53,574 bases of DNA from a bacterium (GCA_013360215.1 JABWCP010000005.1:186001-239574); one strand, 5' to 3'; positions 1 through 53,574 are shown, numbered from the stretch's first letter. The notes: generated from the sequence alone by a model not told the origin. Numbers and translations are program-made.

Positions 1-2
1 AT

Positions 3-482
3 GCCGTGTTCTATATTATCGTATTTTATAATGCACGTTTGTATGCCGATGTGGTGTTGCAGTTTTTTTTCATCGGCATCAATGCGTATGGTTGGATAGT
101 CTGGCTGCGACGCGGACCTCAAGGTGAGACGCTGCACGTCAACTCAATGGATAAGGTCGCATGGCTTTGGTCTCTGTTGGCGATAGCGGCAGGCACGACT
201 TCCCTCGGAGCATGGCTCCATTATAATACCGACGCCGCACTGCCGTATGCCGATGCCTTCGGAACGGCCACCAGTTTGACGGCTCAATTTTTGATGGCCC
301 GAAAAAAATGGGAAAATTGGATTTTGTGGATCGCCATCAATATCTGGTATATCGGTTTATATTTTGTTCGGGACCTCTATCTTACCCAAGTCCTTTATGT
401 GATTTATCTCGGCCTTGCCATCGCGGGCTTGATCGAATGGCGACGCGCTTTTCGCAACTCCAAGCAATCCCTTACCAACTAA
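3..482 (+). CDS. pnuC: Nicotinamide riboside/mononucleotide transporter PnuC family (5' end lies before the window)
   Basis: Hydrophobic helices with PnuC-type motifs (LQFFF..NAYGWIVW; D...T..SL.AQFLMARK.WENWILW). Frame is open to the window edge. Confidence 0.85.
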   Translation, partial: AVFYIIVFYNARLYADVVLQFFFIGINAYGWIVWLRRGPQGETLHVNSMDKVAWLWSLLAIAAGTTSLGAWLHYNTDAALPYADAFGTATSLTAQFLMARKKWENWILWIAINIWYIGLYFVRDLYLTQVLYVIYLGLAIAGLIEWRRAFRNSKQSLTN

Positions 483-503
483 CTGTAACACAGGTACCAT
501 CTG

Positions 504-1076
504 ATGCGCGAACAACAGTATGACTCGGAATCCTTTGTACAAATTGATTTCACCAAACAACGTATCGCACTGAATACCTACGATACCTGCACATTTGAAC
601 GATGCGATTTTTCGAAATCGGATTTGGCGGAAGTTTGTTTTTTAGATTGCCGGTTCATCGGTTGTAATTTTACTTTGTGCAGCGTGGGCAACACCGTCTT
701 CGGTAATGCTGTTTTTCAAGAATGTAAAATGACGGGAATTAATTTCGAAAAAGCCAATACGGCGTTATTCTCCGCTTCATTTATCCAATGCGACCTCAGT
801 TCATCCCTATTCACCAAAATAAAACTCCGTAAAACACAGTTTGATAACTGCATATTAAAATCGGTTGATTTTACGGGATGCGATCTGACCGATGCAAAAT
901 TGTCGGCCAGCGATCTAGCGGGAGCGCATTTTGAAAATACCATACTTGAAAAAGCGGATTTACGTACCGCGTTCAATTATTCGATTGATCCGGATATCAA
1001 CCGCATACGAAAAGCGCGTTTTTCACAAAGCGGTTTACACGGTTTGCTTGAAAAACACGGAATAGAAGTCAGTTGA
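504..1076 (+). CDS. Pentapeptide repeat protein
   Basis: Continuous (S/C/A)-(D/N)-(F/L)-x-x repeats, e.g. CDFSKSDLAE, VDFTGCDLTDAKLSASDLAGAHF. Confidence 0.9.
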   Translation: MREQQYDSESFVQIDFTKQRIALNTYDTCTFERCDFSKSDLAEVCFLDCRFIGCNFTLCSVGNTVFGNAVFQECKMTGINFEKANTALFSASFIQCDLSSSLFTKIKLRKTQFDNCILKSVDFTGCDLTDAKLSASDLAGAHFENTILEKADLRTAFNYSIDPDINRIRKARFSQSGLHGLLEKHGIEVS

Positions 1077-1099
1077 ATTATTTAACCCGACCGAAAGTT

Positions 1100-1681
1100 A
1101 TGACAACAACCTCGAAAACAAAAAAACAACGATGCTGGTGGTGCGGCGACGACCCTTTGTATTGCGAATATCATGATAAGGAATGGGGCGTACCAGTACA
1201 CGATGATCAGAAAATATTTGAGTTTTTAATTCTCGAAGGATTTCAGGCCGGGCTGAGTTGGATAACGATACTGCGCAAACGCGATAATTTTCGCAAAGCG
1301 TTCAAACAATTTGATCCTAAAAAAGTGGCACGCTTCTCAAAAGCGGACGTCAGCCGTCTGATGCAAGACACCGGTATCGTGCGTAACCGACTCAAAATCG
1401 AAGGTGCGATCAACAACGCCAAATGTTTTCTCGAAGTACAAAAAGAATTCGGCACATTTGACCGTTATATTTGGTCTTTTACCGGGTATAAAACGCTACG
1501 CAATCCAAAACGCTCCCGCGAAAATATCATGGCCACTTCGCCGGAATCAGATGCCTTGTCCACTGATCTGAAATTGCGCGGTTTTAAATTTGTCGGTTCG
1601 ACCGTCATTTATGCGCACATGCAAGCTTCCGGAATGGTAGATGATCATGTCAAAGGATGTTGGAAGCACAAAAAGCGCTAA
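1100..1681 (+). CDS. tag: DNA-3-methyladenine glycosylase I
   Basis: RCWW...YHDKEWG, LEGFQAGLSWITIL, GIVRNRLKI, GFKFVG and DH..GC motifs. ATG at 1100 preferred over TTG at 1073. Confidence 0.95.
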   Translation: MTTTSKTKKQRCWWCGDDPLYCEYHDKEWGVPVHDDQKIFEFLILEGFQAGLSWITILRKRDNFRKAFKQFDPKKVARFSKADVSRLMQDTGIVRNRLKIEGAINNAKCFLEVQKEFGTFDRYIWSFTGYKTLRNPKRSRENIMATSPESDALSTDLKLRGFKFVGSTVIYAHMQASGMVDDHVKGCWKHKKR

Positions 1682-1705
1682 AACTTTTTAATCGTTGCAC
1701 TAACT

Positions 1706-1733
1706 CCACCTCGACCGGTTAACCCGAAGGTGG
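1706..1733. terminator. Hairpin between convergent genes (possible terminator)
   Basis: CCACCTCG...CGAAGGTGG imperfect inverted repeat; no clear U-tract. Confidence 0.35.
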
Positions 1734-1738
1734 GTTAT

Positions 1739-3883
1739 CTATTTCTTATTAACCCAAAAAAATCGCTCGGACGAAGCCGTCTGACCGGACAACAGATCTT
1801 TGACGGTAATCGTCAAAACGCATTCGCCTTCCGGCAATTCGCTGATATCAAATCCCACGTATTCCCGTTCTGTCGGCAAGGTTCCGGTTTTTTGTGTCAC
1901 CGACGTGATCGTCGCTTTACTCCTACCAAAAAGTTTACCTACAGCCCGCGTTAAAATATTTCCGCGTTGAACCGGTGCCAACGTATAACTGATTTCGTAG
2001 GATGTCACGCCTTTTAGATCACGTGTCAGATTGTTAATTTCATAATACACCGACAGCGGTTTGCGGCCGGCAAAGTGATCGCCGGCAAAAGGCACTACAC
2101 GTATACGTGTATCGGGTTTGATAAATTTATCTTCCAGCGAACCAACCGTCACCGAAACAGCCGGCTGAATATCACTGATGGATAAGTCGGCGGCGATAAA
2201 ATCACGCACCTCCACATCAAAACGATACACCCCTTTGCGCTCGTTGTTATTATTAATCAGCTCAAGTCCTAGAATATACGTACCCGGTTGCAATAACGTA
2301 CGCAACTCGTCTATAACAAAAAGCGGCGCGTCCCGATCGACAACGGCTATTTTAAATTCACGGTGAAGCGTAGTAATCTCTCTGTAGTTGGTGTCCAAAA
2401 TACGCGCATTGGCAAATAGAAACGCCGTACTTGAGGAATCAGCTATACGCAAGGTCTGCAACTCACGGATCGGAATCATATAATAAAAATCAACGCGAGT
2501 AGATTTATTTTTCCCCTTAAAACACGCATACGATGCCGCAAGCGACACCGAAGGAATTTTGTCCAACGTTTCAGATTTTTGAAGACCCGGTTTATTCGTA
2601 CCTTCGCGCCCCAAACGTATTTCAGTTTCACTGATAATATTTCGAAACGCATTACTACGGCTGCGTTCTACGGATATTGCATCTTCACGTGCCTGAAGCC
2701 GCGCGGCCGTCTGCTCGTAAAACGGGTGCAAGTTGCGACGTGCTTCCATCATCGCTTTAAGTTCCTGAAACTGCCCAGCCGCACTTCCCGACAGACTCAA
2801 AGCATCGGTCAACGGGCGCATTTCATAATAACCGCTGCCCGGATCTACAAAATCAAAATGTGCATTGGCGGATTCATAAACCCACGATTCGGTCCGGGTA
2901 TCAGTATAAAAGTGATCGGGTTTGCCCATACGCATAAAAACTAATCCGCGTTCATCATAACCCGGAAAGGTGCGTCGCGCGTAATAGCGTTTTACATGAC
3001 GCAAACGTTTATAATTTTCAGCAAGTTTAGCATTAGCCGAGTCGGCAAGATTGGGAGTCCGTTTTGACCAAAAGCGACGAAGAAAATCTTTTTTTGCATC
3101 GAGCGTATTCAATGTATTCCACTGCTCAAGTTCGGTTCGGGCCGCGATCGCCCACGCCTCTTCAAAAAGTTGATGTACCTGAGATTCATCCCGCAATGCA
3201 TCGAGACCTTGAAAAAACAATCGTGTACCGCGTGCTGTTTCACCTGTTTCCAAGGCCACCTGAGCCATCTGAAGTTCAAACCATCCGCTGCTTTTTTCTG
3301 TACCTGCGGCATGGGTTAGAATGGAATTGGCCTCCGTAAAACGCTCCTGATCAATAAGAAGTGTACTATACGCTGTCCAAACCGATACAAACCAAGGGCC
3401 GGAAATGACACGAGGGTTTTTCATCATCCTCCGATAGATATTTTCCGCATAAACCGGTTCATCAGCCAACTTATGCACCTCGGCTAAAAAAAGTTGCGCC
3501 TCCGCATCTTCCGGATCGCGCTGCATAACGCGGTTAATCAGTTTTTTCTCTTTGGTGTCCGCGCCGCCTAAAAGCTGTTGCAAAAGTCTGGGCCCGGCTG
3601 ACTGTGTTTGAAGTTGTTTGATGCGCGCGCCGACATACAGTTTGATCAGGACATTGTTTGTGGATGTATCTTCGATCACCGGCTTTATCAAATCAATAAT
3701 CGCTTCATACGATTGCGTTTCAGTATACGCGCGACCCAAGGCCTCCATAATAGCCTGCGAAGAGGGCTCTCGTTCGAAGGCTTCCTTCAGCGAATCAATG
3801 CGCTGATCCGCCGGATTTTCATTTTGAGCATAGATCGGGGAGCACCACAAAAGCAGAGCCAACACAACAAGTGTAAAACGCAT
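1739..3883 (-). CDS. Secreted TPR-containing GWxTD-like domain protein
   Basis: Signal peptide from ATG 3883 (MRFTLVVLALLLWCSPIYAQ), TPR-like helices, FLRRFWSKR.P and GYDERGLVFMRMGKPD (GWxTD-like core), beta-rich C-terminus. Confidence 0.7.
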   Translation of the reverse strand: MRFTLVVLALLLWCSPIYAQNENPADQRIDSLKEAFEREPSSQAIMEALGRAYTETQSYEAIIDLIKPVIEDTSTNNVLIKLYVGARIKQLQTQSAGPRLLQQLLGGADTKEKKLINRVMQRDPEDAEAQLFLAEVHKLADEPVYAENIYRRMMKNPRVISGPWFVSVWTAYSTLLIDQERFTEANSILTHAAGTEKSSGWFELQMAQVALETGETARGTRLFFQGLDALRDESQVHQLFEEAWAIAARTELEQWNTLNTLDAKKDFLRRFWSKRTPNLADSANAKLAENYKRLRHVKRYYARRTFPGYDERGLVFMRMGKPDHFYTDTRTESWVYESANAHFDFVDPGSGYYEMRPLTDALSLSGSAAGQFQELKAMMEARRNLHPFYEQTAARLQAREDAISVERSRSNAFRNIISETEIRLGREGTNKPGLQKSETLDKIPSVSLAASYACFKGKNKSTRVDFYYMIPIRELQTLRIADSSSTAFLFANARILDTNYREITTLHREFKIAVVDRDAPLFVIDELRTLLQPGTYILGLELINNNNERKGVYRFDVEVRDFIAADLSISDIQPAVSVTVGSLEDKFIKPDTRIRVVPFAGDHFAGRKPLSVYYEINNLTRDLKGVTSYEISYTLAPVQRGNILTRAVGKLFGRSKATITSVTQKTGTLPTEREYVGFDISELPEGECVLTITVKDLLSGQTASSERFFWVNKK

Positions 3884-3923
3884 AAATGATTTTTTGGATA
3901 AGATAGATTGAAAGATAATAAAA

Positions 3924-5246
3924 TTACCGACTTCGATGTTGATTCCAATACCCATACAACGGCAATCCGGTTATGATAATTCCCACACCGATCAATGATG
4001 AACGCAAATCTTCCATGACCGCATTACCGATCAAAAAAGCCGCAAACGCAATAAACACGATCGGAGTCCAGGGATAACCCCATGCGCGGTATGGTCTTTC
4101 GGTTTGCGGGTCTTTTTTTCTCAACACGATAACCGCCATGCACGCCATCGCATAAAAAAACCATGATGCAAATACGACGTACGTGGTGAGTTGCTCGAAA
4201 GTACCTGTGAATACTAATCCGCAGGACCAAACGCCCTGTGCGACAATCGATACCGCCGGTGTACCAAAACGCGGATGCACATCGCCGATTTTTTCAAAAA
4301 AACGACCCTCGCGGGCCATCGCGTAATAAATACGTGCACCGCTGAGGACAAATCCGTTATTGGCACCAAACATGGAAATCATGACCGATCCCGCGACAAA
4401 AGCTGCCCCTTCGGGTCCCATTAAAATTTTAGCCATATCCGATGCGACCAGCGAAGAAGCGCGCAACTGATCCGCGGGCAAAACATAAAGATACGCCATA
4501 TTGATCAAAACATAGAGCCCGATGATGAGCGCGGTAGATACGACCAAAGCGCGAGGTACATTTTGTTGCGGATCACGCACTTCACCGGCCACATAGGTGA
4601 TTTCGATCCATCCGTCAAACGCCCACAACACGGCAATCGTGGCAAGACCAAAAGCGCCGATCCAATGACCGGAATTTGGGTCAGAAAAAAGCGGCGTGAA
4701 ATGTTCGACCGATCCGCCGGGCACTACGATCGGAATAATGATCAATATTCCGAGGGAAACAATTTTGAGCAGCGTCATGAAGTTTTGAACGGCCACACCA
4801 AAAAGGATTCCGACAACATTGATGGCGGTGAGAAATATGATGCTGGCAATCGCCACCGCTTTTATTTCATCCGGTGCAAACGGGATAAAATATCCGAGAT
4901 ACGTCGCAAAACCCACAGCTACGGCTGCAATAGAGCCGGTCATAATCACTGCGAAATTGGCCCATCCGTAAAGAAAACCCCACATCGGCGAAAAAGCGCG
5001 GCTGAGGTATATATAAATTCCTCCGGCCTTTGGCATCATCGCACCCAATTCCGCCAAACACAAGGCACCCAACATACTAACCAATCCACCGACGATCCAT
5101 GCCGTCATGATCCAAACCGAACCCTGAAGATAACCCGCCACGGCCGCCGGTACAATATAAATGCCGGAGCCGATCATGCTGCCCGCATTGAGCATGATCG
5201 CATCCCACAACGTGATAGATTGTGCGAGTTCTTTTTTTTCTGTCAT
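3924..5246 (-). CDS. APC-family amino acid permease
   Basis: GSMIGSGIY, AELGAMMPKAGG.Y, AFDGW...AGEVRDP and RPY motifs; about 12 TM helices. Confidence 0.93.
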   Translation of the reverse strand: MTEKKELAQSITLWDAIMLNAGSMIGSGIYIVPAAVAGYLQGSVWIMTAWIVGGLVSMLGALCLAELGAMMPKAGGIYIYLSRAFSPMWGFLYGWANFAVIMTGSIAAVAVGFATYLGYFIPFAPDEIKAVAIASIIFLTAINVVGILFGVAVQNFMTLLKIVSLGILIIIPIVVPGGSVEHFTPLFSDPNSGHWIGAFGLATIAVLWAFDGWIEITYVAGEVRDPQQNVPRALVVSTALIIGLYVLINMAYLYVLPADQLRASSLVASDMAKILMGPEGAAFVAGSVMISMFGANNGFVLSGARIYYAMAREGRFFEKIGDVHPRFGTPAVSIVAQGVWSCGLVFTGTFEQLTTYVVFASWFFYAMACMAVIVLRKKDPQTERPYRAWGYPWTPIVFIAFAAFLIGNAVMEDLRSSLIGVGIIITGLPLYGYWNQHRSR

Positions 5247-5267
5247 TCGCAGTTCGACTTAATCGCT

Positions 5268-6395
5268 TTAACGAGTATCTTGTGAAACCGTTTGATAGTT
5301 TTTTTTGAGTAGGTTTTGGAAATGATACACGCCGTTTTCACACTCTACCGAAAATCGACCTCGGTCATACACGTCCGATAGAAGTCCTTTGTGTACATGT
5401 TCGCAAATATCACAATCTTCTTTTTGTACTTTGTCACTATAGGCGATATCATCTTCCGCCACCGCTCGTTTGGCCTCCGTCGAAAGATCCGCGTAAAAAT
5501 AGTCAAAGATCACATGACACCGTTCGTGACCGTCGGGTATGATACGATTGACCTGCAAACGTCCCGGTAAAATATTGAGCATAAAATTAGGCCAAACAAA
5601 ATAATACAACGCCTCGCCTTCATTGGTCTTATATACGTTGCCCTCGTCGGAAAAAGGACTGTACTGTATCGAATAATATTCATACGTCTCCGTCACATAC
5701 TGCGCATAGTCAAGCATGGACGTAAGTTCCGGATGAACGAATGGCAAGTGATAACCTTCCAGATAATTATCGGCATACACTTTCCAATTGGCGCGCACGG
5801 GATACACAATGCGCTTATAAAACGTGAGGTTCGAAAACAAGCGCCGCTCCAAGTCCGCATCATACGGCTTGCGCGATATGCGCTCTTGTGCACCTTGAAA
5901 TAACTTGGTGAGCGGCATAGGATTTTTCTCAAGCGAAACGAAGACCAATCCACCCCACACATCCACCTGTAAAGGCACTAAGCCGTAATCCTTTTTATCA
6001 AAAAGATCTACGTAGTTCCACCGCGGGATGCCGCGCAACGATCCGTCGGTTTTATATGTCCATCCGTGATATTGGCACTGCAGGACTTTATTGCACGTAC
6101 CGCGCGCATCGGTGACCAGGGGTCCTCCGCGATGGCGGCATACATTATAAAAGCCGCGAAGATTGTTTTCCGTGTCACGCAAAACCACTACCGGATTATC
6201 GGCCACCGTCGCCGTGAGGTATTGGCCCGCTTCCGCCAACTGCGAAACATGACCGACGTACTGCCAGGATTTAGAAAAAATATATGCACGATCCACAGCG
6301 TGAAAACGCGCATCCGTGTACCACGACGACGGTATGGTCGAGGCACGTTCTAAAGGTTCAATTAAGAATTGAGAGGCATCAAAATCAGGTAACAT
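5268..6395 (-). CDS. Rieske non-heme iron oxygenase alpha subunit (choline monooxygenase-like group)
   Basis: Rieske ligands CRH...CQYHGW; catalytic NWK...DNYLEGYHLPFVH and distal ED..ICE. ATG at 6395. Confidence 0.88.
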   Translation of the reverse strand: MLPDFDASQFLIEPLERASTIPSSWYTDARFHAVDRAYIFSKSWQYVGHVSQLAEAGQYLTATVADNPVVVLRDTENNLRGFYNVCRHRGGPLVTDARGTCNKVLQCQYHGWTYKTDGSLRGIPRWNYVDLFDKKDYGLVPLQVDVWGGLVFVSLEKNPMPLTKLFQGAQERISRKPYDADLERRLFSNLTFYKRIVYPVRANWKVYADNYLEGYHLPFVHPELTSMLDYAQYVTETYEYYSIQYSPFSDEGNVYKTNEGEALYYFVWPNFMLNILPGRLQVNRIIPDGHERCHVIFDYFYADLSTEAKRAVAEDDIAYSDKVQKEDCDICEHVHKGLLSDVYDRGRFSVECENGVYHFQNLLKKNYQTVSQDTR

Positions 6396-6586
6396 AGGAA
6401 ATATCTTTTTTGTGCATGGCAATTATAGAAATGCGGGAATAAAGTACACGGAATCGCGGTTAGTCACAACAGATTTTCTTCGCTTCGCTGCATAAATTTT
6501 ACCCTCTAGAAGTTAAGAAACAAATCAACTCTTGTGAAGCGGCTTGTTTTCCTTTATAATTGTCGAAATCTTTTTTCGGAGGTTAC

Positions 6587-6955
6587 ATGAAACGCAGATG
6601 GTTTATTTCTGTCATGACCGTACTGATCTTCGGATCGTGGTACGGATTTGTAAGCTGCCAGACCAACCGGCCTAAAAACATCAAAGTGCTTGATGAACTG
6701 AAGGACGCCACCATCGAAGAGATCAAAGAATCCATGCGCTTATACACCCTTTCTATGGGCGTCGAATGCGACTATTGCCACAATAAGGATGATTATGCGA
6801 GCGATGAAAAAAAGGAAAAAAATATTTCGCGCGATATGATGCGCATGGTCCGGGCGCTCAACGAAAGTACATTTAAAAACGCCAAAGAAAGTGTTACTTG
6901 TTATACATGCCACCGCGGCGCCGTAAAGTTAAAAAACATTCCGCCCGGACTGTAA
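6587..6955 (+). CDS. Small diheme c-type cytochrome, probable lipoprotein (photosynthetic-RC-cytochrome-like domain)
   Basis: GGAGG RBS, signal peptide ending FVSC, CDYCH and CYTCHRG motifs, and the M...MGV.C..CH / R.MM.MV..LN pattern. Confidence 0.8.
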   Translation: MKRRWFISVMTVLIFGSWYGFVSCQTNRPKNIKVLDELKDATIEEIKESMRLYTLSMGVECDYCHNKDDYASDEKKEKNISRDMMRMVRALNESTFKNAKESVTCYTCHRGAVKLKNIPPGL

Positions 6956-7016
6956 ATTCCAGATCCGATCATTTGTCAAAAAGTTGTAAAATCGTTTTCC
7001 GCTTTTCCGATTTCGC

Positions 7017-7044
7017 TTGACTTTCCACCCGTTTTACCTAATTT
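7017..7044 (+). promoter_or_regulatory. Putative sigma70 promoter for the RAPP ORF
   Basis: TTGACT at 7017-7022, 16 nt spacer, TAATTT at 7039-7044. Confidence 0.4.
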
Positions 7045-7086
7045 GAATTATAGGTACAGTACTTAAAGTAAAGACTTAACCATCGC

Positions 7087-7437
7087 ATGATGCGGACTTT
7101 TTTACATACGGCATTTTCCAAAGCGTTGATATTAACGTATATCTTCATCGGATATCTCGCTATTACGACGACGGATACGCCGCAGTGTGTGATCTACGCC
7201 CAACATGTGATGCAGACCGACCCGACGACTGTCCCTTCATCGGTCACCATCAAGGTCTTTGCGGCACGCCACATACAGCCTGAAAAACAATCACGCTCAA
7301 TAGCTTACGTCAGTCTTTTTGATTTCGTTATACCGCCGGCATGCGCAACGCTCTTACGTGTTGTTAAATCAACGCATTTAACGACGTACAACGGATTTTC
7401 CATAGAGCAGCCCGCCAGAGCCCCGCCCATCGCATAA
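7087..7437 (+). CDS. Membrane/secretion-targeted small protein with C-terminal RAPP motif (candidate ribosome-arrest leader)
   Basis: N-terminal hydrophobic segment ALILTYIFIGYLAI; ends ...QPARAPPIA*. Confidence 0.65.
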   Translation: MMRTFLHTAFSKALILTYIFIGYLAITTTDTPQCVIYAQHVMQTDPTTVPSSVTIKVFAARHIQPEKQSRSIAYVSLFDFVIPPACATLLRVVKSTHLTTYNGFSIEQPARAPPIA

Positions 7438-7456
7438 TTATTTCCTAAAACCAGCA

Positions 7457-7574
7457 GTACACAAAACAATCGCTTTTAAAGTGTGTGCATTCGTGTGTTC
7501 GCGATAAGCGACTACACCAATCGACATATTTTAATCGGAGGATATTACCTCATCCGAAAAAAGCCTTTGTGTAC
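7457..7574 (+). promoter_or_regulatory. Candidate structured cis-regulatory RNA leader
   Basis: GTACACAAA (7457-7465) is the exact reverse complement of TTTGTGTAC (7566-7574) and encloses the hairpins GTGTTCGC-GATAA-GCGACTACAC and TCGGAGG-ATATTA-CCTCATCCGA. Confidence 0.4.
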
Positions 7575-7612
7575 CGTATTTCATCATCTTTAAAAACACA
7601 TAAGGAAAGATT

Positions 7613-7723
7613 ATGTCAAACGCAGCTTCAACCCCCAAAACAGGTTATATCGCATTCGGTATTTATGTAGGCATCGTTGTTCTCGGTGTCGTGTCTTTTT
7701 GGATATTTGCTTTGACACGCTGA
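7613..7723 (+). CDS. Unannotated 36-aa single-TM small protein (MSNAASTPKTGYIAFGIYVGIVVLGVVSFWIFALTR)
   Basis: TAAGGA RBS before ATG 7613, one hydrophobic helix, TGA at 7721-7723. Below the ORF-track cutoff. Confidence 0.6.
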   Translation: MSNAASTPKTGYIAFGIYVGIVVLGVVSFWIFALTR

Positions 7724-7819
7724 CAAACTCAATGATAATCACATATTGCACGCGATCGTACGCCAATATCTTTTTGACGTACCAATAATCGTGTGCTCAT
7801 TAAGCCACGAAAGTTCTAT

Positions 7820-7945
7820 ATGAAAACGCATACACAACTTACATCGGAAACCAAACCCAAAAGGGATTATTTATTTATTTCACTTATGGCTTTGATCGGC
7901 CTAGGTATTCTCTCATTTATTTTACGTTTAGCCGGATTGATTTGA
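7820..7945 (+). CDS. Unannotated 41-aa single-TM small protein (MKTHTQLTSETKPKRDYLFISLMALIGLGILSFILRLAGLI)
   Basis: ATG 7820, basic KPKR followed by one hydrophobic helix, TGA at 7943-7945. RBS is weak. Confidence 0.55.
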   Translation: MKTHTQLTSETKPKRDYLFISLMALIGLGILSFILRLAGLI

Positions 7946-7991
7946 TCAACCGCTACATAATACATGAATCATTTTATCAGGAGAAGAGTGT

Positions 7992-9332
7992 ATGTCTGAG
8001 GAATCCAAAGTGAACCGTCTTTTTTCAAGGCCGGTGATGATCGGAATATTTTCCGTTTTACTTTTTATTTCGGCGCTTTTGTTTGTTCGCGATCCGCTTT
8101 TCCAACAATCGTCAAGTGGACAATGGTTGTTTTTGAGCATTCCGGTCGAATTTATTTTGTTTGGCCTTACACTGCTGTGTGTTGCTCTGTTTCACCATTA
8201 TGTTTTACAAGTGGCGTTGACAGGGCTTGCCGTCATTTTGACTTACAAATTAAGCTTTACTTCATTTGATGCCGTCGCGCACATTCATCACGAATGGGCG
8301 ATTGTCGTTAATTTGCTCGGTTTGCTGGTAGGGTTCGCCATTCTTGCCAAACATTTTGAAGAATCGCATATACCGGAAATCCTTCCGAAGCACCTTCCCA
8401 ATGGCATGGCCGGACCGCTGGTATTGCTATGCATCACATTTGTATTATCCTCTTTTCTGGATAATATCGCTGCGGCAATGATCGGCGGCACGATCGCACT
8501 AACGGTTTTTCGCGGTAAAGTGCACATCGGTTTTCTTGCCGCTATCGTCGCTGCAAGCAATGCCGGCGGCGCAGGAAGTGTTTTGGGCGACACGACCACG
8601 ACGATGATGTGGATTGACGGCGTCAGCCCGTGGGATGTACTTCATGCATACTATGGCAGTATCGGTGCATTTGCCTTTTTTGCCATCGTTGCTTCAATAC
8701 AACAGAACAAATTGCAAACCATCATCCGCGCTGAAGGTTCCGAAAACCATTCGATCGACTGGGGTAAAATCTTAGTCGTAGCTCTGATATTAGTCGGTGC
8801 AATTGCCACCAATATACTTCTTGATTTTCCTGCACTCGGCGTTTGGGTTGCAATTTTTATTGGCGCCTTTATCCGCAAAACCGCATGGCATGAAATACCC
8901 GTCGCGCTCAAAGGCAGCATCTTCCTGGTTTCTTTGGTGCTCAGCGCTTCCATGATGCCTGTTGATCAACTGCCGCCGGCCGCCTGGTTTACCACATTTA
9001 TACTTGGATTCGTTTCCTCCGTATTCGACAACATCCCTTTGACCAAACTGGCCTTGGATCAAGGCGGATATGATTGGGGGGTTTTGGCTTATGCCGTCGG
9101 ATATGGCGGATCCATGATTTGGTTTGGTTCTTCGGCGGGTGTGGCCATTTCAGGTATTTTCCCCAAAGCCAAATCCGTCGTGTTTTGGCTCAAAGACGGG
9201 TGGCATGTCGCTGTCGGTTATGTGATTGGCTTTTTTATTATGCTGGCTTTGTGGGGCTGGGAACCGCATGAAAACCACAAAACCGAAAAAAGCGAATCGC
9301 TTAAACAACCATCAACCGAACAAACGCATTAG
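7992..9332 (+). CDS. Ion transporter (IT) superfamily protein, NhaD/CitMHS-like
   Basis: FVLSSFLDNIAA, ASNAGGAGSVLGDTTTTMMW, GFVSSVFDNIPL and GGSMIWFGSSAGVA motifs; AGGAG RBS; many TM helices. Confidence 0.85.
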   Translation: MSEESKVNRLFSRPVMIGIFSVLLFISALLFVRDPLFQQSSSGQWLFLSIPVEFILFGLTLLCVALFHHYVLQVALTGLAVILTYKLSFTSFDAVAHIHHEWAIVVNLLGLLVGFAILAKHFEESHIPEILPKHLPNGMAGPLVLLCITFVLSSFLDNIAAAMIGGTIALTVFRGKVHIGFLAAIVAASNAGGAGSVLGDTTTTMMWIDGVSPWDVLHAYYGSIGAFAFFAIVASIQQNKLQTIIRAEGSENHSIDWGKILVVALILVGAIATNILLDFPALGVWVAIFIGAFIRKTAWHEIPVALKGSIFLVSLVLSASMMPVDQLPPAAWFTTFILGFVSSVFDNIPLTKLALDQGGYDWGVLAYAVGYGGSMIWFGSSAGVAISGIFPKAKSVVFWLKDGWHVAVGYVIGFFIMLALWGWEPHENHKTEKSESLKQPSTEQTH

Positions 9333-9351
9333 ATTCCTCTCCTCCTGATTC

Positions 9352-9398
9352 AGCGAATAGTCGGTGTTGCACTCAGCGCACCGGCTATTCAGCTTTTT
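9352..9398 (+). terminator. Rho-independent terminator
   Basis: GAATAGTCGGTG...CACCGGCTATTC stem followed by AGCTTTTT. Confidence 0.7.
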
Positions 9399-9499
9399 GT
9401 AACACCCCCGTTACATGTAATTTAGCTTGAAAACGCCGCCTTACCTGTTTAATTTGCATGTGCATTTCCGGTTCTACACTTCACCGAGGAGTTTTATCC

Positions 9500-10882
9500 A
9501 TGAAATCTCGTTTTGATTTTTTCATCATCGTTTTGTGCGTTTGCGGCGTAGTGACTTTGTCCGCTCAATCTGCTGCCGATTTAGTCCAACAGGCCAATGA
9601 AAAATTTTCATCCGCCGGTTCGGAGAAAGAATACAAAGAAGCCGCCGGAATTTATGAGAAAGCGGCCGCCGCCGATTCGACCCTGGCTATCGCATGGGCA
9701 GGTCTTGCCAAATCGCACGCCATGATCGGCAATATCGCTTCGCTGAACTACAAAGATGATCTGAAAATCAAACACTATAAAGAATCCGCTAAATATGCCT
9801 CCAAAGCCGGAAAACTGGATAAAGAAAACTCCGATGTGCAGACGGCGCTCGCTATGGTGTACCGCCAACTCAGCCAACGGGATAACTTGATGCGCGTTGC
9901 TCAGAAAGCGGTCGCGCTTGATCCCAAAAACGCCGAAGCTTATGACCTATGGGCTGATGCTTACTCCGAAGATTATTTTCCAAAAAACGCTAATATTGAT
10001 TCTTCCATTCTCATTCGTAAAAAAGCCGTTGAAGCCAATCCGAACTTCGCCAAAGGATATCGCGGCCTCGGCGATGACTACGCATCCAAAGGGGATTTGG
10101 AACAAGCCGAGTCGTACTTTACCAAAGCTATCGCGATCAATCCGCAACACGCCGGTTCACATGATCGTTTAGGAAGGCTGTATTATCTACAGGGCGAATT
10201 TGAAAAAGCCAAAACCGAATTTAACACGGCTATCAAACTCGATCCGCGCTCGACGTTTGCCTATACCCATCTTGCGGACGTATTGGCCGACGAAGGAAAT
10301 TTCAAAGAAGCGTTCCTCAAATTTACTTATGCTGTTGATCTCAATCCCAATGCCGCTTACGCACACGCCAGCCTTTCATGGATGTATCTGACGGCTAAAG
10401 ACAAAAGTTTTCGCAATGTCGGGAAAGCCATCGAATACGGCGCTATGGCCGCAGAGTTAACCAATAACACCAACCCTGAGTTTTTAGCTGTGGCTGCAGA
10501 AGCCTATTACGAAGCCAGTTTTAACAAATCGGAACTCCGTGACTCCGCAACCAATCGTCTCAAAATGGCGTTGAGCATAGAACCCGACAACTTTGAATAT
10601 CAGGAAACCTTGGGACGGATGAATGCGAAGGAAAAAAGCCGTGAATATGTTTACGCATGGAAGCGCGGCGAGCGGCTTTTAAGACATAACCGCATTAATG
10701 ACGCCATCAATGAATTTATTACGTCCGAAGAAAAGAATGACAAATTCGTACCCAATCTGATCAGCTATGCAAAAGCGCTGAAGAAAAAAGGCGATGAAGC
10801 TACCATGAAAGTATATTTAGAAAAAGCACGCAAGGCGGATAAGGCCGGAAAATACACGGCTTTGATTTCGTCTGTGCAATAA
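9500..10882 (+). CDS. Secreted TPR protein
   Basis: GAGGAG RBS and ATG 9500, signal peptide (...TLSAQ), multiple TPRs (KAIAINPQHA, TAIKLDP). Confidence 0.85.
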   Translation: MKSRFDFFIIVLCVCGVVTLSAQSAADLVQQANEKFSSAGSEKEYKEAAGIYEKAAAADSTLAIAWAGLAKSHAMIGNIASLNYKDDLKIKHYKESAKYASKAGKLDKENSDVQTALAMVYRQLSQRDNLMRVAQKAVALDPKNAEAYDLWADAYSEDYFPKNANIDSSILIRKKAVEANPNFAKGYRGLGDDYASKGDLEQAESYFTKAIAINPQHAGSHDRLGRLYYLQGEFEKAKTEFNTAIKLDPRSTFAYTHLADVLADEGNFKEAFLKFTYAVDLNPNAAYAHASLSWMYLTAKDKSFRNVGKAIEYGAMAAELTNNTNPEFLAVAAEAYYEASFNKSELRDSATNRLKMALSIEPDNFEYQETLGRMNAKEKSREYVYAWKRGERLLRHNRINDAINEFITSEEKNDKFVPNLISYAKALKKKGDEATMKVYLEKARKADKAGKYTALISSVQ

Positions 10883-10930
10883 ACTTATTTCTATGTTCTA
10901 GGTTCAGTCTTAAAACAAAAGGTAAACCGT

Positions 10931-12787
10931 ATGCGCGCTTGCATGAATTTGTTTTTTTTCGCCATGATGATTACCGCTTCGCTTTGGGCGCAACTCAAAG
11001 TAGCTGTGGTTCCGTTTTACAACGGTACCATGCTTTCCAAAAACGAATGGCTTGGTCATGGATTTTGCGAATCGCTCAACACCGATCTGAGCGAAGAAAA
11101 ATCTGTCCTGATCATGGATCGCCCCGATGTGCTCGCTGAAATCAAAATGAACGGTTTTAAACTTCTGGACATGCTGGACGAACAGAAAGCCTTGACGGTT
11201 GCCCGTTCGCTGGAAGTGGATAAAATCATTATCGGTTCTTTTGACATTCCGGGTGGTGCAACGCCTTCGATCAAAGTGCAGGCGCGTTTCATAGACGTCA
11301 AAAGCGGTAAAGCGGATACTAAAAACGCTTACACCGCCGAAGGCAAGTATTCCATGACTAATATTTACGCGATGTACGGGCAGATCGCGGCGCGTGCGCT
11401 TGTTAGTTTCGGAAAACGTGCGGCGGATGAAACCGCCATCACCGGTAAAGGTTCGATCAATGTGGACGCTTACGAGCCATACATCAAAGGTATTTTGCAA
11501 TATGACGAAAGCAGCACGGTCGAAGATTATTTAGCGTCGATTGCTCTATTACAACAAGCTATCAAAACCGACAGCAGCTTTGCCATGGCATACGCCGGCA
11601 TGGCAAAAGCCTATGCCAAAATCGGCCGTATACAGGATATTAATTTTAAAGCTGATGAAAAAACCGAGAGTTATAAAAAGGCCTTAGATGCCGGTCTCAA
11701 AGCCGCCAAGCTTGATAAAAATCTTGCTGTAGCGTGGACGGCTCTCGCTCTCACGTATCGCGAACTGAAAGAACGCGATCAGTTGATCGAAGCGGCCCGC
11801 AAAGCCGTCGCACTCAAGCCCAGTCAATATGATGCGTACGATATGCTGGCCGACGCATTCTCTGCCAATTTTTTCCCCGCTCATAAAAATAACGACTCGT
11901 CCGTTTTTTATCGCAAAAAAAGCGTAGAGTACAATAATAAATTTGCCTCCGGATACCGCGGACTCGGGCGCGATTATTTCGACAAAGGGGACTACAAAAA
12001 CGCCGAAGAGGCATACCAACGCGCCATCACACTCAATCCTAAACATGCGGGTTCCCGTGATCTGCTCGGTCAGGTATACACCATACAAGGCCAATACGAA
12101 GAAGCTAAACAGCAATTTCGCGAAGCCATAAAACTCGATGCCAAATCCGCTTTTGCTCATACGCATCTTGCCGACGTACTGGCGATGGAAAAAAATTATG
12201 CCGAAGCCGTCACTTCCTATCAGTCTGCAATAGCTATCAACGCCAAATTCGCTTTAGCGTACAACGGCTTGGCATGGATTTATATCGCGTCTAAAGATAA
12301 AACCTTACGTAATCCGGCCAAAGCCGTAGAAAACGCGCAAGCCGCCGTTCAGCATTCTGACAGCAAAAACGCTTCTTATCTTTACACGTTGTCCGAAGCG
12401 CATTTTTCCGCCGGCGCTCATGATGCCGCACTTGAGACTATCGGCAAAGCTCTCGCTCTGGATCCGCATAATAACGACTACGCCGAAGCCCAAAGTCGCA
12501 TTACCAAAAAAGAAAAAAACAGTGATTATGTTTTTACACTGCGACGGGGTATGATGCTGATGAAACAAGGTCGACAGGACGAAGGTGTCGTCGAATTTGA
12601 AGAAGCGAACAAGCTCAGCCCCCAAAACGTCTACATACTTTTTACGTTAGCTAAATACTACGACAGCAAAAAAGAATTCAAAAAAGCGTTCGAATATTAT
12701 TATCGCGCGCGCAGCTGCGACTGGGATAAAAAATATTCGAAATCCATTCAGGAACGAATGAATGAGCTGGCACCCTACGGAAATTAA
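10931..12787 (+). CDS. Secreted TPR protein with N-terminal TolB-N/CsgG-like domain; paralog of the upstream gene
   Basis: Signal peptide, KVAVVPFYN...WLG.G..ESL...IIGSF...ARFIDVKSG, then TPRs matching 9500-10882. Confidence 0.82.
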   Translation: MRACMNLFFFAMMITASLWAQLKVAVVPFYNGTMLSKNEWLGHGFCESLNTDLSEEKSVLIMDRPDVLAEIKMNGFKLLDMLDEQKALTVARSLEVDKIIIGSFDIPGGATPSIKVQARFIDVKSGKADTKNAYTAEGKYSMTNIYAMYGQIAARALVSFGKRAADETAITGKGSINVDAYEPYIKGILQYDESSTVEDYLASIALLQQAIKTDSSFAMAYAGMAKAYAKIGRIQDINFKADEKTESYKKALDAGLKAAKLDKNLAVAWTALALTYRELKERDQLIEAARKAVALKPSQYDAYDMLADAFSANFFPAHKNNDSSVFYRKKSVEYNNKFASGYRGLGRDYFDKGDYKNAEEAYQRAITLNPKHAGSRDLLGQVYTIQGQYEEAKQQFREAIKLDAKSAFAHTHLADVLAMEKNYAEAVTSYQSAIAINAKFALAYNGLAWIYIASKDKTLRNPAKAVENAQAAVQHSDSKNASYLYTLSEAHFSAGAHDAALETIGKALALDPHNNDYAEAQSRITKKEKNSDYVFTLRRGMMLMKQGRQDEGVVEFEEANKLSPQNVYILFTLAKYYDSKKEFKKAFEYYYRARSCDWDKKYSKSIQERMNELAPYGN

Positions 12788-12807
12788 AAAGCAGGATATT
12801 TAAATAA

Positions 12808-12842
12808 AAAAAAGCTGCCTGAAAACATCAGGCAGCTTTTTT
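12808..12842. terminator. Bidirectional Rho-independent terminator
   Basis: AAAAAAGCTGCCTGA-AAACA-TCAGGCAGCTTTTTT. Confidence 0.88.
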
Positions 12843-12872
12843 AATATAATACATAAAAAAAGAACCAGATCT

Positions 12873-13352
12873 ATGCACCCCAACGAAGAAATCATAAACC
12901 GATTCTACCAAGCATTTCAAAAAAAAGATTTTTCCGTCATGCAACATAGCTACCATAATGACGCTGTTTTTTACGATCCGGTGTTTGAACATCTGACGGC
13001 GGCGGAAGTGCGGGCCATGTGGGAAATGCTTTGTAAACGCGGAAAAGATCTGGTCTTGGAATATCGTATTATTCATGCCGACGACCAAAGCGGCTCCGCG
13101 GAATGGATTGCAACATATACATTTTCAGCTACCGGGCGAAAAGTGGTCAATCGTATTCACGCCGATTTCACTTTCCGCGAAAATAAAATCATGTCGCACA
13201 AAGACACGTTTGATCTTTACCGCTGGATAAAACAAGCATTCGGATTTTCCGGTGTTTTATTAGGTTGGACCGGTTGGATGCAAAATAAAATACGCTCCAC
13301 CGCAAAAAACAACCTTCAGCGATTCATAGAAAAAAGTAACCCGGTGTCTTAA
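12873..13352 (+). CDS. NTF2/SnoaL-like protein
   Basis: FYQAF...Y..DAVF.DPVF, MWEML, W.ATYTFSATGRKVVNRI, H.DTFD..RW pattern. Confidence 0.85.
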   Translation: MHPNEEIINRFYQAFQKKDFSVMQHSYHNDAVFYDPVFEHLTAAEVRAMWEMLCKRGKDLVLEYRIIHADDQSGSAEWIATYTFSATGRKVVNRIHADFTFRENKIMSHKDTFDLYRWIKQAFGFSGVLLGWTGWMQNKIRSTAKNNLQRFIEKSNPVS

Positions 13353-13357
13353 AAATA

Positions 13358-14221
13358 TTACTTTTTCACATCGGGATATTCGTGCACACCCTTACCGGTT
13401 TTTCGACCAAGCCGTCCTGCTTTGACATACTGCACCATCAAAGGGCAAGGTTTGTATTTCTCACCGAGCGATTTATGCAAATACTCTAAAATCGAAAGCC
13501 GCGTATCCAAACCGACTAAATCGACCATTTCAAAAGGTCCCATCGGATGATTGAGCCCGAGCTTTAATGCGGTATCAATATCTTTGGCTGAACCGATACC
13601 TTCCTGTAGCATATAAAACGCCTCATTTCCGATCAGCGCATTGATACGGCTGGTAATAAATCCAGGCGACTCTTTGATCGTTACGATTTCTTTACCCATC
13701 GCTGTTGCGACATCTTGTGTCGCCTTTATGGTGGCCTCATCCGTTTCCAATGCTTTAATGATTTCGACCAGTTTCATTTTGTGCACCGGATTAAAAAAAT
13801 GCATCCCGATACACTTTTGCGGGCGTTGCGTCACGGCCGCTATTTCAGTAATGCTGAGCGAAGACGTATTCGTTGCAAATATTGTTTCCGGTTTGCAGGT
13901 CTTGTCCAGCGTCGTATAAATTTTGATTTTTAAATCAATTTTCTCCGGAACCGCTTCAATAACGAAATCCGAAGGCGCGACGGCGGCTTCAAGATGCTGC
14001 TCGACGGATATACGGCTGAGCGTCGCCTCTTTATCCTGCACCGAGATTTTTCCCAGTTCGATACCTTTATCCAGGTTTTTGGAAATCGTATTCAGCGCTT
14101 TATTCAATGCGTCCAGCGACACATCATGTAAAATGGTTTTATATCCCGCCTGCGCGGCGACATGTGCAATGCCGTTTCCCATAATACCGGATCCGAGTAC
14201 GGTGATCGTTTGAACAGCCAT
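13358..14221 (-). CDS. hbd: 3-hydroxybutyryl-CoA / 3-hydroxyacyl-CoA dehydrogenase
   Basis: GSGIMGNGIA NAD-binding loop, VIEAVPE, NTSSLSI, GMHFFNP, HPMGP, GRLGRKTG. Confidence 0.93.
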   Translation of the reverse strand: MAVQTITVLGSGIMGNGIAHVAAQAGYKTILHDVSLDALNKALNTISKNLDKGIELGKISVQDKEATLSRISVEQHLEAAVAPSDFVIEAVPEKIDLKIKIYTTLDKTCKPETIFATNTSSLSITEIAAVTQRPQKCIGMHFFNPVHKMKLVEIIKALETDEATIKATQDVATAMGKEIVTIKESPGFITSRINALIGNEAFYMLQEGIGSAKDIDTALKLGLNHPMGPFEMVDLVGLDTRLSILEYLHKSLGEKYKPCPLMVQYVKAGRLGRKTGKGVHEYPDVKK

Positions 14222-14471
14222 CGTTTATAATCTCCTATGTAAAATGTTTTTTAAGTGGTGCAATAATAGAACAGCTTTGTAACGGAAGCAAATAAAATAT
14301 CTTGAATATTGACTGTCATGCCGGCACACTACACCTCCATCTCATTATTATCCCGCATGACTTCCGACATACCCCCGTGATGCGTCACGTGATATATTAT
14401 CTCGTAATAAGGCGTTTTTTATGATAGCATTTCAACGCCTATTTATATATTTTGCCGCGGCTTAAAAAGGA

Positions 14472-15770
14472 GTGCTCACAGTGACAATCGAACCTTATTT
14501 TACGACGGGTCAACACAATCGTTTTTCAGAAATGGCCAAAGGCCTTCTCGGATCGGAGATTCTCAAGATCGCTTCCGACATTCGTGCTATGGTGGCCAAA
14601 GGGCAAAAAATCGGAAATCTCACCGTCGGCGATTTCAGTCCGGCGGAATTTCGTATTCCTCAGTTTATGGAAGACGCCATTCGCCGGCATTATGCCCAAG
14701 GACAAACCAACTATCCTCCTTCGGACGGTATGCTCGAACTTCGCAACGCAATCGTCGGTTTTTATAAAACATGGCTTGATGTAGAATATCCGGTTAAGTC
14801 TGTTCTCGTAGCCAGCGGTGCGCGACCATTGATCTACAGCCTTTTCCGTGCGATCGTGGACCCGGGCGACAAAGTCGTTTACCCTGTTCCGACATGGAAT
14901 AACAATAATTTCGTTCAAATGCTCGGTGCACAGGGCGTTCCGGTACATTGTCATGAAGAGCATGCGTTTTTACCGACGGTGGATTTGCTGAAACCGCATT
15001 TGCACGATGCACGCCTGATATGCCTCAATTCACCGCTCAATCCGTCCGGCACGGCGTTTTCACGTCAGGAACTTGAGGCCATCTGCGACATGATCCTTGA
15101 AGAAAATAAACGCCGTACCATCGAAGACGCTTTGTATCTGATGTATGATCAGGTGTATTGGATGTTGACTTTCGGTAAAACAGAGCACTTCAACCCCGTA
15201 CACCTTCGCCCGGAGATCGCTCCCTACACAGTGATGGTGGATGCGGTTTCCAAAGCGTTTGCCGCTACCGGTGTGCGTGTCGGATGGTGCGTCGGTCCTC
15301 CGGATATTATCGAACGTATGTCCGCCATACTCGGCCACGTCGGCGCGTGGGCACCACGTGCGGAACAAATGGCCACCGCTGAACTTCTCAACAATAAAGA
15401 AGAAATCGTCAAATACCACAGTGTCATGAAAGTAGGCGTGCAGGATCGGCTCAACGCTTTATACGAAGGCCTTTCCGCAATGGCCAAGGACGGTTTACCC
15501 ATCAAAACGATCGTACCCATGGGCGCAATTTATCTTTCGGTACAATTCAATTTTCTTGGCCGCAAAAAACCGGACGGAACCGTATTCACCAATAGCGAAG
15601 AAATCCGCCAGTACCTTTTATTCGAATCACAAATCGGTGTGGTACCGTTTAAAGCTTTCGGATATCAGCATGATACGGGATGGTTTCGCCTGTCGGTTGG
15701 CGCCGTTTCCATGAAAGATATCGAAGAGGCGTTGCCGCGATTGCGTCGTATCTTAGAAAAATTAGTCTGA
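14472..15770 (+). CDS. PLP-dependent aminotransferase class I/II (aspartate aminotransferase-like)
   Basis: NSPLNPSG, YDQVY, SKAFAATGVRVGW (PLP Lys), WFRLS. Start may be GTG 14472 or GTG 14481. Confidence 0.9.
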   Translation: MLTVTIEPYFTTGQHNRFSEMAKGLLGSEILKIASDIRAMVAKGQKIGNLTVGDFSPAEFRIPQFMEDAIRRHYAQGQTNYPPSDGMLELRNAIVGFYKTWLDVEYPVKSVLVASGARPLIYSLFRAIVDPGDKVVYPVPTWNNNNFVQMLGAQGVPVHCHEEHAFLPTVDLLKPHLHDARLICLNSPLNPSGTAFSRQELEAICDMILEENKRRTIEDALYLMYDQVYWMLTFGKTEHFNPVHLRPEIAPYTVMVDAVSKAFAATGVRVGWCVGPPDIIERMSAILGHVGAWAPRAEQMATAELLNNKEEIVKYHSVMKVGVQDRLNALYEGLSAMAKDGLPIKTIVPMGAIYLSVQFNFLGRKKPDGTVFTNSEEIRQYLLFESQIGVVPFKAFGYQHDTGWFRLSVGAVSMKDIEEALPRLRRILEKLV

Positions 15771-15777
15771 CCGGTTT

Positions 15778-16452
15778 ATGGATAAAAATAGTATGACCAT
15801 CAAACCCGGTCTTGCGGCCCCCGAATTGCGCATTTCCGAATGGATACAGGGTACAGCAACCCCGCTTTCCGAATTACGAAGGCGTGTCGTAATTATCGAA
15901 GTATTTCAGGTCAATTGCCCGGGCTGTTTTCTCTACGGTTTACCCGAAATCTTGGAAATCGCAGCTAAACATAAAAACGAACCGCTTACCGTGATCGGTC
16001 TGGCAACGGCGTTTGAGGATTTTGACATCAATACCAAAGACAATCTTCAAAAACTTTTACAGACCGGTGAATTGGTCGGTGAAACGGCACGCGTCTTGAA
16101 AGAACATGACTGGGCAACCGATAACAAACTGCGTTACACGATTCCGATTCCCGTCGCAATGGATCGCCTGAGTGAAGGTTCACGCTTAGATACGGTTTCA
16201 CAAATCGAACGCATCATCGAACGCGATATCACCAATTTTGACCGCCTCAGCTACGGGGAACAAGGACGTATCCGCGAATCCATATTGAAGTACTTAAATG
16301 AACGCACACTGGTTCCCGAAACATTTGATCTCTACAATCTCAGCGGGACACCCTCCAGTATTGTCATTGATAAAAAAGGCATCCTCCGCCATATCCAATT
16401 CGGCTCTACAGGAAATCTGGAAAAAATCATTCGGCCGCTGCTGACTGAATAA
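15778..16452 (+). CDS. Thioredoxin-fold redoxin (TlpA/AhpC-like) with internal insertion
   Basis: APEL.ISEW, EVFQVNCPGC active site, GTPS..VIDKKG. Confidence 0.8.
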   Translation: MDKNSMTIKPGLAAPELRISEWIQGTATPLSELRRRVVIIEVFQVNCPGCFLYGLPEILEIAAKHKNEPLTVIGLATAFEDFDINTKDNLQKLLQTGELVGETARVLKEHDWATDNKLRYTIPIPVAMDRLSEGSRLDTVSQIERIIERDITNFDRLSYGEQGRIRESILKYLNERTLVPETFDLYNLSGTPSSIVIDKKGILRHIQFGSTGNLEKIIRPLLTE

Positions 16453-16541
16453 AAATCTCACGTTATAAAATCTTCTTCTAAGAACAGATCAAATTTGAAA
16501 ATAGAGAAGCTATTCTGTCAAAAACTCATTGGAATAAAACA

Positions 16542-17003
16542 ATGAAAACCATTGAAGAAGCATTTATCCATGAAGGATACTTAAGTATTCCTTTTTCTTA
16601 CAATGGCGCCGGACACCCTATTATCAAAGTTACTGTTGCGAATGGTTTTCAAACCAACATTCTGCTTGATACGGGCGCCTCTGCTAATTTACTTGACTTA
16701 GAATTCGCAAAAGAAATCGGGCTCAACCCGACACCGACCGGTGAAAAAGGCGGCGGTGCCGGCGGACTCACGCTGGATGTATTCACCATTGATAACCTTA
16801 CACTAGAAATCAACGGCAAACATCTTCAATTTACCGATTTCCTTTCGATGGATTTTACGACAATAAAACAATCCTTGATAACTAACGGTTTAGAAGCTGA
16901 TTTTCATGGTATTCTGGGTTTTGGATTTTTTAAGAAAACTAAATGTTTTATAGATTACTCTTCAGATAGAATTTTTATTCAGAACAACTTTTATATCGAA
17001 TGA
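16542..17003 (+). CDS. Retropepsin-like (single-lobe) aspartic protease
   Basis: LLDTGAS catalytic motif, glycine-rich flap GGGAGG, GILG. Confidence 0.82.
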   Translation: MKTIEEAFIHEGYLSIPFSYNGAGHPIIKVTVANGFQTNILLDTGASANLLDLEFAKEIGLNPTPTGEKGGGAGGLTLDVFTIDNLTLEINGKHLQFTDFLSMDFTTIKQSLITNGLEADFHGILGFGFFKKTKCFIDYSSDRIFIQNNFYIE

Positions 17004-17123
17004 TATAGCCTTCGATTTACCGTTTTTTTTCGATATACTTCGACTGATTGAATTCCTTGAAGCTAAACGTATCATGATGTTTGTAGGCTATGTCATCAAA
17101 CATATCACCCCATACATTTACCC

Positions 17124-18521
17124 ATGACTTCACTTTACAGACCTCTTGGTAATACAGGATATACTTGCCATCCTTTAGGTTTCGGCAGCTATCGGATAAA
17201 CGAGGACAATCCGGCGCATGAACGCGCGTTGCGTTCGTATATCCAGCACGGCGGCAATCTTATTGACACCAGCGCCAATTATGGCGATGGCGCTTCGGAG
17301 ACATTGATCGGAAAAATCCTCAGCGATATCAATCGCAGCAAAATGATCGTAGTTTCCAAAGGCGGATACATTCAAGGGCAGAATCTTGCTTTGGCGCAAA
17401 AGCATGATTTTCCGGAAGTCATCAAAGTGCAGGATAATCTCTGGCACTGCATTCATCCTGAGTTTTTGGAAACACAGATTGCCCTCTCTCTCCAACGCCT
17501 GCAATGTGATTACATGGACATCTATCTCCTGCACAACCCGGAATATTTTATCAATCATCAATCCAATTTCGGTCCGCTTGACGACACGGTACATGAAGCG
17601 TTTTATCGTCGTGTGCGCAGAGCTTTCGAATACCTGGAGTCGCAGGTTGCCCTGGGACGTATCCGATACTACGGCATAAGCTCCAATAATTTCGGTTATC
17701 ATGCGCAAGATCGCGCCCGCACGGACGTATCGCGCTGCTGGGCGATGGCAGAAGAAGTTTCACCCCATCATCATTTTCGTGTGGTACAAATGCCGATGAA
17801 TCCGTATGAAGCAGGGGGCGCCATCTATCCCACGCAAAACGGTTTGACGCCGTTGGAATTTTGTATCAAACACAACATCGGTGTTTTAATCAATCGTCCT
17901 CTGAACGCTTTTTATGATAACCGACTTATTCGAATCGCCGACTATGTGACTCCCGGACAAAATAAACCGGATATTTCCACGCTTCGCGACGAAATGCAGC
18001 CCCTGATTAATCTTGAAAACGAATTTAAACTGCGCTTCAACGGTACCCCGTTTGGCGATGAAGAGCAGGGCCTTGTTTCTTATTTGCTGTATATCGCCGA
18101 TGATCTTCCATCCAAAGAACATTGGAATACGGTGATAGACCGCTACATCGTACCGACGGTTACGCAATGGCTCCGCGATCAAAGTGCACTCTACAACGAT
18201 AGTATCGTTTGGAATGCTTGGCAGGAAAATTTTGTCAAAGCCGTCAATCTCGCATTGGATCGCGTCGAAAAGTATGTCGCCTACAGCGATCAGAAAGTTT
18301 CCGATCGCGTCCGTCAAAGGCTCATGGATTCCGGTTATCCGTCAAGTGATGCGTCGTTGAGCCAAATGGCATTGTCGCTGCTCATACAAACGCACGGCGT
18401 CTCTTGTGTACTCAACGGGATGCGCACCGAATCGTACGTCAAAGATGCCATGGCCGCACTGAATTTGCCTGCGGTGGATGCCAAATATATTTTAGAACAC
18501 TTTGATCAATCCATTCGCTAA
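17124..18521 (+). CDS. Aldo/keto reductase with a long helical insertion
   Basis: LGFGSYR, IDTSANYGDG.SE, SKGG, SL.RL..DY.DIYLLHNPE, YGISSN, LNGMR. Confidence 0.88.
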   Translation: MTSLYRPLGNTGYTCHPLGFGSYRINEDNPAHERALRSYIQHGGNLIDTSANYGDGASETLIGKILSDINRSKMIVVSKGGYIQGQNLALAQKHDFPEVIKVQDNLWHCIHPEFLETQIALSLQRLQCDYMDIYLLHNPEYFINHQSNFGPLDDTVHEAFYRRVRRAFEYLESQVALGRIRYYGISSNNFGYHAQDRARTDVSRCWAMAEEVSPHHHFRVVQMPMNPYEAGGAIYPTQNGLTPLEFCIKHNIGVLINRPLNAFYDNRLIRIADYVTPGQNKPDISTLRDEMQPLINLENEFKLRFNGTPFGDEEQGLVSYLLYIADDLPSKEHWNTVIDRYIVPTVTQWLRDQSALYNDSIVWNAWQENFVKAVNLALDRVEKYVAYSDQKVSDRVRQRLMDSGYPSSDASLSQMALSLLIQTHGVSCVLNGMRTESYVKDAMAALNLPAVDAKYILEHFDQSIR

Positions 18522-19496
18522 ATGAAAACGCTCAAGCTCAAGCCTACGGATGCAAATATCCGTAAAGCCGCGCGCATCCTACAGAAAGGCGGTTTGGTCG
18601 CACTGCCCACGGAGACGGTGTATGGTCTCGCAGCCAATGCGATGGACGCCAAGGCTGTTCGACGTATTTTCAAAGCGAAGGGAAGGCCTTCCGATAATCC
18701 ATTGATCGTACACATCGCCGATCGCCGGATGCTCAGTACTTTGGTGGACACGATCCCGGAACACGCGCGGTTGCTCATGCGTCATTTTTGGCCAGGACCG
18801 CTTACACTTGTACTTCGGCACAATGGTGCATTACCCTTGACCGTAACCGCCGGTTTATCCACGGTCGCTGTACGTTTACCGGGACTTGCTTTGACACGAA
18901 GGATCATTCGCTTATCCGGCGTACCCCTCGCCGCGCCGTCGTCCAATCGCTCCGGGCGACCAAGCCCTACGCAATCCGAACATGTACTTCATGATCTTGA
19001 CGGGCGCATTGAGGCCGTCATCGAAGGAGGCGTTTCCCGCGTCGGTATCGAATCTACAGTCGTAGATGTCACCGGAAAAATTCCGGTCATACTCCGCCCG
19101 GGCCATATCACGATTGAGGATATACGTCGTGTGTGCGGTCATGCCCGTTTGTCACACCACCGTCGGCATACCAGCGTACGTTCACCGGGTATGAAGTACC
19201 GTCATTATGCACCGGATACACCTGTACAAATCATCACACCAGAAAAAATCGAAGCCTATGCTAAACGCAACGCGCATCTTCGACTTGGTATCATGACCAT
19301 GCGTCGCGGTTTGCATATACCCAATGCCACTGTGATTTATATCGGTAACACACCGACACGCGCTGCGCGGCATGTTTTCGCTGCATTGCGAAAATTAGAC
19401 GGAAAAGTAGATCGTATTGTGTGTGAAGCATTGGAAGAAAAAGGGATCGGCCATGCCGTGATGAATCGCCTGAAAAAAGCAGCGAGTAAAAAATAA
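18522..19496 (+). CDS. sua5: L-threonylcarbamoyladenylate synthase (Sua5/YwlC type)
   Basis: PTETVYGL, KGRPSDNPLIVH, FWPGPLT, APSSN.SG.PSPT, SPGMKYRHYAP, and a C-terminal SUA5 domain (AVMNRLKKAA). Confidence 0.95.
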   Translation: MKTLKLKPTDANIRKAARILQKGGLVALPTETVYGLAANAMDAKAVRRIFKAKGRPSDNPLIVHIADRRMLSTLVDTIPEHARLLMRHFWPGPLTLVLRHNGALPLTVTAGLSTVAVRLPGLALTRRIIRLSGVPLAAPSSNRSGRPSPTQSEHVLHDLDGRIEAVIEGGVSRVGIESTVVDVTGKIPVILRPGHITIEDIRRVCGHARLSHHRRHTSVRSPGMKYRHYAPDTPVQIITPEKIEAYAKRNAHLRLGIMTMRRGLHIPNATVIYIGNTPTRAARHVFAALRKLDGKVDRIVCEALEEKGIGHAVMNRLKKAASKK

Positions 19497-19517
19497 ATTA
19501 TACGACGGAGATAAATC

Positions 19518-20078
19518 ATGCATCGGGAAGCAGCTTGGGCGCTTTTGTGCGAGTACACCAAAGGCGAAAGCCTTCGTAAACATGCTTTAGCCGTAGAATG
19601 TGCGGTTCGGGCTTATGCAGTAAAATTTGGCGAAGATGTTGAGTTGTGGAGTGTCACGGCGCTGTTGCATGATTTTGATTATGAGATGTTCCCGGATCCG
19701 GTTGCACCGAACGGACATCCCTACAAAGGAAACGAAATACTCAAAGACAAAGGTTACCCGGACGATGTGCGTCGTGCGATCATGTCCCACGCGGATTACA
19801 CCGGTGTTTCGCGCGACTCTTTGCTGGAAAAAACTCTCTTTGCTTGTGATGAATTGGCCGGTTTCATAACCGCCGTTGCGTATGTTCGTCCCACAAAGTC
19901 GGTAAAAGAAGTCGAGGTAAAATCCGTTCGAAAGAAAATGAAAGACAAGGCCTTTGCGGCCAAAGTCAATCGCGATGATATTATCAACGGAGCGGCCGCA
20001 CTCGGCATAGATCTGGATGAACATATCGCTTTTGTTATTAAAGCCATGCAAGATAATGCGGATTCGTTGGGATTATAG
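19518..20078 (+). CDS. HD/HDIG-domain metal-dependent hydrolase
   Basis: KH..AVE, LLHDFDYE, SH, ACDELAGF, KDKAFAAKVNR. Confidence 0.88.
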   Translation: MHREAAWALLCEYTKGESLRKHALAVECAVRAYAVKFGEDVELWSVTALLHDFDYEMFPDPVAPNGHPYKGNEILKDKGYPDDVRRAIMSHADYTGVSRDSLLEKTLFACDELAGFITAVAYVRPTKSVKEVEVKSVRKKMKDKAFAAKVNRDDIINGAAALGIDLDEHIAFVIKAMQDNADSLGL

Positions 20079-20087
20079 CGGATATTA

Positions 20088-23000
20088 TTAAACGGGGTGA
20101 TGACCCTTTGGTAAAACAGTGCGCATGGTTGTGCCTTTTCCAGTCTCCGATGACACATCAATATGTCCGCCATGTTTGTGGACGATACCGTATGCCTCCG
20201 ATAAACCTAATCCCCTCCCCTGACCTACCGGGCGCGTCGTAAAAAACGGGTCAAATATTTTCTTAAGATCATCGGGTGCGATACCGACACCGTTATCCGT
20301 GATGACGATAGATATCCACGCCTGATCGTGCGCCAGAGCCGATGTCGTTTGTACGGAAATAACACCGGAACCAGAGCGAATCACCGCCTGCGTTTCAGCT
20401 TCCCGTATCGCCTGCACCGCATTGGTCAATACATTAAAAAACACCTGATTCATTTCAGAGGCGTTAACATGAGCAATACAATCTTCGCCCAGTGAGGTAT
20501 CAATGCGAATGTCATTGTGTTGCTTGACAAACAAATCAATAATGCGGAGTAAATCCGCATTGATATCCGTTTCTTTGTAACCGCTTTCGCCGATACGGGC
20601 AAACTTTCGAAGGTTTTCGACAATATCACGGATGCGGCGCGAACCGGTAATACCATTGTTTATTTGCTCCAATAGTTCATGCATCCATCCGTGGGTTTCG
20701 GACGGAGAAGGAAGCGCTGTAGATTCGAGCGTATCACCACCTGCAGCATACCGGCGACGCATTTTTTCAACACTGTCTTTCAACCCTTCAAAGTTACCGT
20801 AAACGAAGGTTAACGGATTATTGATTTCATGTGCGATGCCGGCTGTCATTTGACCGAGCGAAGCCATTTTTTCAGATTGTACAAGTTGCGCCTGCGTGTC
20901 CCGAAGCCGCACGATCGTATCATTTAGTTCCTGATTGATCTTGGCCAGTTCACGTGCCTTTTCCAGTTCATGACGTTTGCGTTCATTTTGAATGCGTATG
21001 CGAACAAAAAGCATTAGGCTTAACACAACCAAACCCGTATAAACCGCATAAGCCCACCATGATTGCCACCAGGGCGGTGTGATACGAATAGTCAGGACAC
21101 ATGTATTTTCATTCCATATTCCATCGTGGTTAGTTGCGCGCACTTGGAATCGGTACGTACCGGGATCCAGATTGGTGTACGTTGCGATACGACGCCCGGC
21201 GTCGATATAATTCCAATCTTCGTCAAAGCCTTCCATTTTATAAGCGTACCTGTTTTTTTCAGGTTGCGTAAATGTCAATGCAGAGAATTTTAATCCGATT
21301 ACCGATTCGCGATAGGATAAGACGAGCTCTTCCAATTCGGATATCGCTTTGGGAAGTATAAATCCGTTATACGATTTTCCCACTTCTACCGTTTGATTGA
21401 ATAACTCCAGGCCGGTAATCACGACGGCAAATTTATCCGTATTATCTTTGATGCTGTCCGGATGAAAATAATCCAACCCATTAATTCCTCCGAAGTAAAA
21501 CCATCCGTCGTGCGAACGAAAATACGCATTCTGATTGTATTCATTATTGGCTAAACCATCGGTCATATCATAGTTCCGAAATGACTCCGATTGCGGATCA
21601 AATCGTGCGATACCGTAATTGGTACTTAGCCAAAGACGACGTTGTGTATCTTCAAGGATCCCATATATAACATCACTGATCAAACCTTGCCGGTGATTGT
21701 ATAGCCGCAGTGTGGACGAATCCGGATCCCATCTTTGCAAACCGACATCTGTACCGACCCACAAAACACCGTCATGATCTTCATAGATCGAACGAACACG
21801 ATTTCGTGAGTGACTGGAGGATCGCGGTGTGTTTGTCGCGAAATCCAAATCTATAAACCGGCGCTCCGTGGGGGCAAATGATTTTAATCCCCCGGCGGTG
21901 CCAATCCAAAGTTTGCCATCGCGGCCTGTATGCAAAGCTAGCACAGGATCATTGGAAAAATAACCGGGTTCACCCAAGGCCGGTTGAACTCTCTCAAAAT
22001 TTTTCTTCTTTTCATCAAAACGACAAAACCCGCCTCCGGTCGTACCAAACCACATAGTACCTTGTGCATCCTCAGCGATGGACCAGACACCATTATTGGG
22101 TAAAGAATTTTCTGACGAGGGATCATGTTTGTATATCGTAATCTTATTTGTCAATGAGTCCATGACGGCCAAGCCCGCTGCGCTTGTCCCTATCCACAAA
22201 CGCCCTTTGGTGTCACGGCGAATGATACGGATACGGTTTTCCGGCAACGATGATGCTGCGCTCGGTTCAGACGTAAAAACAAAAATAGATCCTGTGCGCG
22301 AATCTAAACGATTTAGCCCTTTGAATGTTCCGAGCCACATCGTTCCATCCGTATCTTTCCAAATACTACGAACACGGTTATCCGAAATGGATGCCGAATT
22401 ATGAGGGTCATGACGCATCGAACGAAAATCTTTTTTTCGTGTATCAAAAACATTCACTCCGCCGCTATATGTTCCTATCCACATACGTCCGGACCGATCA
22501 CAAAAAAACGCATAGAGACTGTTGTCACCTAAACTTGTAGCATCCTTCGCATCGTATTTGTACGAACTCACAATACGGCCCGTACGATCAATCGTGCGAA
22601 TACCGCTGCCAAATGTTCCGACCCATACCGTTTGATCGGTATTTTCCGTTAAAGCAAAAACGGCTCTGGACGTCAAGACCGAATCCTGCACGGATCGAAA
22701 ACGCCCTTGCTCCTGATCGCTGCGATCAAGAATACTCAAACCGTTATACGTGCCAATCCACAACGTACCGTATTGATCTTCTATAATAGTGCGAATGCGA
22801 TCATCCGCCAATGATGACGCATTACGAGAATCATGGCGATACACCTGCATCTGCATGGTTTGCGGATCCATACGATACAATCCGCCGCCAAAAGTACCGA
22901 CCCATAGTTTTCCATCCTGCGTCGCACGAAGACTCATGATTTCATTGGATGCAAGCGAAGTATTGCTCGTATCATAAATCGTGAAGGCATGCGTAGTTTG

Positions 23001-23513
23001 ATTAAGCATCGCTAGGCCACCACCAATCGTTCCAACCCATAATTTGCCGCGCGCATCTTCGGAGATGGCCCATACTCGACCGTGCGGAAGTGAACCGGGT
23101 TTACCTTTTCGTGGCGAATACCGAACAAATGATTGGCTTTGCCTGTCATAACAGTTAAGCCCGTCGCCATCCGTACCTATCCATAGTTTTCCGTTTCGGT
23201 CTTCATAGATTGTCTGAATCCAGTTATCTGAAATCGAAAGGCTATCTTGCGGATCATGACGAAATATTTTAAAACCGTATCCATCATAACGATTAAGCCC
23301 ATCTTGAGTACCCAACCATATGAACCCCAGTTTATCCTGCAAAAGACAATGGACGGCGCTTTGCGATAAACCTTCTTCGATAGAAATACGCTTGAACGTG
23401 GCCTGTTGACTAAAAACAGAAACAGGTAAACCCGCCAAACTGAACATCATTCCTGCAACGGCAGAAAAGAAAACAAAAACCGAACTCCGTTTTTTGGAAG
23501 CAAAGGTCATCAA
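20088..23513 (-). CDS. Membrane sensor histidine kinase with periplasmic beta-propellers (Reg_prop) and Y_Y_Y domain
   Basis: Repeated ED..G.LWIGT..GL, YTNLDPGTYRF, PPWWQSWW TM, AGIAHEINNP H-box, DNG.G / PFFTT / G.GLGL. Confidence 0.93.
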   Translation of the reverse strand: MMTFASKKRSSVFVFFSAVAGMMFSLAGLPVSVFSQQATFKRISIEEGLSQSAVHCLLQDKLGFIWLGTQDGLNRYDGYGFKIFRHDPQDSLSISDNWIQTIYEDRNGKLWIGTDGDGLNCYDRQSQSFVRYSPRKGKPGSLPHGRVWAISEDARGKLWVGTIGGGLAMLNQTTHAFTIYDTSNTSLASNEIMSLRATQDGKLWVGTFGGGLYRMDPQTMQMQVYRHDSRNASSLADDRIRTIIEDQYGTLWIGTYNGLSILDRSDQEQGRFRSVQDSVLTSRAVFALTENTDQTVWVGTFGSGIRTIDRTGRIVSSYKYDAKDATSLGDNSLYAFFCDRSGRMWIGTYSGGVNVFDTRKKDFRSMRHDPHNSASISDNRVRSIWKDTDGTMWLGTFKGLNRLDSRTGSIFVFTSEPSAASSLPENRIRIIRRDTKGRLWIGTSAAGLAVMDSLTNKITIYKHDPSSENSLPNNGVWSIAEDAQGTMWFGTTGGGFCRFDEKKKNFERVQPALGEPGYFSNDPVLALHTGRDGKLWIGTAGGLKSFAPTERRFIDLDFATNTPRSSSHSRNRVRSIYEDHDGVLWVGTDVGLQRWDPDSSTLRLYNHRQGLISDVIYGILEDTQRRLWLSTNYGIARFDPQSESFRNYDMTDGLANNEYNQNAYFRSHDGWFYFGGINGLDYFHPDSIKDNTDKFAVVITGLELFNQTVEVGKSYNGFILPKAISELEELVLSYRESVIGLKFSALTFTQPEKNRYAYKMEGFDEDWNYIDAGRRIATYTNLDPGTYRFQVRATNHDGIWNENTCVLTIRITPPWWQSWWAYAVYTGLVVLSLMLFVRIRIQNERKRHELEKARELAKINQELNDTIVRLRDTQAQLVQSEKMASLGQMTAGIAHEINNPLTFVYGNFEGLKDSVEKMRRRYAAGGDTLESTALPSPSETHGWMHELLEQINNGITGSRRIRDIVENLRKFARIGESGYKETDINADLLRIIDLFVKQHNDIRIDTSLGEDCIAHVNASEMNQVFFNVLTNAVQAIREAETQAVIRSGSGVISVQTTSALAHDQAWISIVITDNGVGIAPDDLKKIFDPFFTTRPVGQGRGLGLSEAYGIVHKHGGHIDVSSETGKGTTMRTVLPKGHHPV

Positions 23514-23684
23514 TAAAACCCGTATGAGTAAAAGGAAATGCTGCGTAATTAAATGAAAACCAAGGCGGCTTAACTTAATTCAAACCAATAAGTATCGCTA
23601 CTACATTTTGCATATAGTTTTTTGCAAATTGCTTTGAAGGGAATGCTTTATTATAGCGTGCATACCGAGGAGAGAACGTATTAT

Positions 23685-24812
23685 CTATGCATCATCTTCC
23701 GGATACAGTTTTTGTACACACTCGGGACAGATGCCATGCGTCAACATAGCTTTTGTGTTCGCTTCAATATAATATTCTAACTGATTCCAATAGCCTTTAT
23801 CATCGCGAATTTTTTTACACGATGCACATATCGGTAAAAGCCCGCTCAGCGTTTTGACTTCGCCCAAGGCCGCTTGCAATTCGGCAATCAGCTTTTCTCT
23901 TTCTTTTTCATGACGTTTACGTTCCATGATATCACGCGCAAACGTGATGATGTACTTTTTATCTTCATGCGTAAAAACGGATACCGACGCTTCAACATCT
24001 ACAAAGTCGCCGCTCTTATTACGTATCTGGAAATCATACAACGAAGGTACTTCTTCGCCCAATGAGCGGCGACGACCATACTCCAAAAGCCTCGGCAAAT
24101 CATGCGGTGCAGCCAATTCCGAAAGATGCAAACCCATCAATTCATCTGCGCTCGTTCGCCCAAACAGCCTTGCATAGGCCGTATTCATAAAAACAACTTT
24201 TTCGTTTTCTTCTACTAAAACACCGTCTCGTGAAGTTTCTAATATTTTGCGAATGTACATTTCACGGCGACGTGTTTCTTCGTCGGCAATCGTTTTTTCG
24301 TTTATCTGCGATTGCATATTCATAAGATGACGACGTAATTCCAATTGATCTTCTACCTGGTGCGCCAATGCGCGTAAAGCCTCTTTTTGTGCATCGCTCA
24401 GATCGCGCGGCTTATTATCTAAAACGCATAGTGAACCCAGCGCAAAACCGTCAAACGAAAAAAACGGCATGCCGGCATAAAACCGAAGTTGCGTCTCGCC
24501 GGTAACCAACGGATGATGTTTGAAACGTTTATCTTCGGACGCATCACGAACGATCAATAGTTCGTCGCCAAGAATCGTGTGAGAGCAAAATGCTACGTCG
24601 CGCGGTACGTGTACCGGCGGAAAACCTATCGATGATTTGACCCACTGACGATCGCTGTCTATCAATGTGATCATCGCGACCGGCGTCCCGCAGATATGGG
24701 AAGCCAAACGTGCCAAATCATCAAAACGTTGTTCCGACTCCGTATCCAAGATATGATACGAACGGAGACGTTTTACGCGTGCGTTATCGTGGGAGGTCTC
24801 TGTGGATTTCAT
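23685..24812 (-). CDS. GAF-PAS protein with C-terminal Cys/His-rich domain
   Basis: GAF (ILDT..E.RFD.L..LA, FC.HTI, RFYAG.P), PAS, then LPICASCKKIRDDKGYW...THGICPEC. Confidence 0.85.
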   Translation of the reverse strand: MKSTETSHDNARVKRLRSYHILDTESEQRFDDLARLASHICGTPVAMITLIDSDRQWVKSSIGFPPVHVPRDVAFCSHTILGDELLIVRDASEDKRFKHHPLVTGETQLRFYAGMPFFSFDGFALGSLCVLDNKPRDLSDAQKEALRALAHQVEDQLELRRHLMNMQSQINEKTIADEETRRREMYIRKILETSRDGVLVEENEKVVFMNTAYARLFGRTSADELMGLHLSELAAPHDLPRLLEYGRRRSLGEEVPSLYDFQIRNKSGDFVDVEASVSVFTHEDKKYIITFARDIMERKRHEKEREKLIAELQAALGEVKTLSGLLPICASCKKIRDDKGYWNQLEYYIEANTKAMLTHGICPECVQKLYPEDDA

Positions 24813-24829
24813 CGTAGCAATATACGATG

Positions 24830-25138
24830 TTAATGTATTGAGAGGGAAGAAATCTTTTTATCACTCCAGTTCCACCATTTCAATTTTTCCGGTTCCCGGT
24901 CCGGGTGCGATGCATAATAAACGGCACAGCGAAAAACATATAACATACAGCGATCTACGATCTCGCCACGCCGTGTACAAAAGTCCTCATACAGTTTTTC
25001 CGGATTTTTTTTGGCTAATTCGCCTACGGAACGAAAGCCCATATCCCAAAAGTCTTGGGCTATACTTTTGCCCACGCCTGGGATTTGCATAAATTCACGT
25101 ATTACGGATATTCTGTTCGTACGGTGTCGTGTTTTCAT
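24830..25138 (-). CDS. Helix-hairpin-helix protein, Cdd1/mitomycin-resistance-like
   Basis: IPGVGKSIA.D...G, P..LY, DRC.LYVFRCAVYYA, KWWNW.D. Confidence 0.82.
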   Translation of the reverse strand: MKTRHRTNRISVIREFMQIPGVGKSIAQDFWDMGFRSVGELAKKNPEKLYEDFCTRRGEIVDRCMLYVFRCAVYYASHPDREPEKLKWWNWSDKKISSLSIH

Positions 25139-25144
25139 AACCGA

Positions 25145-27424
25145 TCAAAACTGTATTGACCAACCGATCATATAACTCCGTCCGGGCATACGATACCGCT
25201 CGATCTCTTCGTATTGCGTATTCGTAATGTTTTGCACTGCTATATACACGCTACATTTGGGTACAAACTCCACGGAGAGTTTGCCATTCAAAACAAAAAA
25301 AGCGTCCGGTTCGCTCCCGGGATAAATGGAAACTTCACGAATGGCGCTGTTATAACGACCATTGAGATTAAGACTGACCGGCTCGTAGCCAGCGTCTATG
25401 TTAAAATTGAATGAATGTTTGGCTTTGTACGGCAGATCATGATTGCCTGAAGTATAACCGACATCGCGGGTTCCCGCATCTTTGGATATGTCCCGCGCAT
25501 CAAGTAATGTATATCCCGCCGAAGCATTGAGATACTGTTTGTAAAAAACGTGGATGCTCGCTTCGACGCCGCGCATGCGGGCACGATTGAGATTGACGAC
25601 TTTGTAATATCCTTGATACGCCACCGCCGTATCGGCAATATACGCGATCATGTTTTTGTATTCATTCCAGAATAGCGAAATATCGTACGATGTAAAATCT
25701 GTGATTTTAAATTTGGTCCCGACTTCAAACGACGCGTAGAGTTTTTCCGATTTGAGATTAGGGTTCTGATGAAAGTGCAAATTGCCACCCTGTTCGTATT
25801 TGATATAACGTTCGGCGATGGACGGGTTACGAAACGCCTGCGCTACCAAAGCACGAACCGACCAATCTTTTTGAATTTCATATACGGTTGAAACCTTAGG
25901 ACTAAAATTACCCTCGCCATATCCATCGACAATTTTGTTGTAATCATAGCGAAGACCGAATGTCGTCGTGAGGCGATCGCTGAGTTTGATTTCATCTTGA
26001 GAATATGCGGCTACATTATACGCTGTATGTTTACCATACAATGTATTGGCCGGCCTTGCATCCACAAAATCCAGCTGCATTTCCATACCTGAAATCATGT
26101 AGTGCCGTTCGGACATATAATAGTCAAACTGTGTTACATTACCGATACGATGATTATTGATCGAAGTCTGGCGGATACGTTCGTTACCCATTCGGCTCGA
26201 ATCTTTCCAAAACGTGTACTCGGAATTATTCGTGTAATAATAGAACCGCGATGAGTATTTCAATTCTGAAGTCGGTATCGAATAATAATATAAGTCCGTG
26301 CTAAATTCGCTCCGTTTCTGGCGATTATCCAGTTTTGCCGGTGCGACATGATACGGCTGTAAAAAACTGAGCCACGTGGCCGGATAGTCATTAGCCACAT
26401 GATTATAATTCATTGCGAGTTGCAGATTTTTATTATTAGCAAAATGATACGCTGTTTTACCGTAAAGATTGATCATATCAAATTCTGTATTTTGACGATG
26501 GCCGTCGTTGTGGCGGTGACCAGCCTCGATAAGATACGATAAGTTACCGACGCGGCGACTATGTGCTACTTCGATTGTGTTAAATGCATTATACGCATCG
26601 TAACCGGTCCAGCCGGGAGCTTTCTCATAAAAACCATCTTCGGTATGAATCCGTGTCACAGCAACCGGTGACGGATTTTTAGTAATAACATTGATCACAC
26701 CGCCCATTGCCGATGACCCATACAGCGAGGAATAAGCGCCTTTGACTACTTCAATACGCTCGATGGAGTTGGTCGGAACCAAATTCCACAACGCACCGCC
26801 GGATTCCGGGCTCAACGCAGGTCGTCCGTCTATAAGCAGCAGCACACGGTTGCCGACGCCTGCACCCGCCACTTCCGATGAGCCGCGAATCGAAACCGCC
26901 TGCACATTGGATCCCGAAGAGCGGGTCAATTGTACACTGGGCGCAGACTCAATCGCCTGATCAAAGGTCGAAATATTTTTTTTCTGCATCTCTTCGGCGG
27001 TGATCACACCGACGCTGGCCGGCGCCAAATTGGCTGTGGTCTCCTTACGTGTCGCCGACACGACGATCTCTTCAGATGTGATTTCCGAAACGGCCAAACG
27101 TACCTCTATATGCGTCGTTTCACCGGTTTTTACTTTCACATTATCTAAGGCTTTTTTTTCGTATCCGATATACGTTGCGACGATCGTATAGATCCCTTGG
27201 GGCACTTTGATTATTTTAAAAAAACCCTCCGCATCGGAAACGGCACCGAGTATAGTACCGGCCACAGCCACATTCGCATATGCCAGCGGTGCACCGGAAT
27301 TTTCTTCTGTTACTCGACCGCTGATTACACCGATCGTTTTGTTCTCGGTCTCGTTACCATTACCGGCAAATATACTAGAACAACCAAAAAGAAAGATGAT
27401 ACCTATCCATCGAAACCATTTCAT
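25145..27424 (-). CDS. TonB-dependent receptor with N-terminal carboxypeptidase-regulatory-like domain
   Basis: Signal peptide, ISGRV...PL.YANV, VVSATR TonB box, IRG...LIDG, IERIEVVKGAYSSLYGS.AMGGVIN plug, C-terminal Phe. Confidence 0.93.
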   Translation of the reverse strand: MKWFRWIGIIFLFGCSSIFAGNGNETENKTIGVISGRVTEENSGAPLAYANVAVAGTILGAVSDAEGFFKIIKVPQGIYTIVATYIGYEKKALDNVKVKTGETTHIEVRLAVSEITSEEIVVSATRKETTANLAPASVGVITAEEMQKKNISTFDQAIESAPSVQLTRSSGSNVQAVSIRGSSEVAGAGVGNRVLLLIDGRPALSPESGGALWNLVPTNSIERIEVVKGAYSSLYGSSAMGGVINVITKNPSPVAVTRIHTEDGFYEKAPGWTGYDAYNAFNTIEVAHSRRVGNLSYLIEAGHRHNDGHRQNTEFDMINLYGKTAYHFANNKNLQLAMNYNHVANDYPATWLSFLQPYHVAPAKLDNRQKRSEFSTDLYYYSIPTSELKYSSRFYYYTNNSEYTFWKDSSRMGNERIRQTSINNHRIGNVTQFDYYMSERHYMISGMEMQLDFVDARPANTLYGKHTAYNVAAYSQDEIKLSDRLTTTFGLRYDYNKIVDGYGEGNFSPKVSTVYEIQKDWSVRALVAQAFRNPSIAERYIKYEQGGNLHFHQNPNLKSEKLYASFEVGTKFKITDFTSYDISLFWNEYKNMIAYIADTAVAYQGYYKVVNLNRARMRGVEASIHVFYKQYLNASAGYTLLDARDISKDAGTRDVGYTSGNHDLPYKAKHSFNFNIDAGYEPVSLNLNGRYNSAIREVSIYPGSEPDAFFVLNGKLSVEFVPKCSVYIAVQNITNTQYEEIERYRMPGRSYMIGWSIQF

Positions 27425-27425
27425 A

Positions 27426-28688
27426 TCAAAACACCACTTTCATATCCAGCGTGTCTTCTCCGCGTTTTATTTTTACACTGGTCGTTTCGCCTTTTGTAAA
27501 TTTTGACAACGCTTGCATGTATGTTTGGATATCAAAAACGACGTGCTCTCCGATTTGAACGATGACATCACCGGCTTTTAGACCTGCTACAGCCGCCGGT
27601 TTTCCGTCTGTGACACCATCCACCCGCATGCCGCCGGTAAACGCGTAATCCGGTAAAATACCAAGTGTTACTTTAAACCGGGGCGAATCACTTGCGGTAG
27701 AATTATTGCGCGTCGCCGTAAAGGCCAATTTAGGCATGGCTTCGACTTTTTCGATAATGCGCTGAATATACTCCAATACATCTTTTTGACCGTCATAATT
27801 TACTTTGTCGGCGTCATCGCTCGGTTTGTGATAATCCGGATGTGATCCTGTGAAAAAATGCAGTACGGGAATATTTTTCAAATAAAAACTGGTATGATCC
27901 GAGGGCCCAATGCCGCTGGAATCCGTTTTGATTTGAAAATCATGCGATGTATTACGAATAAGATTTTCTAATACCGGGCTTGTCCCCGTGCCATATATCA
28001 TGAGACGTCGAGCCGAATCCAAACGTCCGATCATATCCATATTAATCATAAGATGGACTTTATTGAGATCAATGCTCGGATTGGCCGTAAACGCCTTTGA
28101 TCCCAATAAACCAAGTTCTTCGCCGGAGAAGGCGATAAACAAAAAATTATATTTTTCTTTAATTTTGTTCTGCCTGTAAAAGCGAGCCAATTCAAGCAAC
28201 CCTGCCGTTCCCGATGCATTATCATCAGCGCCGTTGTGAATTTTTCCTTCCGGGTTGGGATCAAGAGACCCGCCTTGCCGACCTAGCCCGAGGTGATCGT
28301 AGTGCGCGCCGATAATGATCGTATTTTCAGCGCTATTATTCAGATAAGCAATCACGTTATACGCGGATCGTACAGGTTGCGTAGTATCTATCGCCGCATG
28401 GGGATTACTGCTATTACGCGGGCGAAATTCAAACTTTTGAAGAAATCCGTTGTTGGCGCCGTACGCTGTTAAGCCATAGCGCTTAAATTCCGATGCTATG
28501 TAACCTCGTGCTTCGGCTTCACCCGGTTCGCCGGTTCCGCGACCTTCCATTTCATCACCGCTGAGTTTTTGGACATGCCGTCTCAGGATAGATGCGTCGA
28601 TTTGTGCATATACCGGTTTAATCAAAAAAAACAAAGTTGATGCGATGAGACTGAGACGTAAAATTTTGTTACGAATGCGGCGCTTCAT
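27426..28688 (-). CDS. M28-family metallopeptidase with C-terminal PDZ domain
   Basis: GAHYDH, NGADDNASG, FSGEELGLLGS, NMDMIG, SDH, DYH; LGILPDY...PA..AGLKAGDVI PDZ. ATG at 28688. Confidence 0.92.
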   Translation of the reverse strand: MKRRIRNKILRLSLIASTLFFLIKPVYAQIDASILRRHVQKLSGDEMEGRGTGEPGEAEARGYIASEFKRYGLTAYGANNGFLQKFEFRPRNSSNPHAAIDTTQPVRSAYNVIAYLNNSAENTIIIGAHYDHLGLGRQGGSLDPNPEGKIHNGADDNASGTAGLLELARFYRQNKIKEKYNFLFIAFSGEELGLLGSKAFTANPSIDLNKVHLMINMDMIGRLDSARRLMIYGTGTSPVLENLIRNTSHDFQIKTDSSGIGPSDHTSFYLKNIPVLHFFTGSHPDYHKPSDDADKVNYDGQKDVLEYIQRIIEKVEAMPKLAFTATRNNSTASDSPRFKVTLGILPDYAFTGGMRVDGVTDGKPAAVAGLKAGDVIVQIGEHVVFDIQTYMQALSKFTKGETTSVKIKRGEDTLDMKVVF

Positions 28689-28690
28689 GA

Positions 28691-29746
28691 TCAATCCTCC
28701 CAATCGGCGATAAATAAATTAGTATCTCGTGTTCCGTTATTATTACGATTGGACGAAAAAATCAAGCGTTTCCCGTCCGGCGAAAACATGGGAAATGCAT
28801 TAAAGATGCTTTCGTGCGTAATGCGCTCCAGTCCGTTGCCGTCGAGATTGATCATATAAAGTTGAAAATCATAGCCGCGTTGGGAGTGATGATTGGATGA
28901 AAAAATTATTTTTTTTCCGGACGGGTGAAAAAACGGCGCCCAGTTGGCCTTACCAAGTTGGGTGATCTGCCGCAGATCCGAACCATCCACATTGCATGTA
29001 TAGATTTCCATATTGGTCGGTGCAACCAAACCTTGACTCAAAAGCTCTTTGTACTCTTTGATTTCATCTTCAGTTTTAGGGCGTGAAGCACGGAAAACCA
29101 GTTTTTTCCCGTCCGGCGAAAAAAAGGCCCCGCCGTCGTAACCAAGATCGTGGGTGACTTGTTTGAGTTGCGAACCGTCGGTATTCATAGTCCAAAGTTC
29201 GAGGTCTCCGGAACGCGTACTGGTAAAAACAATCTTATCACCTTGCGGTGAAACCGTCGCTTCGGCATCATAACCCGGCGTTTGTGTCAATGGTTGTAAA
29301 ATACGCCCCTCGGTATCGGCTACAAAAATGTCATACGTATCAAAAATCTGCCACAGATATTTGCGATCGCTGCGGGAGGGCGGCGGGGGCGGGCAATCCT
29401 TTCCGCCAAGATGCGTCGAAGCATAGACAATGCGCGTATCGCCTTTAAGAAAATAAGAACACGTCGTACGACCTAATCCTGTACTCAACTGTTTTGGTTT
29501 GTACATAGAATCGGCGCTTGCAATATCCATCATAAAAATCTGATCACAGGACATGCCCCACGCCGGATTATTGCTTTGAAAAGTCAACTTCTTTCCGTCA
29601 AAACTAAAATACGCTTCCGCATTGTCTCCGCCAAACGTCAATTGACGCAGGTTTTTAAGATGCTTCTCCGTTGACGGCGTTTGCGCCATCACTACGCCCG
29701 TAACCGTCAAAAGAACCCATCGCAACAGTGCACTCATTTTTTTCAT
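28691..29746 (-). CDS. TolB-like PD40 beta-propeller protein
   Basis: Signal peptide; repeated FSPDGKKLVF.S / SPQGDKIVFTSTR units; QLTFGGDNAEAYFS. Confidence 0.9.
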   Translation of the reverse strand: MKKMSALLRWVLLTVTGVVMAQTPSTEKHLKNLRQLTFGGDNAEAYFSFDGKKLTFQSNNPAWGMSCDQIFMMDIASADSMYKPKQLSTGLGRTTCSYFLKGDTRIVYASTHLGGKDCPPPPPSRSDRKYLWQIFDTYDIFVADTEGRILQPLTQTPGYDAEATVSPQGDKIVFTSTRSGDLELWTMNTDGSQLKQVTHDLGYDGGAFFSPDGKKLVFRASRPKTEDEIKEYKELLSQGLVAPTNMEIYTCNVDGSDLRQITQLGKANWAPFFHPSGKKIIFSSNHHSQRGYDFQLYMINLDGNGLERITHESIFNAFPMFSPDGKRLIFSSNRNNNGTRDTNLFIADWED

Positions 29747-29763
29747 CCCTGTTTCATATAAAG

Positions 29764-29805
29764 AAAAAAGGCACGTGACGACAAAAGAGTCATCGTGCCT
29801 TTTTT
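29764..29805. terminator. Bidirectional Rho-independent terminator
   Basis: AAAAAAGGCACG...CGTGCCTTTTTT. Confidence 0.8.
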
Positions 29806-29821
29806 AAAAATCATATTTATA

Positions 29822-30400
29822 TTAATGGAACCAGCTATTTACAAAACCAAAATCGGCTTTAAAATTGAGCGTCAATTCATCACCGGCTTCCACAGTAATT
29901 GCCGCCGGTGCAGGGTAATCGTAACCCGGGAAGTAGGGTGGTGCCGGAGCAATGTATATACCGTGGCTTACGCTATCCGGCATTTCCCAATGCACTCCGA
30001 GTGTTGCGGTTTTTTTGTCGGAGGAAACTGCACGGTTGGTACGAAATCCTACCGCCAACGCCGAGTATGTACCGGGTTCAACTTCAATTTCGTATTGATA
30101 TGTCGAGTCACCGGCCACACGGGTAAAGACAACCGGATTATTGGCGTTGTATGGCGCACCATAAGGCACGCGACCGCCAGGACCGTTTTTCCATACAGAA
30201 TCTGCAAAAATCGTAACTTCTACTTCACCGCTGTCTTCGTCAGCTTTGGTAAAACTACCGGATGCTTTCCATACGCTTACATTTTTGAAGGTTACGGTTC
30301 CTTTGATGGTAGCCGTTGTCGGCTTTTTGTCATCATCGCAGCCGGATAATATCATAATTCCTATGGCAAGGATGAGACTAAGTAATAACGTTTTTTTCAT
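29822..30400 (-). CDS. Hypothetical lipoprotein (beta-sandwich-like)
   Basis: ATG 30400; MKK + hydrophobic stretch + LSGC lipobox followed by DDDKK. Confidence 0.8.
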   Translation of the reverse strand: MKKTLLLSLILAIGIMILSGCDDDKKPTTATIKGTVTFKNVSVWKASGSFTKADEDSGEVEVTIFADSVWKNGPGGRVPYGAPYNANNPVVFTRVAGDSTYQYEIEVEPGTYSALAVGFRTNRAVSSDKKTATLGVHWEMPDSVSHGIYIAPAPPYFPGYDYPAPAAITVEAGDELTLNFKADFGFVNSWFH

Positions 30401-30442
30401 AAAATTGCCTTGTATAATGGTAGTAGGTTTAGTGACACTTGC

Positions 30443-30472
30443 AATATAGAGCCATAGAACACCTCTTGTCAA
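30443..30472 (-). promoter_or_regulatory. Putative sigma70 promoter of the lipoprotein gene
   Basis: Minus strand TTGACA-N18-TATATT. Confidence 0.55.
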
Positions 30473-30537
30473 TGCGACGAACCACCTTTTACAAATATAT
30501 TACAAACAATGAGATATGATTAAAATTTTTAAATTCT

Positions 30538-30551
30538 ATGACCAAAATCAT
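30538..30551. promoter_or_regulatory. Crp/Fnr-like palindrome ATGAC-CAAA-ATCAT
   Basis: Its reverse complement differs by one base from the site at 36959-36972. Confidence 0.4.
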
Positions 30552-30609
30552 GGTATTTTTTTAGTCCTTTTGTTGTGATTTTTTGTATGAAATCTTTACA
30601 TTACATTTA

Positions 30610-30634
30610 AACTTTGGTACAGCGATCCCGTCTA
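30610..30634 (+). promoter_or_regulatory. Putative autoregulatory ECF sigma promoter
   Basis: AAC-N16-CGTCTA directly upstream of the ECF gene, matching the general ECF -35 AAC / -10 CGT pattern. Confidence 0.6.
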
Positions 30635-30665
30635 ATAGAACACCAGGAGAAGAGAATACCGACGC

Positions 30666-31241
30666 ATGACGGATCAGGAAATCATAGCAATATTTCAATC
30701 AGCCGAAGGCGCGAAACGTGATCAGGTTTTCGGCGACATCGTGCATCGGTATCGAGAGAGACTGTATGCGATCATCATGGGTTTTACCAATGATCATGAC
30801 GAAACAGATGACTTGCTTCAGGAAACATTTATCAAGGCGTATCAGCACTTGCATACATTTCGCGCCGAAAGTTCTTTGTACACATGGCTTTGTCGCATCG
30901 CAATCAATCTTTCGATTTCATATACGCGCAAAAGAAAATTGCGTCAGTTTTTCAGCGTAGATGCGATGGAAGAAATTTTACCATCCGGACAAGATGGGCC
31001 GGACGCGACAACGGAAAAAACGGAACTGCGAAAGCATATCAAAAGAGCCGTTGATCAGTTATCGGAAAAACAAAAAAAGGTTTTTATTTTGCGTTATTAT
31101 GATGAACTCAGCCATGCTGAAATTGCACAAATAACCGGAAATTCCGAAGGAACAATCAAAGCCAATTTTTTTCATGCGATGAATAAAGTACAGGCGTATT
31201 TAGAAAAACATTATTTTGAAAAAGGAAAACCCCATGCGTGA
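30666..31241 (+). CDS. ECF (sigma-70 family) RNA polymerase sigma factor
   Basis: DDLLQETFIKAY...F...SSLYTWL.RIA.N (region 2); LS..EIA.I....EGTIK (region 4). Confidence 0.93.
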   Translation: MTDQEIIAIFQSAEGAKRDQVFGDIVHRYRERLYAIIMGFTNDHDETDDLLQETFIKAYQHLHTFRAESSLYTWLCRIAINLSISYTRKRKLRQFFSVDAMEEILPSGQDGPDATTEKTELRKHIKRAVDQLSEKQKKVFILRYYDELSHAEIAQITGNSEGTIKANFFHAMNKVQAYLEKHYFEKGKPHA

Positions 31242-31818
31242 CGAATGGGTAGCTTACCACAAAAACAAATTGTCGCCGGACGCGCGACGCCGGTTTGACG
31301 AAAACCTAATTTCCGATCCCTCTGAAAACGAGGCCTTTCAGAAATTCAGTCGCGTTGCGGAAGCTTTAGAATCGGCTCGTCCGGTCACGCCTGAAGGATA
31401 TTGGCGAAACTTCAACGTACACCTGATGGATAGGATCGCCGAAAAACGTAAACCCCGTTTTTCTTTTTCTTGGAAACTTGCCATTCCTGCGATAGCGACA
31501 GCCGCTTTGGCTGTTTTTTTCCTCGTTCCGCTTAACACAGACGACACAACGGCTGTGCATCCGGACGTGTGGAATGATTTAGCGTCTTCACTCGAATCCA
31601 TGGAAACGTCCTCCGCGTTCGAGTCGGGCGCCGATATACAGATCGCATCCGAAGATGTCGAAGAAACAATGGTGACAGCCGACGAATGGCATGATTTTTC
31701 AAGTGCTCTGGAATCTATTCGTTTTTCAGTCAATGAAACCAACGCCGACGGCACGGTTTGGGATAAAAGCGCCAAAGAAGAATTACTCAAAACACTCGAT
31801 CAAACATCTATAATCTAA
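31234..31818 (+). CDS. Probable single-TM anti-sigma factor
   Basis: Overlaps the ECF stop; P.GYW.NF...L..RI followed by one TM helix and an acidic tail. Confidence 0.7.
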   Translation: MRDEWVAYHKNKLSPDARRRFDENLISDPSENEAFQKFSRVAEALESARPVTPEGYWRNFNVHLMDRIAEKRKPRFSFSWKLAIPAIATAALAVFFLVPLNTDDTTAVHPDVWNDLASSLESMETSSAFESGADIQIASEDVEETMVTADEWHDFSSALESIRFSVNETNADGTVWDKSAKEELLKTLDQTSII

Positions 31819-31834
31819 TAATTCAATCATAGGT

Positions 31835-32362
31835 ATGCGCATGAAACTTTTTACGATCCTTGGTGTAACTCTGATTCTCGGGACTTCAGGTGTATCTCTG
31901 CACGCGCAGGAAGACGCTGAGTTCAAAGAACGGATCATCGAAATCAAAAAGAAGAAACTGCTCGAATCCCTTGCACTTTCTAAAGACAAGGAAAACCAGT
32001 TTCTCAAAGTGTATGACGAATATTTCGATAAGCGCCGCGACCTCAATCGCGAACGTAAGGCCGTTATGAAACGTATCGCTCATATGTCACAGCTTCAGGC
32101 GGATGACATTCAGGGCGATAAAGTGACCAAAGCTATCGAAGAGCTCGGTTATGTCGAACGTAAAATCGTAGATCAACGTCAACGCACCGTCGAACAGCTG
32201 CGCGGCACTCTGACTGAACCCGAATTAGCAAAATTTGTGATTTTCGAACAGAATTTCCCAATCCGCATGCGGGAAATGATCTTTGATATCCGCGCCCGGA
32301 AACATAAAGACAAGGACATGCGCATGTTTATACCGCCGGGCGAGGACGATTTATTGGATTAA
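31835..32362 (+). CDS. Periplasmic Spy/CpxP-like helical protein
   Basis: Signal peptide, L.LS.....F...Y, LT..ELAKF (LTxxQ-like); third gene of the ECF operon. Confidence 0.7.
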   Translation: MRMKLFTILGVTLILGTSGVSLHAQEDAEFKERIIEIKKKKLLESLALSKDKENQFLKVYDEYFDKRRDLNRERKAVMKRIAHMSQLQADDIQGDKVTKAIEELGYVERKIVDQRQRTVEQLRGTLTEPELAKFVIFEQNFPIRMREMIFDIRARKHKDKDMRMFIPPGEDDLLD

Positions 32363-32537
32363 ATGAGGTAGGTCACAACTTATATTTTGGCAGGATAATA
32401 TCGAGACACAAAAATTACCTTCGCACACTTAACTGAAGGAAATCGAAGCGTAGATGTAAACACAACATCAATCTACAATTCACCGTTTTACACCAAAAGC
32501 AAAATATCGGGATAAGTATAAAACTGTAATCTAAAAC

Positions 32538-34037
32538 TTATTTCTTGTCGTTATGACAATCGTAACAACTCATTTCCTGCCACGCTTTATCCACATTAAC
32601 CGGATGGCGGTAATTCAAACCCTGCATTGAAACCTCTTGTTTGTCATTTTCAAACTTCTGCGCAAGCAACGTGTGGCAAACATTACAATCCCGTGAAATC
32701 ACTTTACCATCATCGCTTTTGTGTTTGCCGTCATGACAACGGAAACATCCTGCGGCATACATATGTCCTATATTATCCGGATAACCACGCCAGTCAGCAC
32801 GCATTTCAGGAAAATAATTACGACTGTATATTTTTTGCGTTTCCTGTATCGCTTTATCCACCTTAGCGGATTGATGTTTAGAAATATCAGGATAATTTTG
32901 ACTGTAAAAATCCCGTATCACAATCGCGATGCTGTCCATCGCTCGGGATGTAGATGTATAAGGTATCTCCAACGCTTTGATAGAAATGTTTTTGGCATAC
33001 GGCAATGACGGATCAATCCAACCGAGCTGCATATATTGATTGACCTGATTAGCCGGATGGTTGTATTTATGGCTTGGACGATTGTGGCAATCTATACAAT
33101 CCATGCGGCGCGTTTCATGGTTTTTCAACTCAGCTTCTGAAATTTTGTTCTCCGTGGATTGATATACAGTTTCTTTCCCCGTTTTTTTATCGCGAATACG
33201 GACCCATGGAATTTCCTGACGTTTGTGATCGGTAGAGACATAGTCCACTTCATTGGCAATATTCATGTGCCAGTGAATACCGTCGGTGTTACCGGACAGT
33301 TCATTGCCACCGCCGATGCGCATAAGTAAATTCAGCGTCCATTTGGTATTGTTCTCATCTGAAACGTAATACGTAAGGGCGCGTTGCTTTTCACTGAAAA
33401 AATGGCGTGGCCAGTGGCACTGTTCGCATGTTTGTTGTGCGGGACGCAGATTCTCAATGGGCGTCGGTATCGGTTTAGAAAATTTATTAAAAAGCACCGA
33501 ATATACCTGATACGCACCGGAAATTTTAGCTTTAACAAACCATTCCGCACCGGAGCCTATGTGACACTCGGCACATGGGACGCGTGCATGCGGTGAATGC
33601 GCATAGGCCGTATATTCGGGGTGCATGACATTATGGCAAACTTCACCACAAAACTGTACCGAATCCGAATATTCTAAAACTTCCATACTGCCAAACGCCG
33701 ATAAACCGAGCAAAATAATCGTTCCGAAAAAAAACACGGCGGTTGCGCGGCGATGACGCGGATCATTGAGGTCTATGTGTGGTAGATGTCCTTCGGAGGG
33801 TGTTCCGCGCGCAATACGTTTCTTTTCGCGCCATGCGCCATATGCAATCATCAATAAACCGAGTATCAGAAACGCCGGCGCTACCATGAAAGTAAAAATA
33901 CCCATGTACGGATTGCTATGATCCGCCGTAAATTCGATAAGAAAAAGGAAAATAAAGACGGCAAAACTAGTAACCGACAATGCGGCGCCACTCATACTTA
34001 CCATATTATAGAGTGACGGAGGAAATAATCGTCTCAT
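32538..34037 (-). CDS. Membrane-anchored multiheme cytochrome c, NapC/NirT domain (ImcH-like)
   Basis: Three N-terminal TM helices; heme motifs CGEVCH (CX3CH), CAECH, CEQCH, CIDCH, CFRCH, CNVCH, CYDCH. Confidence 0.85.
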   Translation of the reverse strand: MRRLFPPSLYNMVSMSGAALSVTSFAVFIFLFLIEFTADHSNPYMGIFTFMVAPAFLILGLLMIAYGAWREKKRIARGTPSEGHLPHIDLNDPRHRRATAVFFFGTIILLGLSAFGSMEVLEYSDSVQFCGEVCHNVMHPEYTAYAHSPHARVPCAECHIGSGAEWFVKAKISGAYQVYSVLFNKFSKPIPTPIENLRPAQQTCEQCHWPRHFFSEKQRALTYYVSDENNTKWTLNLLMRIGGGNELSGNTDGIHWHMNIANEVDYVSTDHKRQEIPWVRIRDKKTGKETVYQSTENKISEAELKNHETRRMDCIDCHNRPSHKYNHPANQVNQYMQLGWIDPSLPYAKNISIKALEIPYTSTSRAMDSIAIVIRDFYSQNYPDISKHQSAKVDKAIQETQKIYSRNYFPEMRADWRGYPDNIGHMYAAGCFRCHDGKHKSDDGKVISRDCNVCHTLLAQKFENDKQEVSMQGLNYRHPVNVDKAWQEMSCYDCHNDKK

Positions 34038-34049
34038 AGTTCGGCTCCG

Positions 34050-36284
34050 TCAGTTTTTAGTATTATTGGTGTTATTATCATTGGCCGGAGCGTCGGTTTT
34101 AGTATCAGGTACATTTTCCTGCTCAACGCGAATGACTTCATCCTGAGGACGGTTAGCTTCTTCTGATTTTTTGATAGCTTCAAGTTCCAACGGATGTTCA
34201 TGAGCCATTTCTTTTTCAGAGATTTTACCCGTTAACCAAGCTAAACTCATCGGATATACGTCAGGATTGAAAATGACAAAGTAAAAGTGCCATACGATGA
34301 TCGCCAGTGTAGCCAAAATCGCTTCATAGAAGTGAATGATACGTGACACATCCCAGCCCAACTTGGTGATCATGTCAATGGACTGCACTTCAAACCAAAG
34401 AATTGTACCGGTCAAGGCCATCACGATCGTCCCCCACACCAAAGCCCAATATTCGCTCTTTTCGACATAACTGAAGCGACCCAAGCGTGGTTTGTCTTTA
34501 CTTATACCAAGATTATATTTGAGAATACCGACAGCATCAGCCCAATCTTTTTTACAGAACCACAGATCTTTGACCAACTGGCGTCCGCGCACCGTAAAAA
34601 TGATATACCAGAGATGGTACAAACTTACGACAACCATCGCGATACCTGCAACGCGGTGCAATATACTGCGTGCCTCAAAGGCATATTCGCTAAGGCTACG
34701 GATGCCAACTACCCACCATGCATCGGGATACCGCAGCATAAAGCCGGTAATCACAAGCATTATGAAACTCAAAGCCATCGTGCCGTGCTGAAGTCGCTCA
34801 GAAGCCGTCATGCGAACATACAGACCCCGACCATGATGTTCTTCTTCATGCAGTTCTCCGCGTTGAATGGCCAGCTTACGACGCACTTTACGATGGATAT
34901 CTATGATATTGTGCAGAGCCATACCGCCGACAACCACGAAAATTAAAATCAGATAAATCGTAGCCACATACCAAAGTAACGGATCATCCGCTTTCTTTTC
35001 TTCGGAAGAGTGCACCGACCCGATTGTAAAACGATCGCCGGCACCCGGGTGACACTTGCCGCACGTTTTGACTAAATTGGCTTTTGAAATCGTGGAAGTC
35101 GAATCTTTAGCTTGTTTGATATTATGTGCACCGTGACAACTTGCGCAGTTGACGACTTCCAATGCCCCGCCGCGTACCGATAGACCGTGATAACTATCGG
35201 AGAATGTTTGAAAACGATCCGAAGCGATACCATATTTTTTCGATAGCTTTACCGATGCATGGCAGGTACCGCACACTTGCTGCGAAACATTGCGAGACGA
35301 TACCGGCGACTTAGGATCATCGTGTTTTAAAATATCGTGTTCACCGTGACAGTCCGTACAACCCGGCGCATCCTTACTGCCTTTGTGCAACATATTTCCA
35401 TGAATACTGCTATTATAGTCATTGGCAATATCTTTATGACATTTCGCGCATGTTTCGGGAATATGCATTTTGTTGACGGGCGAATTATCTACGATGGCCT
35501 TATTCATCGTGTGACTGCCGTGGCAATCTACACAGTTGGCCGCCTCCGCTTTTCCATTTTTTAAAGCCTGACCGTGTACGCTTTTTTCAAAACTGCGAAC
35601 AAACTGCGCACCGAGCAATGTTTTCGATGAAACTTCCTGATTATCCACGTGACAACTCATACATACCTTGGCTTGCGCCACTTTGAGTTGTAGCGAATCC
35701 ATGCCCGCTGCGATGTGCGTAATATTGCTGGAGTGACATTGGATACAAGTCGGCGCATTTTTATCGCCACGCTTTTGCGCTTCGGCATGAGCGGAATGAA
35801 TAAAATCTTCTTTTACATCCTTGTGGCACGAACCGCAACCATTGACCAGATTATCTTTATGAAAAATATTTCCCGGTACTTTTGTCGAAGCCACGTCGTG
35901 TGTGCCGTGACATGTTTTACAGTTGGCATCATCGCTCCACCCTGTACCTTTGGTTGCCATGATATTGGGGTGAAATGCATGTTTGGTTAATTCTTTATTA
36001 TGGCAGGAAACACAATTCACCGGCGTGATTTTTTCTTTGTGCGGAATTTCTTCCGGATCAAATCCGGTATGGCACGCGATACAGTTGACTTTAGCGTGTG
36101 CCGATTTACCTCGGATTTTTTCATCCACAAAAAGCGAAATCTTTTTACCCGCCTTTTTTTTGCTGAGCGACTCGTCGGAGTGGCATTCCATACAATCATC
36201 GTTGGACTGAGCCTTGAGCGAAAAGCCAGCGAATAAAAAAATCACGGTAAGAATGGTGTTTAAAATACGGCGTGAGAAAACCAT
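34050..36284 (-). CDS. Multiheme cytochrome c fused to a cytochrome b membrane domain (CbcL-like)
   Basis: Signal peptide, 13 CxxCH motifs, then TM helices with conserved His (RLQH, ILHR, LYH, IIHFYEA, VWHFY) and EK.EYWA..WGT. Confidence 0.87.
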   Translation of the reverse strand: MVFSRRILNTILTVIFLFAGFSLKAQSNDDCMECHSDESLSKKKAGKKISLFVDEKIRGKSAHAKVNCIACHTGFDPEEIPHKEKITPVNCVSCHNKELTKHAFHPNIMATKGTGWSDDANCKTCHGTHDVASTKVPGNIFHKDNLVNGCGSCHKDVKEDFIHSAHAEAQKRGDKNAPTCIQCHSSNITHIAAGMDSLQLKVAQAKVCMSCHVDNQEVSSKTLLGAQFVRSFEKSVHGQALKNGKAEAANCVDCHGSHTMNKAIVDNSPVNKMHIPETCAKCHKDIANDYNSSIHGNMLHKGSKDAPGCTDCHGEHDILKHDDPKSPVSSRNVSQQVCGTCHASVKLSKKYGIASDRFQTFSDSYHGLSVRGGALEVVNCASCHGAHNIKQAKDSTSTISKANLVKTCGKCHPGAGDRFTIGSVHSSEEKKADDPLLWYVATIYLILIFVVVGGMALHNIIDIHRKVRRKLAIQRGELHEEEHHGRGLYVRMTASERLQHGTMALSFIMLVITGFMLRYPDAWWVVGIRSLSEYAFEARSILHRVAGIAMVVVSLYHLWYIIFTVRGRQLVKDLWFCKKDWADAVGILKYNLGISKDKPRLGRFSYVEKSEYWALVWGTIVMALTGTILWFEVQSIDMITKLGWDVSRIIHFYEAILATLAIIVWHFYFVIFNPDVYPMSLAWLTGKISEKEMAHEHPLELEAIKKSEEANRPQDEVIRVEQENVPDTKTDAPANDNNTNNTKN

Positions 36285-36425
36285 AACATGCCTGCTGTCT
36301 TTATATTTCAGAATGGATTTTTATGATTACCAAACTACCGTTTTTTATAACGGCAGCTGTTTTTCCAGTACAGGCTGTTTTCCGATTTGTAAAGTTCAAT
36401 ACGTAGTAAACGGCCTGTTTTTTAT

Positions 36426-36466
36426 AAAAAAAAGAATCTGGCCAAAACGGGTTCGGCCAGATTCTT
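36426..36466 (-). terminator. Rho-independent terminator
   Basis: AAGAATCTGGCC...GGCCAGATTCTT stem with a U-tract on the minus strand. Confidence 0.8.
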
Positions 36467-36493
36467 ATATCGCATATATATGAACTGTACGGG

Positions 36494-36862
36494 TTATTGT
36501 TTCGTTTTCTGTTCGACCAACCACGCGGCTAATGTCTTCAGTTCGTCTTCCGTACCTTTGAACTTTTTCATGTGTTTTTTGCCGTTGATGGCTTCAAGTT
36601 TTTGAAGATACTTGGCAATAAACTCAGCATCTTTTTCAAGACCGACGCCGGAAAGATCAGGAGCTTTGTTTTCCTCCGCTTCTTCGCCTTCGGCTTTTTT
36701 AGCTTCGATACCTATGTTTTTGACCGCATGGCACGACATACATTTATTGGCTTCAAAAATAGCCTTTCCGTCCGCAGGTTTGGCCTCTTGTGCATTGATT
36801 TGCGCTACATTTACAAACATTACTAATAAACCAAAAGCGGCGATAAATATGAGTTTTTTCAT
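36494..36862 (-). CDS. Periplasmic monoheme cytochrome c (copy 2)
   Basis: AGGAG RBS and ATG 36862, signal peptide, CMSCH, PDLSGVG, KKHM. Confidence 0.9.
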   Translation of the reverse strand: MKKLIFIAAFGLLVMFVNVAQINAQEAKPADGKAIFEANKCMSCHAVKNIGIEAKKAEGEEAEENKAPDLSGVGLEKDAEFIAKYLQKLEAINGKKHMKKFKGTEDELKTLAAWLVEQKTKQ

Positions 36863-36958
36863 AGTATTGCAAACTCCTCTTAAATGTTTTTCTATCAATT
36901 AAATATACATTAGTTTCATTGTTCACAGTCATACTATGTAAAAATTATGTAAAGAAAC

Positions 36959-36972
36959 ATGATTTTCGTCAT
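36959..36972 (-). promoter_or_regulatory. Crp/Fnr-like palindrome ATGAT-TTTC-GTCAT at a class II position
   Basis: Centre 36965.5 is -41.5 if minus-strand TAGTAT (36936-36931) is the -10 element. Confidence 0.55.
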
Positions 36973-37005
36973 CTTGATAATTTTTGGTATATCTCGTAAG
37001 TGCTT

Positions 37006-37039
37006 AAAAATAAATCGGCTACAGCGAATCTGTAGCCGG
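37006..37039 (-). terminator. Rho-independent terminator
   Basis: CGGCTACAG-CGAAT-CTGTAGCCG stem followed on the minus strand by ATTTATTTTT. Confidence 0.72.
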
Positions 37040-37081
37040 ATAGGATGGCTAAATGTATGCAAATAATGAAACAGTAACCGA

Positions 37082-37450
37082 TTATTCTTTCGTTTTTAAC
37101 TCAGCAAGCCACGACGCCAACATTTTAAGTTCCTCTTCAGTACCTTTAAATTTTTTCATGTGTTTTTTACCTTCGATCGCTTCGAGCTTCTGAAGGTATT
37201 TTACTATAAAATCAGCATCTCGTTTTAACCCTACACCGGATAGATCGGAACCTTTGTTGTCTCCGGCGTCTTCGCCTTCGGCTTTTTTAGCTTCGATGGC
37301 CATGGATTTGATAGCATGACATGATTCACATTTAAAGGACAGAAATACCGCTTTACCGTCCGCCGGTTTAGCTTCTTGCGCATAAGCCTTGGAAGACAAC
37401 ATAAGAATCGTTGCAAAAAAAGCGATCGCGAAAGCAACTATACTTTTCAT
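37082..37450 (-). CDS. Periplasmic monoheme cytochrome c (copy 1)
   Basis: AGGAG RBS and ATG 37450, signal peptide, CESCH, DLSGVG, KKHM. Confidence 0.9.
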   Translation of the reverse strand: MKSIVAFAIAFFATILMLSSKAYAQEAKPADGKAVFLSFKCESCHAIKSMAIEAKKAEGEDAGDNKGSDLSGVGLKRDADFIVKYLQKLEAIEGKKHMKKFKGTEEELKMLASWLAELKTKE

Positions 37451-37534
37451 AACACTCCTTGATAAGTATTGATTAATCCGCCACACATGTCCTATGCACG
37501 CGACGCCCGTGCGGCGTAGTGAGAATAATTCATT

Positions 37535-38320
37535 TTATTGTGTCGTGCGAAGTCTGAAAATAAATGGATACGAAATCCACACTTTGACCGGGCGATTACC
37601 ATTGATTGCCGGTTTGAAACGCGCCTGCGACAAAGCATTCACCGCGGCTTCTTTAAACATATCATCGCCCTGAATGTAAACAACTTTGACAACGACTCCT
37701 TCTTCGTTAACCAATGCTTTCAAAAAAACTTTACCTTCAATACCGGCCTGACGAGCAATTTCAGGATATTCGGGTATTACTTTAGCCAATAATATCGGCG
37801 CTTGTTCGACCGGGATAAATTCGTCCATTCCGGGTTCATCGGAACTTTCATTGAGTCCGCGAAGCGATTCACTAATATCTACTTTTATTTCGCCTTCGCC
37901 GGCATTACCCAGCGAAAAGGACGAAGCGGCGATATTGGTCTTAATTTCTTCCTGAGTTTGTAACGTAACATCCGAGGGAGCTTCCGCATCTGGCACGACG
38001 ATGGGAATTCCCGCTATTACCTTTGGTATTTCGTTCATTTGAACATCCACCTTGACTGGTTCGGCCGTTTTTTCAAGCGGTGCCGCGCTTGTAAGCTCAT
38101 TGGCATCCACAAAACGAACCGTACGCATGGATATATCTTCTTTGAGAAGAACAGCGCTTACATAGTATGAAGTAATAAGTGCCGCATGTAACACAAACGC
38201 TATCGAAAGACCCTTCCACAGATTGATGCTGCTGATGTGGATTAGAAAATTACGGCCCGAGTCCGGGTGAAGTCCAAATCCTTCAAGACTTTCCAAATTG
38301 ATGACTTTTACATTCATCAT
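37535..38320 (-). CDS. tonB: Energy transducer TonB family protein
   Basis: GGAGGT RBS, TM helix with S...H (SIAFVLHA), C-terminal PEYPEIARQAGIEGKV...FKPA..G.PV. Confidence 0.85.
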   Translation of the reverse strand: MMNVKVINLESLEGFGLHPDSGRNFLIHISSINLWKGLSIAFVLHAALITSYYVSAVLLKEDISMRTVRFVDANELTSAAPLEKTAEPVKVDVQMNEIPKVIAGIPIVVPDAEAPSDVTLQTQEEIKTNIAASSFSLGNAGEGEIKVDISESLRGLNESSDEPGMDEFIPVEQAPILLAKVIPEYPEIARQAGIEGKVFLKALVNEEGVVVKVVYIQGDDMFKEAAVNALSQARFKPAINGNRPVKVWISYPFIFRLRTTQ

Positions 38321-38391
38321 AGAGCCGATCACCTCCTGCTACAAGGTAAAACGCAAAAGGCATAGAGAAAATGCCCGACGTCATCAGCTGT

Positions 38392-38407
38392 TTTGACTTA
38401 TGTCAAA
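38392..38407. promoter_or_regulatory. Palindrome TTTGAC-TTAT-GTCAAA (Fnr-box-like) upstream of tonB
   Basis: Perfect 6-bp arms with a 4-bp spacer. Confidence 0.5.
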
Positions 38408-38571
38408 GAATAGGCCTTAATAATAAAGATGTTACAACTATCTCGCCGCTAAATTACATTTTGGCAAATAGAGAAACGATTAAAAACAACACGGCATGGG
38501 TGTCGCGTTTTGAGAAAAGAGGGTATAACGAAATCCTTATTTACCCAATGATTTTTTCATGCGGGAAAAGA

Positions 38572-41500
38572 CTAAACGTTTTCTTTTTTAGGTTGTTCGA
38601 TAGGAAGTGTGAAAATAAATTCGGTACCTTTACCGGGACTGGTGTCCACATCGATTTTTCCGTTGTGTTTACCCACAATCTCATAGGCTAACGCAAGACC
38701 CAGCCCTGTGCCTTGACCGACGGGTTTCGTCGTAAAAAACGGATCAAATATTTTTTTCTTCACTTCTTCGCTCATTCCCATGCCCGTATCTTTGATGCGC
38801 ACACGAATATTTTTTTCATCCGCCATTTCTGTCGTTATCGTGATCGTACCCTGGCCTGGTGTCGCTTGTACGGCATTGACGATCGTATTCATAAAAACCT
38901 GATTGAGTTGACCGGGAAAACACTCGATCTGAGGTATTTCGCCATAGTTTTTTATGATTTCAATCCGGCCTTTGTATTGGTTTTTAGCGATAACCAAAGC
39001 ACTATTGATCAGTTTGTGCACATCGGACATACGGTAATCTTTGTGATCGGCTCGGGCAAAATTGAGCAGACCTTCTACGATTTCACCGATACGCTCGGTA
39101 GCCAGTTCGATCGGCGGCACAATCTCTTCTTGTATATTTTCAAGAGCCGCACGCATATCATTCGGATTTTGAGATTGAACCGCATCTTGCAATTTGCGAT
39201 ACAAAATAAACACATAATGATCCACCGTTGCCCGCGGCGTATTGACTTCATGTGCAATACCGGCCACCATCTGACCTAGGGATGACATTTTTTCGGCTTG
39301 AACAAGTTGGGACTGCGTTTTTTGCAGATCTTCCAGCGTTGTTTCAAGCTGTTCGGTTTTTTGGCGAAGTTGCGATGTGCGGTCAGCTACTTGTTTTTCT
39401 AAAAGCTGCTTCTGATGCAGCAACCTCCGCATACGCTGTTTGTACCACGTCACCGCTGAAAAAATCAACAGCGCTAAGGCCGCGATACGAAACCACCACG
39501 TCTGCCAGAACGGAGGCTGAATAACAATTTTAAGTTCAACGCCTTTTTCATTCCACACCAGATCGTTGTTCGACCCTTTGACGCGAAAAACATATGTACC
39601 GGGATCGACATTGGTATAATTAGCTTTGCGCTCGGTACCGATATTAACCCATCCGTTATCAAATCCTTCGAGACGGTACGCATATTGATTTTTTTCAGAA
39701 CTGGTATAGTTGAGTGCGGCAAACTCAAATGAGAAAAAATTCTGTTTATACGAAAGCTCAACGACCGGAAGATCATTGATATCCTTGCCCAACGCTACCG
39801 GTTTTTCGAAAATTTTGAACTGCGTCAGAACCACGTTAGGAATATTGGGATTATCGCTTACGCTGTCGGGATGAAACCGGTTAAAACCCCGGATACCTCC
39901 AAAATACATTTCTCCGTTTTGCGCTTTATACGCCGAACCGTTTCTAAATTCGTTACTTTGTAACCCGTCACTGACATCATACACACGAAACACCCCGGAT
40001 GAACCCGATGCATCAGACGGTATAAAGCGTGTAAGCCCTTTATTCCCGCTTATCCAAAGACGATTTTTAGCATCACAAAGCAATCCGTAGATAATATCGC
40101 TGGGTAACCCTTCTTTTGTAGTATAGTGCTGAAACGTAGATTGTATGCGATCAAAACGATTGAGCCCGCCGGTCGTTCCTATCCATAGCGTACCTGACGT
40201 GTCTTCCGTAATGGCGCGGATATTATTATGACTGATAGTAGACAGATTGCGCGGATCATGCAAATAGTGACGAAACGCCGTTTCACCCGGCAAACGCACA
40301 CTCAAACCGCCTTGGGTACCCACCCACAATGCACCGCTCCGATCCTGATAAAGCACTTTGGCCACGTTATTACGTAAAGAAGCCGGATCATCAGGATTGT
40401 TTTGATAATGAATAAAACCGTTTTTTTGCGGATCAAACAGATCGAGACCATTCATCGTACCTACCCATATATGCCCGTCGCGATCTTCGAGTAATGTAAT
40501 GATTCGATTTTCGATCAGCGACGCGGGATCTACGGAATGTTTATAAGACGCGACAAACCGGCCGCTTGCGCGATCAAAACGACGCAAACCGCTGCCGTAA
40601 CTTCCAACCCATAAATTACCTTTGCTGTCTTCCAGAAGACAGTTATAGCTGTTATCCGCATTATTTTTGAGTGACGCATCCGCAAAATAGTTATTAAACG
40701 TATTTTTTACGGGATCTAATTGATTGAGTCCGTATTCGGTTGCAACCCATATTTGTTTTTTGACATCCTCATAAAACGACCAAACTACATTATTGCTTAA
40801 GGATGTTTTATTCTTAGCATCGCTCACGTAGAGGGAAAATTTTTGCTGATGCGGATCAAACCGGGACACACCACCGCCATAGGTGCCAAACCAAAGACGC
40901 TGGGCATTATCTTCAAAAATCGTATTGACATAGCTGTGACTAATACTGCTTTTGTCGGTCGGATCATTGACAAAACGCATAAATCGTTTTTCTTCGCGGT
41001 CGTAGCGATTAAGCCCGCTTTGGGTACCTACCCAGATCACACCCGCATGATCCTCAAAGACCGACCATACCATGTTATGGGAAAGACTTGCCGGATCGGA
41101 AGGATTATTCGTAAACGTCACAAAACGATCGGTAGCCGGGTCATACATATTAAGCCCTTCTGCCGTGCCAATCCAAATCATTCCACCATGGTCCTCGCAA
41201 AGGCTTAATATGTTTTCGTGAATGATTTTTCCTGTTCCGATCCCGTATTCAAATTTTACTGTTTTTCCTGTCGCCAATTCGTGCGCTATCAAACCCTTAT
41301 TCGTTCCTATCCAAATTCGACCTTTGGTGTCAAAAAGCATCGCATTTACTTGGCGCGAGGGTAACGCTTTGCCGATGGGTGTTGACTTATCCTGATGGGT
41401 AAATACGCCCGTGGTTTTATCAAGCATATCCAAACCGCCGGATGTAGCCAACCACAAATTACCGGACGTATCTTCAGCGATGAAGTTTACACGATTGCTG

Positions 41501-41883
41501 TTGATGGAGTTCGAATTTTTAGAGTCATGACGATATATGACAAATGATTCTTTATCACGATCAAAACGACACAATCCTCCGTCGGCCGTACCGATCCATA
41601 ATAAACCGCTGCGATCTTTGAAAACCTTGAGAATTCGGTTATCCGAGAGTGACGCCGTATCCAAATGGTTGTTTTTGTAAACGGTAAAGTTGTAACCGTC
41701 GTAACGATTCAGACCATCTTGTGTACCAAACCATAAAAAACCCCGGCTATCTTGTACGATGCTATATACTACGGTTTGCGACAAACCCTGCTCTATCGAA
41801 AGTGTCTCAAACGTAATGTTTTGCTGTGCGTGCAGAGCTGACAACCAAAACAGCACCGTACCAATAAAAAACCGACGAATCAT
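38572..41883 (-). CDS. Membrane sensor histidine kinase with beta-propellers and Y_Y_Y domain (paralog of 20088-23513)
   Basis: Reg_prop repeats, YTNVDPGTYVF, PPFWQTWWF, AGIAHEVNTP, DTG.G / PFFTTK / GTGLGL. Confidence 0.93.
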   Translation of the reverse strand: MIRRFFIGTVLFWLSALHAQQNITFETLSIEQGLSQTVVYSIVQDSRGFLWFGTQDGLNRYDGYNFTVYKNNHLDTASLSDNRILKVFKDRSGLLWIGTADGGLCRFDRDKESFVIYRHDSKNSNSINSNRVNFIAEDTSGNLWLATSGGLDMLDKTTGVFTHQDKSTPIGKALPSRQVNAMLFDTKGRIWIGTNKGLIAHELATGKTVKFEYGIGTGKIIHENILSLCEDHGGMIWIGTAEGLNMYDPATDRFVTFTNNPSDPASLSHNMVWSVFEDHAGVIWVGTQSGLNRYDREEKRFMRFVNDPTDKSSISHSYVNTIFEDNAQRLWFGTYGGGVSRFDPHQQKFSLYVSDAKNKTSLSNNVVWSFYEDVKKQIWVATEYGLNQLDPVKNTFNNYFADASLKNNADNSYNCLLEDSKGNLWVGSYGSGLRRFDRASGRFVASYKHSVDPASLIENRIITLLEDRDGHIWVGTMNGLDLFDPQKNGFIHYQNNPDDPASLRNNVAKVLYQDRSGALWVGTQGGLSVRLPGETAFRHYLHDPRNLSTISHNNIRAITEDTSGTLWIGTTGGLNRFDRIQSTFQHYTTKEGLPSDIIYGLLCDAKNRLWISGNKGLTRFIPSDASGSSGVFRVYDVSDGLQSNEFRNGSAYKAQNGEMYFGGIRGFNRFHPDSVSDNPNIPNVVLTQFKIFEKPVALGKDINDLPVVELSYKQNFFSFEFAALNYTSSEKNQYAYRLEGFDNGWVNIGTERKANYTNVDPGTYVFRVKGSNNDLVWNEKGVELKIVIQPPFWQTWWFRIAALALLIFSAVTWYKQRMRRLLHQKQLLEKQVADRTSQLRQKTEQLETTLEDLQKTQSQLVQAEKMSSLGQMVAGIAHEVNTPRATVDHYVFILYRKLQDAVQSQNPNDMRAALENIQEEIVPPIELATERIGEIVEGLLNFARADHKDYRMSDVHKLINSALVIAKNQYKGRIEIIKNYGEIPQIECFPGQLNQVFMNTIVNAVQATPGQGTITITTEMADEKNIRVRIKDTGMGMSEEVKKKIFDPFFTTKPVGQGTGLGLALAYEIVGKHNGKIDVDTSPGKGTEFIFTLPIEQPKKENV

Positions 41884-41895
41884 GTGGGGAAGCCT

Positions 41896-42294
41896 TTACA
41901 AGTTAACCATGGTTTTAGATTTTTCGACTCCGGAGGCAATCGTTTTATACAGAAGTTTAGTGGGACAAGACTTGGTAAGAAACTCGTTGATAACCTTGGA
42001 TGCAATCATTTTGATCATGTCTTTTTCCATTTCGGAATAACCGGAATAGATGATCTTATAGTATTGCTTATCGCCATGCTCTTCTTTAATTTTTTGGAAA
42101 AACTCCAGGCCGTTCATTTCCGGCATGCGATGGTCACTGATGATGAGATTGACTTTATGCGTTTTCAAAAGGCCCAGCGCTTGAAAGGGGCTTGTGGTCG
42201 TCAGAACTTCGTAATCATTTTCAAACAACAGTTTGAGTGATTTAAGAATTTCGGCGTCATCGTCAAGACACAAAATACAGGGCTTCACAGACAT
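41896..42294 (-). CDS. Single-domain response regulator (receiver only)
   Basis: LDDD, IISDHRMPEMNG, SG, FLTK. Confidence 0.9.
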   Translation of the reverse strand: MSVKPCILCLDDDAEILKSLKLLFENDYEVLTTTSPFQALGLLKTHKVNLIISDHRMPEMNGLEFFQKIKEEHGDKQYYKIIYSGYSEMEKDMIKMIASKVINEFLTKSCPTKLLYKTIASGVEKSKTMVNL

Positions 42295-42433
42295 GAGACA
42301 CTCCGTTTGAATAATATATTAATGAATTAATTATCGGTATCAGACAGGCTTTAAAAGAGGCAGCGTTTATGGATTTTTTTATAGTGAAACGCGAACAATC
42401 TAATCAAAACAAAAGGAAGTCTCAAGAACATTA

Positions 42434-42772
42434 ATGCCCATGAAAGATAAAAATTCAAAAATCGTGTATTCTACTGACCCTAACTATACTGATAATGAGC
42501 CGCAAGAAGAAAGTTCTTCACCACGCGAAAAAAATTACTTCCTTAAGATGTATCTTGATCGAAAACAACGCGCAGGTAAAAGTGTTACCGTATTAGAGGG
42601 ATTCACAGAATCCGCGGATGACATAGCACAGCTTGCCAAGCGTCTGAAAAATTTATGCGCAAGCGGTGGCACAGCTAAAGATCGTCTTATCGAAATTCAG
42701 GGCGATCATCGCGACAAAATCGAAAAAGAAATGACTAAATTAGGTTATAAAATCAAACGCAGCGGTGGGTGA
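42434..42772 (+). CDS. yciH: Translation initiation factor SUI1/YciH family
   Basis: IVYSTDP, R.GK.VT, LK..C..GGT.KD..IEIQGDHRD, SGG terminus. Confidence 0.92.
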   Translation: MPMKDKNSKIVYSTDPNYTDNEPQEESSSPREKNYFLKMYLDRKQRAGKSVTVLEGFTESADDIAQLAKRLKNLCASGGTAKDRLIEIQGDHRDKIEKEMTKLGYKIKRSGG

Positions 42773-42871
42773 CATTTAATCGAAATAACTGTTTTATATC
42801 ATAATTTTGTTATGGCGTACGTTTGTATCACTGTTCACTGAAAAACATTTTCGTCATTTTAAAGCCTGCGG

Positions 42872-43345
42872 TCAATTGTGTGAAACCGGATTGCCTTCAC
42901 TACCGACAAACAACGCCTGCAAATTGAGTGAGGGAGCGCGGCGATTGCTAGCCAGTGCCACATAAGTCTGACCCAGTCGGTCTTTGGCGGCGCCTAATAT
43001 AGTACTGACCACACCCAGCGCATGTCCAAGGATAGCCGGATTAATCTTCCCGATGATTCTCTGCCATAATGCTTCCTCCAGCACATTGATCGCCGTTTGC
43101 GTTTCATGAAGATCATAACCCGACTGGAAGCGCTCACCGGCTATGATTTCAATGTGATCCGTGAGGCGCGTCAGGTTTTTGGAGTGTGCCGCGTCGGCAA
43201 TCAGATCATAAAGATCTTCCAATCTTTGACGCGACACCACCGCCCCGGCCTGACGGTAATGCGATAAATGCGCTCGTTCCATCGCGGCCACAGCCTCTTC
43301 GATGATTTCAGAACGCTCATCTTCCAACAAAGCTTCGAGTGTCAT
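42872..43345 (-). CDS. Stand-alone RsbRD-N-like (non-heme globin-fold) protein
   Basis: All-helical; L...R.EII...., IA.ERF.SGY.L.E.Q.A...LEEALW pattern; GAGGT RBS before ATG 43345. Confidence 0.6.
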   Translation of the reverse strand: MTLEALLEDERSEIIEEAVAAMERAHLSHYRQAGAVVSRQRLEDLYDLIADAAHSKNLTRLTDHIEIIAGERFQSGYDLHETQTAINVLEEALWQRIIGKINPAILGHALGVVSTILGAAKDRLGQTYVALASNRRAPSLNLQALFVGSEGNPVSHN

Positions 43346-43423
43346 AACCACCTCAAAACTAATAGTTAATAATCAGCCGATATAACCGGCAATGTAAAAT
43401 ACAAACAAACTCTGTCGCGTAGT

Positions 43424-43437
43424 ATGATGAGGGTCAG
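43424..43437 (-). promoter_or_regulatory. Crp/Fnr-like site ATGAT-GAGG-GTCAG
   Basis: Centre 43430.5 is -41.5 if minus-strand TATTTT (43401-43396) is the -10 element. Confidence 0.4.
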
Positions 43438-43458
43438 GAAAGCGAAGATAGCTCAGTT

Positions 43459-43495
43459 AAAAAGAAGCGCCGAGCACCATAAGGCATCCCGGCGT
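43459..43495 (-). terminator. Rho-independent terminator
   Basis: Minus strand CGCCGGGATGCC-TTAT-GGTGCTCGGCG followed by CTTCTTTTT. Confidence 0.6.
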
Positions 43496-43525
43496 TAAAA
43501 AAATTTAGTATAGCAAACACATAGA

Positions 43526-44113
43526 TTAGTATAACCATCGTCGCGCCATAACCTCCGCCGAAAGAGATTCTAATTTATCTGAAAGCACGTCGGCGATATT
43601 GACGGCGTTGATATCCGTCGTATAATTCGGCTCCAATTCACGAATTTTGGCATAGCATTGCGAATAATTTGACGCATGCAAATATGAAGACGCCTGATAC
43701 CAAATCAGATCGCTATGCGTAACGGATGATTTATGTGAAAATGTATAGGCATTATCATGACGAAGCACAAACTGCGCATACATTATAGCGGATGGATAAT
43801 CCTCAAGCGACCAACTCACAGCGCACCAACCCGCATACGCATCGCTTAAGCTGTCACCGCTGACGTTCTGAAAATATGTATGTGCTGTCGCCGCCTGATT
43901 TTCATCTATCGCACACCAACCCAAACCTACAAACGCTTCGGCATTGCCTATGGCGGATTGTTCGGCGAAAATAATTTTCGCTTCCGAAACATTTCCTTCC
44001 TCGTACAGAGTCCATGCTTTCTCGATCGCATCGGGATCCGCTTCGGCAGGACCACAAGCATTAAATATTAAGGCACCGGCAACGAGCCCCATGAATAATT
44101 TTGAACGTTTCAT
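43526..44113 (-). CDS. TPR-like lipoprotein
   Basis: AGGAG RBS, FNAC lipobox, AW.LY..G...EA...F, EAFVGLGW, DAYAG TPR patterns. Confidence 0.78.
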   Translation of the reverse strand: MKRSKLFMGLVAGALIFNACGPAEADPDAIEKAWTLYEEGNVSEAKIIFAEQSAIGNAEAFVGLGWCAIDENQAATAHTYFQNVSGDSLSDAYAGWCAVSWSLEDYPSAIMYAQFVLRHDNAYTFSHKSSVTHSDLIWYQASSYLHASNYSQCYAKIRELEPNYTTDINAVNIADVLSDKLESLSAEVMARRWLY

Positions 44114-44135
44114 ATATGATATCTCCTGTTTTTTC

Positions 44136-47100
44136 TTATTTGATCAACATCATTTTACGTGTGACCAATCCGCTTTTTGTTTCAAGACGGTAAATATACA
44201 CACCGCTGGCTGAAAGCTGACCTGCCGCGTTACGGCCATCCCATACGATCTTATGATAACCGGCTTCGCGTTTTTCGTCCACCAGTGTTTTGACGAGTTG
44301 ACCTAAAAGATTGTACACCGCGATTTTAACGTTTCCATTTTCCGTAAGGCCAAACTCAATCGTCGTGGACGGATTAAACGGATTGGGATAATTTTGCGCG
44401 AGTTCCAGACGATCCGGCACAACGACATGCCCTGCGCGATACAGCGCGACGTACGTACCATAGTGAGCGACCTTTGCACGCACTTCGTATCCGTCCGACT
44501 GACCGCCTACGTATTCATATCCCATATCGGTTTTTCGGTAGATACCGATTTGTCGCTTATCAAATTGCGATTGAACGGATGCCTCTGCGAACATCTCTTT
44601 ATCAAGTCGGATCACTAAGTTTAATACATCACTTATTTCTGTCGTACCGTGGATACTTACAGACGTGCTTACCAATATTTCGTTTAATTCCTCTTCCGTA
44701 TTTTCACCCATGAGGATAAATCCATCGGACGACTTCATCCGCCCATTAGACGAAAGAAAAACCGAAGTTGATTTCAGCGCCAGTGTGTGTGATTTTGAAA
44801 CTGCAGCAACCTGATAAATTCGCTGAACCGAACGCGTATTGCCGGCCGCATCTTGTGCGTTAATAGCTACAGCAAGGCTGCCTTCCGTATTCATTTGATA
44901 CTTACCGGTATAAAGCGTACCCACGCCCACACGCTGGAGTGATACGGTACGATTATCCGTAACCGTATTTGCTGTGTTTTTCATCGTTACTTGCGCTTGC
45001 ACGGTTCCGGAGAGCACTTCGCTGGAATAAACCTGTAAATCAATGTATGATTTCAAAATCGGGCCTTGATTGAACCAAAGACTAAGCACTGGGCGCTTGG
45101 CATCTACCGTAAAACTTTGAACGTTGGACACCGTGTTCCCGCCATGGCCATCATGCGCCGTGATGCGCCAGAAATACGACTGTGCGCTGTCCAGATCGGA
45201 TGCCGGTGTGTAGCTCGTATCGGACGTCGAAGCATTGATCACTGCAGAAGCAAATGTATTATTCGTGGATACCTCTATCGTGTATGACAGCACATCACCA
45301 TCCTGATCTATAGCTTTGCGCCAAACAAAAGCAGGACGAAGCGCTGTAAGCAGGCCATTATTTAAAGGCGTGACTAAAGTAAACGCCGACGGCGCATCGT
45401 TAACAGGATTAATTGTGACGGTAAACGTATCCGAAATCGCTACCAAGCCATCCGAGACCGATACAATAACCTTTGGCGTACCGCTAAATTGGGAAGTACT
45501 TGTAAGGTACAGTGTATCATTTTGTATGGAAGTTGAAACGCCAGCTTCCGCCGTCGCCGTAAAGGTCAACGCATCAAGATCCGAATCCGTAAAGAACTGC
45601 GTCAAAACACTATGGCGTATGCGCCCAAAATCTTCATTGAGTGTAGTATCGCGCAGCATCTGGGCAAGTACAGGCGAATGATTGGTAGAAAACACATTGA
45701 CGATCAAGGTATCGGCAACCGTATATTCGCCGTCAGATGCCGTGACACGTAACGTGGACGCACCTGTAAAACCATTTGTACTGATAAGATACAGCGTATC
45801 GTTTTGAATCAGACCGTTGACTCCGGCATTGAGCGTCGAAACGGCATAATTGAGCGTTCCATTATCTATGTCATTGAAAACTGCCGATAACTTATCTGCG
45901 TAGGTTTTACCGAAATCCTGTGCTAAATCCCTGTCTGCGATCTGATTGGTCCGGTTCGGCGCATCATTGACCGGTGTAACGATCACATTGATCGTGTCGG
46001 CGACGCTGTTTCCGTAACTATCTTGCGCCTGGATACGCACGACGGCTGTTCCGTTAAAATCGGCCACTCCGCTAAGATATAGCGAATCTTGTGCGATGAT
46101 CGCAGAAACGCCGGAAGAAAGGATATGGGATGAATAACTCAGATTAACATCATCCACATCATTGAAAAAGTCATTCAATCGATACATCTGCGTTTTGGCG
46201 AAATCCTCAGTGAATGTGGTATCGCGCAAACTTTGAACAAGCGTAGGCTGGAAGTTTTCCGGATTGACGGTGACATAAAATGTATCTGTCACCGAATATT
46301 CCGCGTCATGTGCTGTTACAAGAATTCCCACATTACCCACAAAACCACCAACACTGATAATATAAAGACTGTCACCGGAAACTTCCGTATTGACACCCGC
46401 TTGCAAAGCGGTCGCTGTCATCGTAAGCGCATCATTGTCCGCATCGTTAAACACGTTCGAACTTTTTTCGACATATGATTTTCCAAAATCCACCGTTTTA
46501 GTGATGTCCGCTATATGCGCGATGCGTTGCGGCGCATCATTTACATTGGTTATCTCTACAGCCAACGTATCGCTGACCGATAGCGCACCGTCAGAGGCTA
46601 TTAGGCGAAGAAGAATATTACCGTAAAAATCTTTTGCACTTTGCAGATACAGGCTATCATTGGTGATTGTCGTTGTCCCGCTACCGGCGATAACTTGACT
46701 ACTATAAATAAGCGTCGAAGATTCGACATCTGTGAAGTGCGAATTGAGCTCCGCGATAAAAGTTTTTCCGATATCCTCGCTCCACGTCGTATCGCGTAAC
46801 GACTGCATCACAGTGGGTGTATAGTTGAATGGGACAACGGAAACTGTCAACGTATCTACAAGAGTATATTGGGTATCGGAAGCCGTGATCCGCAAAAACG
46901 CATCACCGAGGAATCCGGCTACGCTTTCGGCATACAGCGTGTCACCGGAAATATAGGTAACAACATTACCGCTCACTACGGACACGGTGTATGAAAGCGC
47001 CGCATCATCCGGATCGGAAAAATAGTTCGGTAAATAACCTAAAGCCGTTTTGTCAAAATTTTCCACCAACGTTTGGTTATTGAGCGCTGTCGTTTGCACG

Positions 47101-50100
47101 AGCGGATCATTGACCGGCGTTACATTTACATCAAACGTATCGGATACAGAGTACTGTCCGTCGCTCGCTGTAATGCTGAGTGTGGCCGTCGCGGTATGAA
47201 AATCTTTAACACTCATCACATATAACGAATCATGCTGTATGTGAGCGGTTACACCTGTGGCGATGGCCGTTATCATATAGCTCAACGAGTCAGACTCTAC
47301 ATCCGCAAAATGGTCGGATAGATTGACATAAAAAATTCGCCCAAAATCCTCTGCTAGGGACGTATCTCTGATCGCGGATGCGACATACGGCGCATCATTT
47401 TGCATTGTGACATCCACACTAAAAGTATCACGGATCGTATATTCACCGTCGTTCGCCGTAAGTTCGATCGTTGCGATACCATTAAACGAAGCAACGCTTA
47501 AGAGGTAGAGACTGTCATTGGAAATGTAAGGTGTCGCACCGGATGCGATCGTACTTCCACCGAACGTGAGTCCATTGTCCACGTCACCGAAAATATCCAA
47601 TAAGCGAGCCACATAAACTTTGCCGAAGTCTTCATTGTACGCCGTGTCACGCACCGCCGACAGAATGGTCGGTGCATCGTTGATATTATTTACCGTGATT
47701 TGCAGATAACCGAAGGACTGGCCGCCGTAATTATCCGCCGCATAATACATCACGGTATCTACACCGGCAAAATTGGAATCCGGTTTGTACGTGATCGTCA
47801 GATTACCCGAGTTAATCGTAGCCGTGCCATGCCGCGGTTGGGAAATCGAAGCGATATGGAGCACATGGTTTTCCGGGTCGGTATCATTATCAAGAACAGC
47901 CGATGTAATGCTGCTTTCTTCTGAAATTTCTTCGGTATCCATGACGACAACAGGATTGCTATTATTCTGCGCTTTTTCCAAAATAATATTATCCAAGCCG
48001 GCACTATCCGTCCCTGCTGCATATTCACCACGAATACGCAGAGCGGTAACATTGGACAATACGTTTTGCAATTCAGATTGTGTCGGAACAGACCCTGATG
48101 TTTTTTTCCATCCTGCCGTCTCGTTGAACACCAAACCAAAACTCGTGAATGTAGTACGCGGATTAGCCGGGAAATCATAATTTAGCTGAACACCGTTACC
48201 GATTAAAATCACATCGGGTTGCGAATTGTCCGTTCCTGCAGGGCTTTGTTTGATATCATAACGCAGCGTTTTATCGTAAACGGAACTGAGGTCGCCGAGA
48301 AATTTGGAAGGCGCGTTAAAATACCACCAGGCGCCCGTCACGGCATCGGTCGCCGTAAAATAACCACCAGGATTTCCCCCTGTCGAACGGTATGCGGAGT
48401 CCGATACATCGTTGACCGTTGACCAATTTTCCATATCGGTGTCAAATTTACTCCAAGTGACAAGGAATGAATCGCCGGATGTAACTGCAACAAACATCGT
48501 AGCAGAATCCGCCAATGATCCGTCGGAGACATAAAACTTGAAACTATCCACGCCGGTATAATACATGTTTGGTATGTACACAACAGAGGAGGATGTACCA
48601 TCAATCTGTGCGTCACCAAACTTAGGCCGTGATACCGCTGACACCGAGAGTGTTTGATTTTCGGCGTCCGTCGCTGTTGCCACCACATTGATGCGTACGA
48701 CATTATATTGCGTGACCGTCGTTGTTGTATCTTTTGCGTCAGGACGATCATTAACACTGTTAACCGTGATTTTTACCGCCGCCGTATCCAAACCGCCGCG
48801 GCCGTCAGCAATCACATACTGCAAACTATCCGAACCGGAATATTCCGAAGCGGACGTATAAATAATCGTCGTATCGCCACTACCATTTACCACGGTTCCG
48901 TGATAAGGGAATCCGGAGAGAATTTCGACGATACGAAGCGCGTCACCATTGGTATCCGTATCGTTGCGTAAAACAGAAAGCGTAGATGGGACGTCTTCTG
49001 AAGCCGTCACGATATCATTGGTCGCTACCGGAGGTGTATTGGACGAATCTGCAGTCACAAGAAAAAGCGCCGTGTCTCTATACATCGGTACAAAATCATA
49101 TGGCCCGCCGGTACGCAGTCCCTGTATCGCTCCGAAACCTCCGGACTTACTCGCATAATTCATGATTTTAAACGTGTCGCCAAGCGCCGGCAAAAATCCA
49201 TTAAGTAAATTTACATTTACGGTTCCCGCGAGTGTCGCGCTGCCGCTTGCGCGCAATTCATCAAATTGACCAGCGTTTTTTCCGCTAATCTCGGCATCAT
49301 AAACGGCCGTACTCTTATTATTGATATTTCCGGTGAAACGTAGTTTGCCGGGCGAAGCGCCGGGACGTATTGTACCGTAATTATCAAAACGCGTACCGAC
49401 ATCAAGAACGCCTTTGCCGGTGATAATACCGGTGCTGAAGTTAACAAGACTGTCATAACACAAAATTGTCAACCCTGAATCAATTTGTAACGTACCGTAA
49501 TTACTGATTTGATATTCAAAACTCGAAATGCCCGTGCCGCCGGATTTACGCAGCAACCCATAATTGTTTAGATACGGTTTGGCAGCTGCAAACATCCAGT
49601 TAGAATTCACATCGGTTGCCAATGTCGTCGTCGCACCGGGCATGTTGTTATACACAGCTCCTGCGTCAAACATGACAGGATTATTCCAGTTGGCAGTACC
49701 GTAGTTGTTGACTATGCGTCGAAAAAGAGTTCCGTTATTATAATCAAAGACTGATGCCGGCGACAAGGTCAGTGTTTGTGCAGGAGTATTGGAACTCAAT
49801 GTCCCTGTCAACTGCAAATAATGACGAACAAACCACGGGTTATTTCCACCGACGGTTCCATTAACCAGCAGCGTATCTACTTTCAGGGAGTCGGTCGTAA
49901 TAAAATTTGCCGTACCGCCGGAAACATTCAGTCTATTTCCAACACTCAGGAGATGACCGGACGGCATTCTGAAATTAACCGTACCGCCGGTGATGGTTAG
50001 CCTGTTGGATGTACTGAATGTGCTGTCAAAATTGACGGTACCTCCACCGATCGTAGTATTGCCAGTAATATTATATACACCGTCCATCGTAAAATTAGTA

Positions 50101-53100
50101 GGACTGATGAGTACGGTACCACTCCCTGTGATATTGCTCGACGCGTCAAAAGAGTGATTTCCTCCGGCAAAGTCAATCGTTGAGCCCGGCGAAAGTATAA
50201 AACTACCTCCGGCATGGGTACCGCTGGTTCCAAAAAACAAAGTACCCGACCAAACTTCGATTGTACCATAGTTATTCACGTAATATTCGAAGCTTGATAT
50301 ACCGGTACCACCGGACTTTCTAAGTGTTCCGTAATTATTAAAATTATTCGAAGTTCCGGCAAACCAGTTGGTGTTTCCATCCAGCGGCCAATCGGTCAAA
50401 GCCCCCGGCATATTATTATACACTGCGTTCTGGTCAAGTCCCCAAGGTGTTGTCCAAATAGCCGTTCCGTAATTATTGAATGTCCTTTTAGAAATACTGC
50501 CAGTCCCAAGCCATAAAAATGCCGCCGTAGGAGCGATAATTATTTGCTGGCTTGAATCTGTTCCCACGATAGCGCTGTTGGTAAATTTAAGAGTATCCTG
50601 AATTAGAATTATTGAGGTGCCTCCGAAATTGCCGTTCTGCATCCAAACCTCTTCCAGTTTGGCCGTATCGGATCTGTCAAAATAAACATTCGTAGCCGCA
50701 AACGTATGTCCAATAATGATTCGTTTCGGTAATTTTATGATATGGCCATTCGGTCCGTCAAAATAATATGTGCTGCCGTACAATATCATCGTAGGCCCTG
50801 TAACATTTATTATGCCTCTCAGTCGTATCGTTCCGCCAAACGCATCACCTAAAATCACACCTTTACCTTGTATCGTACACGAACTGTCATATGTCTGATT
50901 AGCTGCGTCGATTTGCCAAGTTGCTGCGGAATCAATGTCAATCACGGCACCTGTAGCGTTATTAACTCCGCCAAAACGAAGTTTGTTGAGTTTGATTTCA
51001 ACGCGTGAACCATTGTAGTGGTTGGTCGCAACATTCCATTCCGTATTTGCGCCCGCCGATTTACGGATAGTTCCGTAGTTTTCAACGCGCGGTACACTTC
51101 CCGTTTGATGCCAATAGCTAGATCCTGAGTTGGTTAAAATAATAGCGCCCGGCCGATTGATGAATACCGCCCCGTTACTAACACGCCATTCGCTCGAAGT
51201 CCAGTTTAACGTTCCGTAATTATCAATAGTACGCTTGCTGAAAAAACTCAAACCAGATGCATTCAAAATAGCGCTTGATCCGATAATCAACGTATTTGTG
51301 GAATCCGTACCGGAGAGAGTGCCTCCGGAGAAAGCAAATCTATTATTTATTTTTACTGTAGCCAAACCATTGAGGATGCCGCCACTCGTGATCGAAAGTA
51401 CATTGAACTGGAGCGTATCCGGCTGATTAAAATACACTGTTCCTCCGGAGATCGTAACACTATCCACAGAAGGAATCCGTGAAGCGACATGTGCTGTACC
51501 GCCATTAAAATCCAAAATACCGGAGCCATTGATCGTATTTGAAGTGTCCATGTACTGAGTACCACCGTATATCCGATACCGTGCACCATTGGATAAATTA
51601 AAATTTGTTGTTTTAGATGTATGGTTGGACTGGACTGCTAATGTTCCAGAAGCTACGTTGTAGGTTGCCAAAGAATCGTACAGCGGAACATTGATCGTAG
51701 TTTGGCCCGCACCGGACGACTTGTGAATAGTCCCGTAGTTATAGATCATCGGATCAGAACCGCCATTCGGAAAATTATTCCAATACCAATCTCCGGTGAT
51801 ATTGATCAATGCACCAGGGCGATTGATGAAGATCGCACCGTAATCCCAATCCCAGTGTCCTGCGGTCCAATTGATTGTACCATCATTGATAAATGTTCGT
51901 TTCTGAACTTGACGGGTATTCACGGTTATATTCACCGTACCGCTGTTGACAAATGTTACGTTAGAATCGCTTCCATAAATATATCCGCCGCTCCAATCGT
52001 ACCGCGTTTTAACACGAATCGGAGAATTACCCGTTATGATACCGCTTGACTGAACCATGCGATCCACAATGACCGAATCATTGGTGTTAAATGTTGCCGT
52101 ATTGCTAGTCATGGTCAATCGCGACAAGATCAAAGAGTCTTTGGTGTTCAAGGTTACGTTACCTGAAATGCCGAGATACGGTCCGAAGCTCGGTGCAGAT
52201 CCGTTAAATGACACCGTAGCGGAGACGTCCGTGCTGTCTGAAACATCATAGAGTCCGTTGATGGTATAGGTTCCACTGGTAAACCGTACTGTTCCCGTTC
52301 CACTGATTGACGATGCTGCATCCCACGTTTGCGTTCCGCCCGCATAGATGGCGAAACGGCTATTACTCAAAGTCCACGGCGTATTGACATTAGTAGCACT
52401 GGCGGATACCTGCAACGTTCCCGATTGAATCTGATAGGACGCGTTTGTATTTACGGCATCAACATTGAGGTAGGCATAACTACTACCGGAAGACACACGA
52501 AATGTCCCGTTATTAATAAACTTCGGCGCCGGCGCTGCACCAAAATAATTGATATAGTATCCTGCAGCGGTCGCATCTATGATTGCGCCTGATTCATTAC
52601 GAATAATTGCACCGGTATTATTATCCCAATGTCCCAATGTCCATGAAATCGTTCCTTGGTTGATCAGCGTTCGTTTAGATAGTGTACGAGTACCCGAGTT
52701 AAAGAGGGCTGCCGTCTGGATTATGGTTGCCACGGTTGAATCCGTTGCGGATTGTGTCCCTCCTGACCAATTAAACCAATCTTTTATACGTACCGGAGAA
52801 TTGCCGGTGATCGTACCGTTAACTTGAATCAATGTGTCAATCACCAGTGTATCGTTCATAGTCAAATTGATCGTACCGCCGGATTGACGCAAGCTTCGCA
52901 TAGTGATGTTTTGCGGTGACGTGATGTTTATCGTGCCGCTGGTTATCGAAACGCTATCGCCGAGCGATAGTGATTTTCCTGCAGAAGCATTAAATGTCAT
53001 GCTGGACGAAGTCAAAAAGTACGAAACACCTTTAATATTTACGTCTCCTGTAAACGTAGCCGCTCCGCTGCCTATGGTTAAATTTCCTGCACCACTGATT

Positions 53101-53573
53101 GATGAATTGGCATCCAACGAAGCGGTCGTACCGGTGAAATACAATGTAGCTCCGGAGGCAATCGTCACATCCGCATCCGTTGTTATCAGTGAACGATAGA
53201 AATACGTTACCCCAGTTTGAAGGTCAACCGTGGATCCGCTGTATGAATAAATATCTGCATCCACAGTAAAGTTGGTTGCATTGACCGAACGACGGAATAT
53301 TCCGTAGTTATTCAAACGTGAAAGCGCTCCATTGATATGATCCAATGCGGGAGATGATGTGTTGATACAATCAAAGAGATTATTGTTGTTGATAACTGTC
53401 CCGGAATCCATTATAAGACTGGACGTACCGCCATAGCTAATCGTACCATTATTCTCCACCGTGATCTTTTGCCAACGAAGCGTAGATGTAGGATTGAGCG
53501 TAAGCGTCTGACCGCTACCAATCAACAACTTGATCGTCGAATCCGTAGCACGCAATACACCCTGATTCATCGT
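44136..53573 (-). CDS. Giant secreted surface protein (>3144 aa, N-terminus beyond the window): beta-helix repeats, Ig/cadherin-like repeats, laminin-B-like domain, FN3-like domain, T9SS/FlgD-type C-terminal domain
   Basis: Uninterrupted ORF to the window edge with no signal peptide at the visible start; ends LAQNYPNPFNPSTTI.F...VYNLLGQ.VKTL...WDGRN..G...ASGVY.YRL...KMMLIK. Confidence 0.9.
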   Translation of the reverse strand, partial: TMNQGVLRATDSTIKLLIGSGQTLTLNPTSTLRWQKITVENNGTISYGGTSSLIMDSGTVINNNNLFDCINTSSPALDHINGALSRLNNYGIFRRSVNATNFTVDADIYSYSGSTVDLQTGVTYFYRSLITTDADVTIASGATLYFTGTTASLDANSSISGAGNLTIGSGAATFTGDVNIKGVSYFLTSSSMTFNASAGKSLSLGDSVSITSGTINITSPQNITMRSLRQSGGTINLTMNDTLVIDTLIQVNGTITGNSPVRIKDWFNWSGGTQSATDSTVATIIQTAALFNSGTRTLSKRTLINQGTISWTLGHWDNNTGAIIRNESGAIIDATAAGYYINYFGAAPAPKFINNGTFRVSSGSSYAYLNVDAVNTNASYQIQSGTLQVSASATNVNTPWTLSNSRFAIYAGGTQTWDAASSISGTGTVRFTSGTYTINGLYDVSDSTDVSATVSFNGSAPSFGPYLGISGNVTLNTKDSLILSRLTMTSNTATFNTNDSVIVDRMVQSSGIITGNSPIRVKTRYDWSGGYIYGSDSNVTFVNSGTVNITVNTRQVQKRTFINDGTINWTAGHWDWDYGAIFINRPGALINITGDWYWNNFPNGGSDPMIYNYGTIHKSSGAGQTTINVPLYDSLATYNVASGTLAVQSNHTSKTTNFNLSNGARYRIYGGTQYMDTSNTINGSGILDFNGGTAHVASRIPSVDSVTISGGTVYFNQPDTLQFNVLSITSGGILNGLATVKINNRFAFSGGTLSGTDSTNTLIIGSSAILNASGLSFFSKRTIDNYGTLNWTSSEWRVSNGAVFINRPGAIILTNSGSSYWHQTGSVPRVENYGTIRKSAGANTEWNVATNHYNGSRVEIKLNKLRFGGVNNATGAVIDIDSAATWQIDAANQTYDSSCTIQGKGVILGDAFGGTIRLRGIINVTGPTMILYGSTYYFDGPNGHIIKLPKRIIIGHTFAATNVYFDRSDTAKLEEVWMQNGNFGGTSIILIQDTLKFTNSAIVGTDSSQQIIIAPTAAFLWLGTGSISKRTFNNYGTAIWTTPWGLDQNAVYNNMPGALTDWPLDGNTNWFAGTSNNFNNYGTLRKSGGTGISSFEYYVNNYGTIEVWSGTLFFGTSGTHAGGSFILSPGSTIDFAGGNHSFDASSNITGSGTVLISPTNFTMDGVYNITGNTTIGGGTVNFDSTFSTSNRLTITGGTVNFRMPSGHLLSVGNRLNVSGGTANFITTDSLKVDTLLVNGTVGGNNPWFVRHYLQLTGTLSSNTPAQTLTLSPASVFDYNNGTLFRRIVNNYGTANWNNPVMFDAGAVYNNMPGATTTLATDVNSNWMFAAAKPYLNNYGLLRKSGGTGISSFEYQISNYGTLQIDSGLTILCYDSLVNFSTGIITGKGVLDVGTRFDNYGTIRPGASPGKLRFTGNINNKSTAVYDAEISGKNAGQFDELRASGSATLAGTVNVNLLNGFLPALGDTFKIMNYASKSGGFGAIQGLRTGGPYDFVPMYRDTALFLVTADSSNTPPVATNDIVTASEDVPSTLSVLRNDTDTNGDALRIVEILSGFPYHGTVVNGSGDTTIIYTSASEYSGSDSLQYVIADGRGGLDTAAVKITVNSVNDRPDAKDTTTTVTQYNVVRINVVATATDAENQTLSVSAVSRPKFGDAQIDGTSSSVVYIPNMYYTGVDSFKFYVSDGSLADSATMFVAVTSGDSFLVTWSKFDTDMENWSTVNDVSDSAYRSTGGNPGGYFTATDAVTGAWWYFNAPSKFLGDLSSVYDKTLRYDIKQSPAGTDNSQPDVILIGNGVQLNYDFPANPRTTFTSFGLVFNETAGWKKTSGSVPTQSELQNVLSNVTALRIRGEYAAGTDSAGLDNIILEKAQNNSNPVVVMDTEEISEESSITSAVLDNDTDPENHVLHIASISQPRHGTATINSGNLTITYKPDSNFAGVDTVMYYAADNYGGQSFGYLQITVNNINDAPTILSAVRDTAYNEDFGKVYVARLLDIFGDVDNGLTFGGSTIASGATPYISNDSLYLLSVASFNGIATIELTANDGEYTIRDTFSVDVTMQNDAPYVASAIRDTSLAEDFGRIFYVNLSDHFADVESDSLSYMITAIATGVTAHIQHDSLYVMSVKDFHTATATLSITASDGQYSVSDTFDVNVTPVNDPLVQTTALNNQTLVENFDKTALGYLPNYFSDPDDAALSYTVSVVSGNVVTYISGDTLYAESVAGFLGDAFLRITASDTQYTLVDTLTVSVVPFNYTPTVMQSLRDTTWSEDIGKTFIAELNSHFTDVESSTLIYSSQVIAGSGTTTITNDSLYLQSAKDFYGNILLRLIASDGALSVSDTLAVEITNVNDAPQRIAHIADITKTVDFGKSYVEKSSNVFNDADNDALTMTATALQAGVNTEVSGDSLYIISVGGFVGNVGILVTAHDAEYSVTDTFYVTVNPENFQPTLVQSLRDTTFTEDFAKTQMYRLNDFFNDVDDVNLSYSSHILSSGVSAIIAQDSLYLSGVADFNGTAVVRIQAQDSYGNSVADTINVIVTPVNDAPNRTNQIADRDLAQDFGKTYADKLSAVFNDIDNGTLNYAVSTLNAGVNGLIQNDTLYLISTNGFTGASTLRVTASDGEYTVADTLIVNVFSTNHSPVLAQMLRDTTLNEDFGRIRHSVLTQFFTDSDLDALTFTATAEAGVSTSIQNDTLYLTSTSQFSGTPKVIVSVSDGLVAISDTFTVTINPVNDAPSAFTLVTPLNNGLLTALRPAFVWRKAIDQDGDVLSYTIEVSTNNTFASAVINASTSDTSYTPASDLDSAQSYFWRITAHDGHGGNTVSNVQSFTVDAKRPVLSLWFNQGPILKSYIDLQVYSSEVLSGTVQAQVTMKNTANTVTDNRTVSLQRVGVGTLYTGKYQMNTEGSLAVAINAQDAAGNTRSVQRIYQVAAVSKSHTLALKSTSVFLSSNGRMKSSDGFILMGENTEEELNEILVSTSVSIHGTTEISDVLNLVIRLDKEMFAEASVQSQFDKRQIGIYRKTDMGYEYVGGQSDGYEVRAKVAHYGTYVALYRAGHVVVPDRLELAQNYPNPFNPSTTIEFGLTENGNVKIAVYNLLGQLVKTLVDEKREAGYHKIVWDGRNAAGQLSASGVYIYRLETKSGLVTRKMMLIK
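45420..47700 (-). repeat. Eight tandem roughly 90-95-aa Ig/cadherin-like protein repeats (N-D-A-P...E-D-F-G...D-S-L-Y-L...A-S-D-G...D-T)
   Basis: Units counted in the translation: EDFGK, EDFGR, ENFDK, EDIGK, VDFGK, EDFAK, QDFGK, EDFGR. Boundaries approximate. Confidence 0.8.
49380..53573 (-). repeat. At least six long degenerate beta-helix-type protein repeats (KRT.xNxGT..W...GA...N.PGA...NYG..RKS.G)
   Basis: Anchors KITVENNGT, KRTLINQGT, KRTFINDGT, KRTIDNYGT, KRTFNNYGT, RRIVNNYGT. Boundaries approximate. Confidence 0.75.
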
Positions 53574-53574
53574 A

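Follow-up and report, generated by a model that had tools for sequence, protein, structure and literature searches.

Organization and transcription of the locus

The window analyzed here, a stretch of 53,574 nucleotides (GCA_013360215.1 JABWCP010000005.1:186001-239574), comes from an uncultured bacterium known from activated-sludge MAGs. The features of interest all lie on the plus strand. An untranslated region with the presumed transcript start (6956-7086) precedes a 116-aa leader ORF (7087-7437) with a hydrophobic N-terminus and the C-terminus PARAPPIA, followed by a structured spacer of 175 nt (7438-7612) and a 36-aa single-TM protein, s36, as the first ORF behind the leader (7613-7723). 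After a local hairpin seen in both the MFE and the centroid folds (7748-7797) comes a second single-TM protein, s41 (7820-7945; 41 aa from its ATG, or 50 aa in a GTG form starting at 7793), and then a 446-aa IT-superfamily (CitMHS) transporter with its own AGGAG Shine-Dalgarno (SD) sequence (7992-9332) and a terminator-like hairpin with a U run (9352-9399). The leader ORF with its RAPPIA ending and the multi-stem spacer, both proposed in the initial annotation, are present at these positions; the ORF recurs in relatives, and the spacer fold is significant (z -4.42).

RNA-library contigs bridge the block, in one piece from 6950 to 9315 in X17 and from 7440 to 8215 in X19. A promoter had been placed at 7017 on the strength of the hexamer TTGACT (7017-7022) in the untranslated region. 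This assignment was not confirmed: a consensus promoter scan, which found three sites overall vs 5.1 expected from shuffles, did not flag it. RNA contigs do, however, begin at 6950 (X17) and 7038 (X6), with 6300-6950 uncovered in all four runs. The proposed terminator at 9352 is borne out by a hairpin with a z-score of -4.84 (9352-9394; -25.3 kcal/mol) that leads into UUUUU; RNA contigs extend past it, to 9811 in X6 and 9900 in X11.

The two small ORFs are real genes, as had been supposed, recurring in relatives under purifying selection. Homologues of s36 (35-39 aa; pN/pS 0.16-0.35) immediately follow the leader in 11 copies of the locus, all with an SD, and s36-type ORFs are also found at loci without the transporter. 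s41 (pN/pS 0.22-0.45) has a conserved C-terminal ending, R(L/M)(A/S)G(L/I)(I/F), in an alignment of 11 sequences, and five of its seven differences in the X17 strain are synonymous. More generally, a single-TM ORF of ~35-40 aa with an SD stands behind the leader in 18/18 copies. An SD core precedes all 18 of these first small ORFs vs only one of the 18 leaders, and none was found within 20 nt before the ATG at 7087 of the window's leader; the host genome uses SD sequences generally (32% vs 6% at control positions). A hairpin had been described before each small ORF. This holds for s36, where the fold is significant (z -4.42), and in part for s41, which has the local hairpin while the 7715-8010 region as a whole does not fold significantly (z -1.43). 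Searches of Pfam and NCBIfam with all alignment members of the leader, s36 and s41 gave nothing meaningful even at E <= 10. Among the nearest ESM Atlas clusters of s36 is a 38-aa "SGM_5486-like transporter-associated" protein (0.88), a lead only and without a Pfam match; a literature search on SGM_5486 found no paper.

The assignment of the 7992-9332 product to the IT superfamily is supported by a match to Pfam CitMHS (PF03600; 38.6 bits vs a cutoff of 31.9, residues 75-369). The narrower suggestion of an NhaD-like Na+/H+ antiporter is not established, since the NhaD models give only low scores that fall short of their cutoffs (TIGR00775, 62.4 vs 577.1; NF038006, 45.5 vs 80). Homologues with 60-71% identity are named citrate transporter, SLC13 permease, or NhaD/arsenite permease-like, and sequence and profile searches of the PDB returned no relative. 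When homologous loci were compared, the block itself proved conserved, the order of leader, small ORF(s) and transporter being kept in 10 loci across two families; the expected coupling to the transporter failed for 8 of the 18 leader copies, which lie at loci without one. The constant partner of the leader is thus the ~35-40-aa single-TM ORF (18/18), not the transporter (10/18).

The leader family and its C-terminal motif

The leader is predicted to consist of an N-terminal signal/TM helix (residues ~2-28), a conserved exported segment to ~68, a variable linker, the RAPP motif at 111-114, and a final IA before the stop. An AF2 model of the protein contains a helix at residues 2-28 (pLDDT 87-95), the remainder (pLDDT ~50) being predicted disordered. 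The hydrophobic core comprises residues 13-27. Flank charges are +2.0 on the N-terminal side vs -1.4 on the C-terminal side, and this positive-inside bias, with the N-flank charge exceeding that of the C-flank, is present in 28 of 29 leader sequences. The charge bias and the modeled helix suggest that the signal/TM segment adopts an N-in/C-out topology.

The family is narrowly distributed. We identified 18 genomic copies, in 15/18 genomes of the order and 15/20 genomes of a small candidate phylum, and a profile search against 1.84 billion protein representatives matched only 17 clusters. A search of genome contigs with the leader alignment recovered seven loci, none extending the family past the MAGs already searched, and the same search of metagenome contigs recovered two, one from a near-identical strain and one identical to copy L025. 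The leader is under purifying selection (pN/pS 0.20-0.28), most visibly over residues 1-70 (pN 0.05-0.07 vs pS 0.57-0.70), and all five strain differences within it are synonymous. Its TM helix is highly conserved, with S11 and F20 nearly invariant and Y18 and Y23 invariant; Cys34, the sole cysteine of this kind, is mostly conserved and His62 nearly invariant, with no CxxxC motif or His cluster. Residues ~70-110 vary in the alignments while R111, P113 and P114 stay invariant. A Pfam search at E <= 0.1 gave no match apart from a chance hit to BpsA_C. Neighbors of the leader in the ESM Atlas include SecM_small (0.93), CzcI and DUF6769, which we note as leads only, the leader having no Pfam match to these families.

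An R[AG]PP motif occurs at residue ~111-114 in 17 of the 18 genomic copies, its distance from the stop being 2-20 aa (copy L031 has RASP instead), and all 17 database clusters end in R[AG]PP plus 2-8 aa. The window's motif is encoded by AGA GCC CCG CCC (7417-7428). By analogy with the toeprint of CruR (PMC12992588), the ribosome is predicted to stall with CCG (7423-7425) in the P site and CCC (7426-7428) in the A site. The motif is also avoided elsewhere in the host: across the 2474 ORFs with a length of 200 aa or more, RAPP was observed 0 times vs 6.9 expected and RGPP once vs 6.1 expected (together 1 vs 13), while the comparison motifs AAPP (9 vs 9.6) and PPAR (7 vs 6.9) occur as often as expected. 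The initial annotation had taken the ORF for a RAPP-type arrest peptide, and all sequence hallmarks of that type were found; going by these hallmarks, the 116-aa ORF is probably a RAPP-type ribosome-arrest leader.

A predicted anti-SD helix and its interpretation

The region spanning the end of the leader and the start of s36 (7395-7640) has an MFE of -52.4 kcal/mol, and 0 of 200 shuffles fold equally well; the window segment from R-6 to sORF+20 reaches z -5.0. In the MFE structure the spacer is nested within a long-range helix. One strand is an anti-SD arm (7432-7446) formed by the last codon of the leader, its UAA stop and the next 9 nt (UUAUUUCCU), and the other (7603-7616) holds the SD (AGGAAAG) and AUG of the 36-aa ORF, with 7432-7439 pairing to 7609-7616 and 7441-7446 to 7603-7608. 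The anti-SD:SD pairing probability in the window is 0.73 in short, full-leader and extended contexts alike, and the anti-SD arm ranks first of 12 tiles as a partner of the s36 SD. None of the 40 differences listed for the X17 strain falls in 7303-7741.

The design recurs in relatives. In 7 of 10 loci, no other region pairs better with the SD of the small ORF than the 3' zone of the leader, and this zone ranks first in three of three further loci, including a distant leader subfamily, which brings the total to 10/13, with positions and sequences that differ between loci. Fold z-scores are <= -2 in 5 of the 10 s36-bearing loci and lie between -0.4 and -0.9 in five loci without an s36-type ORF. 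In the five leader copies of the latter kind (L025, L028-30 and L037), pairing is ~0, and the leader must therefore work differently there, or not at all. Inclusion of the whole leader in the fold lowers the pairing probability to 0.00-0.02 in L026 and L031. A control based on duplex energy only gave a weaker signal: only in 5 of 15 loci does the zone contain the best anti-SD duplex of all, and in seven more loci 8-20 windows outside the zone outscore it. The host genome also encodes a second RAPP leader (C49), where the SD of a 37-aa ORF is hidden by a local hairpin rather than by the leader end, so the design is not universal. A search of 6900-9500 against Rfam gave no matches at E <= 1.

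On balance, we favor the reading, which we regard as probable, that the leader is an arrest peptide of the RAPP type and that the ribosome stalled on it exposes the SD of the micro-protein s36. The signal/TM helix would bring the nascent chain to the membrane in an N-in, C-out orientation, and the ribosome would stall at R111-A-P-P114 with the Pro-Pro codons in its P and A sites, at which point the conserved first ~70 residues of the leader would already be outside the exit tunnel. Sitting on or beside the anti-SD arm at 7432-7446, the stalled ribosome would free the s36 SD and AUG at 7603-7616; in the window, its footprint at the predicted stall covers the anti-SD only in part, from +9 of the P site onward. 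Stalling would thus turn s36 translation on, and release of the stall would let the helix re-form and turn it off. Release would most likely come about when the conserved N-terminal segment, once exported, is pulled or bound. In this genome, s41 and the CitMHS-type transporter would be co-transcribed passengers, bridged by RNA contigs; any dependence on s36 would be indirect, by way of polarity or protection of the mRNA, and may not exist. The original proposal, an arrest peptide that controls the transporter together with its small accessory subunits, is supported in part: the leader hallmarks are present, but the predicted RNA switch would act on the s36 SD and not on that of the transporter.

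A competing account, to which we give a real but minority chance, is that s41 and the transporter stand apart as a unit of their own, expressed from a promoter at 7712-7739, that the leader controls s36 alone, and that their adjacency is a lineage-specific accident. A sigma-70-like site (TTGACA-16-GATAAT, 11 of 12 consensus positions) overlaps the end of s36 at 7712-7739 and might serve s41 and the transporter as an internal promoter. The account would also fit the transporter's own AGGAG SD, its absence behind 8 of 18 leader copies, and the finding that leader-linked transporters form no single well-supported clade. The site is not conserved, however, the other nine transporter-bearing loci having 9/12 matches or none, and the promoter scan showed no excess of sites over shuffles. 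The shared gene order in two families, and the RNA contigs that bridge s36, s41 and the transporter, likewise argue against separate units.

Alternatively, the stall might act on the RNA itself, with a stalled ribosome or ribosome queue that blocks Rho loading or 5'-to-3' decay and so, in the manner of tnaC or ermC, raises the level of the entire transcript behind the leader; pairing with the SD would then be incidental. Spacers of 82-243 nt across loci are long enough to be consistent with such an effect, as is the retention of the leader by the five copies in which SD pairing is ~0. The RNA data offer two further points: the dominant contig in X11 starts within the leader ORF, its adapter-tagged end at 7305 lying ~118 nt ahead of the predicted P site, and depth in X6 rises from 41 (7038-7349) to 139 (7320-9811), although contig depths cannot rank transcript parts. 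The X11 start and the X6 step could also reflect an internal start that bypasses the leader. Against an RNA-level effect, the spacer contains no terminator-like hairpin with a U run, the sites found lying elsewhere, and the anti-SD design recurs with varied position and sequence in 10/13 loci; we consider this account quite improbable.

It is very unlikely that the 116-aa ORF encodes a conventional small protein of the membrane or for export, with R[AG]PP as a functional or sorting motif in what is simply a four-gene operon: selection on residues ~1-70 is stronger than a bare signal peptide needs and the TM helix is itself highly conserved, but RAPP/RGPP is avoided in the host's long ORFs, its place near the stop is fixed while its flanks vary, the model predicts disorder for everything beyond residue 28, the SD of the next gene finds its complement in the 3' end of the ORF, and published work shows such motifs to arrest translation in three bacterial systems.

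If the leader is indeed an arrest peptide that unmasks s36, a more specific and, in our estimation, unlikely extension is that it serves as a homeostat of micro-proteins or membrane energetics, beyond a generic export monitor. Its own regulated product, either the ~35-aa protein alone or that protein with s41 and the transporter, would engage residues 10-68 of the leader, an unusually conserved stretch of TM helix and juxtamembrane segment, in the membrane; alternatively, this stretch would be exported only at an adequate ion-motive force. The pull that releases the RAPP stall would then report the amount of micro-protein or the ion gradient of the membrane. A single-pass micro-protein would in that case be the direct and ancestral target of the arrest peptide, with an ion transporter later recruited into the circuit in about half of the lineage.

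The family offers a compact, testable case for three questions that are posed as open in PMC12992588, namely whether RAPP/RGPP proteins regulate their downstream genes, by what RNA mechanism, and from where the releasing force comes, because its predicted switch helix can be read from the sequence and recurs in 10/13 loci. Annotation pipelines overlook the proposed target of the regulation, a membrane protein of ~35 aa. If tiny ORFs often separate RAPP leaders from the recorded "downstream gene", surveys would assign targets one gene too far. By extension, the leader would tie little-understood bacterial micro-membrane proteins to a defined form of post-transcriptional control.

Relation to known arrest peptides and small membrane proteins

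KdpF, AcrZ and MgtS are small single-TM partners of transporters. s41 resembles them as a ~40-aa single-TM protein that lies directly upstream of the leader-linked transporter in all 10 transporter-bearing loci. Neither s36 nor s41 has a sequence-family match, and s36-type ORFs also occur where there is no transporter.

The Sec/YidC-monitoring systems SecM-secA, MifM-yidC2, VemP-secDF2 and ApdA/ApdP start with a signal for export and end, beyond a variable linker, in an arrest motif, and their stalled ribosomes expose a downstream SD. The leader shares the N-terminal export signal, the variable linker and the C-terminal motif, but the genes downstream of these monitors belong to the Sec/YidC machinery, whereas here s36 and s41 have no family match and the transporter is of the CitMHS type. 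The predicted exported segment of the leader is moreover conserved, whereas the secDF-linked SLIV_07330 is described in PMC12992588 as having no conserved motif.

Parallels are also offered by the copper-sensing leaders CutF-cutO of Rhodobacter capsulatus and CruR of Bordetella pertussis, which are likewise exported or TM proteins with a C-terminal, Pro-rich RAPP-type stall (predicted in the case of the leader). For CutF, a preprint describes stalling that melts a stem-loop hiding the RBS of the next gene. The exported part is conserved in CutF, CruR and the leader, which for the leader suggests sensing of a ligand or partner. Unlike such DUF2946-type leaders, the leader described here gave no DUF2946 hit, has no CxxxC motif or His cluster, and is not followed by copper genes.

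The arrangement had been put forward as a candidate undescribed system. It is not wholly so, because the survey of Fujiwara et al. 2025 (PMC12992588) reports small RAPP/RGPP proteins, secretory or TM, ahead of genes of many kinds, antiporters included. In its source data, the downstream class "cation:proton antiporter" accounts for 75 RAPP vs 81 AAPP uORFs, and "sodium:proton antiporter NhaD" is among the downstream genes (six word matches for NhaD). Seven RAPP/RGPP arrest peptides upstream of non-Sec genes were validated in Streptomyces lividans, and the arrest is described as robust and resistant to EF-P, with CruR stalling with Pro-Pro in the P and A sites. Literature searches turned up no paper on the present arrangement itself. 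Like the leader, the surveyed peptides are small (<300 aa), begin with a signal/TM segment and carry R[AG]PP within a few residues of the stop; the gene behind them runs in the same direction, and the motif is depleted in the proteome. Because RAPP/RGPP leaders, including those upstream of antiporters, have already been reported there, the leader is a new family within a recently described kind of switch. Its sequence family is distinct from theirs, six leader motif strings being absent from the portions of the supplements searched, and its next gene is an unannotatable ~35-aa TM ORF, whereas the pipeline of that survey dropped "unknown" downstream genes. Unlike the peptides of that survey, the leader is accompanied at its loci by a predicted, explicit anti-SD helix that recurs across relatives.

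Leader family, small ORFs and transporter

All of the elements listed in the initial annotation were found in the window. These comprise, from the ORF listing, the leader (7087-7437; 116 aa, C-terminus PARAPPIA*) and two single-TM ORFs, s36 (7613-7723; 36 aa) and s41 (7820-7945; 41 aa), together with a 175-nt spacer (7438-7612), a 446-aa transporter identified by a Pfam CitMHS match (7992-9332) and, 3' of it, a hairpin with a U run (9352-9394; -25.3 kcal/mol, z -4.84). No Rfam family matched within 6900-9500. Neighboring genes encode a Rieske/ring-hydroxylating oxygenase alpha subunit (5268-6422, minus strand), a small PufC-like c-type cytochrome of non-photosynthetic type (6560-6955, plus strand) and a TPR protein (9458-10882, plus strand), followed by a probable second TPR protein (10931-12787, plus strand), so called from its similarity to the 9458-10882 protein only.

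Profile searches recovered 18 copies of the leader, from 15 of the order's 18 genomes and 15 of the 20 assigned to the GTDB phylum (the leader-bearing records are MAGs), and matched only 17 clusters among 1.84 billion protein representatives. R[AG]PP plus 2–8 residues forms the C-terminal end in 17/17 clusters, and the motif lies 2–20 residues from the stop in 17 of the 18 genomic copies, the exception (locus L031) reading RASP. Its position is almost fixed at residues ~111–114. Residues 1–68 are conserved and residues ~70–110 unalignable; invariant positions are Y18, Y23, R111, P113 and P114, and nearly invariant ones S11, F20, H62 and K67. In close pairs, pN/pS was 0.20–0.28 overall, with pN of 0.05–0.07 versus pS of 0.57–0.70 over residues 1–70, and all five differences that separate the window's leader from that of a ~98%-identical strain are synonymous. 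The leader is thus a conserved, lineage-restricted gene family. AF2, run on a 29-sequence alignment, placed a helix at residues 2–28 (pLDDT 87–95) and left the rest disordered. Flank charge is +2.0 before the hydrophobic core and -1.4 after it, with N>C in 28/29 sequences, consistent with a signal or anchor oriented N-in, C-out.

A single-TM ORF of ~35–46 aa with a Shine-Dalgarno (SD) core follows the leader in 18/18 copies. An SD core precedes the leader ATG itself in just one of the 18; general SD use in the genome is 32% versus 6% at control positions. ORFs of the s36 type (35–39 aa) accompany 11 leader copies (their alignment, A7, plus L035), and those of the s41 type lie directly upstream of the transporter in 10 (alignment A4). 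Both are under purifying selection (pN/pS 0.16–0.45), and 5/7 strain differences in s41 are synonymous. We also inspected leader 5' regions (7066-7086 in the window and the 70 nt before the leader ATG in loci L022-L039). A scanned -35/-10 pair (9–11 of 12 matches) ends 5–6 nt before the ATG in L028-30, L024 and L025, and a -10-like hexamer is visible by eye at the same distance in L033/34 and L036; translation of these leaders may start on leaderless mRNAs. RNA contigs set the window apart from these loci, as they extend back to 7038 and 6950.

The transporter passed the Pfam CitMHS model (38.6 versus a 31.9-bit threshold); its naming as NhaD was not borne out, both NhaD models having failed (62.4 versus 577 and 45.5 versus 80). 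It is absent behind 8/18 leader copies. By this query, none was found in genomes G002, G006, G007 and G009, and in G010 the only trace is an 83-aa fragment where a contig ends. Unrelated genes, namely an AraC-type regulator, a methyltransferase and a KamA-family radical SAM gene, stand behind transporter-less leaders. Since the small TM ORF is present in 18/18 copies and the transporter in 10, the invariant module is leader plus micro-membrane protein, with the transporter an add-on in about half of cases. The regulatory block that had been proposed to link leader and transporter stands in part: the leader is real and conserved, and any transporter link is only indirect.

The transporter family is large, with homologues at 60–71% identity variously named citrate transporter, SLC13 permease or NhaD/arsenite permease-like. 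Leader-linked members form no single well-supported clade, and a second paralogue class in the phylum lies behind a hexapeptide-repeat gene without a leader. One such paralogue, 68% identical, occurs in the window's own genome (L016, G000:C11:38340-42638), immediately downstream of the gene for a hexapeptide-repeat (LbH) protein and lacking both leader and small ORFs. Tandem duplicates of this type occur in one genus (L002/L003/L014/L015 of the paralogue group). Several leader loci have unusual layouts. On G003:C28 (L010/L026/L037, about 91500-92400), two leader units on opposite strands lie back to back: the first leads to s41 and the transporter, and the second carries an s36-type ORF only, then meets a convergent TPR gene. 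In L039 (G007:C24, 2142-3338), of a distant leader subfamily, a 39-aa TM ORF is followed after 86 nt by the KamA-family radical SAM gene (TIGR00238 133.7 bits, below the cutoff of 199; EpmB model 103.8 versus 369), an arrangement seen in one genome only. In L036 (G004:C297), 2185-2716 holds two s41-type ORFs flanking a 67-aa fragment resembling the transporter N-terminus and looks like a local duplication remnant.

Transcripts across the block

A consensus scan did not flag the promoter that had been proposed at 7017. In four runs of activated-sludge and bioreactor metatranscriptomes, in which RNA contigs are evidence for presence and bridging only and not for transcript ends or levels, contigs start at 6950 (X17) and 7038 (X6), and 6300-6950 is uncovered in every run. 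Leader, spacer, s36, s41 and transporter are joined by single contigs (X17, 6950-9315; X19, 7440-8215). A long contig from sample S3 (X11) carries an Illumina-adapter tail at its 7305 end, and X6 depth is 41 over 7038-7349 versus 139 over 7320-9811, which suggests an RNA 5' end within the leader ORF (7305-7349), ~118 nt before the predicted stall site. The end and depth step could reflect internal initiation, RNA processing or shielding by a ribosome queue. A strong sigma-70-like site at 7712-7739, not conserved in relatives, could serve as a separate start for s41 and the transporter. Between the window and the X17 strain (~98% identical), 0 of 40 listed differences (four more of the contig's 44 are unlisted) fall in the 439 nt of 7303-7741, out of 2366 nt compared. 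This segment spans the leader 3' end, spacer and s36, and its flanks differ between the two strains.

Predicted pairing of the leader 3' end with the s36 start

In the MFE fold of the window, 7432-7439 (GCA UAA UU) pairs with 7609-7616 (GAUUAUGU) and 7441-7446 (UUUCCU) with 7603-7608 (AGGAAA), so that the s36 SD and AUG are paired to the leader's last codon, stop and next bases, with the whole spacer nested inside the helix. The pairing probability was 0.73 in three contexts (from RAPP, whole leader, and +150 nt downstream). We then divided each locus into tiles of equal size and sought the main partner tile of the small-ORF SD. The zone running from the R codon through stop+20 was the top partner in 7/10 s36-bearing loci (ranks 2, 3 and 6 in the others) and ranked first in 3/3 further loci, including the distant subfamily L038/L039, where GAUUCCUC just 3' of the stop matches the GAGGAAUC SD. 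The anti-SD lies inside the RGPP/RAPP codons in L033 and L034, before the stop in L032 and L035, and after it in the window, L036 and L039; these differing places argue for selection on predicted anti-SD function rather than one inherited helix. A control using duplex energy only put the best anti-SD site within the zone in only 5/15 loci, and in L026 and L031 the pairing was lost once the whole leader was folded. Fold z was <= -2 in 5/10 s36-bearing loci; the five leader copies without an s36-type ORF had no such SD pairing (z -0.4 to -0.9, not significant).

A stalled ribosome covers mRNA to roughly +12–15 nt. If CCG (7423-7425) occupied the P site and CCC the A site, this footprint would overlap the first helix arm, which starts at +9, and would thereby free the s36 SD and AUG; upon termination and departure of the ribosome, the helix would re-form. 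At the stall, ~75 residues, comprising the signal/TM helix and the conserved exported segment, would be outside the tunnel, and the emerged segment would be a natural place for a releasing pull or ligand. Candidate inputs include Sec/YidC activity, ion-motive force, a ligand, or the small protein itself.

Putative RAPP leaders in the genome and known arrest systems

Among 2474 ORFs of >= 200 aa in the window's genome, RAPP occurred 0 times versus 6.9 expected and RGPP once versus 6.1, with AAPP (9 versus 9.6) and PPAR (7 versus 6.9) for comparison. This avoidance matches the proteome-wide exclusion reported by Fujiwara et al. 2025 (PMC12992588). R[AG]PP plus 2–3 aa also terminates three other small TM ORFs of this genome (L065, G000:C28:127406-127735 and C28:123944-124300, minus strand; L066, G000:C49:55084-55473, plus strand), and the organism therefore seems to use predicted RAPP/RGPP-type leaders repeatedly. 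Of the three, one ends in RGPPVIS, upstream of a TonB-dependent receptor, and one in RAPPLFV, upstream of a CobW-type GTPase; the third, ending in RAPPIC, precedes a 37-aa TM ORF (GGAGG SD), a 94-aa ORF and a sulfatase-family membrane protein.

The leader's kind of element is already known, examples being SecM, MifM, VemP, ApdA/ApdP and CutF. PMC12992588 covers CruR, in whose stall the two Pro codons occupy the P and A sites, and a wide survey of RAPP/RGPP small proteins, and reports RAPP/RGPP arrests as robust and EF-P-resistant. The main text of that paper has no mention of transporters or antiporters; its source data on downstream genes list 'cation:proton antiporter' (75 RAPP versus 81 AAPP uORFs, 3.6-fold) and also 'sodium:proton antiporter NhaD'. 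Six leader motif strings were not found in the searched supplements, one of them searched in part, and no description of the leader, small TM ORF and transporter arrangement turned up in the literature searched. Together, these data establish a real, conserved element, and its sequence features make it most likely a RAPP arrest-leader of a family not previously described. What is new is the leader sequence family itself, a predicted direct target that is a micro-membrane protein annotation would miss, and a predicted SD-unmasking helix that is legible from sequence and recurs across relatives.
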